A stretch of DNA of 64,000 nucleotides from an uncultured Mycoplasmatota bacterium (GTDB lineage Bacteria; Bacillota_I; Bacilli_A; RF39; UBA660), in assembly GCA_946497955.1 (NCBI GenBank), contig CAMMMH010000005.1, positions 7,789 to 71,788 on the forward strand, given 5' to 3'. The notes below the pieces were generated by a model that did no database searches, was not told the DNA's origin, and saw only the letters and a program-made list of their open reading frames with translations. Positions 1 through 64,000 of the stretch are shown here, one piece after another. Numbering within the stretch: the stretch's first letter is position 1; each line of letters begins with the position of its first letter. The translations under genes and the position numbers were made by a program.

Positions 1-118
1 GCATGTCCTATCGCTAAATATTTCATCTTTTTATCACCACTATTAGTATAACAACTTTTTTTAAAAAAATATATAAAAAGAAAAGACTATAGTGTAAATA
101 TTTGTTATAATTAATAAA

Positions 119-742
119 GTGGTGATTAAATTGAAAAAAAAAGAAAAAAAGAAATTAACAAAAAAACAAATAATTATTTTTATAATAGCTACAATAATTT
201 TAAGCATTCTATGCTATTTTATTACTATAGAAATTACTAAATCTATTATAGATCATAAAACAGTTGCAAAATGGGAAAAAGAAGATTCTTATTCAGATTT
301 AATTGAAGTAGATACAATTGATAACATTTCATTACAAGATTTAATTAATAACTTTAATGAAATTACTGATGAAGATATTAATATAGAAGATATAAATAAT
401 AACAAAATTACAATCGATAACATAGAGCTGATATTTAATTTAAAAGATGATAATAATATTAATATAGTAAGTATTAATTTCAATAATAAAAATAATAAAG
501 TAAAAGAATTAATAAGTAATATGATAATAGCAAATAATGATGATATTGATAATGATACTGTAGATCTAATATATAACAAAGTATTTGAAACACTTGGTAA
601 CACAACTAACGATGATAGTAAAACTTCAGAATTCTTTCAATATCAAGGACTAGAATTTAGTTTAAAAGAATATAAAGATAATGATTATAAGTATAGTTTT
701 AGAATAGGAAGAATTACAGAAAAAAATAAAAGTGATGAATAA
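119..742 (+). CDS. hypothetical membrane-anchored protein, Asn/Asp/Ile-rich
   Basis: 207-aa ORF. Lys-rich N-terminus, one hydrophobic helix (IIIFIIATIILSILCYFITI), low-complexity N/D-rich remainder. Start is GTG 119 or, more likely, TTG 131 preceded by GGTGA. No family recognised. Confidence 0.55.
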   Translation: MVIKLKKKEKKKLTKKQIIIFIIATIILSILCYFITIEITKSIIDHKTVAKWEKEDSYSDLIEVDTIDNISLQDLINNFNEITDEDINIEDINNNKITIDNIELIFNLKDDNNINIVSINFNNKNNKVKELISNMIIANNDDIDNDTVDLIYNKVFETLGNTTNDDSKTSEFFQYQGLEFSLKEYKDNDYKYSFRIGRITEKNKSDE

Positions 743-770
743 ATTTCAACACTTTTTTATTATCGATATT

Positions 771-1675
771 AGACTTCTTGCGAAACTAAGTATCTAAGCA
801 AAGATTATAAAAACTGCATATTATAAGAAACCTAGAATAAAATGTATTTATGCGACTTCTATACCTTTCAGACAAAATTCTAAAAATTTTTAGTTGACTA
901 TTTACGTGTTCAACTGCTATTCTAATACTAGAAATCAAAGTATTTAGTTCTTTATCTTCGCCGGTAAGTGGATTATTCTTTGATTTCTTTTTTGGTGTCA
1001 TACTATTTTTAAAATAATCTAGTATTCCTTGATATCCACTATCTGCAAGAAACTTCAATGTATCTGGCAATTCTTTAGTAGTGTTTTTAAATATGTTAAA
1101 GTCATGAACACTTCCTTTATCAAAACATACAGATACAATTTTTCTATTTTTTTCATTCATGATTATTTGTATTTTAATAGTATGTTTTTTCTTTTTACCA
1201 GAATAATATTCTTTTTGTATATCATAAACTTTAGGTCTTTGGATAGTACACTCTGTTACATCTACTAACTGTTCACTATTTTCATCTAAATCTCGTATAT
1301 CAATTACTCCTGATAGTGCTTCTTTTAATTTGTCTTCACTCCATTTTACCCAACGATGAGCATTAGATTCATCTAAACCAAACATCATTCCTAATTTGAA
1401 AAATGTAGGATAATCTCTATAATAAGTTAAAGTCATTAATAAAGTATCTTCAATATTTAAATTTGGTTTTCTTCCACCTAATTTATGCTTTTCTTCATAA
1501 GATGGTCTTAACACTTCAACTAAGATTTCAAATAGTTCTCTAGGTATTCCTACAGCCCTTTTAAATCTTCCATCTTTCATTTTTGCTAACTTTTTATACT
1601 TCATACATTTACAACTCCTTATATTATAAGGATATCATATTTTTATTATATAGTAATTAGTTTCGCAAGAAGTCT
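771..1675 (-). mobile_element. complete IS element, IS5 superfamily (DDE_Tnp_4 / Harbinger-like transposase), 905 bp
   Basis: Perfect 19-bp terminal inverted repeats: AGACTTCTTGCGAAACTAA at 771..789 and its reverse complement at 1657..1675. Identical ATT on both flanks (768..770 and 1676..1678) fits a 3-bp target-site duplication. One transposase ORF fills the element. Confidence 0.85.
786..1604 (-). CDS. IS5-superfamily DDE transposase (HTH_Tnp_4 + DDE_Tnp_4 type)
   Basis: 272 aa. N-terminal HTH region (FKRAVGIPRELFEILVEVL). DDE core pattern LVDVTECTIQRP...YYSGKKKKHTIKIQI...GSVHDFNIFK...LADSGYQG typical of DDE_Tnp_4 transposases. Confidence 0.85.
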   Translation of the reverse strand: MKYKKLAKMKDGRFKRAVGIPRELFEILVEVLRPSYEEKHKLGGRKPNLNIEDTLLMTLTYYRDYPTFFKLGMMFGLDESNAHRWVKWSEDKLKEALSGVIDIRDLDENSEQLVDVTECTIQRPKVYDIQKEYYSGKKKKHTIKIQIIMNEKNRKIVSVCFDKGSVHDFNIFKNTTKELPDTLKFLADSGYQGILDYFKNSMTPKKKSKNNPLTGEDKELNTLISSIRIAVEHVNSQLKIFRILSERYRSRINTFYSRFLIICSFYNLCLDT

Positions 1676-1832
1676 ATTATTAATCGGCTTGTATTACGTC
1701 TTATAACCGGACAGTTTTTGAAATGATATAAAAATGACCTAGAGTTTATCTAAGTCATTGTCTCTTAAAATTGAAATAAACAACCTTTTTTGATATTCTT
1801 ATTATAATCACAAAATAGAATAGAGGTTGTTT

Positions 1833-1922
1833 ATGAATAAAGTATATAATAGTCAAAATGATATTGCAAGTGAAATGAAAGAATTTTTATTAAAAGTTGT
1901 AACTATTCACAGTCTAAAGTGA
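1833..1922 (+). pseudogene. short ORF whose reading frame runs into the IS66 left end (possibly interrupted by the insertion)
   Basis: AGAGG Shine-Dalgarno 6 nt before ATG 1833. The first 22 codons (MNKVYNSQNDIASEMKEFLLKV) lie outside the IS. The frame then enters the IS end at 1899 and stops at 1920..1922. Confidence 0.3.
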
Positions 1923-3653
1923 AATAGTTACTTTTTTTCACACAATTATTCTGATAAAATCCCATAATTATATGATAAGATAATAATGAAAATAAAAGGA
2001 GTTTTAAAGATGGGAAATACATTAGGTAAATTACAAACTAGAGTTAATGAATTAGAAAAGAAGTTAGTAGAATTGCAAGATAGAAACTCTGAATTAATAG
2101 AAGAGAAGAAATCACTAACATCTAAACTAAAATATTTGGAAGAAAACTATGATAAGAAATTAGAAGCTACTTTAACTAAAGCAGTTACTAAGGCAGTTCA
2201 AGAAGTAAGCGAAAAATACGAAAAAATAATAAAAGAAAAAGATAAAAGAATATTTGAACTAGAAAAAAGACTTAATATAAATTCTAGTAATTCAAGTTTA
2301 CCTAGTAGTAAAGATCCTATATATAAATCAAAAATATGTAATTCAAGAAAAGAAACTGATAAAAGTAAAGGAGGACAAATTGGTCATAAAAAACATAAAT
2401 TAGAAAAATTTAATGATAACGAAATAACAGAAGAAGTAAATCATACTATAGATAAATGCCCTAACTGTAATAGTAAAAATATTAAAGTAACAAATATTAA
2501 AACAAGAGATGAACTGGATTTTAAAATTACTATAATAAAAAGAAGACACTATTTTAATTCCTATGTGTGTGAAAATTGTAGTAGTAAATTTAAAAGTGAG
2601 ATACCAGATAATTTACATGCAGAAAATCAATATGGTAGTGAAGTAAAGACTCTAGCCCTAAACTTACTTGATTATGGTTTTATATCTTATAATAGAGTAA
2701 GGAAAATAATAAGTGGATTTACAAATGGAGAAATAGATCCTAGTGAAGGTTATTTAGTAAAACTACAAAAGAAAGCTTCTAATACGCTTGAAGATTTTGT
2801 CTTTGATGTAAAAGAAAAAATATTAGAATCTAAATTAGATTATTGGGATGATACAGTCGTAAAAATAGGAGAAAAAGATAAAGCATGTATGAGAACATAC
2901 ACTAATGGAAAAGAAGTATTATATAAAGCTCATCTTGCAAAAGATACTGATGGTATGGATGAAGATGGTATATTGCAAAACTTACCTAGTGATTGTACTG
3001 TTATGCATGATCATTTATTACATAACTATTGTGATGATTACAGTTATAAAAACATAGAATGTAATGCACATATAACAAGAAAATTACAAAGTATAACAGA
3101 AAATACTAAACATGATTGGTCAGACAAGATGAAAGAGTTATTGGAAAGTACTTTGGCTAAAAGAGATGACTATGAAAAAAAGAAATTTAAATCTTTTAGT
3201 GAAGAAGAGATTAAAGACTTTGATAGTAAATATGATTCTATTATTAAAGATGGCTTTAAAGAGTATATAGAGTTTAAACATAAATATGAGTTTACTAAAG
3301 AAGAGAATCTATTAGAGTTTATGAGAGACTTTAAAGAGCCAATAACTGAGTGGGTTAAAAATTTTTCTTTGCCATATTCAAATAATTTATGCGAGAGATT
3401 ATTAAGAATGTTGAAGGCAAAGATAAAAATAAGTTATCAATTTCAAAATCTATCATCTGCTAAGTATTTTGCCAATATTATAACTTACACGGAAACTTGT
3501 GGTAACTATGGTGTTAATAAATATGAAGCGATAAAGAGATTATTTGATAATAACCCATATACTGTTACTGAACTTAGAAATTTAAAAATAGCCAACAATC
3601 AATAAATTGGCTGATTTTTCCAGTTATTTATTTTCTAGGCTGTGAATAGTTAC
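1899..3653 (+). mobile_element. IS66-family insertion sequence, single-ORF type, about 1.75 kb
   Basis: 14-bp inverted termini GTAACTATTCACAG (1899..1912) and CTGTGAATAGTTAC (3640..3653), beginning with the GTAA typical of IS66-family ends. Contains one IS66-type transposase. I could not see a flanking direct repeat. Confidence 0.7.
1986..3605 (+). CDS. IS66-family transposase
   Basis: N-terminal coiled coil, SSNSSLPSS...GGQIGHKKHKL motif, Cys pairs CPNCNS and CENCSS (zinc finger), catalytic-core motifs MHDH and CNAHITRKL. Likely true start is ATG 2010 (AAAGGAG 8 nt upstream). Confidence 0.85.
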   Translation: MKIKGVLKMGNTLGKLQTRVNELEKKLVELQDRNSELIEEKKSLTSKLKYLEENYDKKLEATLTKAVTKAVQEVSEKYEKIIKEKDKRIFELEKRLNINSSNSSLPSSKDPIYKSKICNSRKETDKSKGGQIGHKKHKLEKFNDNEITEEVNHTIDKCPNCNSKNIKVTNIKTRDELDFKITIIKRRHYFNSYVCENCSSKFKSEIPDNLHAENQYGSEVKTLALNLLDYGFISYNRVRKIISGFTNGEIDPSEGYLVKLQKKASNTLEDFVFDVKEKILESKLDYWDDTVVKIGEKDKACMRTYTNGKEVLYKAHLAKDTDGMDEDGILQNLPSDCTVMHDHLLHNYCDDYSYKNIECNAHITRKLQSITENTKHDWSDKMKELLESTLAKRDDYEKKKFKSFSEEEIKDFDSKYDSIIKDGFKEYIEFKHKYEFTKEENLLEFMRDFKEPITEWVKNFSLPYSNNLCERLLRMLKAKIKISYQFQNLSSAKYFANIITYTETCGNYGVNKYEAIKRLFDNNPYTVTELRNLKIANNQ

Positions 3654-3753
3654 TATTTTTCTCTTTACATCAAATTATTTTTATAGTAGTTAACTCTAAT
3701 ATAGAAAAATAAAAATTGATCCTAATATTTAAGACCAATTTTAATCATTTAAA

Positions 3754-4311
3754 TTATGCACGAGATACATATTTACCATCCTTAGTACTAACTAAGATAT
3801 CTTCATCTTGCTTAATAAATAATGGTACTTGAATAGTCATACCTGTCTCAAGTTCAGCATTTTTCATCGCACCGCTTGAAGTATTTCCTTTAACGGCATC
3901 TTCTGTCTTAACTACTTTCATAACTACTTTATCTGGTAAAGATAATCCTAACATCTCACCTTCAAAGAAAGTAATTTCTACTTCTAAGTTCTCTTTTAAG
4001 TACTTAGCATCTTCACCTATAACACTCTTATCAAGTTCTATTTGTTCATAATCTGTCATACTCATGAAATAATAAGTATCTCCCATACTATATAAGAATT
4101 GCATTGTTTTCTTAGAGATATGTGCAGTTTCCACTTTAACACCTGCATTAAATGTCTTCTCTACAATAGAACCTGTTCTTAAATTTTTCATCTTAGCTTT
4201 AACTATCGCTGCACCTTTACCTGGTTTAACATGTTGACTTTCAATTATAGTATAGATACCACCTTCAAATTGAATAGTCATACCTGGTTTAAAATCATTT
4301 GAATTAACCAT
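3754..4311 (-). CDS. efp: elongation factor P
   Basis: 185 aa. KPGMTIQFEGGIYTIIESQHVKPGKGAAIVKAKMKNLRTG is the canonical EF-P N-terminal domain with the KPGKG loop. Confidence 0.95.
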   Translation of the reverse strand: MVNSNDFKPGMTIQFEGGIYTIIESQHVKPGKGAAIVKAKMKNLRTGSIVEKTFNAGVKVETAHISKKTMQFLYSMGDTYYFMSMTDYEQIELDKSVIGEDAKYLKENLEVEITFFEGEMLGLSLPDKVVMKVVKTEDAVKGNTSSGAMKNAELETGMTIQVPLFIKQDEDILVSTKDGKYVSRA

Positions 4312-4335
4312 TCTACTTACTCCTTTCTATAATAT

Positions 4336-4360
4336 ATAACAGTCATTAAATGACTGTTAT
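4336..4360 (-). terminator. hairpin between rpmG and efp
   Basis: Perfect inverted repeat ATAACAGTCAT-TAA-ATGACTGTTAT. No clean U-run on either side, so it may be a weak terminator or a processing signal. Confidence 0.4.
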
Positions 4361-4364
4361 ATTA

Positions 4365-4532
4365 TTATTTCTTCTCTTTATGAGTTGTGTGTTTACCACA
4401 GAATTTACAATATTTACTAATCTCCATTCTTCCTGGAGTATTATTTACATTTTTCTCTTCTCTATAATTCTCATTACCACAAACTGAGCATACAAAAGTC
4501 TTCTTTTGTCTATGTCCAAGCTTTTTTGCCAT
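4365..4532 (-). CDS. rpmG: 50S ribosomal protein L33 (not in the supplied ORF track, below its size cutoff)
   Basis: My translation: MAKKLGHRQKKTFVCSVCGNENYREEKNVNNTPGRMEISKYCKFCGKHTTHKEKK. It carries the L33 pattern C-x2-C...NY...KYC-x2-C-x-KHT-x-H-x-E. GGAGGG Shine-Dalgarno upstream. Confidence 0.9.
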   Translation of the reverse strand: MAKKLGHRQKKTFVCSVCGNENYREEKNVNNTPGRMEISKYCKFCGKHTTHKEKK

Positions 4533-4559
4533 AAGTTATCCCTCCTTTTTTCTTTAGTA

Positions 4560-4588
4560 ATTTTACCAAATATTTTAAAAAGTATCAA
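4560..4588 (-). promoter_or_regulatory. sigma-A-type promoter for rpmG
   Basis: On the minus strand: TTGATA - 17 nt - TAAAAT with TG at the extended -10 position, directly downstream of the tig stop. Confidence 0.5.
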
Positions 4589-5875
4589 CTATTTATTTAA
4601 TTCTTTTAATAATTCAATAGTTTTTCTCATCTCTTGGTCATATTGTACCATTTCAATACCACCAAATTGATTTAAGAAGTCATCTAGTTCCATATTATAA
4701 CGTTCTGCTAGTCTTTTAGCTTCTTCCATAGCTTCAGCTTCACTTACTTCAATATGCTCCATATTCATAATCTCTTCAAGCATTAAACGATATAATACGT
4801 TTTGATAAGCTTCTTTTTCAAGTTGATCTCTTAAATCTTTTTCAGTAGATTTAGTAACTTGATAATATAAATCTAAACTAATTCCTTGCATAGCCATTTG
4901 TTGTTCTGTTCTTCTAAGTAGTCTATCTACTTCTTCATTAACCATCTCTTCTGGAATATCAACTTCTACATTCTTAGATACTTCTTCAAGTAGTTTATCG
5001 ATATATTTATTTTCTTCTTCCATATCTTTATTAGCTTTTATATTAGCTTCTACTTCTTTTCTAAGACTCTCTTCATCATTAACACCTTCAATACCAAGGT
5101 CAAAGAAGAAGTCTTCATCTAATTCTCTTTTTTCTTTAGTTTTAATTTCATGTACTTTTACTTTAAATGTAACTTCTTGTCCCTTTAGAGACTCTTCCAT
5201 ATAATCATCTGGGAATGTTACTTTAATATCTTTCTCATCACCTGACTTCATACCAATTAATTGTTCTTCAAAACCAGGAATAAAAGTACCACTTCCTATT
5301 TCTAGAGAATAGTTTTCTCCTTTACCACCATCAAAAGGCTCTCCATCTTTAAATCCTTCAAAGTCAATAACGGCAACATCACCGTTTTCAACTTTACCGT
5401 TTTCATCTTTATTAACTAATTCTTCATATCTTTCAAGTAAATGGTCTATTTCATGGTCGATTTCTTCTTTAGTTACTTTAACTTCGTTAGGTTTAACTCC
5501 TAAATCTCTATATTTTTTAATCTTAACTTCTGGTTTAGTTATAATTTTAAAAGTAAATGTTACACTATTTTCATCTAAACTCTTTAAATTAGGCTCAGGT
5601 TGTACAACTGGTACTAAATCATTATCTTTTAAAGCTTTAGTATAAGCATCTTGAATTACTAAGTCTGCTGCATCTAGTAAATAGTTTTGTCCAAATTTCT
5701 TATCATAGATATTCTTAGGACATTTACCTTTTCTAAAACCGTCTACTTCAACTTTTTTAACTCTATCTTTAAAAGCCTTATCAACAGCATCAGTCCACTC
5801 TTTTCCTTCTACTTTTATTTCAATATTATGATAATTTTTCTTATTTGTTTCTTTTTTAGTTTCTTTCTTTTCCAT
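4589..5875 (-). CDS. tig: trigger factor
   Basis: 428 aa. Central FKBP-type PPIase region VAVIDFEGFKDGEPFDGGKGENYSLEIGSGTFIPGFEEQLIGMKSGDEKDIKVTFPDDY. Length and architecture are typical. Confidence 0.95.
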   Translation of the reverse strand: MEKKETKKETNKKNYHNIEIKVEGKEWTDAVDKAFKDRVKKVEVDGFRKGKCPKNIYDKKFGQNYLLDAADLVIQDAYTKALKDNDLVPVVQPEPNLKSLDENSVTFTFKIITKPEVKIKKYRDLGVKPNEVKVTKEEIDHEIDHLLERYEELVNKDENGKVENGDVAVIDFEGFKDGEPFDGGKGENYSLEIGSGTFIPGFEEQLIGMKSGDEKDIKVTFPDDYMEESLKGQEVTFKVKVHEIKTKEKRELDEDFFFDLGIEGVNDEESLRKEVEANIKANKDMEEENKYIDKLLEEVSKNVEVDIPEEMVNEEVDRLLRRTEQQMAMQGISLDLYYQVTKSTEKDLRDQLEKEAYQNVLYRLMLEEIMNMEHIEVSEAEAMEEAKRLAERYNMELDDFLNQFGGIEMVQYDQEMRKTIELLKELNK

Positions 5876-5899
5876 ATTTCTTCCTCCAATACGTCTCTT

Positions 5900-5928
5900 A
5901 TTATATCTGATAAAATCAAGTTTTTCAA
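5900..5928 (-). promoter_or_regulatory. sigma-A-type promoter for tig
   Basis: On the minus strand: TTGAAA - 17 nt - TATAAT, about 25 nt upstream of the GGAGG Shine-Dalgarno of tig. Confidence 0.6.
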
Positions 5929-5990
5929 CAGTTTATTCAAATAAATTGGTAATTACTTACATTAGTCAATATCTTTGTTAATGATTACTC

Positions 5991-6024
5991 AATAAATAAC
6001 CAGAGACTTCTAAAGTTTCTCTGG
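5991..6024 (-). terminator. intrinsic terminator after the 246-aa ORF
   Basis: Stem CCAGAGA/TCTCTGG (6000..6024) followed on the minus strand by TTATTTATT. Confidence 0.5.
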
Positions 6025-6036
6025 TATATGACATAC

Positions 6037-6777
6037 TTAATTTTCTTTTTTCTTTACTAAAGTCTTAACTATATTATTTTGAGAATTATTTATTATTACA
6101 TCTTTTTCATCTTCTAAAGCAACAATTTGTCTATTGTATTCGTCCGTAAAAACTTCACTATAACTTTCAATACTACTATTTTTTATATCAATACTTCTAG
6201 CATCAGTAGAAAAATCTTTTATTTTGCAATGAACATTATCAAAACTTATTTTATTTCCTATATGAAATAAATAGTCAATATTTTTATTCATATTATTTAT
6301 TTCTAGTGGTGAATATAAAATTTCAATTCTTTGTACATCTATATTTCCATCTATACTTGTCTTAGAAGCATAATACACTACTAATGATTCATCAGTACTA
6401 TAAGTAATCTCTTTTGACTCTCTTACTTGAACACTAAATTTATCATCATCTTTTATACATACATCACTTGCTTTTACTTTAAAATTATATTTTCCGCTAT
6501 CAACAGTAATTTTAACTTCCGTATTAGGACAAGCTTCTATACACTCAGCACTTCCATCAATATCTGCTGATTTATAAAAGTGTATATAACTGATATTGTC
6601 GTTTACTTTATATTTATTATAAGCTAACTTCTCTAAATCAAAAACTTTTCCTTTTAAAAAGCCATATGTTAATGGTGTAATAATATGTATTTTATCACTA
6701 CCAGAAACTTTGTAATAAATTCTTGCAATTTTTATATACTCTTTTATAGCAGTTAAGGTTTCTTTTAATTCTCCCAT
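6037..6777 (-). CDS. hypothetical protein
   Basis: 246-aa ORF downstream of queA. No motif or family recognised. Confidence 0.6.
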   Translation of the reverse strand: MGELKETLTAIKEYIKIARIYYKVSGSDKIHIITPLTYGFLKGKVFDLEKLAYNKYKVNDNISYIHFYKSADIDGSAECIEACPNTEVKITVDSGKYNFKVKASDVCIKDDDKFSVQVRESKEITYSTDESLVVYYASKTSIDGNIDVQRIEILYSPLEINNMNKNIDYLFHIGNKISFDNVHCKIKDFSTDARSIDIKNSSIESYSEVFTDEYNRQIVALEDEKDVIINNSQNNIVKTLVKKKEN

Positions 6778-6787
6778 AGTGAACCTC

Positions 6788-7813
6788 CTATTTTATAAAC
6801 ATTGCATCTCCAAAGGAGAAGAATCTATATTTTTCTTTAACGGCAATGTTATAGGCATTTAAGATATTATCTTTTCCTGCTATAGCAGATACTAACATAA
6901 TAAGAGTTGATTTAGGTAAATGAAAATTAGTAATAAGTCCATCTATACTCTTAACTTCTTTACCTGGATAAATAAAGATATCTGTAAAGCCAGAGTCTTC
7001 CCTAAACTCTCCAAACTTACCATAAGCTGTCTCTAATGTTCTAGTAGAAGTTGTTCCAACAGCAATTATTCTTTTACCATTTTCTCTTGTTTTATTTAAA
7101 GTATCGGCAACACTCTTACTCAAAGAATAAAACTCGCTATGCATCTTATGCTTAGTAACATCTTCTACTTTTACAGGTCTAAACGTACCAAGTCCAACAT
7201 GAAGAGTTAGATATACGATATTTATACCTTTCTCTTTTATTTTTTTAAGTAACTCTTTTGTAAAATGAAGTCCTGCAGTAGGAGCAGCAGCACTACCTAC
7301 TTCTTTAGCATACACCGTTTGATATCTATCTTTATCTTCTAGTTTTTCATGAATATATGGAGGTAGTGGCATAGTACCAAGTTTATCTAATAGTTCATAG
7401 AATATTCCTTCATAACTAGCAGTAAATACTCTAATACCTTCATCTTTAACTTCAGTACATGTTAACTTTAATAAACCCTCACCAAAAGATACAACATCAC
7501 CTACATGAATACGTCTAGCAGGTTTAACTAAAGTCTCCCAAGTATCACCTTCAACATTCTTTAATAATAGAACTTCTATAACGGCTTTAGTACTCATCTT
7601 TTCACCTATTAATCTAGCAGGTAAGACTTTAGTATCATTTAATACTAAAGTGTCTCCTTTATTAAGATAATCTATAATATCATAAAAATGTTTATGTTCA
7701 ATTTCTCCTGTTTTCTTATCAAGCACCATAAGTCTTGAAGCATCTCTTTGTTTAATTGGTGTTTGAGCGATTAACTCTTCTGGTAAATTATAATCAAATT
7801 CTTCTAACTTCAT
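6788..7813 (-). CDS. queA: S-adenosylmethionine:tRNA ribosyltransferase-isomerase
   Basis: 341 aa. [19 protein letters not shown] start and [38 protein letters not shown] are the QueA signatures. Confidence 0.95.
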
Positions 7814-7823
7814 AAATATCCCC

Positions 7824-8843
7824 CTATTCTATATCTAGGTTAAATAAACCTCCTTGGTAGTTTATATTAAGCTCTTTATATGCTTTTTCTGTTACCATTC
7901 TACCTCTACTTGTTCTTTTTAAATAGCCTTCTTGTAAAAGATAAGGCTCTATTACATCTTCAATAGTAGATGTTTCTTCACCAATTGAAGAAGCTAGAGC
8001 ATCTATTCCTACAGGTCCTCCATTAAAGCGTTCAATAATCGCTCTTAATAGTTGATGGTCAGTCTCATCTAGTCCACTCTTACCGACTTTTAGTCTCTCT
8101 AAAGCTTTTTCCATTACTTCTAAATCAATAGATTCTTTCTTATCTACTAGAGCAAAGTCACGTACTCTTTTAAAGAGACGGTTAGCAATACGAGGAGTTC
8201 CTCTACTTCTTTTAGCAAGTTCAACTGCTGCTTCATCATCTATTGGCATATCTAAGACTCTACTTGTTCTTTTAATGATTTCCGTTAACTCTTCTGTTGT
8301 ATAGAATTTTAATTTAGAAATAATACCGAAACGGTCTCTAAGCGGTGCAGATAAATCTCCTGCTCTTGTTGTCGCTCCAACTAAAGTAAATGGAGGTAGA
8401 TCTATTTTAATACTACGAGAACTTCCTTCCCCGCCGATTATTATATCTAAAGTAAAGTCTTCCATAGCAGGATATAGTATTTCTTCAATATATCTTGGCA
8501 TTCTATGAATCTCATCTATAAATAAGACATCTCCTGGTTCAAGAGTTGATAGTATCGCTGCTAAATCCCCACTTTTTTCAATTGATGGACCACTAGCAGT
8601 TTTAATATTAACACCAAGTTCTCTTGCAATAATAAAGGCAAGTGTAGTTTTACCTAGTCCAGGAGGACCATATAATAAAACATGGTCTAATACTTCTCCT
8701 CTTATCTTACTAGCTTCTATAAAGACTCTAATATTTTCTTTAACTTCACTCTGTCCAATATATTCATCTAAGACCTCAGGTCTAATAGTATTATCTACTA
8801 CGCCATCATCTTCTAACTCTTCTCCTGTTACAACACGTTCCAT
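7824..8843 (-). CDS. ruvB: Holliday junction branch migration helicase RuvB
   Basis: Walker [12 protein letters not shown], Walker [24 protein letters not shown] sensor region. Confidence 0.95.
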
Positions 8844-8851
8844 TCAATCAC

Positions 8852-9412
8852 CTACTTCAATAATAATTTTAAGGCTTCTTTTATTTGGTCTTCTATACTT
8901 AAAGAATTATCTACTTTCAAGATTATACTCTTAATCTCTTTATCTTTATAACCAAGTCCAAGTAAAGCTTCTCTTAACTCTTCACTTGTATCTTTAACGA
9001 TTTCATCACCCGTAGTTAAGTCATCAAGTTTTCCTTTTAAATCAAGTATCATTTGTTTAGCAAGTTTCTCACCTATCTTAGGGAACTTCTTTAGATAAAG
9101 AATATTTTCTCTATTAATCGCATCACTAATACCATTAATAGAACCTGTAGCAATTATTGGTAGAGCCATCTTAGGTCCAAGGCCCTTAACACCAATAAGT
9201 TTTAAGAATAGTTCTTTTTCTTCTTTAGTTTTAAAGCCAAATAGGCTATGTTCATCTTCTTTTATTTGTTGATATAAATAGACTTTATAATCATTTCCCT
9301 CTTCAAAAGAGAATGGATTAGGTGTATTAATAAGATAACCTATACCATTATTTTCTAAGATGATAGCATTAGACATAACTTCTGTTACTTTTCCTATAAT
9401 ATAACTATACAC
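8852..9412 (-). CDS. ruvA: Holliday junction DNA-binding protein RuvA
   Basis: 186 aa. HhH region GVKGLGPKMALPI. Sits immediately upstream of ruvB. Confidence 0.9.
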   Translation of the reverse strand: MYSYIIGKVTEVMSNAIILENNGIGYLINTPNPFSFEEGNDYKVYLYQQIKEDEHSLFGFKTKEEKELFLKLIGVKGLGPKMALPIIATGSINGISDAINRENILYLKKFPKIGEKLAKQMILDLKGKLDDLTTGDEIVKDTSEELREALLGLGYKDKEIKSIILKVDNSLSIEDQIKEALKLLLK

Positions 9413-9770
9413 TTTTTTCTCTCCTATCTTTAATAATCAAGACTATACTTAATATAACGTTAAGAGGAACAAAGATATTAAATGAATTCATTAAAAGAAG
9501 ATCTGCTATAGTAAATATTTCTATTAAACATATAGCATATAATAATGTATTTTTCTTTTCTTTATCTTGAATTTTATAGTTGAAAAATATAAGAATTATA
9601 AATAAAACTGTAATTACTATCTTAATAATATTAAATATATTTATAAACTCATCAGTGTATTGATAATCTTCGATAAAAGCATTTATTCTAATATTACCAG
9701 TCTGAATTAGAAATAAAACTGTAGAAAGCAAATTTAATATTATATTAGCGATATATACTGTTAATTTCAT
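9405..9770 (-). CDS. small hydrophobic membrane protein, unknown function
   Basis: 121 aa with three to four predicted TM helices. Overlaps the ruvA start by 8 nt. Confidence 0.5.
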   Translation of the reverse strand: MKLTVYIANIILNLLSTVLFLIQTGNIRINAFIEDYQYTDEFINIFNIIKIVITVLFIILIFFNYKIQDKEKKNTLLYAICLIEIFTIADLLLMNSFNIFVPLNVILSIVLIIKDRREKSV

Positions 9771-9771
9771 C

Positions 9772-10494
9772 TTAGTCCTCCTTCATATTATGATGAACAT
9801 CTTGCACATCATCTATATCTTCTAAAGCCTCTATTAGATTATATACTTTTTCTTTAGTTTCATCATCAAGTTCTACTTCATTGTTGGCAACATTTGTAAC
9901 TTCACTAGTAAGGAATTCGGCAACACCGATGTTAGCAAGGGCATCTTTTACAGCGATAAACTTATCACTAGGTGTTGTGATTAAGTATGTATCACCATTA
10001 TTTTCCATATCTAAAGCTCCTGCATCTAAAGCTGTTAACATTACTTCATCTTCATCATAATCACTTGGAATTACAATAATACCCTTACGTTCAAAAATAT
10101 AACTAACAGAACCATCAGTACCTAAATTACCACCACGTTTAGAAAAAGTACTACGTACAGCTGAAGCTGTTCTATTACGATTATCAGTAAGGCAATCTAC
10201 CATGATAGCAACGCCACCTGGTCCATATCCTTCATATCTTATACTCTCATAATTTTCTCCATTACCTGCTCCTTTAGCTTTATCAATAGCTTTTTGGATA
10301 TTATCTTTAGGCATATTAGCAGCTTTAGCTTTCTCAACAACTAATCTTAAAGATGCATTACTATCAGGGTCTGGTGTACCTGACTTAGCAGCAACATATA
10401 ATTCTTTAGCAAGTTTTTGAAAGACTTTACCTCGTGCTGCATCTATTAATCCTTTCTTTCTATGAATAGTAGCCCATTTTGAATGTCCACTCAT
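9772..10494 (-). CDS. YebC/PmpR family DNA-binding transcriptional regulator
   Basis: MSGHSKWATIHRKKG start motif. I place the start at ATG 10494 (AGGGAGG upstream) rather than the track start 10521. Confidence 0.9.
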   Translation of the reverse strand: MSGHSKWATIHRKKGLIDAARGKVFQKLAKELYVAAKSGTPDPDSNASLRLVVEKAKAANMPKDNIQKAIDKAKGAGNGENYESIRYEGYGPGGVAIMVDCLTDNRNRTASAVRSTFSKRGGNLGTDGSVSYIFERKGIIVIPSDYDEDEVMLTALDAGALDMENNGDTYLITTPSDKFIAVKDALANIGVAEFLTSEVTNVANNEVELDDETKEKVYNLIEALEDIDDVQDVHHNMKED

Positions 10495-10586
10495 TTTTAT
10501 TACCTCCCTTTCTTTCTTCACTATAATAACACAAATATATCATTTATTCTAGCTTTAACTTAAAATTAATGTTATTATACATCTAG

Positions 10587-10928
10587 GTGAATTACATGGA
10601 AAAATATATAAAGAATGGTAATAAGAAAATTAAGTTTAAGACAGTTACAAAATTTACAGATAGATTAAAAGGCTTTAGATTTTATCTTTATCCTATTAAA
10701 GAAGGATTATGTTATCCTAAAAAGAAAATGATTAATACTTATTTTGTCTGTCAAAAGTTAGATATTGTTGTTACTGATAAAGAGAATAATATACTAGCAA
10801 TATATCCAAGTATTAGAACGGAAAAAGTTATAAGACCAAGATTAAAAGCTTATTATATATATCTATTACCAGAAGGAAGTTCTAAAGGCTTAGAAAATTA
10901 TGATAAGTTAAGGATAATGACTAAATAG
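10587..10928 (+). CDS. DUF192-like small protein (tentative)
   Basis: 113 aa. TDRLKGFRF...EGLCYP...VCQKLDIVVTDKENNILAI loosely follows the DUF192 pattern. One of the few plus-strand genes. Confidence 0.4.
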   Translation: MNYMEKYIKNGNKKIKFKTVTKFTDRLKGFRFYLYPIKEGLCYPKKKMINTYFVCQKLDIVVTDKENNILAIYPSIRTEKVIRPRLKAYYIYLLPEGSSKGLENYDKLRIMTK

Positions 10929-10929
10929 T

Positions 10930-10950
10930 CCCCATAGTTTTACTATGGGG
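10930..10950 (+). terminator. intrinsic terminator of the DUF192-like gene
   Basis: Perfect 9-bp stem CCCCATAGT / ACTATGGGG with a TTT loop, followed by ATTT. Confidence 0.6.
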
Positions 10951-11006
10951 ATTTAAAAACAATATTAATGATGTACTAAGTTTTCTTTTAGTATTTAAAT
11001 GTTTCT

Positions 11007-11927
11007 CTACATAAGCCTTGCTATTTGACTTTTAGATAGTCCTGTATACTCACATACTTTAGGAATAGGTAATCCATCTTTAAGAAGATTCTTTGCAATA
11101 GATTTTTTTTCATTACTAGCACCTTGCTTAATGCCTTGTTTAACTCCTTGTTTAAGTCCTTGTTTAAGTCCTTGTTTTTTAGCAGTAATTTTTATACTGT
11201 TTTCTATTCTTCTTCTTTCCTCTTCTTCATCATAAAGTCCAATAGTATATGCATCATTAGTTAATCTTTTTAATTCATTAGCAACTTCCATCAACTCAAC
11301 ATCTCCTTCCGCTATCTTTTCAATCTCATCAACTTTTGTTAAAGTTAATATTACTAGTTCTTTTTCTAATTTAGTTAACTCTAATCCTCTATCATACTTT
11401 TCTCTTATTAATTTTAAATTAACATATATTTTACCCCATTTATCACTTTCTATTATTCCATATTTATCTCTTGATTTAAATTCTAATAGATTCTCCTTAT
11501 TTAAGAAACAATAAAAGTTATTAATATTTATCTGTATTACTTTAGGCATACTAGCATAACTTTTCGCTTTTCTTATTAAATCATTTTTTATTTTACCTAA
11601 ATAAGCATCATTTCTCTCAATTAAGCCATTCCATTTTCTATTATTAAACTCAAAGTTAAAAACATAGCCTTTTACTTTAAATAAAACATCTGATACTTTA
11701 CCCTTTTCTAAAACATTATCTATTACATACTCAGTATTCATTTCTTTATAAGTATTTAATATTATTTTTTTAGATACACTTGTTAAGTTAGATGTAGTAT
11801 CTGCCCTATACTTAGGACAGTTTCTCATAATTGCTTTATATATACAGTCATAAGTAGCAGGAACAATCTCACCTTTTCTTCTTAAGTCTTTAACTATTTC
11901 TTCAAATCTTTTCTTAGTAATAGCCAA
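11007..11927 (-). CDS. Rpn-family recombination-promoting nuclease / PD-(D/E)XK transposase-like protein
   Basis: Core VFNFEFNNRKW...RNDAYLGKI...PKVIQININNF resembles the PD-(D/E)XK core of YhgA/Rpn-like proteins. C-terminal HTH-like tail AKNLLKDGLPIPKVCEYTGLSKSQIARL is typical. Likely start is TTG 11927 (AGGAGG 7 nt upstream) rather than ATG 11966. Confidence 0.6.
   Translation of the reverse strand: MAITKKRFEEIVKDLRRKGEIVPATYDCIYKAIMRNCPKYRADTTSNLTSVSKKIILNTYKEMNTEYVIDNVLEKGKVSDVLFKVKGYVFNFEFNNRKWNGLIERNDAYLGKIKNDLIRKAKSYASMPKVIQININNFYCFLNKENLLEFKSRDKYGIIESDKWGKIYVNLKLIREKYDRGLELTKLEKELVILTLTKVDEIEKIAEGDVELMEVANELKRLTNDAYTIGLYDEEEERRRIENSIKITAKKQGLKQGLKQGVKQGIKQGASNEKKSIAKNLLKDGLPIPKVCEYTGLSKSQIARLM
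11122..11177. repeat. 12-bp tandem repeat, about 4.7 copies, inside the Rpn-like gene
   Basis: CCTTGCTTAATG CCTTGTTTAACT CCTTGTTTAAGT CCTTGTTTAAGT CCTTGTTT, encoding KQGLKQGLKQGVKQGIKQG. Confidence 0.9.
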
Positions 11928-12292
11928 GGAAATTCCTCCTTTCTGCAATACATATAACATAGTCAATAAATGATTGCAAAAAGGTAAAATTTAAAATTCA
12001 GGAAAAATACCTCTTCAATTTAATGTTTTCTCTAGACGAATTTTAAATATTCATATCAAAAATCACTTCAATTTATAAAATTCATACTTTTTTAAAATTT
12101 TTCATAACCTCCTTTTCCCCATCTTTTTTATACATCGCCTCTTCTACTTATAAAGTATCATAATAGATAGATTGTGTCAACAGAAAAAGTAACAAAATAG
12201 CTATTAATTTATCAAAAGTTATTAACATTACTAACGTCAGAGATACTATCAGTAATTCTTATTCAAACTTGTTTCTAACAATATCTTTTTTT

Positions 12293-12329
12293 GATTTTCT
12301 TACTCCTCCCATTATTACACTCAAAAAAG
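12293..12329 (-). repeat. duplicate of the leader/Shine-Dalgarno/start region of the 616-aa gene, with ATG changed to ATC
   Basis: 12295..12329 matches 14231..14265 at 34 of 35 positions (minus strand TTTTTTGAGTGTAATAATGGRAGGAGTAAGAAAAT). The start-codon position reads ATC instead of ATG, and the frame stops after a few codons. Confidence 0.7.
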
Positions 12330-12334
12330 GAAAA

Positions 12335-12359
12335 GAAAAAAGCCGAATAAAAATTATTC
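12335..12359 (-). terminator. weak intrinsic terminator after the 616-aa gene
   Basis: Minus strand: GAATAA-TTT-TTATTC stem-loop, then GGCTTTTTT. Confidence 0.35.
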
Positions 12360-12380
12360 ATTTCTACTCAGCCCCTTTTA

Positions 12381-14231
12381 TTATAAACTAGGACTCATCA
12401 CGAGGCGAAACGAGCCACCAATAGCTACCTCCCCATTGATACTACCATGACTAAATGCAAAAATACCAGAAATTAATGTATTATGGCTGTGCATACCTCC
12501 ACGCATCATCCAAGGATACGTTTCTGTAATCATAGTCTGATAATCACCATACCAACCAGCAGTTTCTGATAAACCGTGGGATAAACAAACACTTCCATTA
12601 CATGCTTCATCTAAAGTACTACTTGTATATTTATTATAATATTTTGAGTCTAATGTTAATGGATTACTAAATCCACTGCCACCTATAGTATCATTATAAT
12701 TACCCATTACATATTCCCAAGCACCACCAGACATATCATAAACTCCGTATATTGTCCCAGTCGTAGAGGCTCCTACTCCTTTTCCTGATGCTCCTGACTC
12801 ATCTCTTATATTATTATCATATGTATATGGACATCCATAACTTCCACTAGAACTTGGTGCCCCACTACTACATCCTGTTATAAAACTATTTGATTTATTT
12901 TGATATATTTCTTTATCAGCACCTATAAAATTAACATTACCAAGCTTTCCATAAGCACTTTGTGAAAGATATGCAACTGCAGCCCACTCATCATTTCTCA
13001 TTGCATGTGAATTCATAACTGTACTAAATCCATACATATTTCCTTCTGCACTTACTTTAAGTCCCACATTATAAATATTACTTACATTTATATTTGCCCA
13101 ACTACTTACATTTGGCTTAATTATTGGATCTGGTGTCGTTGAATTTGAATTACTTTGTGTTGTATTACTTGTCTCAAACTTCCCTACCCAAATACCACTT
13201 AACTCCTCACTACCAAAAGTAAAAGCATCTGGTGTATACCAATTCTTTGGCTCTTCTGTATTATTATATCTTGCAGTACCTTTTTCCTTTACATCTGTTC
13301 CAACAAACTTAATATCTATCTCCCCAGGAAGTGCTTGTGTTGGTGTACTACTCAAATACACTCCTTTTTTCCCATAATAGTTAGCACCTCCATCACTACT
13401 TGCAATCGTATAACTATATCTTGGTATCCATACCCACATAGTTTCTATATCATCCATCGGAATTACTGTACCTACTCCTGCACTTTGATATTCTGAAAGC
13501 CTTTCACTTTTTACAGTAACTGCATTGGCCCATATACCTCTTCCATAGTTATACCAACCGTTTTCTTCATCTGTCTTTACCCAGTTATATCCATCATGAC
13601 GTACTGCAATCATATTACTATCCATCTCTGGAGCATTTACTTCTTCATTATCTTGTATAAACTTATCTTCTGCTACTTGTTGTGTTGCAAATACTTGTAA
13701 CTTTCCTAAAAATGCTTTACCCATTACATCGTTTCCAGCATTTATATTAAGCCAAACTCTTAATTCACAATCTAACGTCTCGCTAGCATCTATCACTCCA
13801 TGATATATCACTGGAGAATCTGATAGAGTACCTGTATATGAACTATCTCCTACTTTTACCTCATATCTTATATCTTTAGTATCTAAAAGTTCACAAGCAC
13901 TACCATCAGTAGTTTGACAACTATTTATTAACTCTTCATCATCTATAAGTGATAATGAAAAATATAAGTCTATTCTACTTTTATTAGTAAGTGAAAATTT
14001 ATAAGGACTAAATTCTTTTCCATCATCATCATAAGTAGGTATAGCATTTACTAACTGTATTCCTTCTGAAGCACTTTCATCTAATTCTAAATCAATAGTA
14101 TCCACTAAAATACTTACATCTTTTTCACCTTGTAATGTTGTCATTAACCAGGCATATGATAAACCTATTATCAAAACAATTAATAAAACTAATACTAATA
14201 TAACTATGTATTTCTTTTTCTTATTTTTCAT
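12381..14231 (-). CDS. secreted or anchored protein: TasA/camelysin-like N-terminal region fused to an FGE-sulfatase (SUMF1/C-type-lectin-fold)-like C-terminal domain
   Basis: 616 aa. N-terminus MKNKKKKYIVILVLVLLIVLIIGLSYAWLMTT...DTIDLEL resembles SipW-type signal plus TasA-family start. C-terminus carries AMRNDEWAAVAYL, IYGVYDMSGGAWEYVMGN, MRGG and IGGSFRLVMSP, matching the FGE-sulfatase motif series (LPTEAEWEYAAR / GLYDMSGNVWEW / RGGS / GFR). Confidence 0.6.
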   Translation of the reverse strand: MKNKKKKYIVILVLVLLIVLIIGLSYAWLMTTLQGEKDVSILVDTIDLELDESASEGIQLVNAIPTYDDDGKEFSPYKFSLTNKSRIDLYFSLSLIDDEELINSCQTTDGSACELLDTKDIRYEVKVGDSSYTGTLSDSPVIYHGVIDASETLDCELRVWLNINAGNDVMGKAFLGKLQVFATQQVAEDKFIQDNEEVNAPEMDSNMIAVRHDGYNWVKTDEENGWYNYGRGIWANAVTVKSERLSEYQSAGVGTVIPMDDIETMWVWIPRYSYTIASSDGGANYYGKKGVYLSSTPTQALPGEIDIKFVGTDVKEKGTARYNNTEEPKNWYTPDAFTFGSEELSGIWVGKFETSNTTQSNSNSTTPDPIIKPNVSSWANINVSNIYNVGLKVSAEGNMYGFSTVMNSHAMRNDEWAAVAYLSQSAYGKLGNVNFIGADKEIYQNKSNSFITGCSSGAPSSSGSYGCPYTYDNNIRDESGASGKGVGASTTGTIYGVYDMSGGAWEYVMGNYNDTIGGSGFSNPLTLDSKYYNKYTSSTLDEACNGSVCLSHGLSETAGWYGDYQTMITETYPWMMRGGMHSHNTLISGIFAFSHGSINGEVAIGGSFRLVMSPSL

Positions 14232-14260
14232 TTTCTTACTCCTTCCATTATTACACTCAA

Positions 14261-14289
14261 AAAAGAATAGAATTATCCTCTATTCTTTT
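14261..14289 (-). terminator. hairpin plus U-run between dnaI and the 616-aa gene (terminator or leader attenuator)
   Basis: 10-bp arms AAAAGAATAG / CTATTCTTTT with a 9-nt loop. On the minus strand it is followed by TT, then the GGAAGGAG Shine-Dalgarno and ATG 14231. Confidence 0.45.
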
Positions 14290-14330
14290 AAGTCATAATG
14301 AAAGAAAGTAACTAGATTACTACTAAACTG

Positions 14331-14339
14331 CCCCCCCCC
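14331..14339. repeat. C9 (G9 on the coding strand) homopolymer tract
   Basis: Nine consecutive C, read directly at 14331..14339. It is the only long G/C homopolymer I noticed in this AT-rich window. It lies about 100 nt upstream of the 616-aa gene start. Confidence 0.95.
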
Positions 14340-14436
14340 AAGTAACATATTGTAAACATATTTTTCTCATATTTTTACCTTCTTTCTCTATCTTGTTAAC
14401 TTAATATTACCACATAGTAAAGATATAAGTAAAGCA

Positions 14437-15342
14437 TTAATTTCTTCTATTTTTACTAATTAACTCTAAGGAAACTGTCAATTGTTTAATTCTTTCTATT
14501 ATTCTTTTTGCCTTTATCTTTTCAATACCATTATTAGTATTACTTAAAGTACTCTCTAATTCATCTAAAGTTAGGTTAGATGTAAAGAACGTAGGCAATT
14601 CTTCTTCCATACGATACTGTAGTATTGGTCCTAACACTTCATCTCTACTCCAAGATGTTGTATTCTCTGCTCCTATATCATCTAAGAGTAAAAGAGGTAC
14701 TGTCTTAATAAAATCAAATTTCTCTTCATAATCACTTCCAAAAGATGATTTTAGACTTCTTAAAAGTTCAGGATAATACACTAAGGCAGAAGATATATTT
14801 TTCTTAGCAAGTTCATTAAATAATGCTGCTATTAAATAGGTTTTACCACTTCCAAAAGAACCACTTAAGTATAGGCCTTTACCTTTCTTATCTTTTATAT
14901 AACTATCCATAAACTCTTTAAAATATTTAAAGATGGGAAGACGTTTTTTATCATCTCGATAAGCTTTAGAAAAGGATGCTTCACTTATCTCTTTAGGTAA
15001 ATCAAAACAAGTAATATTTTTCTTATAGGCATAAGTATTCTCTTCTTTAATTAATTTATCACAAGGTATATAACTAAAGTTTAAATTATTTCCATCTTTA
15101 ATAGCAGTATAAACATGTCCTTTTAAAGTATTAGGGCAATTCTTAAGTCCAGGACAAGCTTTACAATTATTTTTTTCTTTAACAGTATCTTCGATACTAG
15201 TAGTATATTTAATTAAAACAGCACTACTTACATCAAGATTATCTACATAATCTTTAAAATCTTTATTACCTAAAGCTTCCCCATAATAACTCTTTAACTT
15301 AGTAACATCGATTTTTTTAACTAATGTATTTACCTTTCTCAT
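14437..15342 (-). CDS. dnaI: primosomal helicase loader DnaI
   Basis: 301 aa. N-terminal Cys cluster CKACPGLKNCPN, Walker A GSFGSGKTYLIAAL, Walker B LLLDDIGAE. Confidence 0.85.
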   Translation of the reverse strand: MRKVNTLVKKIDVTKLKSYYGEALGNKDFKDYVDNLDVSSAVLIKYTTSIEDTVKEKNNCKACPGLKNCPNTLKGHVYTAIKDGNNLNFSYIPCDKLIKEENTYAYKKNITCFDLPKEISEASFSKAYRDDKKRLPIFKYFKEFMDSYIKDKKGKGLYLSGSFGSGKTYLIAALFNELAKKNISSALVYYPELLRSLKSSFGSDYEEKFDFIKTVPLLLLDDIGAENTTSWSRDEVLGPILQYRMEEELPTFFTSNLTLDELESTLSNTNNGIEKIKAKRIIERIKQLTVSLELISKNRRN

Positions 15343-15353
15343 AATTTCACTTC

Positions 15354-15797
15354 CTAACTAAGTATTTTAATATTATCATTTTCTAAAGACTTTTCATAAT
15401 CATTTATAGCATTACCAATAATAACAAAATCCATTGCCATATTACTACCTATTTCTTCTAAACCATAAAGATTAAAGCGTTCTACGACCTTCTTACCAGC
15501 ATTTAAGACAGCATTAGAACGAGGATTATTTTTTGTTCCTTCCTTAATATAAATTTCATTTGTATCGATATAATCTTCTAAAACAAACCCTGTACAATGA
15601 TTAAAGCTATAATTTAAAGTTTCAAAATAATCTAAATTTAAAAATTCATTAACAGGCAAATTAGTAGCATACATAGACAGTAATGAAGCATACTTTAAAA
15701 CAACTTCATTATAATCAAGAACATCATCTCTACTAAACCCCATAACTTTTCTTGATATTTTATCAATCTCATCTATATCGTATATCATTACTACCAC
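15354..15797 (-). CDS. hypothetical protein immediately upstream of dnaI
   Basis: 147-aa ORF ending 11 nt before dnaI. I see no DnaB/DnaD-type motifs. Confidence 0.5.
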   Translation of the reverse strand: MVVMIYDIDEIDKISRKVMGFSRDDVLDYNEVVLKYASLLSMYATNLPVNEFLNLDYFETLNYSFNHCTGFVLEDYIDTNEIYIKEGTKNNPRSNAVLNAGKKVVERFNLYGLEEIGSNMAMDFVIIGNAINDYEKSLENDNIKILS

Positions 15798-15877
15798 TTC
15801 CCTATTTCCATTCTATCATTATTTTTAGATTTTTAACATCTTTTTTACTATTTCATAAACTATTACAGGTGATGTTT

Positions 15878-16099
15878 ATGCGTTTTAAAGGAAATAAACA
15901 TAGTCCATTCTGTAGATGTAATTTTTGTAAACAAAAAAGAAGAAGTAGTATCTTCTATTTAGGTTCTTTACTTGCCCTTGCAGTTATCATATGTTACCAG
16001 GCCGTACTTTTATTATTTCTAGTAACCAGAATACATGCTCTATTATTATTAATAGAATTAGTGCTTTTCATAGTGCTTCTTGTCTTTCTCATTTTTTAA
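15878..16099 (+). CDS. candidate small membrane protein with a Cys-rich N-terminus
   Basis: AGGTG Shine-Dalgarno at 15867..15871, 6 nt before ATG 15878. MRFKGNKHSPFCRCNFCKQKRR followed by two hydrophobic helices. The 3' end overlaps the convergent ysxE-like gene by 42 nt. The track's longer N-terminus (from 15752) is probably spurious. Confidence 0.35.
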   Translation: MRFKGNKHSPFCRCNFCKQKRRSSIFYLGSLLALAVIICYQAVLLLFLVTRIHALLLLIELVLFIVLLVFLIF

Positions 16100-16924
16100 A
16101 ATGAACTCACTAGTTACTTTTAATCTATCAAAAAACTTATTTAATTCTATACATTTACTTAAACTAGATGGATATATATCTATTTTATCTGGTATTGTTA
16201 TATTTATAAGTAAATAAAGATATTCTTCTTCTTTATAATGATATCTATGTTGATAAAGCCTAAAATTACTTAACATATCAGTATCATCATAGTTCTTCTT
16301 AAAGAAGCAAATAAAATCATAGGGAGGTCTTTCTAAATGAGCTTTCTCTAAGCTTATAAAATAATCATTATCTGAAGTTATAAAATGACTTAACTCACAT
16401 TTACCATGAGCATAAACATATCTTTCACGATTTTTTTCTTTCATTATTTTATACCAGGACTCTACTAAATGTTTAGAGTAGTTTAAGGCACTATAGATAA
16501 TTGATACATTTCTAATAAATAGATATTCAGATGGTGACATATATACTTTATTTTCAATTATATCTTGCATAGTAAAGTAATACTCTTCTAAGTAGTTTAT
16601 TTTATTATTAAAGGTATCATACTCTTCTTTTAATTTATCTTTATCTATCTCTTTATATATAGTAGTTTTATTCTGTAAATCTGCTAAAGCATAAACTAAG
16701 TGTTTAGCAACTTCATCATTATCTAAGTCTTTTTTATCTAAGTAATTAAAATATAAGTCTTTATCAGTTATTTTAAAGGGCCTTAAATAGTTATTAATAT
16801 TATGATCATCTAAGTATTTATATATTTTATCTATATCATACTTTTTCTTTTTTTTAATTAAGACTCTCATCTTATCATAATCTATTACTTTAATATCTTT
16901 TAAGTAAGTATATTTATTAATCAT
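16058..16924 (-). CDS. CotS/YsxE-like spore coat protein (kinase-fold, degenerate motifs)
   Basis: 288 aa directly downstream of, and overlapping, spoVID, as in the Bacillus spoVID-ysxE pair. YAHGKCELSHFI resembles the HGDxxxxN kinase loop of CotS-family proteins but is degenerate. Confidence 0.45.
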   Translation of the reverse strand: MINKYTYLKDIKVIDYDKMRVLIKKKKKYDIDKIYKYLDDHNINNYLRPFKITDKDLYFNYLDKKDLDNDEVAKHLVYALADLQNKTTIYKEIDKDKLKEEYDTFNNKINYLEEYYFTMQDIIENKVYMSPSEYLFIRNVSIIYSALNYSKHLVESWYKIMKEKNRERYVYAHGKCELSHFITSDNDYFISLEKAHLERPPYDFICFFKKNYDDTDMLSNFRLYQHRYHYKEEEYLYLLINITIPDKIDIYPSSLSKCIELNKFFDRLKVTSEFILKNEKDKKHYEKH

Positions 16925-17723
16925 TAGAATCTACTGAGGTAGGAATAATAAGTTTAGATCCTACTTTTAAGTTATCTAAATCATTATATTCCGAAAGTAC
17001 TTCTCTATTAGTATTATATTTAGCGATTACTTCTTCTAAGTTATCATCTTCTCTTAATATATAAACTGAATATGTAGAATAAGTCTCTTCTGTATTAGCG
17101 AAGCTCTCAAAGATAGAGTCCATTACTTGTTTATTACCATTATCTTCTTTCATAGTAGGTTCTGTAACTTTTTCTTCTTCATCCATAACAGGTACTTCTT
17201 CTAAGCTAGGTAATTTTTCTTCCAAACCTACAGGTTCGTCTTTCTCTTCATCAGTAGTTAATACTTCTATTTCTTCTTTAGTATTATCTTCTACATTCTC
17301 ACTTTCTCTTATATTTTCATCTTTTACCTCTCTTACATCGGCACTCACTTCTTCTTTAGGTTCTATAACTTCTTCTACTTCTTCCTCTTCTACTTCTATT
17401 TTCTCTAAACCTTCTATTAAAAGTTCTACTATAATACTTAAAGCTTCTTCATTAACAATCGCATAAGTAAAGTTATTAATATCTACTTTTCTTGTCTCTT
17501 CTTCTAAAGCTGTAGTAAGCATAATTTCTACAGGAACTTTATAACTAAATTCTTCTTCTATTGTACTGGCTTCAGTCATTTTATAAGTACCACTAATTAT
17601 TAAGTTACCTTCAATTTCACTATCGTTAATGAAAGCAAGATCAGGTTCTAATGAGATACTACTAATTTCTCCCACCATCGTTTTAAAAGCTATCTCTTTT
17701 TCTAAAGTTACAATTTGTTTCAT
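16917..17723 (-). CDS. spoVID: stage VI sporulation protein D (SpoVID-like)
   Basis: N-terminal region VGEISSISLEPDLAFINDSEIEGNLIISGTY matches the SpoVID N-domain pattern. Highly acidic Glu-rich middle. C-terminal LysM-like YILREDDNLEEVIAKYNTNREVLSEYNDLDNLKVGSKLIIP. Confidence 0.7.
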   Translation of the reverse strand: MKQIVTLEKEIAFKTMVGEISSISLEPDLAFINDSEIEGNLIISGTYKMTEASTIEEEFSYKVPVEIMLTTALEEETRKVDINNFTYAIVNEEALSIIVELLIEGLEKIEVEEEEVEEVIEPKEEVSADVREVKDENIRESENVEDNTKEEIEVLTTDEEKDEPVGLEEKLPSLEEVPVMDEEEKVTEPTMKEDNGNKQVMDSIFESFANTEETYSTYSVYILREDDNLEEVIAKYNTNREVLSEYNDLDNLKVGSKLIIPTSVDSND

Positions 17724-17775
17724 ACATTATCTCCTTTCCTTAGTTAAAATATATGACAAGAAAAAAAGATTATTA

Positions 17776-18399
17776 CTATATCTTCTTTGCAAAAGTAATA
17801 ATCTTTTCATCTTCTCTATCAGGAAATAATTCTAAAATACTATTAATTGCAACAACTGCCTCAGTATCATAATAATTTCTTTTCTCTAAGATATTTAATA
17901 TTGTAAGTAAATAATTATCTGCTTTCCTATTAACACTATAATAATCACTAAACTCTTTCTTTATGTAACTTATAGAATGAAGAATATAAGGATTCCCTAA
18001 AAGATAGTGATAGTTAGTCTCTCTTAATAGTAAATCATCTAATTCTAATAGTTCTAAATAATCTTCATAAGTAAAGATAAAGTCTCTTTTCAAATATTCA
18101 CTTTCTATATATGCCCTTGCTCTTTTCTCCATTTCCCTTTCATCTAGTTCTTTTAACTTACTTAATCTATCTTTAGCATATCTATCATTATAGATAGTAG
18201 ATACTTCTAATGCAGTATCTAAAAAGTCTTCGTTGACAAGGAAAAAACTAGGTTCACTAACAAGTAGAGCATGTATTCCTTTCATAGTAGAATTATAATC
18301 ATTTGTTTTAAGAACATCTAATCTCTCATCATCAGTCATATCGGCTTTTATATTTAAAGCATAGCGTCTATTTTCTATAGATAAATCTCTTAACTGCAT
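17776..18399 (-). CDS. hypothetical protein
   Basis: 207-aa ORF overlapping the lon stop by 10 nt, so likely co-transcribed. No family recognised. Confidence 0.5.
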   Translation of the reverse strand: MQLRDLSIENRRYALNIKADMTDDERLDVLKTNDYNSTMKGIHALLVSEPSFFLVNEDFLDTALEVSTIYNDRYAKDRLSKLKELDEREMEKRARAYIESEYLKRDFIFTYEDYLELLELDDLLLRETNYHYLLGNPYILHSISYIKKEFSDYYSVNRKADNYLLTILNILEKRNYYDTEAVVAINSILELFPDREDEKIITFAKKI

Positions 18400-20705
18400 A
18401 CTTCCTCACTAACAAATAACTTTTTATATAACTCTTTATAATTAGAAACATAAATAAACTCTAGCTTTTCTCTTATCTCTTTAGGTACATCTTTAACATC
18501 GGCTTTATTTTTTAAAGGTAAATAAATAGTCTTTACTCCTTCTCTATAGGCTCCTAATACTTTTTCTTTAACTCCTCCTATTTCTATAATATCTCCTTGA
18601 AGAGTTATTTCTCCTGTCATAGCGATATGTGTAGATATTTTAATGTTTGTAAAAGCACTAATTAAAGCGGTTGTAAGAGCGATACCAGCACTTGGTCCTT
18701 CTTTAGGTATAGCACCTTCAGGAACATGAATATGAATATCATCATCAAAGATACTTTTAGGTAAATTAAACTTCTTAGCATTGGCTTTGATATAACTTAA
18801 AGCAATCTTAGCAGACTCTTGCATAACATCACCTAAAGACCCTGTTAAAACTAAGTTAGAACTTCCTTTATAATGATTTACTTCTATAGGTAAGATATCT
18901 CCACCATAAGGGGTATAAGCAAGACCATTAACAACTCCTTTTAATTTAGTCTCTTTATTTTCTCTATTAGTATATATTTTCCTATCTAAGTACTTCTCTA
19001 AGTCTTTACTAGTAACTTCATAAAAGACAGGCTCATTAAGAGTCAATACTTGCTTAACTATCTTTCTAAGTATCTTAGATATTAGTCTTTCTAAATTCCT
19101 AACCCCTGCTTCTTTAGTATAGTAATTAATAATATCAAGTATGGCTTTATCACTAAAATTAACTTGTAAAGAGGTAAGGCCATGTTCATCTAAAGCTTTA
19201 GGTATTAAATAGTTTTTAGCGATAGATAACTTTTCATACTCAGTATAAGAGTCTAAATAAATAATCTCTAATCTATCTCTAAGTTCAGGTGGTATTTGAT
19301 CTTCATAGTTAGCAGTAGCGATAAATAAGACACTTGATAAGTCATACTCTTCTTCTAAATAATGATCATAAAAAGTACTATTTTGTTCTTTATCTAAGAC
19401 TTCTAAAAGGCTACTAGCAGGATCTCCTCTGTAATTCTTAGTCATCTTATCTATCTCATCTATTATAAAGACAGGGTTAGAACTACCACACTTTCTTATC
19501 CCACTAATTATTCTACCAGGTAGAGCCCCTACATAAGTCCTTCTATGTCCAACTATCTCTGCTTCATCATTAACTCCCCCAACAGAAACACTAACAAGAC
19601 GTCTATTAAGGGCTTTTGCAATAGTTTTAGCAAGAGAAGTCTTACCTACACCAGGTGGTCCTATTAAACAAAGAATAGGACTCTTTTCTTTAGGAGAATT
19701 CTGTTTAACAGCAATGTACTCAACAATTCTCTCCTTTACTTTAGTAAGACCATAATGACTATTATTTAAAATATTTTCTATTTCTTTAATATCTGTAACA
19801 TCTTTTGTTTTATAGTCCCATGGAAGACTCAACATTAAATCAAGATATTCTCTTAATATAGAAGCTTCAGGAACATTTTCATTTATAGACTTATAATGTT
19901 CTATCTCTTCTTTAATCTTATTTCTTACTTTATTAGAACACTTAAGTTTCTTTAACTTCTTATTATAATTATCTATAACCATATTCTTACTACTAACAGT
20001 ACCAAGTTCATTAGATATTATTTTTAATTTCTCAGATAAGTAGTATTTTCTTTGATCTTCATCTATTCTTTTATGAACTTTCGCTTCTATTTCTTTTTCA
20101 AGTTTAGCTAGATTTATCTCTTCTTTTAATTGACTAACTAAATTAATCGCTCTTTTAATAGGATCTAACTCATACAAATAACTTTTCTTAGTATCAGGAG
20201 AAAGATTAAGAAAAGATACTATAAAGTCTGTTAATTTATCTAAGCTTTTAATTGATGATATCTCACCTAACATCGCATTACTAACACTAGATATTTCTCT
20301 AACATATCTCTCATAATTACGATATAACATATTTAAGTATTTATCTTCTTCTAAAGAATTATTAGTAGTATTTTCTATTTCTTTATAATTAGCATAATAA
20401 ACACCATTTTCTTCTTCATAAGAAGTTATCTCTATTCTTTTTAAGCCTATAAAGATGTAACGCATTTTTGAGTTTGGAATATTAAGTTTTAAAGTTAGGG
20501 TTGCTAAAAGTCCTATTTTAGGGAACTCTGTCACATCATCAGTACTAATATTATCAATAGAGTGGATAATGACTAATTCTTTATTATCAGTCTTATCGAC
20601 AGCATCAACTATTCCTTGTTCATAATAATCTACTGTCTCACCACGATACTCCATTCCTGGAAAAAGTATTGCATTATTAATAATTAAAATAGGTAACTTC
20701 GCCAT
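18390..20705 (-). CDS. lon: ATP-dependent Lon protease (LonA)
   Basis: 771 aa. Walker A GPPGVGKTSLAK. Catalytic-serine motif PKEGPSAGIALTTAL. Confidence 0.95.
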   Translation of the reverse strand: MAKLPILIINNAILFPGMEYRGETVDYYEQGIVDAVDKTDNKELVIIHSIDNISTDDVTEFPKIGLLATLTLKLNIPNSKMRYIFIGLKRIEITSYEEENGVYYANYKEIENTTNNSLEEDKYLNMLYRNYERYVREISSVSNAMLGEISSIKSLDKLTDFIVSFLNLSPDTKKSYLYELDPIKRAINLVSQLKEEINLAKLEKEIEAKVHKRIDEDQRKYYLSEKLKIISNELGTVSSKNMVIDNYNKKLKKLKCSNKVRNKIKEEIEHYKSINENVPEASILREYLDLMLSLPWDYKTKDVTDIKEIENILNNSHYGLTKVKERIVEYIAVKQNSPKEKSPILCLIGPPGVGKTSLAKTIAKALNRRLVSVSVGGVNDEAEIVGHRRTYVGALPGRIISGIRKCGSSNPVFIIDEIDKMTKNYRGDPASSLLEVLDKEQNSTFYDHYLEEEYDLSSVLFIATANYEDQIPPELRDRLEIIYLDSYTEYEKLSIAKNYLIPKALDEHGLTSLQVNFSDKAILDIINYYTKEAGVRNLERLISKILRKIVKQVLTLNEPVFYEVTSKDLEKYLDRKIYTNRENKETKLKGVVNGLAYTPYGGDILPIEVNHYKGSSNLVLTGSLGDVMQESAKIALSYIKANAKKFNLPKSIFDDDIHIHVPEGAIPKEGPSAGIALTTALISAFTNIKISTHIAMTGEITLQGDIIEIGGVKEKVLGAYREGVKTIYLPLKNKADVKDVPKEIREKLEFIYVSNYKELYKKLFVSEEVCS

Positions 20706-20735
20706 TTATATTCCTCCCTAAAAAACCTAATATTT

Positions 20736-20763
20736 ATTATATCTAAAATTTAAAATTTGACAA
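20736..20763 (-). promoter_or_regulatory. sigma-A-type promoter for lon
   Basis: Minus strand: TTGTCA - 16 nt - TATAAT, about 30 nt upstream of the GGGAGG Shine-Dalgarno. Confidence 0.5.
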
Positions 20764-20765
20764 TA

Positions 20766-20790
20766 GAAAAAGAACATTTTTCATGTCCTT
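20766..20790 (-). terminator. intrinsic terminator after the pilin-like genes
   Basis: Minus strand: GGACAT-GAAAA-ATGTTC stem (one G-U pair) followed by TTTTTC. Confidence 0.4.
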
Positions 20791-20809
20791 TTATTTTAAT
20801 AACTAATAC

Positions 20810-21394
20810 TTATTTTACTATACCAGATATAGTACATGAAGTTGGTGTATAAGCTTCATAAGCAGTATTACTTGTTGCTCTATATAAACTGATAGTATCT
20901 CCAGCTGTTTTACTACTTATTGTTTGATAATTACCTTCACTTGTAACTGCTTTTTCTTTAACCAAATCTCCATCAAGGCCATTTTCATCTAGAACACCAA
21001 AACCATTATTTGCATCATCAGTCATTTGAACAAAATATTGATAACTATCTGCACCAGCAGTAGAGCTGTTATAAATAATTACAAAGCTTTCATCTGAATA
21101 TGCAGAATTGAATGGACTATCATGAGAACCACTTTCAAGTGCTACTGTGTTAGTAGATACTGCCAAACACTGTCCATAACTTGGCATTAAATCACTAGCA
21201 TAATCACCATTTACAAAGCTAAGTCTTACAGCATTTGCATATTGTTGAGCAGTAGTTACAAAAGTATCACGTCTTGCTCCTCTAATATAACCTGACATAG
21301 CTGTAATTGCAAGAGTCATCAATATTGCTAAAATAATTATAACTGCAAGCAATTCGATTAAAGTAAATCCTTTCTTGTTCATTCTTTTTTTCAT
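20810..21394 (-). CDS. type IV pilin / pseudopilin-like protein (prepilin-type N-terminal cleavage/methylation domain)
   Basis: MKKRMNKKG / FTLIELLAVIIILAILMTLAI is the class III signal with Glu at +5. I start at ATG 21394 (GGAGG 8 nt upstream). Confidence 0.8.
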   Translation of the reverse strand: MKKRMNKKGFTLIELLAVIIILAILMTLAITAMSGYIRGARRDTFVTTAQQYANAVRLSFVNGDYASDLMPSYGQCLAVSTNTVALESGSHDSPFNSAYSDESFVIIYNSSTAGADSYQYFVQMTDDANNGFGVLDENGLDGDLVKEKAVTSEGNYQTISSKTAGDTISLYRATSNTAYEAYTPTSCTISGIVK

Positions 21395-21447
21395 TTCTAT
21401 AACCTCCATATCTTACTTTTACATCATAGCAAATATTTATTTAACTG

Positions 21448-21954
21448 TCAATAAATATTTGTAATAGAATATCCACTTAACACTCCTCCTACTGCAGGAA
21501 TTTCAATATCTAAATCACTTCCAGTTGTAACTTTATTTCTGGCATTTTCTTTATTTAAATCACTTCTTGCAGTCAGAGGTATTCCTCTTGTATTTCCGTC
21601 ATAATTTTCAACAATTGTAGAAAAATATTCATAAGAGTTTCCTGATCTAGCAACTACTACATATGATTTATCTAAATCATAATCACCGCCTTCTGGAGCT
21701 TCTGTAAATTCAGATGTATCTAATGTTCTTAATAACATAACTATACAATTTCCATCTGTTGGTAACTCAATGCTAGTATTGCTTCTAATTTCATATTCTG
21801 CTAAAGTTATCATTTTCTTAGCATCAGATACATACGTATCCTGTTTATTTCTGTCAATTATACTCATAACATTAGGAACTGCAATTAACATAATAAGTGC
21901 CAATATTAAAATAGTCGCTAATAATTCTATTATTGTAAAACCTTTTCTATCCAT
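21448..21954 (-). CDS. type IV pilin / pseudopilin-like protein
   Basis: MDRKG / FTIIELLATILILALIMLIAV prepilin signal. 168 aa. Confidence 0.8.
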   Translation of the reverse strand: MDRKGFTIIELLATILILALIMLIAVPNVMSIIDRNKQDTYVSDAKKMITLAEYEIRSNTSIELPTDGNCIVMLLRTLDTSEFTEAPEGGDYDLDKSYVVVARSGNSYEYFSTIVENYDGNTRGIPLTARSDLNKENARNKVTTGSDLDIEIPAVGGVLSGYSITNIY

Positions 21955-21980
21955 CGCATCACTTTCCTATCTTTTACTAT

Positions 21981-21989
21981 ATTATAGCA
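21981..21989 (-). promoter_or_regulatory. extended -10 promoter element upstream of the pilin-like pair
   Basis: Minus strand: TGCTATAAT, about 25 nt upstream of ATG 21954. No good -35. Confidence 0.35.
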
Positions 21990-21998
21990 TTTTTTTTA

Positions 21999-23183
21999 TC
22001 AAGATAAAATATTTTTTAAATTTTCTCTTTCTAAAAATGAAGTTTCTGTCAAGTTATTACCAAAAAGTGAATCATAACGAAAGATAGCAAAACCACTATA
22101 ATTAGATAGTTCACGACTAAGCATTACTTCTCTAGCTATTATATTATTATATTCTATCCATTCATTAGAACCATCTTTAGCATAATCATCTACATTACCA
22201 GTCTTATAAAAAGCAAGAGCAGGAATTAATTCTATATTATTAGTTATTAAATTATTCCAAGACTTAACAGTATCTTCAAAAGGTTTAGTACTATTAAAAA
22301 AGCCATAATAGACCTGAGGCATTATATAATCTAGATACCCTTTTTCAGTACAAAAAAGCCTTGTATCAACATAATTACTATTATAATTATTATCTATATT
22401 ACCATCAGGAGAGATACCAAAAAGAATTGACTTATCATAAGATTTTATAAGTTTATAAGTTTTTTTAATTAAAGAACTAATAGTATTTAATCTAAATTGC
22501 TGTAAAGTTAAATTATTATCTTTTAAAGACTTTTCATACTCCCTTTTATCTATATCATCACTCTTAGGATAGAAATAATCATCAAAATGTATTCCATCAA
22601 CATCATAGTTTTTAATTATCTCTTCTATACCCTCAAGAATTAATGTTTCTACTTTATTACTAGCAGGATTATAGTAGATCCCATTATCCGTAACTTCTAT
22701 ATTAGTAGAGTTTAACATACTATAAGCAGGATTATCTTTACTGATTACACTAATATCTGTATCATTACTAATTCTATATGGATTAATCCAAGCATGTAAT
22801 TCTAAATTTTTATTATGAGCTTTCTTTACAAAGTAATCTAAAATATCAAAAGGTAAATCATCTCCTTCAGTATTAACAACACTTCTACTACTAGGATAAA
22901 TAGATGATTTATATATAGCATCACTAAAACTCCTTACTTGAAGTATTATCATATTAAAACCAAAATTCTTAACATTATCAAGCATATCATTTATAGTACG
23001 TTTCATCTCTTCACTACTTTTACCTCTTAAATTGTTACCAAGTTCAATATAAGAAATAAACACAGCTCGCTTCTCTTCCTCTATCTTAGATTTATCTTCC
23101 TTTTTTAAAGTATCTTTAGGTATGAAGATATAAATTACAACTAATAAAAAAATGATAAGTATTAAATAATATTCTCTTTTCAT
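21999..23183 (-). CDS. glycosyl hydrolase-like family 10 (YngK/DUF187-type) protein with N-terminal anchor
   Basis: 394 aa. RAVFISYIE...FGFNMIILQVRSFSDAIYKSSIYPSS...LELHAWINPYRI follows the GHL10 pattern. Confidence 0.7.
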   Translation of the reverse strand: MKREYYLILIIFLLVVIYIFIPKDTLKKEDKSKIEEEKRAVFISYIELGNNLRGKSSEEMKRTINDMLDNVKNFGFNMIILQVRSFSDAIYKSSIYPSSRSVVNTEGDDLPFDILDYFVKKAHNKNLELHAWINPYRISNDTDISVISKDNPAYSMLNSTNIEVTDNGIYYNPASNKVETLILEGIEEIIKNYDVDGIHFDDYFYPKSDDIDKREYEKSLKDNNLTLQQFRLNTISSLIKKTYKLIKSYDKSILFGISPDGNIDNNYNSNYVDTRLFCTEKGYLDYIMPQVYYGFFNSTKPFEDTVKSWNNLITNNIELIPALAFYKTGNVDDYAKDGSNEWIEYNNIIAREVMLSRELSNYSGFAIFRYDSLFGNNLTETSFLERENLKNILS

Positions 23184-23223
23184 ACACTTATCATATTATT
23201 AAAACTATAAATTTATTGTCTAA

Positions 23224-23880
23224 TTAAGAGATGCAATCACTATTTTTTATAATAAATAACTGATTATCTTTATAAAAAGCATAAAACACATCATCAAGCT
23301 TTACTTTTTTACTAGCAAGCAACTCATTAAGCCATTTCTCTTTTCTTCTTATTTTCTTAAGTGTCATCTTCTGTATTTTACCATCAAGAATTAAAGGAAG
23401 AGGATATGGTCCACTATTATTAGCATCTTTAGTAAAAACAGAAAGTTTACCACTAGTCTCTAAAATTGCATACTCTACTTCTTCAATACTTTTAACATTT
23501 CTAGCACGTAACTGAGTAAGTAAATCTTCTAAGTTATAGCGTTGTTTAATCATCTCTTTAAAATTAACTTTACCATTATCTATAATAACAGATGCATCTC
23601 CATCTAACATACTTCTAACCTTATCACTTTTTAAAGAGATTTTAGCAAGTACGATTTGTAGTATTACTAAGACTCCTATTGGTAAGAGCATTAAAAATAC
23701 ACTACTATCATATCTTTCAATACTAATCGCTGCAAGTTCTGCAATTAAAACTGAGACTATTAAGTCTATTATTCCTAATTCACCCACTTCTCTTTTACCC
23801 ATAAAGCGGTAAAATATAACTATTGCAAAATAAAAGAAAATAGTTTTTAAAAGTATTAGTAAATAATCCATAATTATCAC
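23224..23880 (-). CDS. DUF421 (YetF/YdfS-type) membrane protein
   Basis: N-terminal membrane part FYRFMGKREVGELGIIDLIVSVLIAELAA followed by a soluble C-terminal domain. Typical DUF421 layout. Confidence 0.75.
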   Translation of the reverse strand: MIIMDYLLILLKTIFFYFAIVIFYRFMGKREVGELGIIDLIVSVLIAELAAISIERYDSSVFLMLLPIGVLVILQIVLAKISLKSDKVRSMLDGDASVIIDNGKVNFKEMIKQRYNLEDLLTQLRARNVKSIEEVEYAILETSGKLSVFTKDANNSGPYPLPLILDGKIQKMTLKKIRRKEKWLNELLASKKVKLDDVFYAFYKDNQLFIIKNSDCIS

Positions 23881-23905
23881 CTACTAATAACATCTCCAAC
23901 TCTTT

Positions 23906-24550
23906 TTAAATTATACCTTTATTTTTTAAAAGTTCTATTATTTCTTTATGTATTTCATCAATTGTTTTCTCTTTATTTTCATCAATACAATCTATTATAT
24001 CCCAGTTATAAAGGCCAGCAAGTTCTAAATAAGCTTCTAAAACTCTATTTTGCTTAGAATCTTCTTTAGTTAAATCAAAAGATAATTGATTACTATATTT
24101 ATAAGGCATATTAAGTAAAATTGTATAATCTGGCTTAGGTAATTTTAAAAGCCAGTACTCTAGTTTATCTATCCACTGATACATATAAAATCTCTCATCA
24201 CTATCACTATATTTACTACCCTGAGTAGCCATATTAGAACTAGTATAACGGTTAATAACAACGATATAATCATTATCAAGATATTCTTTAATTTTATTTA
24301 TATTATACTTTCTATCTGCAGCGGTATATAAACAAACAAGTTCGGGATCTAAGGAATCGATTCCTTCATTAAAGTAGTTATTGTTATTTAAAAGGCAATC
24401 TTTAAAGATTCTTCCTGTTGGAGTATCATACATAGGAAAAGAAAATTCTATTGATTTTATCCCCATTTTATTTAAAGACTCTACTAATAATTTACTTTGT
24501 GTCTCTTTTCCACTACCTTCTATTCCTTCAATAACAATAATCTTGCCCAT
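23906..24550 (-). CDS. tmk: thymidylate (dTMP) kinase
   Basis: P-loop IVIEGIEGSGKETQSKLL. 214 aa. Confidence 0.8.
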   Translation of the reverse strand: MGKIIVIEGIEGSGKETQSKLLVESLNKMGIKSIEFSFPMYDTPTGRIFKDCLLNNNNYFNEGIDSLDPELVCLYTAADRKYNINKIKEYLDNDYIVVINRYTSSNMATQGSKYSDSDERFYMYQWIDKLEYWLLKLPKPDYTILLNMPYKYSNQLSFDLTKEDSKQNRVLEAYLELAGLYNWDIIDCIDENKEKTIDEIHKEIIELLKNKGII

Positions 24551-24561
24551 AATGCACCCTC

Positions 24562-25143
24562 CTATATATTTATATTATTATGTTCGTCAAATGGTACTAA
24601 CAAGCATTTACGACTTGCTAAATAATCACACATATGGACAAAATTTTGATATTTAGTATGAGGTTTATCTAAGACTTCATTACCGTTATAATCAGTAGTA
24701 TAATCTCCCATATGTGTTTTAATAGCATCACTTATAAACTTAGCATCTTCACTACTTAATCCTACTTTACTAGCATTATCAAGAATAACTTTACTAGCGA
24801 TTAAAGGATGATCAAAACGAGTATATCTCTCCTCTACAAGACCTTTTTTAAAACCATCATGTAATAAAAGTGCCATAAGCATTAAATCTTTTTCTCTTGA
24901 TGTATACTTTTTACCAATAGATAAGTCTTGCAATAATTCATAACCTATTCTAACTGCTGCTTTAGTATGACGAAGTAGTCCTCCTTCTCCTTGAGCATAA
25001 CTAGGATGATACTTACCAGTTGATGCAGCAGGTTCCCTAAAGAAATAATCTGGTAATAATTCTATTAGCTCACCAAGACTTTTTCTTAAAGATTCATCTT
25101 TTATATAATTAATTTCATCATAAAATATCTCTTTTTTATTCAT
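24562..25143 (-). CDS. HD-domain phosphohydrolase
   Basis: STGKYHPSY...LLRHTKAAV...LLLHDGFKKG (H...HD...D metal-site pattern). Confidence 0.7.
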   Translation of the reverse strand: MNKKEIFYDEINYIKDESLRKSLGELIELLPDYFFREPAASTGKYHPSYAQGEGGLLRHTKAAVRIGYELLQDLSIGKKYTSREKDLMLMALLLHDGFKKGLVEERYTRFDHPLIASKVILDNASKVGLSSEDAKFISDAIKTHMGDYTTDYNGNEVLDKPHTKYQNFVHMCDYLASRKCLLVPFDEHNNINI

Positions 25144-25197
25144 AATTACCTCTTTCTAGTCCATTATATCAAAAGAAACATTTGTTTGTAAAGTATC

Positions 25198-26289
25198 TTA
25201 GAATTTTAATATTATTTCATCTAAAACATAAAAATAATCTTCATATACTCTTAAATATCTATTATCTTCTTCTAAAATATTACTGTTAACTAATTCTTTA
25301 TAATTAAATATATCATCTATATTAGCTTTATATTTATATTTAAATATCTCTTTATCTATTCCTCTATTAGTTCTTAGATTTAACATAACTTCATAAAACA
25401 TTTTATCTTTAATAGTTAATATCTCTTTATCTATAATAGTTTTACCATTAATATAGTTAGTAATACTTCTAGTATTAGTATATCTAATATTATCTATATA
25501 ACCACTAGCTCCTACTCCAAAGCCATAATATTCTAAATTATGCCAATATTTTAAATTATGTTTTGAAGAGTACCCTTCTTTAGAAAAGTTAGATATTTCA
25601 TAATGAATATAAGAGTTATCTTTAAGTATAGAAGATATCATATCATACATTTTTCTATCTAAAGATTTATCTATATTATTAACACCATTTGTTTTTAATT
25701 TAGTATTATCTTCTATAATTAAAGAGTATGTTGATATATGAGTAACATCTAATGATAGTAAAAAGTTTAAATCTTCTTTTAAATCATTTAAAGTCTCTCC
25801 TTTTATAGCATAAATTAAATCTACATTTATATTAGTAATACCCTCTTTTTTTAAGTTATTTATACAAGTAATAACACTATCTTTACTAGTTCTTCTTTCA
25901 AGCACATCCTGTAATTTACTATTTATAGTTTCAACTCCAAGACTAACTCTATTAACACCATAGCTTTTCAATAATTTAATCTTATCCAATGCTAAACTAT
26001 CAGGATTAGCTTCTATAGTAATCTCACAGTCTTTACTTAACTTAAACATCTTTAAAATACTAAATAACTTCTCTAATTCATTAAGACTTAAACTACTAGG
26101 GGTACCTCCTCCTATATATAAAGAAGTAATAATTTCTCCTCTATATTTAGCTTTTATCTCTTTATCTAGAGCCTCTAAATATTTATTAACATATTCTTTA
26201 TTATAAAACACCTTACAAAAATCACAATAAGCACAAATATAATTACAAAAAGGAATATGAATATAAACTGCATCTATTTTATCAATCAT
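25198..26289 (-). CDS. hemW: radical SAM heme chaperone HemW (HemN-like)
   Basis: VYIHIPFCNYICAYCDF is the CxxxCxxC radical SAM cluster in HemW context. 363 aa. Confidence 0.85.
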   Translation of the reverse strand: MIDKIDAVYIHIPFCNYICAYCDFCKVFYNKEYVNKYLEALDKEIKAKYRGEIITSLYIGGGTPSSLSLNELEKLFSILKMFKLSKDCEITIEANPDSLALDKIKLLKSYGVNRVSLGVETINSKLQDVLERRTSKDSVITCINNLKKEGITNINVDLIYAIKGETLNDLKEDLNFLLSLDVTHISTYSLIIEDNTKLKTNGVNNIDKSLDRKMYDMISSILKDNSYIHYEISNFSKEGYSSKHNLKYWHNLEYYGFGVGASGYIDNIRYTNTRSITNYINGKTIIDKEILTIKDKMFYEVMLNLRTNRGIDKEIFKYKYKANIDDIFNYKELVNSNILEEDNRYLRVYEDYFYVLDEIILKF

Positions 26290-26304
26290 AGTATCACCTA
26301 AAGC

Positions 26305-27444
<1,140 letters not shown>

Positions 27445-28722
27445 CTAACCTCTTCTTCTTTTTTGATATGTAAGTGGATCTTTAGCAATAGCTTCATTTA
27501 AATTATTATTTATATCATAAACAATTCCTTCATGTAACAATCCATTCTTATCATAATATTCAAATCGTTCATTATCTTTTAACCCTATAATAGCAGCACC
27601 TATCGCACTGGTAACTTCTATATAACTATGAGTATCTTCACTAGATAGAGCCTTATTTATTACTTCAACTCTTATATTTTGAATTTCTCCATCTTCAAAA
27701 GTCATAATACTAACTTTACTACCAACATTAACTACATCATTTGATTCTAAAGTTATAATTCTAACTTTATTTAACAATCTATTAAGCTTATCCAATCTAG
27801 TTCTAATACCATAAATATTATAATTAGCACTAGAAATTTTAGTAACATTACTATTATCTATCTCTATAATAGTACCAAAATATCGAGCCTTTTTAGTTTT
27901 GCCATCTTCAATATATGTATAAATCTCTTCAATTCTATCGCCTATATTTTTAGTATATAACCTACTGGCAAGTTTACTACTAGCTTTTATTTCAGTTTTA
28001 GGATCAACAGCGTCCTCATCTACAATCCTAAATTCTTTGATTGTATCTTCTCCATCTATCAATTTAATAATAGAACCAGGCATTATTCTTTTTTCATATT
28101 TCTCAAGCTTTGATAAAGCATTAACTAAACGTTTCTTTTCTTCTTTTAATAAATTATACTGACTTAAAGTAATTTCATTTTCTTTATAATTAACATTTTC
28201 TTTCACTATCTTTCTAGTTGCAAATCTTTCTGACATAGGCCTAGAAACAATAAAATCTATATCATTTTTTGTCTTTCTATATATTTTCAAAATTTTTCCA
28301 GTAATCGTTAAAGTATCTTTCATACCTTTTAATTTAACAGAATATTGAAATATATCTCCTTTCTTTTTCCCTTTTACACTATCGCCAAGGGAACAGCTAG
28401 AACTAACATAGCCATTATTTTTATTAACTAAATTACTCATAAGACCTATTTCATTCTCTGCCAAAGTATATATTTCTTCTATATTTTCATCATCAAATTT
28501 AATCTTAAATTTAGTACCATAATCTATAATAGTATCATCCGCTCTTTTAACAAGTTCACTTTCTTCAAGTATACTACTTAAATATTTTATCTGTTCTTTC
28601 TTATTTCTTATATCATCACGAGATGTTACTTCATCAAAATAAATAGTAGCATTTTCTATTTCAGCTTGCAACTCATTAATTTTATCTCTTAAAGCTTTTA
28701 CTTGTTCTGGTATTAATATCAT
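27445..28722 (-). CDS. unusual protein with an N-terminal coiled coil and three GreA/GreB C-terminal-like domains
   Basis: 425 aa. Three segments fit the GreA C-domain pattern (G-x-x-V...Y-x-IV...S-x-x-S-P-x-G-x-A-L-x-G-K-x-x-GD): YGTKFKIKF...GYVSSSCSLGDSVKGKKKGDIFQY; PGSIIKLID...FRIVDEDAVDPKTEIKASSKLASRLYTKNIGDRIE; VGSKVSIMT...YIEVTSAIGAAIIGLKDNERFEY. Confidence 0.55.
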   Translation of the reverse strand: MILIPEQVKALRDKINELQAEIENATIYFDEVTSRDDIRNKKEQIKYLSSILEESELVKRADDTIIDYGTKFKIKFDDENIEEIYTLAENEIGLMSNLVNKNNGYVSSSCSLGDSVKGKKKGDIFQYSVKLKGMKDTLTITGKILKIYRKTKNDIDFIVSRPMSERFATRKIVKENVNYKENEITLSQYNLLKEEKKRLVNALSKLEKYEKRIMPGSIIKLIDGEDTIKEFRIVDEDAVDPKTEIKASSKLASRLYTKNIGDRIEEIYTYIEDGKTKKARYFGTIIEIDNSNVTKISSANYNIYGIRTRLDKLNRLLNKVRIITLESNDVVNVGSKVSIMTFEDGEIQNIRVEVINKALSSEDTHSYIEVTSAIGAAIIGLKDNERFEYYDKNGLLHEGIVYDINNNLNEAIAKDPLTYQKRRRG

Positions 28723-28781
28723 TTAATCTCCCCCTTTAATGACTAGACTATGATACCATAAAAAAGTTTATAAGTAAAGAA

Positions 28782-29201
28782 CTATTTACTACGTCTATTT
28801 TCATTAGTATAGTCATAACTTTTCGCTTCTATAAAGATTAATCTCTTTTTAGCATCTATTACCTTTTTTTGTAACTCTAAAGACATCTCTTTTAAAGTTT
28901 TATCTAAAAGATAAGCCCTATATTTATTTTTAACTAATTGTCTAAACTTTTCTATTTCATTTAAGGCCTCATGATAAGCAGTACCTGTATCATCATCACT
29001 ATTTAAATAAAAGTTTACCATCTTTAAAAGTTTTAAATATTTCTTATAGACTTTATTACTAATAAAGACTTTTTGTATTTCTAAATTATAGATAAATACT
29101 TTATTATCATGAGACTTAATAGTTAATTCTTTTCCTAAAGTTAAATCTCCATTATAAGTAAAACTCTTTTCTATAACTAAATAATTATTCACATGAATCA
29201 T
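28782..29201 (-). CDS. hypothetical protein downstream of trmD
   Basis: 139-aa ORF overlapping the trmD stop by 17 nt. It sits where rplS often follows trmD. No family recognised. Confidence 0.5.
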   Translation of the reverse strand: MIHVNNYLVIEKSFTYNGDLTLGKELTIKSHDNKVFIYNLEIQKVFISNKVYKKYLKLLKMVNFYLNSDDDTGTAYHEALNEIEKFRQLVKNKYRAYLLDKTLKEMSLELQKKVIDAKKRLIFIEAKSYDYTNENRRSK

Positions 29202-29865
29202 CTCCTTTTAATAAGTCAGGTCTATTGTTCTTTGTAATTTCTATTTGTTGTTCCCTTCTCCATTTATCTATCTTAGCATGGTCTCCATTAACTAAGACAT
29301 CAGGTACAACTAATCCATCATAAACTCTAGGCTTAGTATATGTTGGATAATCTAGTAAATTATCAGTAAATGATTCATTAAGATAACTTTCTTTTCTTAT
29401 AACACCATCTATAAGTCTTGTAATAGAATCTATCAAGACCATAGCAGGTATCTCTCCTCCTGTTAAGATATAATCGCCAATAGATAGTTCCATATCACAA
29501 ATAGTCTTAATTCTCTCATCAAAGCCTTCATAATGACCACAGATAATAATAAGGTGTTTTTCTAAAGACAAATCTAAAGCGATAGACTGCTTATATAACT
29601 TACCACTAGGGGTTAATAATATTACTTTAGAATTATCACTTCTTAACGCTTTAACAGCATCAAATATAGGTTGACACATTAAAACCATTCCTGCACCTCC
29701 CCCATAAGGAGTATCATCTACCTTTTTATGAGGGTCTTTACTATAATCCCTAATATTATAAACATTAATCTCTACTAAATTATTGTCCATTGCTCTTTTA
29801 ATAATAGATTCAGCAAAGACGCCATTAAACATATCTGGAAACAAGGTTAATACATCTATTTTCAT
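29185..29865 (-). CDS. trmD: tRNA (guanine37-N1)-methyltransferase
   Basis: MKIDVLTLFPDMF start and YGGGAGMVLMCQPIFDA SAM-binding knot region. Confidence 0.95.
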   Translation of the reverse strand: MKIDVLTLFPDMFNGVFAESIIKRAMDNNLVEINVYNIRDYSKDPHKKVDDTPYGGGAGMVLMCQPIFDAVKALRSDNSKVILLTPSGKLYKQSIALDLSLEKHLIIICGHYEGFDERIKTICDMELSIGDYILTGGEIPAMVLIDSITRLIDGVIRKESYLNESFTDNLLDYPTYTKPRVYDGLVVPDVLVNGDHAKIDKWRREQQIEITKNNRPDLLKGDDSCE

Positions 29866-29874
29866 AACTTCCTC

Positions 29875-30372
29875 CTATAGAAGTTTAACTATAACTTCTT
29901 TTTTATTACTATCTATTTTCACAAAATCTTTATGATATGGCACTAATTTTTCCCTATTATTTATTAATAATCTAAGTATTTTATAATTATTACCAGTCTC
30001 TTCTACATCAAGAATACTACCTTCTAAATTATCAGTAGTTTTAACTTTATAAGTAATAAGTTCACTATCTAAGATATCCCCATTATTAAGATTAATTTCA
30101 TCTTTAGATTTATATACTTTCTTACCCTTTAAGAATAATACTTCATTTATATTATTAAAACCATCAAAGATAACCATATCATAGTCTTTATGAACTCTAT
30201 AACTAGTTATCTTATAAGCTTTATCATCTATAATTAAATTACTTCCTATTTTAAATATTTCCTCTTTTTGTTTAGTAGTTAAGTTATCTTTAATCCTAAG
30301 TTCCCCTTTAATACCATGAGTATTAACTATTTTACCTATATATAATTTAGTCATCCGCTTCATCCATTTCAT
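29875..30372 (-). CDS. rimM: 16S rRNA processing protein RimM
   Basis: GKIVNTHGIKGELRI motif. True start is probably the internal ATG at 30354 (MTKLYIGKI). Confidence 0.9.
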   Translation of the reverse strand: MKWMKRMTKLYIGKIVNTHGIKGELRIKDNLTTKQKEEIFKIGSNLIIDDKAYKITSYRVHKDYDMVIFDGFNNINEVLFLKGKKVYKSKDEINLNNGDILDSELITYKVKTTDNLEGSILDVEETGNNYKILRLLINNREKLVPYHKDFVKIDSNKKEVIVKLL

Positions 30373-31105
30373 AAAGTATTATACTAGTTGCAACCCCAAC
30401 ATTAAGGCTTTCTACAACTTCATTCATTGGGATATAAATAAACTTATCACTCATCTCTAAATACTTAGGATTAACCCCATTACCTTCATTACCAATAATA
30501 AGGGCAAAGACTTCTTTTTCATCATGAGATAAATTCTTAACTTCTTCCCCATACTTAACATAAGTAGAGAATACTGGTATTTTTAATTTCTTTAGTATAG
30601 GAATCAATTTATCAATAGAATAAAAGACTATCGGAACATGAAATATCATTCCTTGCGTCGCTCTTACTACTTTAGGAGAATATACATCTACTGAGCCATC
30701 TCCTATTACAATAGTATCTATATTAAAAGCTACGGCACTTCTAATAATAGTACCCATATTACCAGGGTCTTGAATCTCATCTAATATTAGAATTCTCTTA
30801 CCAATAGTAGTATCTATTATCTTTTCACAAAGTCCTATCATCTTAGGAGGAGAATTTAAAGTACTTATTTTCTTTAAAACTTCTCTACTTACTTCTACCT
30901 GTTCTACATCTATTGGTAAAACCTCTCCTTCTTCTAATAAGACTTCTTTTAGGACACCAGCTTTATAAGCTTCTAATACTAAATGTTCTCCTTCTACCAT
31001 AAACTCATTATTAAGGTCACGATACTTCTTCTTCCCTAATTTATAATAGTACTTAACTTTCTCATTATCTAAACTAGTTATAACCATACTACTCCTCTTC
31101 TCCAT
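30347..31105 (-). CDS. TrmH/SpoU-family RNA 2'-O-methyltransferase
   Basis: 252 aa. DEIQDPGNMGTIIRSA, LIIGNEGNGV and ESLNVGVATSIILYE are the three SpoU motifs. Confidence 0.85.
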   Translation of the reverse strand: MEKRSSMVITSLDNEKVKYYYKLGKKKYRDLNNEFMVEGEHLVLEAYKAGVLKEVLLEEGEVLPIDVEQVEVSREVLKKISTLNSPPKMIGLCEKIIDTTIGKRILILDEIQDPGNMGTIIRSAVAFNIDTIVIGDGSVDVYSPKVVRATQGMIFHVPIVFYSIDKLIPILKKLKIPVFSTYVKYGEEVKNLSHDEKEVFALIIGNEGNGVNPKYLEMSDKFIYIPMNEVVESLNVGVATSIILYEMDEADD

Positions 31106-31739
31106 ATTTATTAGTTAATTTTCTCCACTTCTTATAATCAGGGCAATTCTCTTCAACAATAGCCCAAAACTTCTTAGAATGATTCGCTTCTATTAAATGA
31201 CTTAACTCATGATAAATAACATAATCAAGGCATCCTATATCTTTAGTAATTAATTCTGTGTTTAATGTTATAACATGAGTCTTAACATTACATACTCCCC
31301 ATCTAGTAGTCATCTTCCTAAGTCTTAGTTTAGGATGAGGAATACTTCTTGTAAAATTATTATAACACATTTCTAGATGTTCACTAAAAATACCTAAAGC
31401 TTGTTTCTTCTTCCATTTATCTAAATCAAAATCTCTTTTAATAAAAACTTTATTCTCACCTAATTTAAAGTCACAAAACTCTGTATATATAATATCATAT
31501 TTTTTACCTAAATAGTAAAATTCACTATTAAATTTTATCTTTTCTTTAACTTTCTTAATCATTTTTCTAATAGAATCATAGTTTTCTTCTATTACACTCA
31601 TTATCTTTTTATTAGAGGTTAAAGTATTACAAGTAACATAAATAGTTAAATCATCTTTAACTCTAATATAAATATTTTTAGTTGTACTTTTCTTAACTAT
31701 TTCTAAATTATAAGTTTCATTATCTATTGTTAATGTCAT
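31089..31739 (-). CDS. YgjP-like (DUF45) zinc metallohydrolase
   Basis: C-terminal HELSHLIEANHSKKFW (HExxH...H) in a 216-aa protein. Confidence 0.7.
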   Translation of the reverse strand: MTLTIDNETYNLEIVKKSTTKNIYIRVKDDLTIYVTCNTLTSNKKIMSVIEENYDSIRKMIKKVKEKIKFNSEFYYLGKKYDIIYTEFCDFKLGENKVFIKRDFDLDKWKKKQALGIFSEHLEMCYNNFTRSIPHPKLRLRKMTTRWGVCNVKTHVITLNTELITKDIGCLDYVIYHELSHLIEANHSKKFWAIVEENCPDYKKWRKLTNKYGEEE

Positions 31740-31752
31740 AAAATCATCCCTC

Positions 31753-31781
31753 TTGATAAAATTAATTATTTATGATAATAT
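31753..31781 (+). promoter_or_regulatory. sigma-A-type extended -10 promoter of small-RNA unit 1
   Basis: TTGATA (31753..31758) - 17 nt - TAATAT (31776..31781) with TG at 31773..31774. Confidence 0.6.
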
Positions 31782-31878
31782 GAATATGTAAAGAGAATTT
31801 ACATATTATAAAAAAGAGGAATACCTAGCTTTTGAGCAGTTAGGTACTATCCCAATTTTTGTGGATTATAGTACCACT

Positions 31879-31980
31879 CTAAGGAGTAGGTACTATTTTT
31901 ATTAACATAAATAATAAAACGATTATTATGAAAATAAGTGAAAATATGATATAACATAGAAATTTTTCAAGTTTTCTCAT
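31879..31980 (-). CDS. candidate type I toxin-like small hydrophobic peptide (33 aa)
   Basis: My translation: MRKLEKFLCYIIFSLIFIIIVLLFMLIKIVPTP. GGGGAG Shine-Dalgarno (31989..31994) lies 8 nt upstream of ATG 31980. One TM helix with a charged N-terminus. Below the track's size cutoff. Confidence 0.5.
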   Translation of the reverse strand: MRKLEKFLCYIIFSLIFIIIVLLFMLIKIVPTP

Positions 31981-32057
31981 ATTATCAACTCCCCTTTCAC
32001 ATTATAAAAATATAAGTTAGGGGGATAGTACCTAATTGGCTAAGTATTCCTAGGTAA

Positions 32058-32086
32058 ATAATAACACAAATGTATCTTCAATACAA
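32058..32086 (-). promoter_or_regulatory. candidate promoter of the small-peptide mRNA
   Basis: Minus strand: TTGTAT (32081..32086) - 17 nt - TATTAT (32058..32063) with TG at the extended -10 position. It is embedded in the loop and arm of the plus-strand terminator. Confidence 0.4.
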
Positions 32087-32128
32087 GCGAACAAGATACA
32101 TTTTTTTATGAATTTTCTATTAAAAATA

Positions 32129-32157
32129 TTGAAACAATCAAATCTTTATGCTAATAT
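32129..32157 (+). promoter_or_regulatory. sigma-A-type extended -10 promoter of small-RNA unit 2
   Basis: TTGAAA (32129..32134) - 17 nt - TAATAT (32152..32157) with TG at 32149..32150. The -10 region and downstream TGAATATGTAAA are identical to unit 1. Confidence 0.6.
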
Positions 32158-32163
32158 GAATAT

Positions 32164-32416
32164 GTAAATTTTCTTTACATGAGGAGTACTTAGTTTTCGT
32201 TTGGATGTTACCCCAAAAAACAGGTTGAATATACTAATTAATAGAGAATTTTACTATCTATAAATAATTAAAAGAATAATAATTATTAATAAGATAACTA
32301 TTAAGAAATCTTTCTTACTCAAAAGTAAGTACAAATTAATTTACATCATTCGTTACTAAGTATTCCTAAGTAAATGATAGTCTAAATGTATCTTGTTCAT
32401 TAAGATACATTTTTTT
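32164..32416 (+). ncRNA. candidate small RNA, unit 2 (about 250 nt, paralog of unit 1)
   Basis: Same 5' start sequence, same 5'/3' pairing blocks (32182..32193 with 32356..32367) and same terminator arms (32384..32394 / 32402..32412, then T7) as unit 1. The terminator abuts the stop codon of the convergent 408-aa gene. Confidence 0.45.
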
Positions 32417-33641
32417 ATTTTGAATATGTTTTCATTTTATTAATAAAATCATTATTTTTACTTATAGTATCTTCATCAAAAGAATGGCCATGAATATTAA
32501 AATCATTCTCATATAAACTAGTTAAGAAAATACAATAATTTATAAAATTATCTTTTCCTAAACTATCATTAATAAGAGAAAGACTATTATTGATAGCAGA
32601 AGAGTCAAAAAGTTCTCTATAAGTACCTAATAAAGGATTTACTAAAGGAAGATAAAAATCATAGGCACTCTTATATAAAGTATCATCATTACCATCTTGA
32701 TCAAAGATATAAACATTATCTTTTCTTAATCTTTCAAATAAACTTCTTGCTTTTTCCTGTGTTCTAAATTCATTAAAGACACGATAATCTTCACTTATTA
32801 CAATACTACACATTTTATTACTTATTTCACTTACATGAACTAATTCATGTAAAAGAGTTATATCAAGATCTTTATTAAGATATTTTTTTAAAAGAGGAAA
32901 TGAAATATAAGTCTTAGAATAATTTTCAGATATCTTATAAAATGTTGTAATTGCATTTACATCATAATCAAAATCATCTTCAAAGTAAATTAATTCTCTT
33001 GCAATTATTACTTTTTTATAGAAAGCTACGTCTTTTATATTATCTAATCTATCTAAAATATTTTTACCAAAGATAGTATTTTTAATAACATTATGTTCTA
33101 ATACTTTTTCTTGTCTATTTAGAAATTGTATACAATCATCTAGTTTTTCTTCATCTAATAAAGGAATAATTCCTATCATTTTGCAAGTATCTATATAATC
33201 TTGTTGTAATTCTAAAAGTAAGTCTTTTTCCTCATTATCATAAGTTAAATATTTTTTATATCTTTTATCAAAAGCATCAAATCTAAGTCCTAGAATAACT
33301 TCTTTATTTTTATCAAATACATCATCACTAATATTTAACAGTTCTTTTAAATATCTAAGAGTATAATCATCTATTTCATCTTGTAACTTTTCTCCCTTAC
33401 TCATATAGTCATCCATTAATGATTTATAATATTTTAAATTATCTAAACTACTATCTAACTTTTTTATTGTTTCATAAGTAACATCAGGAGTTGAATCAAA
33501 GAAATAAATTGCATCTTTAATTCTTGTAGCGATTAAGTCTTTAAAACTTTTACGATAAGAACTAGCGATTAGATCTATTAGATAATCCCTATATTCTAAA
33601 AATCTTTTATTAGGATTTAATAATCTATCTATGTCTTTCAT
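32415..33641 (-). CDS. hypothetical HExxH-motif protein, translationally coupled to obg
   Basis: 408 aa. HELVHV is the only recognisable motif. Its ATG overlaps the obg stop (TAATG at 33639..33643). Confidence 0.55.
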   Translation of the reverse strand: MKDIDRLLNPNKRFLEYRDYLIDLIASSYRKSFKDLIATRIKDAIYFFDSTPDVTYETIKKLDSSLDNLKYYKSLMDDYMSKGEKLQDEIDDYTLRYLKELLNISDDVFDKNKEVILGLRFDAFDKRYKKYLTYDNEEKDLLLELQQDYIDTCKMIGIIPLLDEEKLDDCIQFLNRQEKVLEHNVIKNTIFGKNILDRLDNIKDVAFYKKVIIARELIYFEDDFDYDVNAITTFYKISENYSKTYISFPLLKKYLNKDLDITLLHELVHVSEISNKMCSIVISEDYRVFNEFRTQEKARSLFERLRKDNVYIFDQDGNDDTLYKSAYDFYLPLVNPLLGTYRELFDSSAINNSLSLINDSLGKDNFINYCIFLTSLYENDFNIHGHSFDEDTISKNNDFINKMKTYSK

Positions 33642-34912
33642 TATTTACGATACTCAAAGTAAAAATCTAATATTCTAACCATATCCCCATCAACGGCACC
33701 CATTTTTTCTAGTTCTTCATCAATACCCATTTTTCTTAGTTTATTACTAAACCTTTTAATACCTTCATCAGTAAATTTAGTCATTTTAAATAGCTTCTCT
33801 ACTTTTTCTCCTTTAATTACAAAGTCGTCCCCTTCTTTTTCAATAGTAAAAGGCTTCTCTTCCTTAAATTTATATAAGACATGAGACTCAAAAGCATCAT
33901 CATCATATAAGTTTTCGCACTTTATAGTATCTAACAAATCACTTAAGTAATCTACAACTTCACTAAGTCCTTCACTAGTTAAGGCAGTTACTTCAAAGAT
34001 TTTCTTATCTTTTACTTTTTCTTTAAATTTAGCAAGATTATCCCTACTACCTTCAATATCCATTTTATTAGCGATTATTACCATAGGTTTAGTAAGTAGT
34101 TTTTTATTAAAGTCTTCAAGTTCTTTGTTTATTAAAATATAATCTTCATAAGGATCTCTTCCTTCAGTACCAGCCATATCAATAACGTGTAATATTACTC
34201 TAGTACGTTCTATATGTCTTAAGAATCTATCACCTAGACCTTCTCCTTTGCTAGCTCCTTCTATTAGTCCAGGAAGGTCAGCCATAACAAAAGTTTTACC
34301 ATTAGAGGCACGTACTACTCCAAGGTTAGGTTTTAATGTCGTAAAGTGATATTCTGCTATCTTAGGTTTCGCTTTACTTACTTTAGATATAATTGTACTT
34401 TTACCGACACTAGGAAGACCAACAAGACCAACATCAGCGAGAAGCTTAAGTTCTACTTTAATAGTTCTCTCTTCTCCTGGTTCCCCATTTTCAGAGAAAT
34501 TTGGAGCGGTATTAGTTTGAGTTTTAAAAGCCGTATTACCACGTCCTCCTCTACCACCTTTACAGATTATCGCTTCATCATTTTTACCCTTTAAATCGGC
34601 AAGAATAAGGCCTGTATCTAAGTCAGTTACAACAGTTCCTTGAGGGACTTTAACAACTAAAGGTTCTGCCCCCTTACCATGTTGATTTTTACCTTTACCA
34701 TTCTCACCTTTCTTACCTTTTATTTCTTTTTGATAACGTAAATCAAGTAAGGTATGAAGTCCTTCATCTACTTTAAAGATAATATCAGAACCATGTCCTC
34801 CATTACCACCATAAGGTCCTCCCATAGGAATATATTTTTCACGTCGGAAAGCAGTACAACCATCTCCACCACTTCCAGCGATTACTTTAAGTGTTACTTC
34901 ATCTACAAACAT
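33641..34912 (-). CDS. obg: GTPase Obg
   Basis: MFVDEVTLKVIAGSGGDGCTAFRREKY Obg fold start. G1 GLPSVGKST. 423 aa. Confidence 0.95.
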   Translation of the reverse strand: MFVDEVTLKVIAGSGGDGCTAFRREKYIPMGGPYGGNGGHGSDIIFKVDEGLHTLLDLRYQKEIKGKKGENGKGKNQHGKGAEPLVVKVPQGTVVTDLDTGLILADLKGKNDEAIICKGGRGGRGNTAFKTQTNTAPNFSENGEPGEERTIKVELKLLADVGLVGLPSVGKSTIISKVSKAKPKIAEYHFTTLKPNLGVVRASNGKTFVMADLPGLIEGASKGEGLGDRFLRHIERTRVILHVIDMAGTEGRDPYEDYILINKELEDFNKKLLTKPMVIIANKMDIEGSRDNLAKFKEKVKDKKIFEVTALTSEGLSEVVDYLSDLLDTIKCENLYDDDAFESHVLYKFKEEKPFTIEKEGDDFVIKGEKVEKLFKMTKFTDEGIKRFSNKLRKMGIDEELEKMGAVDGDMVRILDFYFEYRK

Positions 34913-34961
34913 ATTAACACATCCCCTCTAAAACATATCTGTATTATACCATAGAGAAAAG

Positions 34962-34988
34962 AAAAAAAGAAAGAGATATTTTCTTTCT
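34962..34988 (-). terminator. hairpin plus U-run between rpmA and obg (partial terminator or attenuator)
   Basis: Minus strand: AGAAAG-N9-CTTTCT then TTTTTTT. The stem overlaps the rpmA stop codon. Confidence 0.35.
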
Positions 34989-35277
34989 ATTCACTTACTG
35001 GATAAACAGAAACTTGTTTCTTATCTCTTCCTTTACGTTCAAATTTAACAATTCCATCTACTGTTGCATATAATGTATCATCATTACCGCGTTTAACATT
35101 AACACCTGGGAATATCTTAGTTCCTCTTTGACGATAAATAATACTTCCTGCAGTTACATATTCTCCATCAGCTGCTTTCGCTCCTAATCTACGTCCAATA
35201 GAGTCACGTCCATTAGATGTAGAACTTTGTCCTTTTTTATGAGCGAAGAACTGTATATTTAACTTTAAAAATTCCAC
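34987..35277 (-). CDS. rpmA: 50S ribosomal protein L27 with cleavable N-terminal extension
   Basis: [26 protein letters not shown]. This is the Firmicute-type propeptide ending in FF followed by the mature AHKKG. Confidence 0.95.
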
Positions 35278-35289
35278 TTTAGTCCCTCC

Positions 35290-35592
35290 TTACTGTATTT
35301 CGATATTTTCTTTATATTTTAATGATAATTCTTTTAGTAGTCTTAACATATTTTTAAGTAAACTTTGAGTAATTCTATCATTACTTAAAACTTTAATAGT
35401 TAAACCTTTACTACTAGCAAGATAAGTAATAGTACTTTTATCAATAGTAAGAATACCATTAATTGTTGTTGTAACAATAGAACTAACAGCACTACAAACT
35501 ATATCTTTACCATAATCATCATACATGGCATGACCTAATATACTTACCTTTTTAAAATAACCCTTTTCTTTTTCTACTTTTACTTTAATCAT
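35290..35592 (-). CDS. prp: ribosomal-processing cysteine protease Prp (YsxB)
   Basis: 100 aa between rplU and rpmA. ILGHAMYDDYGKDIVCSAVSS carries the His/Cys dyad. Confidence 0.9.
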   Translation of the reverse strand: MIKVKVEKEKGYFKKVSILGHAMYDDYGKDIVCSAVSSIVTTTINGILTIDKSTITYLASSKGLTIKVLSNDRITQSLLKNMLRLLKELSLKYKENIEIQ

Positions 35593-35594
35593 AA

Positions 35595-35897
35595 TTAACC
35601 ATTAATCTTAGTAATTTTAACTTTTGTATAAGGTTGTCTATGTCCCTGAGTTTTACGGTTACTTCTAGATTTGCTTTTGTACTTAAAAATACGTATTTTC
35701 TTAGCTTTACCATTTTTTAAGACAGTACCTTCTACAGTGACATTAGATAAATAAGGGGAACCAACTTTAGAATCAAGCATTAAAACTTCTTCAAAAGTAA
35801 CAACATCACCTGTATTAGCATTTAACTTTTCTACGAAGATTTCATCTCCTTCACTAACACGATATTGTTTTCCACCAACTTTAATTACTGCGTACAT
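35595..35897 (-). CDS. rplU: 50S ribosomal protein L21
   Basis: MYAVIKVGGKQYRV start. 100 aa. Confidence 0.95.
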   Translation of the reverse strand: MYAVIKVGGKQYRVSEGDEIFVEKLNANTGDVVTFEEVLMLDSKVGSPYLSNVTVEGTVLKNGKAKKIRIFKYKSKSRSNRKTQGHRQPYTKVKITKING

Positions 35898-36055
35898 TTT
35901 TTAACCTCCTTTTTCTAAACCAAAGACTCGCTCTTAAGGTATTACTCTCTCTTAGTAATTTCTACCTTTTCAATGCGGTTTACAGCTTACACTCAAATAG
36001 AGGTATAACAAGCTACAAACAATATGATTTTAGCATAAAACTTACTTTACGTCAA
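35898..36055 (-). promoter_or_regulatory. rplU promoter plus about 120-nt structured leader (candidate L21-leader-type element)
   Basis: Minus strand: TTGACG (36050..36055) - 17 nt - TAAAAT (36027..36032) with TG. The long 5' UTR has hairpins such as ATTACT-AAGAGAG-AGTAAT. A ribosomal L21 leader is known upstream of rplU in low-GC Gram-positives. Confidence 0.45.
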
Positions 36056-36078
36056 ATGATTTTGATACATTTCTGGTA

Positions 36079-37014
36079 TTATTTTTTTATTTTAGCCTTA
36101 TTAAAGTAATATTCATCACTTATACTACTATCATAAAGATTATAAACTTCTAAATATCCCAAAGCTTTAGGTTCTTCTTTTAAAACAGGATAACTATTTA
36201 CTAGTTCCCTAACTATATTAGTTTTATCCATAATATTAAGCTCTTTATCTAAAGAAGAGAATATATTATTTAATTCATCTCTCCTAATAGAACCTTTATT
36301 TAATAATATTTCTTTAAAGCTTTCTACATCATTAAAACTTGCTACTTCTATTAAAGTATCACTATCTACTATATAGGTCAAACTATTAATTAAAGCCATA
36401 TATTCTCTATAAGTAGATGGAAGACTAACATCACTATTATAATAGAAATACTCTTTAGTTAATTTACTAACTAGTCCTTCTCTTAAAGCTTTAGGAAAAT
36501 TTGTCATTGGCATAGATACATGAAATAATTCATGTTTTAGAACTATATTCCTTTTATCACGACAAATAATAATATTTTTATCAGGATAATATGTAGCGCC
36601 TTTTGTATCAGTTGCATTTACTTTAATTTCTTTATTACTATAGATAATATCTAAATTACTTAATCTTTCATAGATACTCTTTCTATTTAAATTATCATAG
36701 TCTAAATAAAAAGGCACCATTGAATAGCAAAGTTCTCTTTCCTCTTCACTTAGTTTATTATTATCTATAACAGCATTAAGCAATAAAACTGACTCAACAT
36801 CTTCCTTTGTATTAAGACTAAACCTATCTATATCATATTCTTCATCTATCTTTTCTAAGATACTATCTACTTTAATACTTGAGATATCATCGTCTATGTC
36901 ATAATAGTTATAAATTATTTCTTTTTCTGTTTCTATTTTACTGTCACTTTTAACAATAATTGCACTTACTGATATAACAGTAAATATTATTATATTTTTT
37001 ACAATCTTATTCAT
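36079..37014 (-). CDS. hypothetical secreted or anchored HExxH-motif protein
   Basis: 311 aa. N-terminal signal/anchor IIIFTVISVSAIIV. HELFHV motif. No family recognised. Confidence 0.5.
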   Translation of the reverse strand: MNKIVKNIIIFTVISVSAIIVKSDSKIETEKEIIYNYYDIDDDISSIKVDSILEKIDEEYDIDRFSLNTKEDVESVLLLNAVIDNNKLSEEERELCYSMVPFYLDYDNLNRKSIYERLSNLDIIYSNKEIKVNATDTKGATYYPDKNIIICRDKRNIVLKHELFHVSMPMTNFPKALREGLVSKLTKEYFYYNSDVSLPSTYREYMALINSLTYIVDSDTLIEVASFNDVESFKEILLNKGSIRRDELNNIFSSLDKELNIMDKTNIVRELVNSYPVLKEEPKALGYLEVYNLYDSSISDEYYFNKAKIKK

Positions 37015-37702
37015 TTAAATATGGTAACAACTCCCTTGTAACAACGACATATCCTAACGTATTTAAATGTAGTCCATCTTCTGTATATTCTTCTTTTAAA
37101 TTACCATCTTCATCCACCAAATCATCATATAGATTTATATAATCACAATTTTTCCCATCACAGTAATCAAATAATCTTTTATTTAAAGATTTTATTTTCT
37201 TATTGGTTCTATTATTAGCAACATTATTTTCTATAGTAGAATTAACTGGATATACACTTTCTACATATATAGTAGCATCACCCCTATTTTCTTTTATTTC
37301 TCTTACTATTTCTTTAATATTATTAAAAGTAGTAACTACAATATCTTCAGCATTACTATCAAGGTCATTAGTACCTATTAATAGAAATACTTTAGTAGGA
37401 TTATACTGATAAACTCTTGTTTGCATATCACTTAAAATATCCGTTGTCTTATTACCGGCAATACCACTATTTACAACTGGTAAGTTATCATAGTACTCTC
37501 CTAAAGGATAATAATCTGTAATAGAGTCTCCTAAAAATAAAAAGTTATCATTTGGTTTTACCTTTACTTCATAGGGATTAGTAAAAGTATTGCTTTCTTT
37601 AGTTAGTAGAAATATACTCATGATTATAATAATTATAAGCATAATAATTATAGTTATAAGATAATATTTATGTAATTTTATCTTTTCTTTTACAATATTC
37701 AT
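37007..37702 (-). CDS. SGNH/GDSL-family hydrolase with N-terminal anchor
   Basis: Block I FLFLGDSITD, block II GIAGNKT, block III LIGTNDL, block V DGLHLN. Confidence 0.8.
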   Translation of the reverse strand: MNIVKEKIKLHKYYLITIIIMLIIIIIMSIFLLTKESNTFTNPYEVKVKPNDNFLFLGDSITDYYPLGEYYDNLPVVNSGIAGNKTTDILSDMQTRVYQYNPTKVFLLIGTNDLDSNAEDIVVTTFNNIKEIVREIKENRGDATIYVESVYPVNSTIENNVANNRTNKKIKSLNKRLFDYCDGKNCDYINLYDDLVDEDGNLKEEYTEDGLHLNTLGYVVVTRELLPYLNE

Positions 37703-37723
37703 ATTAATACCCCCTGTTTAATT

Positions 37724-38536
37724 TTAATTTTTCTTAACTAAAAAATGATATATGATTACTGTTAAGATATTGATAATAAATTTAGATAAGATAACATCTA
37801 TATTTAAGTTATCTACAAGCAATAATAAAGATAGTCCTTCTATTAAATAGAAACAAATAATAGAAGTTATAGGATTAGAAAGTCTTTTGGTCTTAAATAA
37901 AGTCATAATTAAGCATGATATTATATAACAAATAGTAAAGTTTAAGTAGATATTCATGCCTGTAAGATTTAATAAGTAAAAGATAAATAAATTTATTAAT
38001 GCTGTAAGTATAGCAAATTTATCACGATTAAACCAACTAGTATGATTAGACTCTTCTATATAATTAGTAATTAACTTTTTAAAGTTTTCATTATTACTAT
38101 TAAACTCTTTAGGTTTAAAGGTTTTACTTTTTACTAACATCTTATCTAACTTAGTTAAATCTTTTAAAGGAATAATATAGCCTAATCTACCAAACTCTTC
38201 TATTATTTGTTTTTGATGGTCATTAGTATGCTCATTATACTTAGCAAGACGTGGAGTAGCGATTACTTTTTTATGATGTTTTAAAGCAGTTAAGATGCTT
38301 CCTACTCCCCCATGAGTAATAATAAGTGAGGCTTCATCCATAAGTTCTTCTAATCTATCATTTGAAACGCTTTTAAATATTTCCATATTTTTACTTTTAT
38401 ATTTAGTATAACCTGCTTGTACTATAACTTTATCTTTAATATTACCTTTTTCTATTTCCTTATCTATCGCTTTTAATAATCTTTCAAAACTTTTATCTTG
38501 TGTACCTAGAGTTACTAAAATCATTAGAAACACCAC
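37724..38536 (-). CDS. Alg13-like (PssE/Cps14G-type) glycosyltransferase domain fused to a C-terminal multi-TM segment
   Basis: N-terminal 160 aa: VTLGTQDKSFERLL...ITHGGVGSILTAL. C-terminal 110 aa form three to four hydrophobic helices (GtrA-like by appearance). Confidence 0.6.
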   Translation of the reverse strand: MVFLMILVTLGTQDKSFERLLKAIDKEIEKGNIKDKVIVQAGYTKYKSKNMEIFKSVSNDRLEELMDEASLIITHGGVGSILTALKHHKKVIATPRLAKYNEHTNDHQKQIIEEFGRLGYIIPLKDLTKLDKMLVKSKTFKPKEFNSNNENFKKLITNYIEESNHTSWFNRDKFAILTALINLFIFYLLNLTGMNIYLNFTICYIISCLIMTLFKTKRLSNPITSIICFYLIEGLSLLLLVDNLNIDVILSKFIINILTVIIYHFLVKKN

Positions 38537-39000
38537 CCTCCATATGTTGCTTTAGGATAGAGTTTTAACATAGGACGCCACTGAACAATAAATAGATTAG
38601 CGATATGGAATTTATAAAAAAGGGAACCTGTTATAGTTTTAGTTTTAATATTAGCGAATGATTCTATATAGATTATTTTACTACCAAAGATTCTTCCTAT
38701 ACAACACATTGGCCCTGCTGTATGAGCTCCTGTTGTTATAATATAATCTGGTTGATATTTAAAATAAAGGAAAAGACTAATGAAACAGTTTGCAAGTAAC
38801 TTAAACGGATAAGTCAGTTTATGGTCTTTTGTACCATATAAAAGAAAATTAATATTTTTATATTTCCTTTTTAATTTATTATTCGCTTTAGTTTTCTCTG
38901 TTATCAAAGAATAATTATAGTTTTTAATTATACTATCAAGTTGTAAAAGTTCTGTTAAATGTCCTCCTGTACTTGATATAAACATTACTTTTCGCATCAT
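38524..39000 (-). CDS. Alg14-like (PssD/Cps14F-type) glycosyltransferase subunit
   Basis: 158 aa. FISSTGGHLTELLQL and ITTGAHTAGPMC motifs. Paired with the Alg13-like gene downstream. Confidence 0.65.
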   Translation of the reverse strand: MMRKVMFISSTGGHLTELLQLDSIIKNYNYSLITEKTKANNKLKRKYKNINFLLYGTKDHKLTYPFKLLANCFISLFLYFKYQPDYIITTGAHTAGPMCCIGRIFGSKIIYIESFANIKTKTITGSLFYKFHIANLFIVQWRPMLKLYPKATYGGWCF

Positions 39001-40152
39001 TTATCCCTTCTTTTTAAATAATTTTTCCCATTTTTCACAAATATTATCACTTATATATCCCTTTACTTTACGTCTACCATTCTTTCCTAGTTCTTTTCTT
39101 GTCTCTATATCTTTAGTTAAATCTAATATTTTTTTCTCCATTGCTTTAAAGTTTCTATGTTTAATTAAATAACCATCATATCCTGATGTTATTACTTCTT
39201 TAGCACCTTCCGCAGAATCAAAAGCAAGACAAGGTAGACCATTACTCATCGCTTCAAGTAAAACGATACCAAAACTTTCTGTATAACTAGTCATAACGTA
39301 AATACTTGCTTTTTGCATTAGTTTTTCTATTTTTTTACTATTTTTAAAGCCATGAAGAGTAACATCTTTTTCTAGTTTATTTTCTTTAATAAATTTTTCT
39401 AATTTGCTTCGTTCACTTCCATCTCCAACAATATCTAAATGCCATCTGCATTTTTTATTTTTTAAATCAAGATATATTTTTAAGAGATCTAAATATCCCT
39501 TCTCAGGAGAAAGCCTTCCAACAGAAATCAAATGTTCACAAGTTAAAGGGCTTTTAGTTCTAGGTATTTTTTCTATAGCATTAGGAATATAAATGCACTT
39601 GCATTTATGATGTAGCATTTTTTTATGATAAAACTTTTGTAATCCCTTAGATACTAAAACAAAATAATCAAGGTTTTTAACACTTCTAATAACATCAGTT
39701 GCATATTTCATATCATTATGATAGTGATTGTGTTCCCATCCTATTTTGATAGTGGTATCGCTACCATATTCACTTAATAATTCATTTAAAAATACACGAG
39801 TAGAGATAATAACATCAGCAGTTGAATTTTTAATATAGTCTACCATAGTTTTTCTCTTTTTATATAATATTTTTAAGCTTTTAAGTGACTCTTTGCCAAG
39901 AGTTATTAATCTTAAATTATGTAAAGCTTCTTCCCACTCTTTTCTATTAGGGCTAAGATTAGATGATAATAGATAAGTTACTTTAACATTTTCATTTATA
40001 TCAAAGACTGGTTTTTCATATAATTTATAGATTGAAACTATTTCTATTTCATATTTATTTGTTTTAGCAAGGGAATTTGCAAGAGAAGTTATAGCCTTCT
40101 CAACTCCACCATAACCTAAGTGTAAAGATAATATTGCTATTTTTTTCTTCAA
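39001..40152 (-). CDS. GT-B fold glycosyltransferase (family 4-like)
   Basis: 383 aa. GGVEKAITSLAN near the N-terminus and the E-x7-E region ESFGIVLLEAMSNGLP. Confidence 0.75.
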   Translation of the reverse strand: MKKKIAILSLHLGYGGVEKAITSLANSLAKTNKYEIEIVSIYKLYEKPVFDINENVKVTYLLSSNLSPNRKEWEEALHNLRLITLGKESLKSLKILYKKRKTMVDYIKNSTADVIISTRVFLNELLSEYGSDTTIKIGWEHNHYHNDMKYATDVIRSVKNLDYFVLVSKGLQKFYHKKMLHHKCKCIYIPNAIEKIPRTKSPLTCEHLISVGRLSPEKGYLDLLKIYLDLKNKKCRWHLDIVGDGSERSKLEKFIKENKLEKDVTLHGFKNSKKIEKLMQKASIYVMTSYTESFGIVLLEAMSNGLPCLAFDSAEGAKEVITSGYDGYLIKHRNFKAMEKKILDLTKDIETRKELGKNGRRKVKGYISDNICEKWEKLFKKKG

Positions 40153-40213
40153 AACACATCACCTCTAGTTATACTAAATAATTGCATTAATATGTCTTTA
40201 GTATATATTAATT

Positions 40214-40242
40214 TAGAAAAAAAGAAAAGAGCTTTAAGCTCT
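40214..40242 (-). terminator. intrinsic terminator of ftsZ
   Basis: Minus strand: AGAGCT-TAA-AGCTCT hairpin overlapping the stop codon, followed by TTTCTTTTTTTC. Confidence 0.45.
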
Positions 40243-41377
40243 AAAAGTTCTTATCTCTTAAAAATGGAGGAAAATCATAATCTGTATCATCTAATACTTC
40301 TCCGCCATCATCGTCATCATCTGTGTCATTTTGAGGCATAGTGGCTACATAAGATATTTCTTCACTTCTTCTTCTAGATGTTGGAGCGGCATTAGAGAAG
40401 ATAGGTTGTTTAGTCTCTCCTTGTTCTTTCTTATTAAAACCTGTAGCAATTACAGTAACAATAACTTCATCAGACAAGTTTTCATTGATAACTGAACCAA
40501 AAATAGTATTAATGTCAGTACCAGAAGCAGCTCTTACAACTTCAGCAGCCTGTTCTGCTTCAAATAAAGTTAAATTAACACCACCAGTAATATTAATAAT
40601 AGCATCTGTTGCTCCAGTAATACTAGTTTCAAGTAATGGACTAGAAACAGCTTGTTTAGCAGCTTCAATAGCTCTATCTTCACCCATACCAATACCAATA
40701 CCAATAATAGCTCTACCAGAATCTTTCATTACTGATTGAACATCAGCAAAATCAAGGTTAACAAGCCCAACTACTGCAATTAAATCAGAAATTGATTGAA
40801 CACCTCGCCTTAAAACATTATCAACTTCTTTAAAAGCTTCTAGCATTGGTGTTGTCTTATCAATTATTTCTCTTAATCTATCATTTGGAATAACAATTAA
40901 AGTATCTACATGCTTTTCTAGCTCTGCTAATCCCTTCAAAGCATTATCCATTCTTTTCTTACCCTCAAAAGTGAATGGTTTAGTAACAATTGCAACTGTT
41001 AAAGCGCCAAGTGCTTGAGATATTTCAGCAATTACAGGAGCTGCTCCAGTTCCTGTTCCACCACCCATTCCACAGGTAATAAATATCATATCAGCACCAG
41101 TTAAGGCATCTTCTATTTCTTTTTTAGACTCTAATGCTGCCTCTCTACCAATATCAGGACGAGAACCTGCTCCAAGTCCATCAGTAAGATTAGCTCCTAA
41201 TTGAATTTTTATATCAGCTTTAGAATTATTTAATACTTGTAAATCAGTATTAGCAACTATAAATTCTACTCCTTTTACACCTGATTCTACCATTCTATTA
41301 ACAGCATTACCACCGCCACCACCGCAGCCGATTACTTTTATTTTAGCTAATTGATCCATTTCTAGTCCATTTCCCAT
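40241..41377 (-). CDS. ftsZ: cell division GTPase FtsZ
   Basis: [14 protein letters not shown] tubulin signature. Acidic linker and C-terminal DFPPFLR peptide. Confidence 0.97.
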
Positions 41378-41394
41378 GATTGTATCCTCCTTAA

Positions 41395-42630
41395 TTAGTT
41401 ATCAAAAAAGTGACCAAAAAATTTATTTGTCATATTATCATTAATTGTATTCTTTTTTTTAGGTGATATAAATCTTTCTATTTCATCTAAATCAAACATA
41501 TTGACATCATCTTCTCTTAAAAGACATTTCTTAGCAAAATATTTACAACTTCCAAAAACACTTGTGTATTTATTATGTCTAGCTCCGATTACAGTCATAT
41601 TATAACAACTAGAAGCACCACCTAGTATTTCTTCAACAACATAGTTAAAACCTGCAAGTTCGCTAATACCACCTACTACAATTATATAACTTATTTCTCT
41701 TTTTGTTAAGCGATTTATTTCATTTTTTGCAAGTTTTAAGATATCTTTTATTCTAGATTCTATAACTTCTGATATTTGAATCTGATTTATAGTAATTTTT
41801 TTGTTCTCTTTATTTACTATTGTAACATCATCATTACTATCAGCATATCTAGCAGAAGATAGTGCAAAAGTTTCTTTTAATTTCTTTGCTTCCTTCAAAT
41901 CCACTTTATAAATGAATGCTATATCTTTATCAGTACTACTACTACCTACAGGGATATAGGAATTTTTAATCATAATTCCTTTATTAAATATTCCAATACT
42001 TGTAATATCAGCACCAATATTTATAATAGCACCCATCTTTCTATCTAACTCTTTAGTCGAAACAGTGTAATAGTCTGCTTGAGTATTATAAATTATATCT
42101 CTAATATTTATTCCTATACTTCTTACGATATTAATATATGGATATATCTCTTCTTTAGGTGAAGTAGCAACTACTGCTTTTAAGAATAATTTTTTTCCAA
42201 CTTCATCTAAAGGATTAATAACACTAGCTTCTTCATCAACTGTAAATGATATAGGTAAACAACTAACAAGTTCCCGAGTATCATCGTAGGTATCTTCCAC
42301 AGTATCTTTAATAACTGCAGTAATATCTCTACCTCTAACTTTATCACCTCTTATATTAACAAGACCACTTTCCATAGTCATACTAGCTCTATTAGCTGGA
42401 ACTGTTAATATAACTTCTCTTATTTTCATTCCTATTTTTTCTTCTGTTATTTTAATAGCATGCATTAAAGAATTTTTTAACTTTTTATCATCATAAATAG
42501 TATTTTTCTTTAATCCTAATGTTTTTACTGAGGTAGATGCTAAAACATGGTAATTATTATCATTAACATTTACTACTACTACTTTAATTTCCCCATTACC
42601 AATATCAAGTCCTGTATAGATATGATTCAT
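41395..42630 (-). CDS. ftsA: cell division protein FtsA
   Basis: 411 aa. Actin-fold start [13 protein letters not shown]. Immediately upstream of ftsZ. Confidence 0.9.
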
Positions 42631-42680
42631 GAGTTAACATCACTACCTTTCTGCCGTACCCTTTCTTATCCTATAGATTA

Positions 42681-42709
42681 ATTATACATAATTAATTGAT
42701 TTTTAACAA
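42681..42709 (-). promoter_or_regulatory. sigma-A-type promoter for ftsA-ftsZ
   Basis: Minus strand: TTGTTA (42704..42709) - 17 nt - TATAAT (42681..42686) with TG. It lies between the IS66 remnant end and ftsA. Confidence 0.5.
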
Positions 42710-42738
42710 GTTTTTTAATTAAAAAACCTAGTGATTTG

Positions 42739-44262
42739 GTAACTATTCAGACTATAACATGCAAAAGTAAAGAGTAATTATCAGAAAATTGCTCTTTTTA
42801 ATTTGCAAATAATACTTCATTATTAAATATAGCTTTAATAGATTCAAAATGACTTCTTTTAAGAGAGGCTTTTATAATACTAATTGTATCACAATATGCT
42901 TCATCACTATTTATATTTTTAAACACTCCGGATGTTTTAGTATTAATTTTAATTATCCTTAAATCTATTTCACTTGGATTATTATCAAAAGGAACACTAA
43001 AATCATATATATAGGCCAAATGATTATCTTTATATTTATCGTGTCTTCTACTTTCTTTATAAAATGTAGATTCAATATTCTAAATTTCTTTCTTGGCTAA
43101 TGATATAATCTCATCATGTTTTGCATTGATTTTACCAATGTAATTACTAGAAAATGCTTTACTGCCTTCTTTTATCAAAACTTTTCTATCATGATATGCT
43201 TTAAATAATAGTTCTTTTAAATCTTTTGCCCAAGTAACTTCAGAAACATTTTGAATTATTTCTTCTAAATATCTTCCCAAATGGGCTTTGCATTCATAGT
43301 TGTTAGAACCATATTTATACATTGCAGTATCATGATCGTATATAATATCTCCAGTATATCTTGTTAAAATATTATGTGGCTCTATCTGTTTATGACTTTT
43401 CTTTTCATGAGGCATGTAAACTACTGGTTCACTATTACTATAATTTTTTATATACCATTTATTATCGTTAGTTGTTTCATCTATATACATTAAATGTCTA
43501 AAGTTGGTTTTGACATTAGGATAAACTCTTTTAGAAAGAACATTAAATAAATCACTTAATCTATCTAATGCCACTACATTGTATATTCCAAGTTCAATTG
43601 TTAAAGCTTTTATACTATTATCATAAGTTACATCTGTATAAAAATCTTTTGGTATTTTATCATCTGCTTTTGGATTATGTTTAAAGATATGTTTTTCTAC
43701 ATAAACATTTACTCTTAAACCTATTCTATACTTAGTGACATCTTTGCCATTCCTATTATTACTTTCATGATAAATAGTTCTAGTTTCTACAAGGCTATCT
43801 TCTATCATCTTTTCAACTTTATCTTTAGTAAGGATGTGGCCTTTTTGTCCTCCTATTTTCTTATCTGTCTTTTTTCTAGAATTATATATTTTCTTTCTTC
43901 CTTGTATCAGTTGAGGGCGGTTTACTAGAATTACTACTATCTTTATTTATTTGATTTTTTAGTCTATCTATTTCATTTAATAATTTTTCTATAAGTTCAT
44001 CTTTTTCTTTGATAGTAGCTTTCAAGTCTTCTTTTTCTTGTTTAAACTCCCTTCTTAAATCTTTATTTTCTTTTAATAGTAAATCTAACTTATTATTTAG
44101 TTTTTCAAACTGTCTAGTAACTTTCATCATTTATACCACTATCCTTAACTATTATTATCTCATATATAGCCGAAAAAAGTAGCATCATTGACACCACTTT
44201 TTACACTTTATTTTTTTCATAGTCTAAATAGTTACACTATTTTTAGACTTTTTAATAGTTAC
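42739..44262 (-). mobile_element. degenerate IS66-family element
   Basis: Ends GTAACTATTCAG (42739..) and AATAGTTAC (44254..44262) match the termini of the intact copy at 1899..3653, including the subterminal AGTCTAAA. The transposase is broken into three frames. Confidence 0.65.
42798..44130 (-). pseudogene. IS66-family transposase pseudogene (three fragments)
   Basis: 43882..44130 is a coiled coil plus SSNSSKPPS. 43080..43808 is the core with DHDTAMY and CKAHLGRYL. 42798..43019 is the C-terminal piece. Frames differ and the zinc-finger segment is missing. Confidence 0.7.
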
Positions 44263-44264
44263 TT

Positions 44265-46433
44265 TTAAAATTTTGGGTTTAAAGTCAAAGTTATTTCCAT
44301 GTTATCTGTTATAGGTGTTCCTGCTCCTATACTTTGTCCTGTTACATAACCATTGCCTTCTAACTTAACACTAATACCTAAAAGTTTTAACAAATCTTCT
44401 GCCTGTTTACTAGATAAGCCATTTACATCAGGAACAGTTAAATTATTATCATTAGTAACAAGGAATACTTTAGTTCCTGCTGTTACTTTATCTCCTTTAG
44501 AAGGATATTGTTTAACTACCTTATTGCCATTACCTATAACTGTTACAGACATCCCCATATTTTCAAGGTCGGTTTTTGAAGTTGTTGCATCTTTATTTTT
44601 ATATGAAGTTAAACTATATTCAGACAACTTCTCTTCACTAGTAGTATCAGGGTCAGTTCCATAATATTTACTTATATTAACAACTATATCTTTAATAGCA
44701 GTCCAAATAACTTTTTGATTACCACCTTCTGGTCTTTTAACTGATGCATATATAATTACTTTAGGGTCATCATTAGGATAAATTCCTGCAAAAGATGAGA
44801 TGATGTCAGATGCTCCCGTTAAGTAACCGCCTCCGTTTTCATCTGCTATTTGGGCAGTACCTGTTTTACCTATTAAGTTATAACCATCAAGGCGATATCC
44901 TGCTCCAGTCATTCCTGCTACATTAACAGTATTCCACATTAGTTCTCTAATTTTATTAACTGTAGTTTCACTAGCAACGGTATCTACTTCTTCTCTTTTA
45001 CCTTCATAGACCACTTCTCCAGTATCAGGGTCTACTATTTTTTCAACTAAATATGGTTTTAACATTACTCCTCCATTAGTAAGAGAAGTCAAAGCCTGAA
45101 TATTTTGAACAGGTGTTGTCGTAATACCTTGACCAAAACCAGCATTAAATATTTCGGTTTCGTACTTAAAGTCAACTTCTCCTGTCGCTTCATTTGGAAG
45201 TTCAATACCTGTTTTTTTACTAAAGCCTAGTTTTTTAAAATAACTTCTAAGAATATCTGCAGATAAATGTCTATCTATTAAGTTAATAACACCAACGTTA
45301 CTAGATAAAGCGAATCCTCTATCAAAAGTAATATCACCCCAACCTGCTCTATTCCAGTCACCTATTTCTGTACCATCACTTGTTGTATAAACACCAGAGT
45401 GATATGTTTCATTACCATTATATACTCCTTGTTCCATAGCAGCCATATAAGTAAATATTTTCATAGTAGAACCAGGTTCATATGGACTAGAGATATTCAT
45501 ATCTAAGTAGTTTGTAATATCTCTTTTATTAGGGTCAAATGAAGGTGATGTACTAGATGCTAATATCGCTCCTGTCTTAGCATCTGCTATCATGATTGTA
45601 AACCATTCATAATTATAGTTAGCTTTAGCATCACTTAAGGCCTGTTCTACAAAAAACTGAATACTACTATTAAGAGTAAGATATATATCTTTTCCATCAC
45701 TAGCTTCTTTACTTATCTCATTAGTACCTGCTATCTTATAACCACGTAAATCTTTTTGATAAGTAGTATACCCATCTTCACCTTTTAAGGTACTATCATA
45801 ATACTTTTCAATCCCCATCTCTCCAGTCATATTAGTTTCTTCATTACCATAATCATCAGTAGTAACTTCTTCTTTAGCATAACCCAAGACATAGGAAGCA
45901 AAGTCTCCTTTAGGATAATATCTTTTAAAACTTTCTATAAAGTCTATTCCTGGTAAATTTAACTCTTCTATCTTACTTTTAGTAATCTCTGTTAATCCTT
46001 TACCTATAGTACCAAATTCAGTTTGATAGACTCCTTCTTTATTTAAGTACTTTAATATTTCTTCTTTACTACAACCTAGGACACCTGCAAGTTTTTCGGC
46101 TGTCATTTCTTTATCTACAACATGTTGGGGATTATCTTCATCTGTAGTTCTAGATGGTGATAAATAAGCGATTAATTTGTAGGAAGAAACATTTTGTGCT
46201 AAAGCTTCTCCATCACTACTATAAATATTACCACGTTCTGCTTTTATAATATCTGTCTTAGTAGTACGTTTTCTTGCTAAAGCCTGTAAATTTGTATCAT
46301 CTATTTCTTTAGATAGAGCAAGTTGGGTTACTCTTGCAATCATTAAGGCAAACAAAAAAAGAGAAGCAATTATTAAAAGTTTACTATATCTTATATTATT
46401 TTTTCTTCTCTTTTTTCTTTTCAAGTTTACCAC
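44265..46433 (-). CDS. class B penicillin-binding protein (PBP2B/FtsI-type) with two C-terminal PASTA domains
   Basis: SxxK PGSTMKIF, SxN ALSSNVG, KTG IGKTGTAQI. The last 130 aa form two PASTA-like repeats. Follows ftsL. Confidence 0.9.
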   Translation of the reverse strand: MVNLKRKKRRKNNIRYSKLLIIASLFLFALMIARVTQLALSKEIDDTNLQALARKRTTKTDIIKAERGNIYSSDGEALAQNVSSYKLIAYLSPSRTTDEDNPQHVVDKEMTAEKLAGVLGCSKEEILKYLNKEGVYQTEFGTIGKGLTEITKSKIEELNLPGIDFIESFKRYYPKGDFASYVLGYAKEEVTTDDYGNEETNMTGEMGIEKYYDSTLKGEDGYTTYQKDLRGYKIAGTNEISKEASDGKDIYLTLNSSIQFFVEQALSDAKANYNYEWFTIMIADAKTGAILASSTSPSFDPNKRDITNYLDMNISSPYEPGSTMKIFTYMAAMEQGVYNGNETYHSGVYTTSDGTEIGDWNRAGWGDITFDRGFALSSNVGVINLIDRHLSADILRSYFKKLGFSKKTGIELPNEATGEVDFKYETEIFNAGFGQGITTTPVQNIQALTSLTNGGVMLKPYLVEKIVDPDTGEVVYEGKREEVDTVASETTVNKIRELMWNTVNVAGMTGAGYRLDGYNLIGKTGTAQIADENGGGYLTGASDIISSFAGIYPNDDPKVIIYASVKRPEGGNQKVIWTAIKDIVVNISKYYGTDPDTTSEEKLSEYSLTSYKNKDATTSKTDLENMGMSVTVIGNGNKVVKQYPSKGDKVTAGTKVFLVTNDNNLTVPDVNGLSSKQAEDLLKLLGISVKLEGNGYVTGQSIGAGTPITDNMEITLTLNPKF

Positions 46434-46439
46434 TTCCTA

Positions 46440-46736
46440 TTATTCATCGATATTCTTAATGTTATCATTATTATAACTTAATCCTTGTTCTTTGGCAACT
46501 TCTTCTATTTTATCTAGGGATGCTAACTCATTTATTTTCATAGATAAACTCTCATTTGTTTTTGTTTGCTCACTTATTTCTTTTTTAGTCTTTTCAACTT
46601 CAAAGTTTATTTTAGATAATGTTGCTTTAGAAAAAACGATTGTTAAAGGGGCACTAATGGCTAATACTAAAGCGAATGTATAGATAAGACGCTCAAATTT
46701 ACTCATTTTAACTCTTTTTTTAACTTTTCTAGCCAT
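46440..46736 (-). CDS. ftsL: cell division protein FtsL
   Basis: 98 aa. Basic N-terminus, one TM helix, coiled coil. Sits between rsmH and the PBP gene. Confidence 0.75.
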   Translation of the reverse strand: MARKVKKRVKMSKFERLIYTFALVLAISAPLTIVFSKATLSKINFEVEKTKKEISEQTKTNESLSMKINELASLDKIEEVAKEQGLSYNNDNIKNIDE

Positions 46737-46750
46737 TGTATCACCTTCTT

Positions 46751-47674
46751 TTATTTTATTCTTTCTATAACTCTAAGTGTAGCGGAATGTGCTCTATTAT
46801 TATGTTCTAACTCTTCGCTACTAGCTTTTATTCCTTTTTTGGTAATTAATTTAAAATCTGGTAGTTTATCTATAGGTATATTAGGTAATCCTTTAGATAA
46901 AGGATCTATTTCACACATTTCATTAAACTTTTTCTTAACTATTTTATCTTCTAGAGAATGAAATGTTATAACAGCAATTCTTCCTCCGATATTTAACATA
47001 GATAAACTATCATCAAGAGATTTCTTTAAAACATTTAACTCATCATTAACTTCTATTCTTAAAGCTTGAAATATTTGTTTAGCAGGATGTTTTTTAACTC
47101 TTTCTTTATACGGAACAGATGATTTAATGATATCTACTAATTCTAAAGTAGAATCTATTTCCTTAGTTTCTCTATACTTAACAATATTTCTAGCGATAGA
47201 TCCCGAAAACTTACTTTCACCATAGTCTTTAAAGATTCTCTTTAACTCATCATAACTATAAGCATTAACTATTAATTTAGCATTTAACTTATTATCTTTA
47301 TCCATCCTCATATCAAGGGGAGCATCAAATCTATAAGAGAAGCCACGATAGTCTTCATCTAACTGCGGACTTGATACTCCAAGATCGTAAAGGATAGCAT
47401 CTACTTTCTCTATGCCTAATGATTTTAGTTTTTTTCTCGCATAGACAAAGTTAGAATCAATTATTTGGAAGTTATCACCGATAGTAGAAAGTTTATCTTT
47501 ACTATAGGCAAGTGCTTCCTCGTCTTGGTCAAAGGCGAATAGATACCCATTTTTAATTCTTTTTAAAATTTGACTACTATGTCCTGCAAAGCCTAAAGTC
47601 ATATCAACAGCGATACTGTCATCTTTTAGATTTAAAGATTCTATTGTTTCTTTAAGTAATACTGACTCATGCAT
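46751..47674 (-). CDS. rsmH: 16S rRNA (cytosine1402-N4)-methyltransferase
   Basis: HESVLLKETIE, DMTLGFAGHS, DLGVSSPQLD motifs. Confidence 0.95.
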   Translation of the reverse strand: MHESVLLKETIESLNLKDDSIAVDMTLGFAGHSSQILKRIKNGYLFAFDQDEEALAYSKDKLSTIGDNFQIIDSNFVYARKKLKSLGIEKVDAILYDLGVSSPQLDEDYRGFSYRFDAPLDMRMDKDNKLNAKLIVNAYSYDELKRIFKDYGESKFSGSIARNIVKYRETKEIDSTLELVDIIKSSVPYKERVKKHPAKQIFQALRIEVNDELNVLKKSLDDSLSMLNIGGRIAVITFHSLEDKIVKKKFNEMCEIDPLSKGLPNIPIDKLPDFKLITKKGIKASSEELEHNNRAHSATLRVIERIK

Positions 47675-48105
47675 TATATCTTCTCCTCAAATAGATTCTC
47701 AGCAATATCGGACATTTCATCATTACAAGAACTCATAAACTCGTTAAACGCTTCCTCATCCCATATTTCTAATCTATCTCCCGTTCCTACAATTACACAT
47801 TTTTTAGATAGATTAGCATAAGTAATAAGGGGACTTGGAATATTAACTCTTCCTTGTTTATCAAGTTCAATGGCAGTAGCACCAGACATAAAGAAGCGAG
47901 TGAAAGCTCTAGCATCTTTTTTAGTAAATGGTAAGCTTTCTAATTTAGTAACGATATGGTTAAAAGTGTCATTTGGATAAACATAGATACAATGTTCTAT
48001 ACCACGAGTAATAACAAAGCTATTACCAAGAATATCACGATATTTAGATGGTATAGCAATTCTACCTTTATCATCGATATTATGATGAAACTCTCCTATA
48101 AACAT
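47674..48105 (-). CDS. mraZ: division/cell wall cluster transcriptional regulator MraZ
   Basis: MFIGEFHHNIDDKGRIAIPSKYR and the second DKQGRVNIPSPL repeat. I start at ATG 48105 (GGGGGA 5 nt upstream) rather than 48138. Confidence 0.9.
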   Translation of the reverse strand: MFIGEFHHNIDDKGRIAIPSKYRDILGNSFVITRGIEHCIYVYPNDTFNHIVTKLESLPFTKKDARAFTRFFMSGATAIELDKQGRVNIPSPLITYANLSKKCVIVGTGDRLEIWDEEAFNEFMSSCNDEMSDIAENLFEEKI

Positions 48106-48195
48106 ATTTATCCCCCACTTTTCCCCACAGTCTACCACTGCTTAATTATATGTTACACAAAATTATTAAAAATGTAAATAAAATAAGGGAGATTT

Positions 48196-48227
48196 AATTT
48201 GACAAAAAAGGAATTTGACAGAAAAAA
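48196..48227. repeat. 16-bp tandem direct repeat upstream of mraZ
   Basis: AATTTGACAAAAAAGG then AATTTGACAGAAAAAA. A third ATTGACA lies at 48250..48256. Confidence 0.8.
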
Positions 48228-48262
48228 TGTAAACAAAAAGAAAAAAGGTATTGACATTACCT

Positions 48263-49111
48263 TTACTTCAACTTATCTAACAAACTATCTAAAAGCTCTT
48301 TACTTTCTATCTTAGTAATTGCAAAACACTTCTTACCTAAATCTTTAAAACTTGCTCCAGAATGATATAGACTTTTCTTATCTAAAATGATAAATCTATC
48401 ATGAAAAGAGTTATTAACTACTAAAGTTACATTATCATACTGTTCTTTATATTTTTCATAATCTATATTGTTATACTTATTGGTAATAAGTGTAGCTTTT
48501 CTATTAGTCTTAGATAATATATCTAATATATTTTTATCAATATAATTATCTATTATAATAATACTACTTAAAGCTTTATCAAATATCTTTATCATTAAAG
48601 AATAAGCATCATAAATCTGTCCTTCAAAAAAGATATGATTATTTTTATCTTTAAAACTGTCAAAGGTATTCTCTATTAATGAAAGCCTATTTTCATGATT
48701 AATTAACATCTTACCATAGTCCATTAGATCATTTGAAATATATTTTCTCATCGCTACAAAAGCATCCATAATTCTTATACTTACTTGTGTAGCGACTTTA
48801 GATTTTAATATTGTAGCAAGCATGGCGACACCTTGTTCTGTAAAAACTCTAGAAGCATATCTATTACCGCCATGATTATTCAATCTTGAGGTCGAAATTT
48901 TCGACCTCAAGTTTATGGTTTCCTCATTAGTTAAAATAAAACTAAACCTTTCTGGAAATTTTTCCATATTATTCTTAACCGCCTCATTAATTCTCTTTGT
49001 TTCAACATGATATAACTTAGCCAAGTCACTATCCAACATCACTTGTTTACCTCTAATTTCATAAATCATGTTTTTTATTTCAATATCTTTTTTTTCTATT
49101 AAATCATTCAT
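48263..49111 (-). CDS. ORF6N-domain (KilA-N-related) DNA-binding protein
   Basis: IYEIRGKQVMLDSDLAKLYHVETKRINEAVKNNMEKFPERFSF...LRSKISTS...VFTEQGVAMLATILKSKVATQVSIRIMDAF is the ORF6N pattern. I start at ATG 49111 (AAGGAGG upstream). Confidence 0.75.
   Translation of the reverse strand: MNDLIEKKDIEIKNMIYEIRGKQVMLDSDLAKLYHVETKRINEAVKNNMEKFPERFSFILTNEETINLRSKISTSRLNNHGGNRYASRVFTEQGVAMLATILKSKVATQVSIRIMDAFVAMRKYISNDLMDYGKMLINHENRLSLIENTFDSFKDKNNHIFFEGQIYDAYSLMIKIFDKALSSIIIIDNYIDKNILDILSKTNRKATLITNKYNNIDYEKYKEQYDNVTLVVNNSFHDRFIILDKKSLYHSGASFKDLGKKCFAITKIESKELLDSLLDKLK
48885..48911. repeat. perfect 27-nt palindrome inside the ORF6N gene
   Basis: CTTGAGGTCGAAA-T-TTTCGACCTCAAG. The 13-nt arms were checked base by base. 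Confidence 0.95.
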
Positions 49112-49282
49112 AAACAAAACCTCCTTAAAAATAATTATTTCAACTCTAACATAAGATAGGAGATAATGCAAAAAGAGAATTTTGCAAATTCAAGACAAAA
49201 TTCCCTTTAATCTTCAAAATTCACTAGTAGAAAATACAAAATTGGTCCTAAAATTAGAGCCAATTTATAAAATTCATACTTT

Positions 49283-50935
49283 TTAAACTTCTTGTATAAC
49301 TGTTATAATCATAGGTTTTGTTTCCATAGTTTTATAAAAGTATTTACCTAAAACATCTCTTACTTCTGTTTTAATTGTAGAATACTCTACTCTTCTAGAG
49401 TTTTCACTTATATTTTTTTCTATTATTTCTAAAGACATATTTTTAATTTCATCTACTAAATCTAAATTATCTTTAACATAGATAAAGCCTCTTGTTAATA
49501 CTTCTGGTCCTGCTAATATCTTTTTAGTTTCTCTATCTAGAGTACAACTTATAATAACAATACCATTTTCTCCTAACATCTCTCTATCTTTTAAGACTAA
49601 ATCTCCTATATCACCATTACTTTTACCATCTATTAAAATCTCATCAGTCTCTATATGTTCATTAGTAGGAACAAGATTACCTTTAATAAATAGTGTTACA
49701 TCTCCATTTTGTTTTAAGATGATATTTTCTTTTGGAATACCAAGAGATTCTGCTACTTCTGCATTAGCATATTGATTTCTATATTCACCTTTAACAGGGA
49801 AATAATACTTAGGATTCATTATATTTATTAAAAGTGATAAATCTTCACGTGATGCATGATGTAATAAGTGCTTCTTACTAGATAAACTAATAGCATTGAC
49901 TCCAAGCATTGCTATTTCATCCATAACAGTTGCAAGACGCTTTTCTATTCCTTCATAAGCAGGTTCTGTTATAAAGATAGTATCATTAGTATTAAGTTTA
50001 ATAAACTTATCATAACCTTTAATAATTCTTTCTAAGTTTGCAAAAGGTTTTTCTTTCTCATCTGATATTAATACTACAGCATCTTTATCTTCTAGATTAT
50101 TTAAGTCACCTATTACTCTTCTATCAATAGTTAAATAATTATTTTTTATTGCATAATTAATAGTATTTTGTAGGGAATGACCCATAATAACAATCTTTCT
50201 ATGTGTCTTACTTACTTCATTAAATATCTCTTGGATTCGATAAAAATGTGCTGGAAAAACTGTTGCAATAATTCTACCTCTATTTTTAGCAAGAACATTT
50301 CTAATAAAATCACTTACTCTATTACTAGGACTAGTATAACCTTCACGTTCTGCATACATAGATTCTGCAAGTAGACAAAGGACACCTTGTTTACCAACAT
50401 AAGCTAGTTTACCTATATCTGTTTTATATAGACCAGTCTCTTTATGGTCAAAAGTAAAATCACCTGTATAAACTATCGCTCCATCTTTAGTATATAAAAC
50501 ATAACACAAAGCATCAGGAATAGAATGAGTCATAGAAATAGGAAAAATACTTTCACGACCAAACTCTAATTTATGATGAGGTTTAATCTCTATTAAATGA
50601 CTCTTTTTAATTTCAGTATCAGTTAAATCTTGTTTTAATATTTCTAGAGTTAATTTCGCTCCATAAATATTAACTTCAGGAATAGATTTTAAAATATCAG
50701 GAACCGCTCCCATATTACCTTCATGACCGTGACTTAAAAAGATACCTTTTATTCTTTTTCTATTTTTTATTAAATAATCAAAGTTAGGAATAATATAATC
50801 TATTCCAAGATTTTTCTCATTATCAAATTTACTTCCAGCATCAAATACATAGATGTTTTTATCTACTTCAACAACATACATATTTTTACCATTTTCGTTT
50901 AGTCCACCTAAACTAAATATTTTTATTTTACTCAT
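49283..50935 (-). CDS. rnj: ribonuclease J (J2-like: metallo-beta-lactamase motif II degenerate)
   Basis: MSKIKIFSLGGLNENGKNMYVVE start and C-terminal KPMIITVIQEV are RNase J hallmarks. Motif II reads HGHEGN instead of HGHEDH. Start at ATG 50935 (AAAGGAG upstream). Confidence 0.85.
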   Translation of the reverse strand: MSKIKIFSLGGLNENGKNMYVVEVDKNIYVFDAGSKFDNEKNLGIDYIIPNFDYLIKNRKRIKGIFLSHGHEGNMGAVPDILKSIPEVNIYGAKLTLEILKQDLTDTEIKKSHLIEIKPHHKLEFGRESIFPISMTHSIPDALCYVLYTKDGAIVYTGDFTFDHKETGLYKTDIGKLAYVGKQGVLCLLAESMYAEREGYTSPSNRVSDFIRNVLAKNRGRIIATVFPAHFYRIQEIFNEVSKTHRKIVIMGHSLQNTINYAIKNNYLTIDRRVIGDLNNLEDKDAVVLISDEKEKPFANLERIIKGYDKFIKLNTNDTIFITEPAYEGIEKRLATVMDEIAMLGVNAISLSSKKHLLHHASREDLSLLINIMNPKYYFPVKGEYRNQYANAEVAESLGIPKENIILKQNGDVTLFIKGNLVPTNEHIETDEILIDGKSNGDIGDLVLKDREMLGENGIVIISCTLDRETKKILAGPEVLTRGFIYVKDNLDLVDEIKNMSLEIIEKNISENSRRVEYSTIKTEVRDVLGKYFYKTMETKPMIITVIQEV

Positions 50936-50992
50936 AAATTCTCCTTTCTTTTTATATAGAAACAAAACTTTACTAATTATACACTATTTCTA

Positions 50993-51463
50993 TTATATTT
51001 TCAAATCAAAGTTTTTAATTAATACTTTATCTCTTTCTTTAATCTCTTTTTCAATACTTAAAGATTCTAATTTATTATCTACTAAATATTTAGAATGGTA
51101 CCTCTCTAATTTATAAACTCTATAATTACCTAATAAATCAAGGTACTTATCATGAGCAATATAAAGATTCCCTATTAAAAGAGAATTATTATAATTACGT
51201 CCTAAATTAGTAACATCTTCTTTTTCATAGTCTTGTTCAACAGATTCAGTGAGTATAGACAATGATGTTTTTATAATAGTAGAACTCTCCACTAAAATGG
51301 ATAGCCTTTCACATATTTCAAAATCTTTTAACATTTCACTGCTAGTTATAATATTTTCAAGCACAAATGAAACTATCTTTTCTCTATTTTCATAACCTTC
51401 TAATTCTAAGTTTATAAGCAACTTTATTAAATTATTATATATTCTTAACTCTTTTGTATTCAT
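50993..51463 (-). CDS. hypothetical protein
   Basis: 156-aa ORF between rnc and rnj. No family recognised. Confidence 0.5.
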   Translation of the reverse strand: MNTKELRIYNNLIKLLINLELEGYENREKIVSFVLENIITSSEMLKDFEICERLSILVESSTIIKTSLSILTESVEQDYEKEDVTNLGRNYNNSLLIGNLYIAHDKYLDLLGNYRVYKLERYHSKYLVDNKLESLSIEKEIKERDKVLIKNFDLKI

Positions 51464-51465
51464 AA

Positions 51466-52131
51466 TTATATAGCAAGCTTCTCTAAAGCATTTTTAGCAG
51501 CTAACTGTTCTGCTTCTTTCTTACTACTTCCTACTCCTTCTCCATAGATAATACCATCTACTCTTACTTGCATTTTAAAGGTTTTATCATGAGGAGGACC
51601 TGATTCAGAGATTAATTCATAATAAAGGCTCTTTTTACTAGTTTGCACAGCTTCTTGTAAAGCAGATTTATAATCAGAGAAAAATATTACATTAGGGTTA
51701 GTTACATAAGGAACAATAATATCTAAAATAACTCTTCTAACAGTAGCATAACCAAGATCTAAGTAAATCGCTCCCATAAGTGATTCAAAGATATCAGCGA
51801 CAATTGCTTTTTTATGTTTACCGCCATTTAACTCTTCTCCATGTCCTACTTTTATATAGTTATTAAGTCCAAGTCCTAAGGAATACTCATATAAAGCATT
51901 TTCACATACATAACTTGCTCTTACTTTAGTCATAGTACCTTCATTCTCATCATGGTTACGATATAAGTAATCAGCCATAACAAGGTCAACAACTGCATCT
52001 CCTAAAAACTCTAATCTCTCATAATCTTTTTTCGCTCTATGTTCATTTGCATATGATGAATGAGAAAATGCTACTTCATAAAGTTTTAAATTTTTAGGAG
52101 TTATATTTAATTTTTTAAATAATTCATCCAT
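51466..52131 (-). CDS. rnc: ribonuclease III
   Basis: ERLEFLGDAV signature and a C-terminal dsRBD (GPPHDKTFKMQV...SKKEAEQLAAKNAL). Confidence 0.95.
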   Translation of the reverse strand: MDELFKKLNITPKNLKLYEVAFSHSSYANEHRAKKDYERLEFLGDAVVDLVMADYLYRNHDENEGTMTKVRASYVCENALYEYSLGLGLNNYIKVGHGEELNGGKHKKAIVADIFESLMGAIYLDLGYATVRRVILDIIVPYVTNPNVIFFSDYKSALQEAVQTSKKSLYYELISESGPPHDKTFKMQVRVDGIIYGEGVGSSKKEAEQLAAKNALEKLAI

Positions 52132-52483
52132 TGATTATCACTTCTTTCCATATATCTTCTTTAAAGCCAGTTAAAACAATATTTTCTCCCACTAAAAGAG
52201 GCCTTTTAACAAGCATACCATCAGTAGATAATAACTCTAACTTTTCATCTAAAGTCATGTTAGGTAATTTATCTTTTAGATGTAGTTCTTTATATAAATT
52301 ACCACTAGTATTAAAAAAAGTCTTAATATCTTTACCACTAACTTCAAGAAACTTCTTTAATTCTTCTTTAGTAGGATTATCAGTTACGATATTTCTATCA
52401 GTATATTTAATATTATTATCATCTAAAAACTTTTTAGCTTTCCTACAAGTACTACACTTTGGATATTCTATAAATAAATACAT
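52124..52483 (-). CDS. ArsC/Spx-family thioredoxin-fold protein
   Basis: MYLFIEYPKCSTCRKAKKFL with a CxxC-like pair. GMLVKRPLLV near the C-terminus. Start is probably ATG 52483. Confidence 0.7.
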   Translation of the reverse strand: MYLFIEYPKCSTCRKAKKFLDDNNIKYTDRNIVTDNPTKEELKKFLEVSGKDIKTFFNTSGNLYKELHLKDKLPNMTLDEKLELLSTDGMLVKRPLLVGENIVLTGFKEDIWKEVIING

Positions 52484-52556
52484 AATGGTCCCTCTTTCCA
52501 TACTTATTATACATAAATTTAAGGCAAAAGAAAAGTAGTATTAAAAAAACACATAA

Positions 52557-53771
52557 CTACATGTGCTTCTTATAATCAGAATCATTATTTTGTTTCATTT
52601 TTTCTAAATCATCTCTCATAATATATAATTTAATTAAAATAATTACTCTTACATAGTCTTTATCTTCTAGCATTGAAGCAATTCCTCCAATTCTAGAAAG
52701 TTTTTTTAAACTTTTTATATAATCAAAAACTTCTTTATATGTACTAGTAATAATTATTTTCTTGTGAGCATCTTTTTCTGATATAAATTGTTTTATATAA
52801 TCTTGATGAACTGCTCTTCTCAATTCTCCTATATGGTCTTTAATTATTATCATTTCTTCAATCATATTAATTTCATCATTAGTTTTGGAAAAAAGCTGTC
52901 CCTCATCAAAGTTTGTTTTTAAATTTATATATTCTTGAACGATTTCATCATCATCTGTTTTTTCTACTTTATCTTTTAAATCATTAATTTTATTTTGTAA
53001 GTAAAATGCTTGGGATATAAGCATAGCAATTTCTTCATTAATATCATTAAAGTAGTCCTTAACTTTGTCAGAGAAATCTTCCAAATTTTGATGATGCCAT
53101 TCAAGAATCTTGTTATATGCATTTTTCATTGTTGTATCTATCTCTGCTCTTGCTATATCATATCCAGCATAATATTTGTATTTTTCAGTTAATACTTCTA
53201 TTTTTCTTAAAAATTCATTTTCAATACTATATTTTTCTTTTATACTTAATAATTGTTCATAAAATTCATCAAAACTACAGTTATAATTAACCCTATTAGT
53301 AACTTTTTTTTCATCAATATTATGTTTTTGATAAAATTCATTTTGAAATTTTAAATACACTTTTAATATCTCTGTAAGTGAATTATTATAAGAACAATCA
53401 ACTTCTCTAACTGTATTATACATTTTTGTTCCAAAAATTCTAATAATTTCATTTATATAAAAAACATAATTTGGAAAAAGTTGTCCATTTTTTTTAAATT
53501 GATATTTCTTTAACCCTTCTATTTTCTCCATCTTATAGTTAAAAACTATATCTATATTCTCTTTATAATCACTTCTATCTTTATTATTTAATAATGTTTC
53601 ATAGGCTATATTTATTTGTTTTAACTTATCTTCAGCTTTATTTCTTTCTTCATCATCTTTAAAATTATCTGGATGATATTTCTTTGCTAATTTACGATAA
53701 ACTATTTTAAGTTCTTTTAAAGTATAACTACTACTAATCTTTAAAATTTCTAAAGCATCATAAACTGTCAT
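52557..53771 (-). CDS. J-domain protein with a long uncharacterised helical C-terminal region
   Basis: N-terminal YDALEILKISSSYTLKELKIVYRKLAKKYHPDN carries the HPD tripeptide. No Gly/Phe region, zinc finger or DnaJ C-terminal domains. Confidence 0.7.
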   Translation of the reverse strand: MTVYDALEILKISSSYTLKELKIVYRKLAKKYHPDNFKDDEERNKAEDKLKQINIAYETLLNNKDRSDYKENIDIVFNYKMEKIEGLKKYQFKKNGQLFPNYVFYINEIIRIFGTKMYNTVREVDCSYNNSLTEILKVYLKFQNEFYQKHNIDEKKVTNRVNYNCSFDEFYEQLLSIKEKYSIENEFLRKIEVLTEKYKYYAGYDIARAEIDTTMKNAYNKILEWHHQNLEDFSDKVKDYFNDINEEIAMLISQAFYLQNKINDLKDKVEKTDDDEIVQEYINLKTNFDEGQLFSKTNDEINMIEEMIIIKDHIGELRRAVHQDYIKQFISEKDAHKKIIITSTYKEVFDYIKSLKKLSRIGGIASMLEDKDYVRVIILIKLYIMRDDLEKMKQNNDSDYKKHM

Positions 53772-53800
53772 AGATAATCCCCCTTTTCAGATTGATTCAT

Positions 53801-53829
53801 ATTATATAACAAAACATATTGCTTGTCAA
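53801..53829 (-). promoter_or_regulatory. sigma-A-type promoter for the J-domain gene
   Basis: Minus strand: TTGACA (53824..53829) - 17 nt - TATAAT (53801..53806). Confidence 0.55.
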
Positions 53830-53838
53830 AATTACCAC

Positions 53839-53866
53839 AAAAAAAACAGAAGATTATTAATCTCCT
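53839..53866 (-). terminator. intrinsic terminator after the ABC permease gene
   Basis: Minus strand: AGGAGATT-AAT-AATCTTCT (one G-U pair) followed by GTTTTTTTT. Confidence 0.5.
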
Positions 53867-53893
53867 ATTCTTATTAATTATTATATCTAACTA

Positions 53894-54685
53894 TTACTCT
53901 AAATTAAGTTTATTCTTAAGAATGTAATTAGTTATTGGTGTAACCACTGCTGTAAATACTATAACAAGCCCTATCAATATTCCAAATAAGATATTAACTG
54001 ATGATATAACAGTTATTTCACTATCTAAGCTACTTACAAAATCTGGACTTATCACACCTATAAAAGTAAGAGAGAAAGTAAAGTACATCTCATAGATAAT
54101 GTAAAGGATTATATAAGCAAGAAAACTAAAGCCTAGTTTATTAGTATTTTTTAATTGTCCTAAAGCGATAGATAAGTAACATACAGCAAGTCCTGAAATG
54201 TAAGCTACTATCATAAGAACTGCCACTAGTATTAACATAACTACTGCATCACTTGGTATATCTTTAAAGAAGTCCGCTACACCATTTGCAAAACCACTCC
54301 ATTCTCCATTACCTATTACTAGTATTATAATAGATATAAACATAACAGCAAGACTTGTAACCATAGTAGTTACACCTGTTATAAATTTAGATGTGATAAT
54401 AGTACTTTTCTTAACAGGTAAAGTATTAATTAAATAACCTCGTTCAGTTGCAAAGTCTAAATAGAAGTCTCTGATACTTAAGAAGAATGTTCCTACAATT
54501 AATACCATTAATATTACAACATAGCTTATTATCATAAGAGCATTTAAAGTTGAAAATAAGTTAGAGGTATCAGAAAGATTATTAAGTATTACAGTTAAAA
54601 TAGTAATAACCACTGTAATTAAATATATTGGTAATAAAGTCTTATATAGATTTTTAAAATCATATTTCAATAGTTTACCTAACAT
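53894..54685 (-). CDS. ABC-2-type transporter permease
   Basis: 263 aa with six hydrophobic helices. Overlaps the upstream ATPase gene. Confidence 0.65.
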   Translation of the reverse strand: MLGKLLKYDFKNLYKTLLPIYLITVVITILTVILNNLSDTSNLFSTLNALMIISYVVILMVLIVGTFFLSIRDFYLDFATERGYLINTLPVKKSTIITSKFITGVTTMVTSLAVMFISIIILVIGNGEWSGFANGVADFFKDIPSDAVVMLILVAVLMIVAYISGLAVCYLSIALGQLKNTNKLGFSFLAYIILYIIYEMYFTFSLTFIGVISPDFVSSLDSEITVISSVNILFGILIGLVIVFTAVVTPITNYILKNKLNLE

Positions 54686-55374
54686 TTAAATTCCTCCCTA
54701 AATAAATCATTAATAGATAATTTTGTCTCTTTTCTAATCTCATCTGTACTACCACTTCTTACCACTTTACCATTTTTTAAGAATATTATTTCATCTAATA
54801 CTTTCTCTAAATCACTAATTAAGTGAGTTGAAATGAGTAGTGAAGCATCATCACTAAAATTAGTTAATATTGTATTAATGATATAGTCTCTGGCCGCTGG
54901 GTCAATCCCTCCAATAGGTTCATCTAAAATATAAAGTTTCGCTTTCCTACTCATAACAAGGATTAACTGAACTTTTTCTTTAGTACCTTTAGACATCGTC
55001 TTTAGTTTTTGATTTAAATCAAGGTCTAACTTACCTATTAACTCTTTCGCTTTATCTATTCTAAAGTCTTCATAAAAGTCTTTAAAATAGTTAAGTAACT
55101 CTAATACTGTCATATTATTATTTAGATAGTTTTTATCAGGTAAATACGAGATTATTTTTTTAGTTTCAACTCCAAGGTCTAAGCCATTTACTTTAATAGT
55201 ACCAGAATCTTCTTTTAATAAATCATTTATTAATTTAATAAGGGTCGTCTTACCACTTCCATTTGGTCCTAAAAGCCCTACTATCTTACCTTTAGGAATA
55301 CTAAAAGTAACATCATCTAAGACTTTGTTATTACCATAACTTTTAGTTATATGACTAACTTCTAATAAAGCCAT
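54679..55374 (-). CDS. ABC transporter ATP-binding protein
   Basis: Walker A GLLGPNGSGKTT, signature MSKGTKEKV, Walker B LYILDEP. Confidence 0.9.
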   Translation of the reverse strand: MALLEVSHITKSYGNNKVLDDVTFSIPKGKIVGLLGPNGSGKTTLIKLINDLLKEDSGTIKVNGLDLGVETKKIISYLPDKNYLNNNMTVLELLNYFKDFYEDFRIDKAKELIGKLDLDLNQKLKTMSKGTKEKVQLILVMSRKAKLYILDEPIGGIDPAARDYIINTILTNFSDDASLLISTHLISDLEKVLDEIIFLKNGKVVRSGSTDEIRKETKLSINDLFREEFKC

Positions 55375-55757
55375 TAAATTTCACTCTCCTTTAATATTTT
55401 CTTAATATCAGTATCACTATATCCTAAAGATTTTAAATTATTAATAAAATCTTGATATAGAGTTTTAGCAACTAATCTTTTTTCTTTTAAGATAAACTCC
55501 TTATCTTCAGTAACATATTTACCACTAGTTCTAACAGTATAAATAAATCCCTCTTCTTCTAATCCTTGTAAAGCTTTCTGCATTGTATTAGGATTTACTT
55601 GATATTTTAAGGCAAAGTCACGAACAGAAGGTATTTTACTACTTGGAAGTAACTCTCCTTTAAAAATCTCTTTTTTAATTATCTCTTCTAGTTGTAAATA
55701 GATAGGTTTATCATTATCAAAAACATAACTTATAATTATCACCTCTTTTTGTATCAC
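55374..55757 (-). CDS. GntR-family (YtrA-subfamily) transcriptional regulator
   Basis: PIYLQLEEIIKKEIFKGELLPSSKIPSVRDFALKYQVNPNTMQKALQGLEEEGFIY winged-helix region. Short protein followed by ABC genes, as in ytrA-type operons. Start codon uncertain (GTG 55757). Confidence 0.8.
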   Translation of the reverse strand: MIQKEVIIISYVFDNDKPIYLQLEEIIKKEIFKGELLPSSKIPSVRDFALKYQVNPNTMQKALQGLEEEGFIYTVRTSGKYVTEDKEFILKEKRLVAKTLYQDFINNLKSLGYSDTDIKKILKESEI

Positions 55758-55823
55758 TTACTTAATACAGTTATACAACAAACATATGATAATGTCAAGA
55801 AAAAAATACCAAATTTATTGGTA

Positions 55824-57413
55824 TTAATTCTTTAATTTAAAAGTTTTAGGGGCATAGTTATATATTAAGAATAGCGATATCACAGAATAAAGTATGACAA
55901 ATATTATCATGATAATTCCAAAGATAAAGGTTGATACTTCTATTCTTGAGATATAATAACAGGCCCAGTAAGTTATTAGGCTAGCAATTGTATAAGTTGT
56001 ACTTTTCATTTCCATGCCAATATTATAAGGTTGTAATAAATAATATAAGACTAAGTTATGGATAGAAAAGAATATAGACATAGAGATAATTGATAATATG
56101 ATAATTATATAGTTTAAAGGATTAGAGGTTCCTCCACTTAAGAATAAAAGTATGGCAAGAACTAGAGCAAGAACCACTGTTGGTAATAAGTTAATGACTA
56201 TTACTGTTTTTAATCTTTCTCTAAATAAAGATAAAACTATTTTAGGTTCTCTATAAAATCTATAAAATAACATCGAATGGTCACAGTTCATAAACATAGC
56301 ATTAGTAATGTTTTTCCCTGTGTTAATAAAGTACATAATAAATAACATATAAGGTAGTAGTAATAAAGCAAATGTATTGATACCTTGTTTTAAAACAGGA
56401 ACAAAGAAAATAAGTATTCCTAAGATTATTCCTATTACCAAGATAATAACAGTCATCTTTTTAGCACTATCGATTAAGATTTTACGGTGTCTTTTTACAA
56501 ATAAATCATGGAAATAGGCAAAGCCACTCTTATCACTAGTTATACCTTTATCAAGAGTAATTTGATTTCTACTAGTAGTAGTTAATTGTTCCGTATTATT
56601 AGATGTATTAACAACAAAAATATTATCATGCTTTAATAATTCTTTACATAAATATTGATAGTTATTATAAGTTAAAACTTTTCTAAAAGACATTATTCCA
56701 AGTATTAAGGTAATAACACAAACTATATAGAAAACATTAACTGGTATAACTAGATTAAAGTATGGTAATAAATATCCTATTAATAAAAGAGATATTATTA
56801 AGAAAAAATATAAAGCCCATGATTTAGGTTTATTCTCATTTATAATGATATTATTCTTTTTCATACGATAGAAATAGAAGGCAATAGCAATTGATTTAAC
56901 ACATAATGTAAATAATACTAACATTAAGGCTTGATACCATGTAATAACGTTAAAGAATAATAGAATTAAAGATACTAATTGTCCTACAAAGATACTTCCT
57001 AAGAAATAAATAAAGTTAGGAACAATATAGTCTTTTGCTCGCATTTTCATTAAGACTATTAAATAATATTTATCTCTTGTCGGATTAAATATTTCTGTGT
57101 TAGCGAAAGCTCCAATTAAAGCTAGAAAGATATAGATATGTATTATGTAACTAACATCAAAACTTTTATAAAGAGTTAATGGTAATAACAAGAATATATA
57201 AATATAAAGTAGTTTATATCCAAAAGTCCTAATTAATTCTCTTATAATAAAGATTATAAAACTAATTATTTTAAAACTTTTAAAGCCATAAAACTTAGTA
57301 GGTATTAACTTACCTATTAAAGGCAGTTTACTAAAGCCATAAATAATCTGATTAACAGTATAAGCATTTTTTACTCTTAAAGATATTAAAAAGTTATTAA
57401 GCATCTTCTTCAC
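55824..57413 (-). CDS. large polytopic membrane protein, putative ABC exporter permease
   Basis: 529 aa with at least 10 hydrophobic helices. Overlaps the upstream ATPase gene by 17 nt. Confidence 0.55.
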   Translation of the reverse strand: MKKMLNNFLISLRVKNAYTVNQIIYGFSKLPLIGKLIPTKFYGFKSFKIISFIIFIIRELIRTFGYKLLYIYIFLLLPLTLYKSFDVSYIIHIYIFLALIGAFANTEIFNPTRDKYYLIVLMKMRAKDYIVPNFIYFLGSIFVGQLVSLILLFFNVITWYQALMLVLFTLCVKSIAIAFYFYRMKKNNIIINENKPKSWALYFFLIISLLLIGYLLPYFNLVIPVNVFYIVCVITLILGIMSFRKVLTYNNYQYLCKELLKHDNIFVVNTSNNTEQLTTTSRNQITLDKGITSDKSGFAYFHDLFVKRHRKILIDSAKKMTVIILVIGIILGILIFFVPVLKQGINTFALLLLPYMLFIMYFINTGKNITNAMFMNCDHSMLFYRFYREPKIVLSLFRERLKTVIVINLLPTVVLALVLAILLFLSGGTSNPLNYIIIILSIISMSIFFSIHNLVLYYLLQPYNIGMEMKSTTYTIASLITYWACYYISRIEVSTFIFGIIMIIFVILYSVISLFLIYNYAPKTFKLKN

Positions 57414-58104
57414 CTTTTAAAACATTAATTATCTTATTCTTTAATTCTTTATCTGTTAATTCATCTCTTTTTATTTCTAAAAGCTCCCCTTTATTTAATA
57501 CTACTATCTCATCACATAAATCTAGAGCAAGTTCCATAATATGGGTAGAAAAGATAAGAATTCTATCCTTCTTCATTTTCTTTAATAACTCTTTCATCTC
57601 TTCTGCTACTACAACATCAAATGATGTTAAAGGCTCATCAAGTAATAAAATGTTTGGACTTGCAATTAAATAGATTAACATCTGCATTTTATTCTTCATA
57701 CCATGAGAATAATCTTTCATTAATTTATCTCTATCTTCCACATCTATCTTAACTATATCAAAATATTCATCTATAGTTTTTAAATCTTTAATATTATCTT
57801 TATTAATATCTATAAAGTATTTTAAAAACTCTCTTCCTGTTAAGAATTCAGGAACAACAGGAGTTGATAGAACATAGCCTATATCACTACTTTCTATTTT
57901 TTTATTAGACTTACCATCACTTAAATAAAACTCTCCACTATCACACTTTAAATCTTCATTTAAGCAGTTAAAGAAAGTAGTCTTACCTGCTCCATTTCTT
58001 CCTAAAAGTCCATAAATCTTACCACTTTCAAATGTAAAATTAATATTTTTAAGTACTTCCTTTTTATCGAAGTTTTTACTTAGATTTTCTATTACTAACT
58101 TCAT
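57397..58104 (-). CDS. ABC transporter ATP-binding protein
   Basis: Walker A GLLGRNGAGKTT, signature YSHGMKNKM, Walker B LLLDEP. Confidence 0.9.
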   Translation of the reverse strand: MKLVIENLSKNFDKKEVLKNINFTFESGKIYGLLGRNGAGKTTFFNCLNEDLKCDSGEFYLSDGKSNKKIESSDIGYVLSTPVVPEFLTGREFLKYFIDINKDNIKDLKTIDEYFDIVKIDVEDRDKLMKDYSHGMKNKMQMLIYLIASPNILLLDEPLTSFDVVVAEEMKELLKKMKKDRILIFSTHIMELALDLCDEIVVLNKGELLEIKRDELTDKELKNKIINVLKGEEDA

Positions 58105-59354
58105 AATTACTCCTCACTTCTTTTTAAGTCTATCATAGGTAAATCTAAATATCAACAACTATAATTTCTACTTAAAATTATATACTTTATAGTTATTTAT
58201 AACATCTCTATTTATCTTAAGATTAATTCTACCTATACCTAGAGTATGATTTGCTTTTTTACACCATGATAGTTACTTTCTCCTGATATTAAAAGATTTC
58301 TCTTCTTCATAAAATCTAGTAAATAACTTGTTTGTTTTTTGTTAAATAATGGGTAACACACTCAACTCCATCTAAAGTAACTTTACCATAAATTTTATCT
58401 AGAAACTTTTCTATATTAGTAAATTTATATTGACAAGGATGAGTTTTAGTATTCCTTTTATATTTGAATAATAGCTAGCTTCGTTTATAAACATTTTGTT
58501 TTTAGGATTAGTCATGTCCTTTATATAATAGTTACTATAAGAATTTCATATATCTTCTTTTAATATCTTTCTATTATTTTCATGATTCATTAATTATTTA
58601 AAGATTTATTTTATATAAGTTAAATAAGAAATAGTTAAGTAGTAAAATTAGTAAAATGAAAATTATGAATTTTAATAATATAAATTATGGAAAAGAAACA
58701 AGCTCATCAGGTTTATTTAAATAGATAGAAAAATTAAATTCAGATGCATTTATTTTATGCAATTATCATTAAAGATTATATACAGGATATAAAAGCAATG
58801 TGCATGAGTAACAGTATTAACATGTTATGATTTATTAAATCATTATACATTATATACAATAGTAGAAAAGTATGATTATAGTGATACAAAGATGACTTAA
58901 AAAATTATGAGACAATTAAAAAAAAGTTGTTAGGAAATTTTAAGTCAATTAGTTATAACCGATAAAAAATATAAGTTTTTAATCATAATAGCCTCGTATG
59001 TTTATGAAAAAGAAAATCAATAAATGAAGACTAACGCAAATATGTCAGTTGGTATTTTTAATAATAAATTAATATATATTGTTAGAAGTCAATGATAAAA
59101 AGCATTATGAAATGATAAATAAATTTTGTTTAGCAATAGAAAAATATATTGTTTCTATTAAAACAAAAAAAGAAATAGTAATACTAAAAACAAATATCAC
59201 CTAAACTAAAGGAAAGCATCTTAATTTCAAAAAGAAAGATAGATTTTTAAATCTCTATCTTCTTAAGTTAATTACTTTGGAGAAAAGCTTTCTTTTTTAA
59301 TAAATCATTTCCCTTTATTTCTCAACATTTTATTAACAAAGGAATTTATTATTC
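58105..59354. other. 1.25-kb stretch with no intact ORF; stop-riddled gene debris on both strands
   Basis: The ORF track has no ORF here. My translations give runs of 15 to 45 codons broken by stops: minus strand 58200..58590 (MNHENNRKILKEDI*...QYKFTNIEKFLDKIYGKVTLDGVECVTHYLTKNKQVIY*) and plus strand 58656..59200. Confidence 0.5.
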
Positions 59355-59813
59355 TTATTTACAAGTATATCCTGAATCTTCAGCTTCTTTTTTAGTATCT
59401 TCATATGTGGCATTGGCATCAGTAATTCCATCAAGATTATATTCTTTCAAAGCATCTTCACTTGCTTTCTCTAAATCAATTTCTAATGAAACATTATAGA
59501 TATGATTAGTACTATCATTATCAGTAGATAATTTAACTCCATCTTCATCAGATGCTTCAAATTGTGATTCCATCATAGATGCAAACATATCCCAATTATC
59601 AATGATAGTATCATCTGTCGCTTCATTATCAATACTCATTTTAAGGTAATTAATCTTATCATCTTTGAAAGTCATAGTTATTTCTTGACTCATTTTAAGA
59701 CCACTATCTTCTTCACTATTTGTACAAGTTAGAGTCTTTTCACTATTACCACATCCTGTTATTAGTAGTACTGACACTGCTAAAATACCAAATAATTTTA
59801 CTCCTCTCACCAT
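59355..59813 (-). CDS. lipoprotein, unknown function
   Basis: Signal peptide with lipobox LLITG/CGNS. Acidic 130-aa mature part. Confidence 0.75.
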   Translation of the reverse strand: MVRGVKLFGILAVSVLLITGCGNSEKTLTCTNSEEDSGLKMSQEITMTFKDDKINYLKMSIDNEATDDTIIDNWDMFASMMESQFEASDEDGVKLSTDNDSTNHIYNVSLEIDLEKASEDALKEYNLDGITDANATYEDTKKEAEDSGYTCK

Positions 59814-59956
59814 TTCACCTCCATCTACTTATAGTATGAATTATATAATGAAAAAAGGCAAGAAATATTTTAAAATAGTTATATTATTTTACATATTAGT
59901 CTAAAAGAAAGTTATACTTTTATTTTTTTAGAATAAGTTTTATTAGGTGAAGTACT

Positions 59957-61006
59957 ATGAAGAAAGTATTAGTTATGTTGTTATTATTTTTAGTACCCTT
60001 AAATGTTTTTTGTAAAGAAGATACTTTTGACACTGCTAGAAGTAGTATTATAGTAGACTTAAACAGCGGTCGTGTCTTATATGAAAATAATGCTGATGAT
60101 GTTAGATTAATCGCATCAATTACTAAGATAATGACTTGTATTATCGCTATAGAAGAAGGAGATTTAGATAAAGAGATTAAAGCAGGAGAAGAAATACTTA
60201 AGATGTATGGGACCAGTATTTATTTAGAGTTAAATGAAAAGATGAAGTTAATTGATTTACTCTATGGCCTTATGCTTAGAAGTGGAAATGATGCATCAGT
60301 TGTAATTGCAAAAGCCGTAGCAGGAAGTGAAGAGGACTTTGTTAAAATGATGAATAAAAAAGCTAAAGAGATTGGTATGACTAATACTACTTTTAGTAAT
60401 CCTCATGGTCTTGATGAAGAGACTAAGAACTACTCTACGGCAAGAGATATGGCAAAATTATCAAGATACGCTTATAAAAATAAGACTTATAGAAAAATAA
60501 TTGGTACTGAAGAATACCGAGTAAAGACTCTTAATAAGAGTTATCTTTGGTATAATAGAATGAAACTATTAGGAGATTATAAATACTGTACTGGTGGTAA
60601 AAATGGTTATACTCCTAGCGCTGGTAAGACTCTTGTTACTACTCATAAAAAGAATGATTTAAACATAACTATTGTTACTTTAGATGATAATGATGAGTAT
60701 AATAATCATGAAAGATTGGCAGAATATGCTTTTGATAATTATAGTAACTATAATATTGTTGATAAAAATGATTTTGACCTCGTTATAGATGATAATAAGT
60801 ACTATGTAAATAAATCTTTTACTTATCCTTTAACAGAAAAAGAAAAAGATAATGTTAAAGTCCTTGCTAGTATTGATGACTCATTAAAAAGTGGTAAAGT
60901 TGGTAATATTAATATTACTCTCAATAATAAGACTTTAAAGAAAATACCTCTTTATATAAAAGAGACAAAGAAAAAAGAAAACTTCTTTACTAAGTTGTTT
61001 TCCTAA
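59957..61006 (+). CDS. D-alanyl-D-alanine carboxypeptidase (S11, DacB/PBP5-like)
   Basis: Signal peptide. SxxK ASITKIMT, SxN RSGNDAS. The third motif reads GKNGYT, a variant of KTG. Confidence 0.8.
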   Translation: MKKVLVMLLLFLVPLNVFCKEDTFDTARSSIIVDLNSGRVLYENNADDVRLIASITKIMTCIIAIEEGDLDKEIKAGEEILKMYGTSIYLELNEKMKLIDLLYGLMLRSGNDASVVIAKAVAGSEEDFVKMMNKKAKEIGMTNTTFSNPHGLDEETKNYSTARDMAKLSRYAYKNKTYRKIIGTEEYRVKTLNKSYLWYNRMKLLGDYKYCTGGKNGYTPSAGKTLVTTHKKNDLNITIVTLDDNDEYNNHERLAEYAFDNYSNYNIVDKNDFDLVIDDNKYYVNKSFTYPLTEKEKDNVKVLASIDDSLKSGKVGNINITLNNKTLKKIPLYIKETKKKENFFTKLFS

Positions 61007-61883
61007 GTCTAAAAAAGTTAATAGATGGTCTTGCATTAATTCTAACATCATAAGTATCTGTTCCTATTCCACTTGTTATATAGAATTCTGTATTATTAAT
61101 TTTATAGTATGAATTTATATATTTAGAAGCATGGTCTTTAGAAGCTAGATTAAGTAAGTAAGGTATTCTAATTTCTCCTAAATGTGAATGTCCTGCTAAT
61201 GCTAAATCAACGGGATATACTTCTACAAACTCATCTATATAATCCGGTTTATGAAATATTGTTATAGTATAAGTAACATCATTATAATTAGTAAAAGCCT
61301 TATCATAATTAATAGAATCATTATTAGTATTTAGTCCTACTAACATAATAGGTTCATTAGATTCATTATAGATAAGTTCATTACTATCATCTAATACCTT
61401 AAAACCACAATCTACTAAAATAGATATGGCATCATCATTATCAGACTCCCCTAATACGGCATATTTACCTAAGGTAGAGTTTAGCCTTTTTAACTCTTTA
61501 ACAAGTTTTTTTCTATTTTTAGGAGTTAAATCTTCATTTCCTAATAAGTCTCCTGTAAATAAAATTAAATCAGGGTTCCTTTTGGTAATGGCATTAACAA
61601 CCTCTTTTAATAAGTTATAATTACTATAATGTAAATCCCCAAACTGAATAACTTTAAGTCCACTAAAGGACTCTGGTAGTTTAGAGTTAACAATTGCTTC
61701 TTCATTAACTATTAGAGATGTTGTACCAATATTAGTAATGTAAAAAAATGTAAAAAAGACAAGTAAAAAGATTATAATAAGAGCTATTACTATTCTCTTA
61801 ACTATCTTTTTTACTTTTTCTGTCTGTTTTTCTCTATCTATATCTTTTTGTTTATCTTTATTTAATTCAATTCTACTATTCAT
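60990..61883 (-). CDS. membrane-anchored metallophosphoesterase (YkuE-like)
   Basis: QFGDLHYS, FTGDLLGNE and AGHSHLG calcineurin-like motifs. N-terminal TM helix. Confidence 0.8.
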   Translation of the reverse strand: MNSRIELNKDKQKDIDREKQTEKVKKIVKRIVIALIIIFLLVFFTFFYITNIGTTSLIVNEEAIVNSKLPESFSGLKVIQFGDLHYSNYNLLKEVVNAITKRNPDLILFTGDLLGNEDLTPKNRKKLVKELKRLNSTLGKYAVLGESDNDDAISILVDCGFKVLDDSNELIYNESNEPIMLVGLNTNNDSINYDKAFTNYNDVTYTITIFHKPDYIDEFVEVYPVDLALAGHSHLGEIRIPYLLNLASKDHASKYINSYYKINNTEFYITSGIGTDTYDVRINARPSINFFRLRKTT

Positions 61884-61935
61884 TACTTATCCCTCTATAA
61901 TAAGTATATAGGAAAATATACTTTTTTTAAAGAGT

Positions 61936-63093
61936 CTATTTTCTTACTTTTTCTATTTCTTCTTTTAAAGTATCATATGTCATACTGCCAAAAGATGTAA
62001 AGGCAATATTACCATTAGAGTTTATTATATAAGTATTGGGATAGGTTGTTACATAGTATTTATTAAATAATTTATTACTAGCATTTAATGATGTAAAGGT
62101 ATAATTATTTTTAGTTAAGAATTTCTTTATATCTTTTTTAGGATTACGTGATGTATTAGCGATTCCTAAAATAATAACATCGTCTTTATTTTGATTATAA
62201 TCGATATATAACTTCTCTATATTAGGTAATTCATCTAAACAAGCGAAACAGTCAATGGCATAGAAATGTAAGATAATGGTTTTACCTATATAATCATCTA
62301 AAGTATAAGTATTACCATCTTGGTCTTTAAGAGTAAAGTTAATAGGTGTTGCTAGTTCTACTTTACCAGTACTTTTTACTGTCTCTTTATCTTTAACGTT
62401 TTCCATAGTAAAACCAGTATATGATACAAAGATTCCCATGAAAATAATAATTAAGGCTCCTAATTTAACAACATAGTTTAAGATATTTTGTTTTCTTTTA
62501 ATTATATTTAAGACTTTAGTAGTAAATAGACCTAATATTATAAAAGGGAGTAAAAAACCTAAGGCATAAACTAATACAAAAAGATTTCCTATCAAAGCGG
62601 TACTTGCAGTAGATGCCATAATTAGAGTTGATGATAAAGCTGGTCCTACACAGGGAGTCCAAGCGAAAGAAAATAGAAAGCCCATTAAAAAGGCAGTTTT
62701 CTTAGTCATTTTATTGGGATTAAAATTAATCTTTAATTTCTTTTCTTTATTTAGAAAATCTACTTTTAATATACCTAACTGGAATAGTCCTAAAATTACG
62801 ATTAAGATGCCCCCTACTTCTAAGAATATTTTTCTATTGTCTTTAAAGAATAGACCAAGTCCTGTAAAAGATAGTCCTAAGATAAAGAAAGACATAGATA
62901 TTCCTAAAATAAAGAATAAGGTATAGATTAGAACTACTTTCTTTTTATAAGTAACATTGCCATCTTTATCTATCTCTTTTGCATTAGTAGCAAGGTAGCT
63001 CATATATATAGGTATTAAAGGAATAACACAAGGTGAGAAAAAGGAGATTAATCCTTCTAAAAATATTCCTAATATTTGCATTAACTCAGTCAT
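61936..63093 (-). CDS. CcdA/DsbD-type thiol-disulfide transporter fused to a TlpA/ResA-like thioredoxin domain
   Basis: Membrane part with FFSPCVIPLIPIY and WTPCVGPAL (the two CcdA cysteines). C-terminal periplasmic-type domain with YAIDCFACLDE (CxxC). Confidence 0.8.
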   Translation of the reverse strand: MTELMQILGIFLEGLISFFSPCVIPLIPIYMSYLATNAKEIDKDGNVTYKKKVVLIYTLFFILGISMSFFILGLSFTGLGLFFKDNRKIFLEVGGILIVILGLFQLGILKVDFLNKEKKLKINFNPNKMTKKTAFLMGFLFSFAWTPCVGPALSSTLIMASTASTALIGNLFVLVYALGFLLPFIILGLFTTKVLNIIKRKQNILNYVVKLGALIIIFMGIFVSYTGFTMENVKDKETVKSTGKVELATPINFTLKDQDGNTYTLDDYIGKTIILHFYAIDCFACLDELPNIEKLYIDYNQNKDDVIILGIANTSRNPKKDIKKFLTKNNYTFTSLNASNKLFNKYYVTTYPNTYIINSNGNIAFTSFGSMTYDTLKEEIEKVRK

Positions 63094-63143
63094 TAAATCA
63101 CTCTCCTAGAAGATTTTAACAAAAAATAGAGTTAATAACAACT

Positions 63144-64000
63144 CTAATTTTCTTTAGTACTTAATATGGCTAGAAAAGCATCAGGTGGTACTTCTACACT
63201 ACCTATTTGTTTCATCTTCTTTTTACCTTCTTTTTGCTTTTCAAGTAGTTTTTTCTTACGAGTAATATCACCACCATAACATTTGGCAAGGACATCTTTT
63301 CTTAAGGCTTTAATATCAGTTCTAGCGATTACTTTATTACCAATAGAAGCTTGTACTGGGACTTCAAATAGTTGTCTTGGTATTACATCTTTTAATCTAT
63401 GAACTATTAATTTACCACGATTATAGGCAAAGTCTTTATGAACTATCATGCTAAGAGCATCTACTACTTCGCCATTTAACATAATATCTAATTTTACTAA
63501 GTCACTAGCTTCATACCCTGTTACTTCATAGTCAAATGAGGCATAGCCTTTAGTAATTGATTTTAATTTATCAAAGAAGTCATAAACTATTTCTGATAGA
63601 GGTAGTTTATAGATAAGGCAAACTCTAGTATCATCTAAATAATTCATATTAATAAAAGTACCACGTTTATCTTGACATAATTCCATTAATGGTCCGATAT
63701 AATCTTTTGGAGTATAAATAGATGTCTTAACAAAAGGCTCTTTTATTTCTTTTATCTTAACTTTAGGAGGCATTTTATTAGGAGCATCTACTTCGATAGT
63801 AGAACCATCGGTAAGGGTTACTTTATAAATAACAGATGGAGTTGTGGCAATAACATCGATATTAAATTCTCGCTTAATTCTCTCTATTGTTACTTCCATA
63901 TGTAATAGTCCTAAAAAGCCTGTTCTAAAACCAAAGCCTAAGGCCACTGATGTTTCAGGTTCGTAAACTAAAGCGGCATCATTTAATTTTAGTTTAGCAA
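63144..64000 (-). CDS. lepA: translation elongation factor 4 (LepA), C-terminal part; the gene continues beyond the window
   Basis: C-terminal [39 protein letters not shown] is LepA-specific. The frame stays open to position 64000. Confidence 0.9.

Follow-up and report, generated by a model that had tools for sequence, protein, structure and literature searches.

The window (the whole 64,000-nucleotide stretch that was analysed) comes from a Candidatus Onthousia-like gut Bacilli genome. The region studied here holds two tandem units, unit 1 (31753-32107) and unit 2 (32129-32416), each of which opens with a plus-strand promoter carrying TG at −15/−14, continues with the same TGAATATGTAAA and closes with an 11-bp hairpin followed by T7 (Table 1). 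Opposite these elements, on the minus strand of unit 1, lies a 33-codon reading frame with a GGGGAG Shine-Dalgarno (SD) sequence 8 nt upstream of it and a candidate promoter of its own, and both units contain a 5′ block that is complementary to a 3′ block (32182-32193 with 32356-32367 in unit 2). An earlier note on this DNA had described all of these sequence features, and each was found where it had been placed or at most 1 nt away. The long-range inverted repeat of unit 1, which had been given as 14 bp, is present as well, but its true size is 17 nt at 94% complementarity. The −10 hexamer of the toxin promoter in unit 2 had been read as CTATCA, one base out of register, the correct reading being TATCAT (5/6 match), and the TG extension of the unit 1 toxin promoter was absent from that account.

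Table 1. Positions of the elements of units 1 and 2 in the window; RNAs, helices and promoters are predictions.
Feature	Position	Strand	Remarks
Antisense sRNA promoter, unit 1, TTGATA-N17-TAATAT with TG at −15/−14	31753..31781	+	predicted start ~31788
Predicted antitoxin sRNA, unit 1, ~113 nt	31788..31900	+	from the promoter-to-terminator layout
Predicted toxin mRNA, unit 1, 242 nt	31810..32051	-	starts AGGAAUAC, 7 nt after the −10; ends CCUCUUUUUU
Helix H1, 3′ arm GCUAGGUAUUCCU	31817..31829	-	followed by C and U6 (31810-31815)
Helix H2, 3′ arm GGGAUAGUACCUAACUG	31837..31853	-	within the 3′ UTR
Stop-codon hairpin ATAGTACC...GGTACTAT	31870..31896	both	mRNA stem-loop; on the other strand sRNA terminator
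Toxin ORF, type A, 33 aa, MRKLEKFLCYIIFSLIFIIIVLLFMLIKIVPTP	31879..31980	-	conserved in 17 units
Shine-Dalgarno GGGGAG	31989..31994	-	paired with upstream CCCCC in the predicted fold
Helix H2, 5′ arm CAAUUAGGUACUAUCCC	32022..32038	-	followed by anti-SD run CCCCC (32020-32024)
Helix H1, 5′ arm AGGAAUACUUAGC	32039..32051	-	extreme 5′ end of the mRNA
Toxin promoter TTGTAT-N17-TATTAT with TG extension (TGTTATTAT)	32058..32086	-	−35 in the loop of the upstream hairpin
Outer hairpin, unit 1, 11-bp stem AAATGTATCTT/AAGATACATTT	32068..32107	both	inverted repeat; T7 on the + strand, A7 before it on the - strand
Antisense promoter, unit 2, TTGAAA-N17-TAATAT with TG	32129..32157	+	intact
Predicted antisense RNA, unit 2, ~250 nt	32164..32416	+	fold z = −3.4
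Decayed type B toxin frame, unit 2, ending in SKKDFLIVILLIIIILLIIYR and a stop	32254..32334	-	from alignment with intact type B units
Second hairpin, unit 2, AAATGTATCTT/AAGATACATTT with T7	32384-32416	+	outer terminator

The search of related genomes that the earlier note had proposed as a check yielded 45 intact related units in at least eight chromosomal contexts, with the mini-ORF and the pairing blocks kept. The syntenic element occurs in ~30 Onthousia species, and further units, in at least eight unrelated chromosomal contexts, came from a metagenome scan whose matches were picked by a pattern within the sRNA 5′ hairpin and the promoter. This comparison matters for the promoters in particular, because promoter-like hexamers alone are about as frequent in the AT-rich DNA of the window as expected by chance (23 observed versus 17 ± 4.6 in shuffles), so that the significance of the promoters lies in their conservation across relatives and not in the presence of the motifs. 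The transcript ends given here for both strands were placed by consensus promoters and terminators, which are frequent by chance in such DNA.

The mini-ORF had been proposed to be a gene, and its conservation under purifying selection in the relatives agrees with this. The dN/dS ratio is 0.30 for the type A ORF and 0.14 for the type B ORF, where 20 of 22 third positions vary as compared to 8 second positions, and in both types the two other frames are interrupted by stops. At least three peptide types of 22-33 aa occur in the family, each preceded by a strong SD, and the peptides join a charged head (MRKLEK, MNKKD or MKTK) to ~20 uncharged hydrophobic residues. Like type I toxins, the peptide is thus shorter than 60 aa and hydrophobic, with one predicted transmembrane helix. 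Protein databases contained no exact match to the 33-aa peptide, and a query padded with 7 in-frame upstream codons retrieved a single relative, of 42 aa, among 5.8 billion database proteins. Pfam and NCBIfam returned no toxin family at E ≤ 10, all matches being transmembrane-like and due to chance.

The predicted toxin mRNA is held together by its two ends. All of the 43 automatically processed units keep the TGnTAnnAT of the toxin promoter and place the start at the 5′ pairing block, as the earlier note had put it for unit 1, and in all 43 the predicted mRNA has a length of 225-243 nt and the same 5′-3′ closure. The mRNA of unit 1 folds with its 5′ end paired to its 3′ end (MFE −76.5 kcal/mol, z = −8.5; the z-scores obtained for toxin mRNA folding were −8.5 and −7.0), and for 39 of 40 units the predicted fold of the toxin-sense strand is the more stable one when compared with the reverse complement, the mean difference being 12.6 kcal/mol. 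The covariation analysis that had been suggested for the 5′/3′ helix supports the end-to-end pairing: across relatives 92% of the cells of H1 are paired, against 26-46% in slid controls, and double (compensatory) changes occur at 6 of the 13 pairs, values that none of 500 shuffles reached, even though such shuffle-based statistics overstate independence because the relatives are closely related, and much of the covariation in H1 and H2 stems from few between-type events. The H2 duplex is predicted at −14.5 to −30.6 kcal/mol with a median z of −4.1 (38 distinct units), and it exists in at least four unrelated sequence versions. The G-U wobbles of H1 fall on the toxin-sense strand, so the earlier argument from the strand of the G-U pair holds family-wide for the toxin mRNA; it is, however, inconsistent for unit 2, of which the L027 copy shows the opposite pattern.

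Every intact unit has kept AAAGGGGA or AAAGGAGG as its SD, which in the predicted folds of the family is sequestered by pairing with an upstream CCCCC or CCUC. The mRNA features listed by T1TAdb for type I systems, namely SD/anti-SD sequestration, 5′ and 3′ stem-loops and a 5′-3′ long-distance interaction (PMC8594479), have their equivalents here in the sequestered SD, the stem-loops and the closing helix. A terminator scan found no classic GC-rich terminator at the 3′ end of the mRNA; the U-run is preceded by the long-range helix or, alternatively, by a weak local hairpin of 8 bp that uses the same 3′ arm of H1. Several such mutually exclusive local and long-range pairings are predicted in the toxin mRNA, and in the folding models they suggest co-transcriptional metastable folds.

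On the opposite strand, 38 of the 40 distinct units passed a combined scan for an antisense promoter and terminator, with predicted sRNAs of 105-126 nt. In all 38, TTGnnn and TAnTAT flank a TG-containing spacer of 17 nt, and a clean T-run is the sole item missing from the other two. Because this promoter is also conserved in units at loci without an M48 gene, its conservation is not due to the promoter of the M48 gene that follows in the window. The predicted sRNA of unit 1 starts with a 5′ hairpin (31788-31802 in the fold, 31786-31804 as an inverted repeat), contains the complement of the toxin 3′ UTR and ends at a terminator composed of the stop-codon hairpin and T5 (fold −34.8 kcal/mol, z = −5.0, RNAfold). 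It would match the final ~90 nt of the mRNA as a perfect complement, a stretch that takes in the 3′ arms of both helices, H1 and H2, and its overlap with the toxin ORF is restricted to at most the last ~19 nt in type A and is nil in type B, the remainder being 3′ UTR. The layout is that of type I systems, with a predicted cis-encoded antisense sRNA that has its own promoter and terminator and is complementary to the toxin mRNA. From this arrangement, the antisense RNA of the intact units most likely measures 105-126 nt and ends at the hairpin and U-run of the toxin stop codon. Since the mRNA and sRNA loops of the stop-codon hairpin are complementary to each other, this hairpin is a candidate for the first contact.

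The outer hairpin of unit 1 lies upstream of the toxin promoter, holds the −35 of that promoter and touches the stop codon of the upstream gene, a position that makes it look like an insulating or bidirectional terminator catching read-through. In unit 2 the toxin has decayed, as the earlier note had claimed: its hydrophobic frame is homologous to intact type B toxins of 22-24 aa with a strong SD in sister species, among them MNKKDFLILSLIIIIVLLIIYR. The start codon has changed from ATG to TTG, and deletions have removed the SD/anti-SD region (~30 nt), the −35 together with part of the hairpin loop, and the TG of the −10, as well as the U-run and the hairpin after the stop codon. The antisense promoter is intact in 9 of 9 unit 2 copies, the substitutions being in the spacer, and it shares the hexamers of the unit 1 promoter with a different spacer. 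Because the internal terminator is deleted, transcription from this promoter would reach the outer hairpin and T7, and unit 2 may still make an antisense RNA of ~250 nt. Purifying selection on unit 2 as a whole was not detected, its 88-96% identity being close to that of the third codon positions of M48 (86-91%). Elsewhere in the family the toxin was lost by nonsense or start-loss mutations (L050, L079 and L082), and 5′-truncated copies have kept the sRNA gene (L094, L097 and L102), a retention that in relics is partly ascertainment because of the pattern by which the metagenome matches were selected. On sequence comparison, the decay of unit 2 and of the inactivated copies follows a pattern typical of toxins.

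The comparative evidence strongly supports the core of what the earlier note had read into this DNA, an unannotated type I locus with a decayed copy; the extent of the antisense RNA, the closest known design and the G-U argument for unit 2 had to be revised. We assign a probability of about 0.78 to the reading in which unit 1 is a type I toxin-antitoxin module of the chromosome and unit 2, next to it, a relic with a dead toxin, both belonging to a previously unannotated family of Candidatus Onthousia and related uncultured gut Bacilli, with toxicity and transcription as predictions.

In the interpretation of the earlier note both units give rise to long plus-strand RNAs, of ~320 nt from unit 1 and ~250 nt from unit 2, that run from the promoter to the outer hairpin and T7, cover the entire toxin mRNA as in ibs/Sib, and act as antitoxins with a 5′/3′ pairing of their own. 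The outer hairpin with T7 is indeed a good and conserved plus-strand terminator, the 320-nt RNA folds at z = −7.5, a ~250-nt RNA is the likely product of unit 2, where the internal terminator is missing, and read-through species are known for SR6 (PMC6562991). We nevertheless regard a fully overlapping RNA as improbable, since 38 of the 40 distinct units have an antisense hairpin and U-run directly at the stop codon of the toxin, a terminator in antisense orientation is missing upstream of the toxin promoter in four divergent units (L078, L088, L099 and L100), and the global fold is selected on the toxin-sense strand, as judged from the side on which the G-U pairs of H1 lie and from the strand stabilities.

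That the unit encodes a genuine small membrane protein under cis-antisense control, for instance a regulatory or accessory membrane peptide, and not a toxin, seems to us very doubtful. Purifying selection speaks for function and not for toxicity, no known toxin family was matched, and in 7 contexts the unit lies just upstream of a co-directional gene, all of which would suit such a protein. Yet the units have spread in multiple copies to unrelated intergenic sites and were duplicated in tandem (L090 and L078), the peptide type was replaced at one locus between near-identical genomes, the ORF was inactivated repeatedly in independent copies, and expression would be repressed at three levels, by the closed mRNA, the sequestered SD and the antisense RNA. 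These are hallmarks of type I toxins and argue against a housekeeping small protein. A leader, attenuator or promoter region of the downstream M48/YgjP-like gene, or a non-functional MITE-type repeat, was rejected on genomic context and coding evidence and has next to no chance of being correct. The toxin-sense strand is co-directional with M48 in the window and the unit ends 70 nt before the M48 ATG, a promoter-like TTTACA-N16-AATAAT for M48 overlaps the conserved 3′ module, and the four-segment alternative pairing resembles an attenuator. However, the genes next to units are many and unrelated, with the neighbour in convergent orientation in at least four contexts, M48 is present but the element absent in the close relatives L026, L028, L031 and L032, purifying selection acts on the ORF, and the ends of a unit are not terminal inverted repeats of each other. 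The idea that the 3′ module is conserved as the M48 promoter was also discarded, as loci in which no M48 follows conserve the module just as well, and in unit 2 only the hexamers of the plus-strand promoter persist, without an M48-type −10.

For the type I module, the sequence and the analogy with bsrG/SR4 allow a mechanism to be proposed. From the extended −10 promoter of the minus strand, transcription of a ~242-nt mRNA would begin precisely at AGGAAUAC, and the first ~32 nt of this mRNA (H1 and H2) would pair with the last ~40 nt before the U-run while the upstream C-rich anti-SD holds the SD in a local hairpin. Translation would give the 33-aa peptide with its charged head and single hydrophobic helix of transmembrane length. 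The convergent plus-strand promoter and the intrinsic terminator at the toxin stop codon would produce the ~113-nt sRNA, the terminator loop of which, by analogy, would first touch the complementary loop of the stop-codon hairpin in the mRNA. Formation of the duplex could then lead to RNase III-type cleavage and decay, and displacement of the 5′ arm of the mRNA would free the anti-SD and tighten the sequestration of the SD. On loss of the sRNA the peptide would be made and the membrane damaged. In unit 2, the toxin promoter, SD, ATG and internal terminator of this scheme have been lost, with the antisense promoter and the outer terminator kept.

The closest known design appears from the sequence layout to be the 3′-overlap class of Bacillus, bsrG/SR4, and not ibs/Sib or a hok-like system as the earlier note had it, because the sRNA ends at the toxin stop codon and overlaps mainly the 3′ UTR. 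Convergent toxin mRNAs and antitoxin sRNAs with overlapping 3′ ends are found in bsrG/SR4, txpA/RatA, bsrE/SR5, yonT/SR6 and bsrH. The sizes are comparable, with mRNAs of 255-294 nt, sRNAs of 100-222 nt and peptides of 29-59 aa in Bacillus (PMC6562991) against 225-243 nt, 105-126 nt and 22-33 aa here. Experimental probing of the bsrG mRNA showed nt 1-35 paired to nt 232-262, with the SD inside a short SL1 helix and the stop codon inside SL3, and loop 3 as the first contact of the SR4 terminator loop (PMC3834814); the closing helix, SD helix, stop-codon hairpin and loop contact each have a direct counterpart in the folds predicted here. Differences are that bsrG has a separate terminator stem-loop, SL4, whereas in our units the U-run comes straight after the closing helix and its 3′ arm, that the charged residues of our peptides are N-terminal with the hydrophobic helix at the end, and that the sampled copies lie by housekeeping genes in a host from an uncultured gut lineage, the genome of which measures ~1.5 Mb. 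Comparison with the Rfam, Pfam and NCBIfam models revealed no sequence or covariance-model similarity between bsrG/SR4 and the present family.

Closure of the full-length toxin mRNA from 5′ to 3′ and a sequestered SD are shared with hok/Sok and aapA/IsoA, for which mutually exclusive local and long-range pairings and co-transcriptional metastable folds have been described (PMC6733600). In those systems, however, the antisense RNA covers the 5′ region of the mRNA, and the mRNA becomes active, and the target accessible, through truncation at the 3′ end. In our units the antisense promoter is located past the 3′ end of the mRNA, the antisense terminator is at the stop codon and the 3′ arm itself is complementary to the antisense RNA, while the anti-SD is local and upstream and not at the 3′ end; in contrast to hok/Sok, there is no mok-like leader ORF. 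The very short hydrophobic peptide, the tandem loci and an antisense RNA opposite the toxin gene recall ibs/Sib, but Sib RNAs cover the whole ibs ORF whereas a conserved terminator ends the predicted sRNA at the stop codon here, and neither the Ibs_toxin model of Pfam nor the Sib model of Rfam gave a match. The charged tail of Fst-type peptides is C-terminal. The systems fst/RNAII (par of pAD1) and SprA1/SprA1as resemble our units in their Gram-positive origin, convergent arrangement, ~30-aa peptide and a 5′ structure that limits translation. In fst/RNAII, pairing involves direct repeats in the 5′ regions together with a bidirectional terminator that both RNAs share (PMC3834814); among the repeats of the unit there were no direct repeats common to both 5′ regions, and Fst_toxin of Pfam was not matched.

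The Rfam scan, which had been proposed to exclude a known family, found nothing in the window that reached the gathering score, and at 8 other loci no match that overlapped a unit; the hit to GibS (E = 1.6; 22.7 bits, the gathering score being 115) involves the hairpin and U-run only and was ascribed to chance. No further copies of the blocks are present in the 64-kb window, where the one near-match, CTAGGTATTCCTA at position 1540, falls within a DDE transposase gene with no other unit parts nearby. The sampled copies adjoin housekeeping genes and are not located in recognisable prophages. The viral contigs and plasmids that were searched held no match, and the only one among phages, 57 nt at 81% in a Lak phage, was judged to be due to chance.

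The peptides of type I systems are below the size that gene callers handle, which makes such systems difficult to find, and the RNAs are lineage-specific. The family described here reveals no new principle; it adds a well-delimited set of ~45 intact copies with at least three toxin types to a small-genome, uncultured gut lineage without annotated ones, gives natural covariation support for the bsrG-like combination of a closed mRNA and a 3′-overlapping antitoxin outside Bacillus prophages, and is a source of short membrane peptides and orthogonal sRNA/mRNA pairs for testing or reuse. Depending on the Onthousia species, one and the same syntenic slot carries a toxin of type A or of type B between flanks that are ~95% identical, and each toxin type comes with its own co-adapted H2 sequence. 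As a tentative and rather unlikely extension, the family could be a modular chassis in which a near-invariant antisense promoter, 5′ hairpin and U-run carry swappable cassettes of ORF and helix, unit 2 being no mere remnant but kept as an orphan long antisense RNA that confers cross-immunity (anti-addiction) against type B toxins, whether incoming or from neighbouring loci.

The 678-bp gap between two minus-strand genes has the layout that the earlier note had read from the sequence. Two plus-strand extended -10 promoters, each followed by the identical TGAATATGTAAA, two 11-bp hairpins with T7 behind them, mutually complementary 5' and 3' blocks in both units, and a hydrophobic minus-strand ORF of 33 codons that is preceded, at 8 nt, by GGGGAG and has a promoter of its own (TTGTAT-N17-(TG)TATTAT) were all found again in the places described. 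The long-range inverted repeat is also present, its length being 17 nt at 94% complementarity instead of 14 bp, and the toxin-sense -10 of unit 2, the decayed copy, has to be corrected from CTATCA to TATCAT. Promoter-like hexamers are not above chance in the AT-rich DNA of this region (23 observed, 17 ± 4.6 expected), and the case therefore rests on comparison with relatives. Judged by this comparison, the locus probably belongs to a real type I toxin-antitoxin family, previously unannotated, which would be a new member of a kind that is already known.

To obtain relatives, we scanned GTDB genomes with the M48 protein as query (71 loci) and metagenomes with a 21-base stretch of the conserved 3' module as search pattern (31 further loci); loci from both scans carry L-numbers. 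The window is nearly identical to contigs of Candidatus Onthousia excrementipullorum (L003, L047), from an uncultured gut Bacilli lineage, and the element occupies the same slot in about 30 Onthousia species. In the M48-locus comparison it is absent from the more distant relatives L026, L028, L031 and L032 and therefore represents a subclade-specific insertion; the immediate neighbour of M48 in L031 and L032 is obg. The 408-aa gene on the other flank has a HELVH motif (HExxH-like) and is far more divergent than the M48 gene (55-90% nucleotide identity among close relatives). It is missing in L028, L031 and L032, where obg abuts M48, and may belong, together with the element, to a single accessory insertion.

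Coordinates of features in the window and in related loci
Feature	Sequence	Position	Strand	Remark
Transposase gene, DDE_Tnp_4/IS5-like	window	786-1604	-	left end
Transposase gene, IS66 family	window	1986-3605	+	left end
M48/YgjP-like peptidase gene	window	31089-31739	-	Pfam YgjP-like
Slot upstream of M48	window	31740-32110		type A or type B by species (L007-L012, L015, L022, L027, others)
Unit 1	window	31753-32107		intact candidate module
Predicted unit 1 sRNA	window	about 31788 to 31900	+	fold z = -5.0
Unit 2	window	32129-32416		decayed copy
408-aa gene	window	32415-33641	-	no Pfam domain
Decayed type-B-like unit MNKKDF*ILSLVMIIFLLLFLLFIVLI with RelB/YafQ type II toxin-antitoxin pair	L050	1170-1470 and 1708-2293		unit immediately upstream of the pair
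L31-Firmicutes ribosomal protein leader	L088	41-72	-	Rfam RF03156, 36 bits; lies outside the toxin unit, on its upstream side
Tandem units, both type B ORFs intact (MNKKDFLNSALIIIIILLIIFR, MKKKDMLIVILLIIIILLIIYN)	L090	676-1440		upstream of Mur ligase gene
IS605-type OrfB/TnpB gene	L094	35-1180	-	adjoins relic
Relic: only sRNA gene and toxin 3' UTR	L094	about 1300-1450

Across these relatives, the mini-ORF behaves as a gene. The peptide encoded in the syntenic slot is of either of two types, each preceded by AAAGGGGA without exception: type A, of 33 aa (MRKLEKFLCYIIFSLIF[IV]II[IV]LLFMLIKIVPTP), and type B, of 22-24 aa (such as MNKKDFLILSLIIIIVLLIIYR or MTKKDFLITMLIVIIILLIIYN). Metagenome loci contribute longer type B variants and also a third type, represented by MKTKTFIIKVLKLIPLILLSLSFLVLTFKIK and MNRRIFVLKVLKHISIILSLVIILIIVIKK among others. 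The dN/dS ratio is 0.30 within type A and 0.14 within type B, third positions of type B codons vary at 20 of 22 sites compared to 8 second positions, and both other reading frames contain stops. Annotation of the peptide is all but absent: it has no exact database record, one relative was found among 5.8 billion proteins, and searches of Pfam and NCBIfam gave no match to a toxin family.

The predicted toxin mRNA has a uniform architecture. All 43 automatically processed intact units have a TGnTAnnAT extended -10 that puts the start precisely at (A)GGAA, 7 nt further on, a predicted length to the U-run of 225-243 nt, and a minimum-energy fold in which the 5'-terminal nucleotides pair with those just ahead of the U-run. 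For unit 1 this fold amounts to -76.5 kcal/mol (z = -8.5), and one type B unit gave z = -7.0. The outermost of the closing helices, H1 (AGGAAUACUUAG with CUAGGUAUUCCU), was examined for covariation in 18 distinct arm pairs. Here 92% of the cells are paired, compensatory double changes occur at 6 of 13 pairs (e.g. U-A to C-G, C-G to U-A, A-U to U-A (L025)), and the observed score was reached by 0 of 500 shuffles; registers slid by 1-3 nt were paired in only 26-46%. The adjoining helix, H2, comes in four or more versions whose sequences are unrelated to one another (among them UUAGGUACUAUCCC/GGGAUAGUACCUAA, GGGUGUUUUACCUC/GAGGUAAAUACC and GUUGGGUGGAUC/GGUCCACUCAAC), with duplexes of -14.5 to -30.6 kcal/mol and a median z of -4.1. 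Wobble (G-U) pairs are on the toxin-sense strand, and this strand gives the more stable fold in 39 of 40 distinct units (mean -72.4 versus -59.8 kcal/mol for the reverse complement); the structure is thus selected in the mRNA and not in a full-length antisense RNA. In the predicted fold the Shine-Dalgarno (SD) sequence is paired with an upstream CCCCC or CCUC, and four segments (5' UTR, end of the ORF, stretch after the stop codon, 3' UTR) have two mutually exclusive pairings in both types, the same kind of alternative pairing as in the metastable folds of toxin mRNAs (PMC6733600).

On the antisense strand, 38 of the 40 distinct units contain TTGnnn, a 17-nt spacer with TG, and TAnTAT, followed by a 5' hairpin and by a hairpin with U-run at the toxin stop codon, from which an sRNA of 105-126 nt is predicted. 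This module is equally conserved with or without a downstream M48 gene, and unit 2 retains the promoter hexamers around a different spacer; the conservation thus reflects the antisense promoter and not that of the neighbouring gene. The predicted sRNA spans the 3' arms of both H1 and H2, and in type A it also reaches about 19 nt into the ORF. The earlier note had let the sRNA run on to the outer hairpin with its T7, which is probably not its end in intact units, since 38 of 40 have the stop-codon hairpin with U-run. The outer hairpin sits upstream of the toxin promoter, includes the -35 of that promoter and directly adjoins the upstream gene's stop codon. It resembles a terminator, insulating or bidirectional, at which read-through would be stopped. 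In divergent units the upstream hairpin is a different one, in the opposite orientation.

The closest known design is that of bsrG/SR4 and other 3'-overlap systems of B. subtilis, whose RNA and peptide sizes are similar (PMC6562991). In bsrG mRNA, nt 1-35 pair with nt 232-262, SL1 contains the SD and SL3 the stop codon, and the 3' end is the part to which SR4 is complementary (PMC3834814). However, the units described here have no sequence or profile similarity to that class (Rfam, Pfam, NCBIfam); they lack the separate terminator stem-loop that follows the closing helix in bsrG/SR4, their peptides are charged at the N-terminus, and the copies adjoin housekeeping genes rather than prophages. 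Searches of viral, plasmid and phage sequences with the element gave no viral or plasmid match and no meaningful phage match. Long-distance closure is shared with hok/Sok and aapA/IsoA, but their antisense RNAs are 5'-overlapping, whereas ibs/Sib has full antisense overlap and fst/RNAII uses 5' direct repeats. The core of the earlier type I toxin-antitoxin proposal is kept, and its antisense RNA extent and its ibs/Sib- or hok-like analogue are revised.

What the comparison establishes is a design at the sequence level and the conservation of that design. From it we infer a membrane toxin that would be held silent at three levels, by closure of its mRNA, by sequestration of the SD and by the antisense RNA. 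If the locus works as bsrG/SR4 does, initial contact would be made between the sRNA terminator loop and the loop complementary to it in the mRNA stop-codon hairpin; a duplex of roughly 90 bp would then form and be cut by RNase III, and displacement of the 5' arm would free the anti-SD for tighter SD sequestration. Upon SR4 complex formation, the SD-sequestering helix grows from 4 bp to 8 bp (PMC3834814).

Between species compared at the slot upstream of M48, the flanking M48 gene has 94-96% nucleotide identity versus about 70% for the units, and the type A/B switch in one slot looks like cassette replacement by recombination. Metagenome loci are mostly non-syntenic, with neighbouring genes for Mur ligase, Dus, PFOR, rhomboid, C1 peptidase, RNHCP, DUF218 and TnpB. 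Tandem pairs of intact units occur in L090 and L078, and the L090 pair may picture units 1 and 2 of the window before unit 2 decayed.

Unit 2, present in nine genomes, is derived from type B. Its toxin promoter has lost the -35 (through a hairpin-loop deletion) and the TG, about 30 nt with the anti-SD and SD are gone, the ATG is now TTG, and the post-stop hairpin and U-run are lost. The antisense promoter and outer terminator are retained, which makes a plus-strand RNA of about 250 nt plausible. Selection on unit 2 was not detected, its overall divergence equalling that of synonymous sites next door. Other copies have decayed by a nonsense mutation (L079) or loss of the start codon (L082), and L094, L097 and L102 are 5'-truncated relics that retain the sRNA gene, a retention that partly reflects search bias since metagenome relics were ascertained via the sRNA module. 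In the decayed copy of L050, which adjoins the RelB/YafQ pair, TTA has become TAA. This rumen MAG is labelled Erysipelotrichaceae and carries the unit at a different locus from the window slot; an intact version of its peptide is found in the metagenome locus L088.
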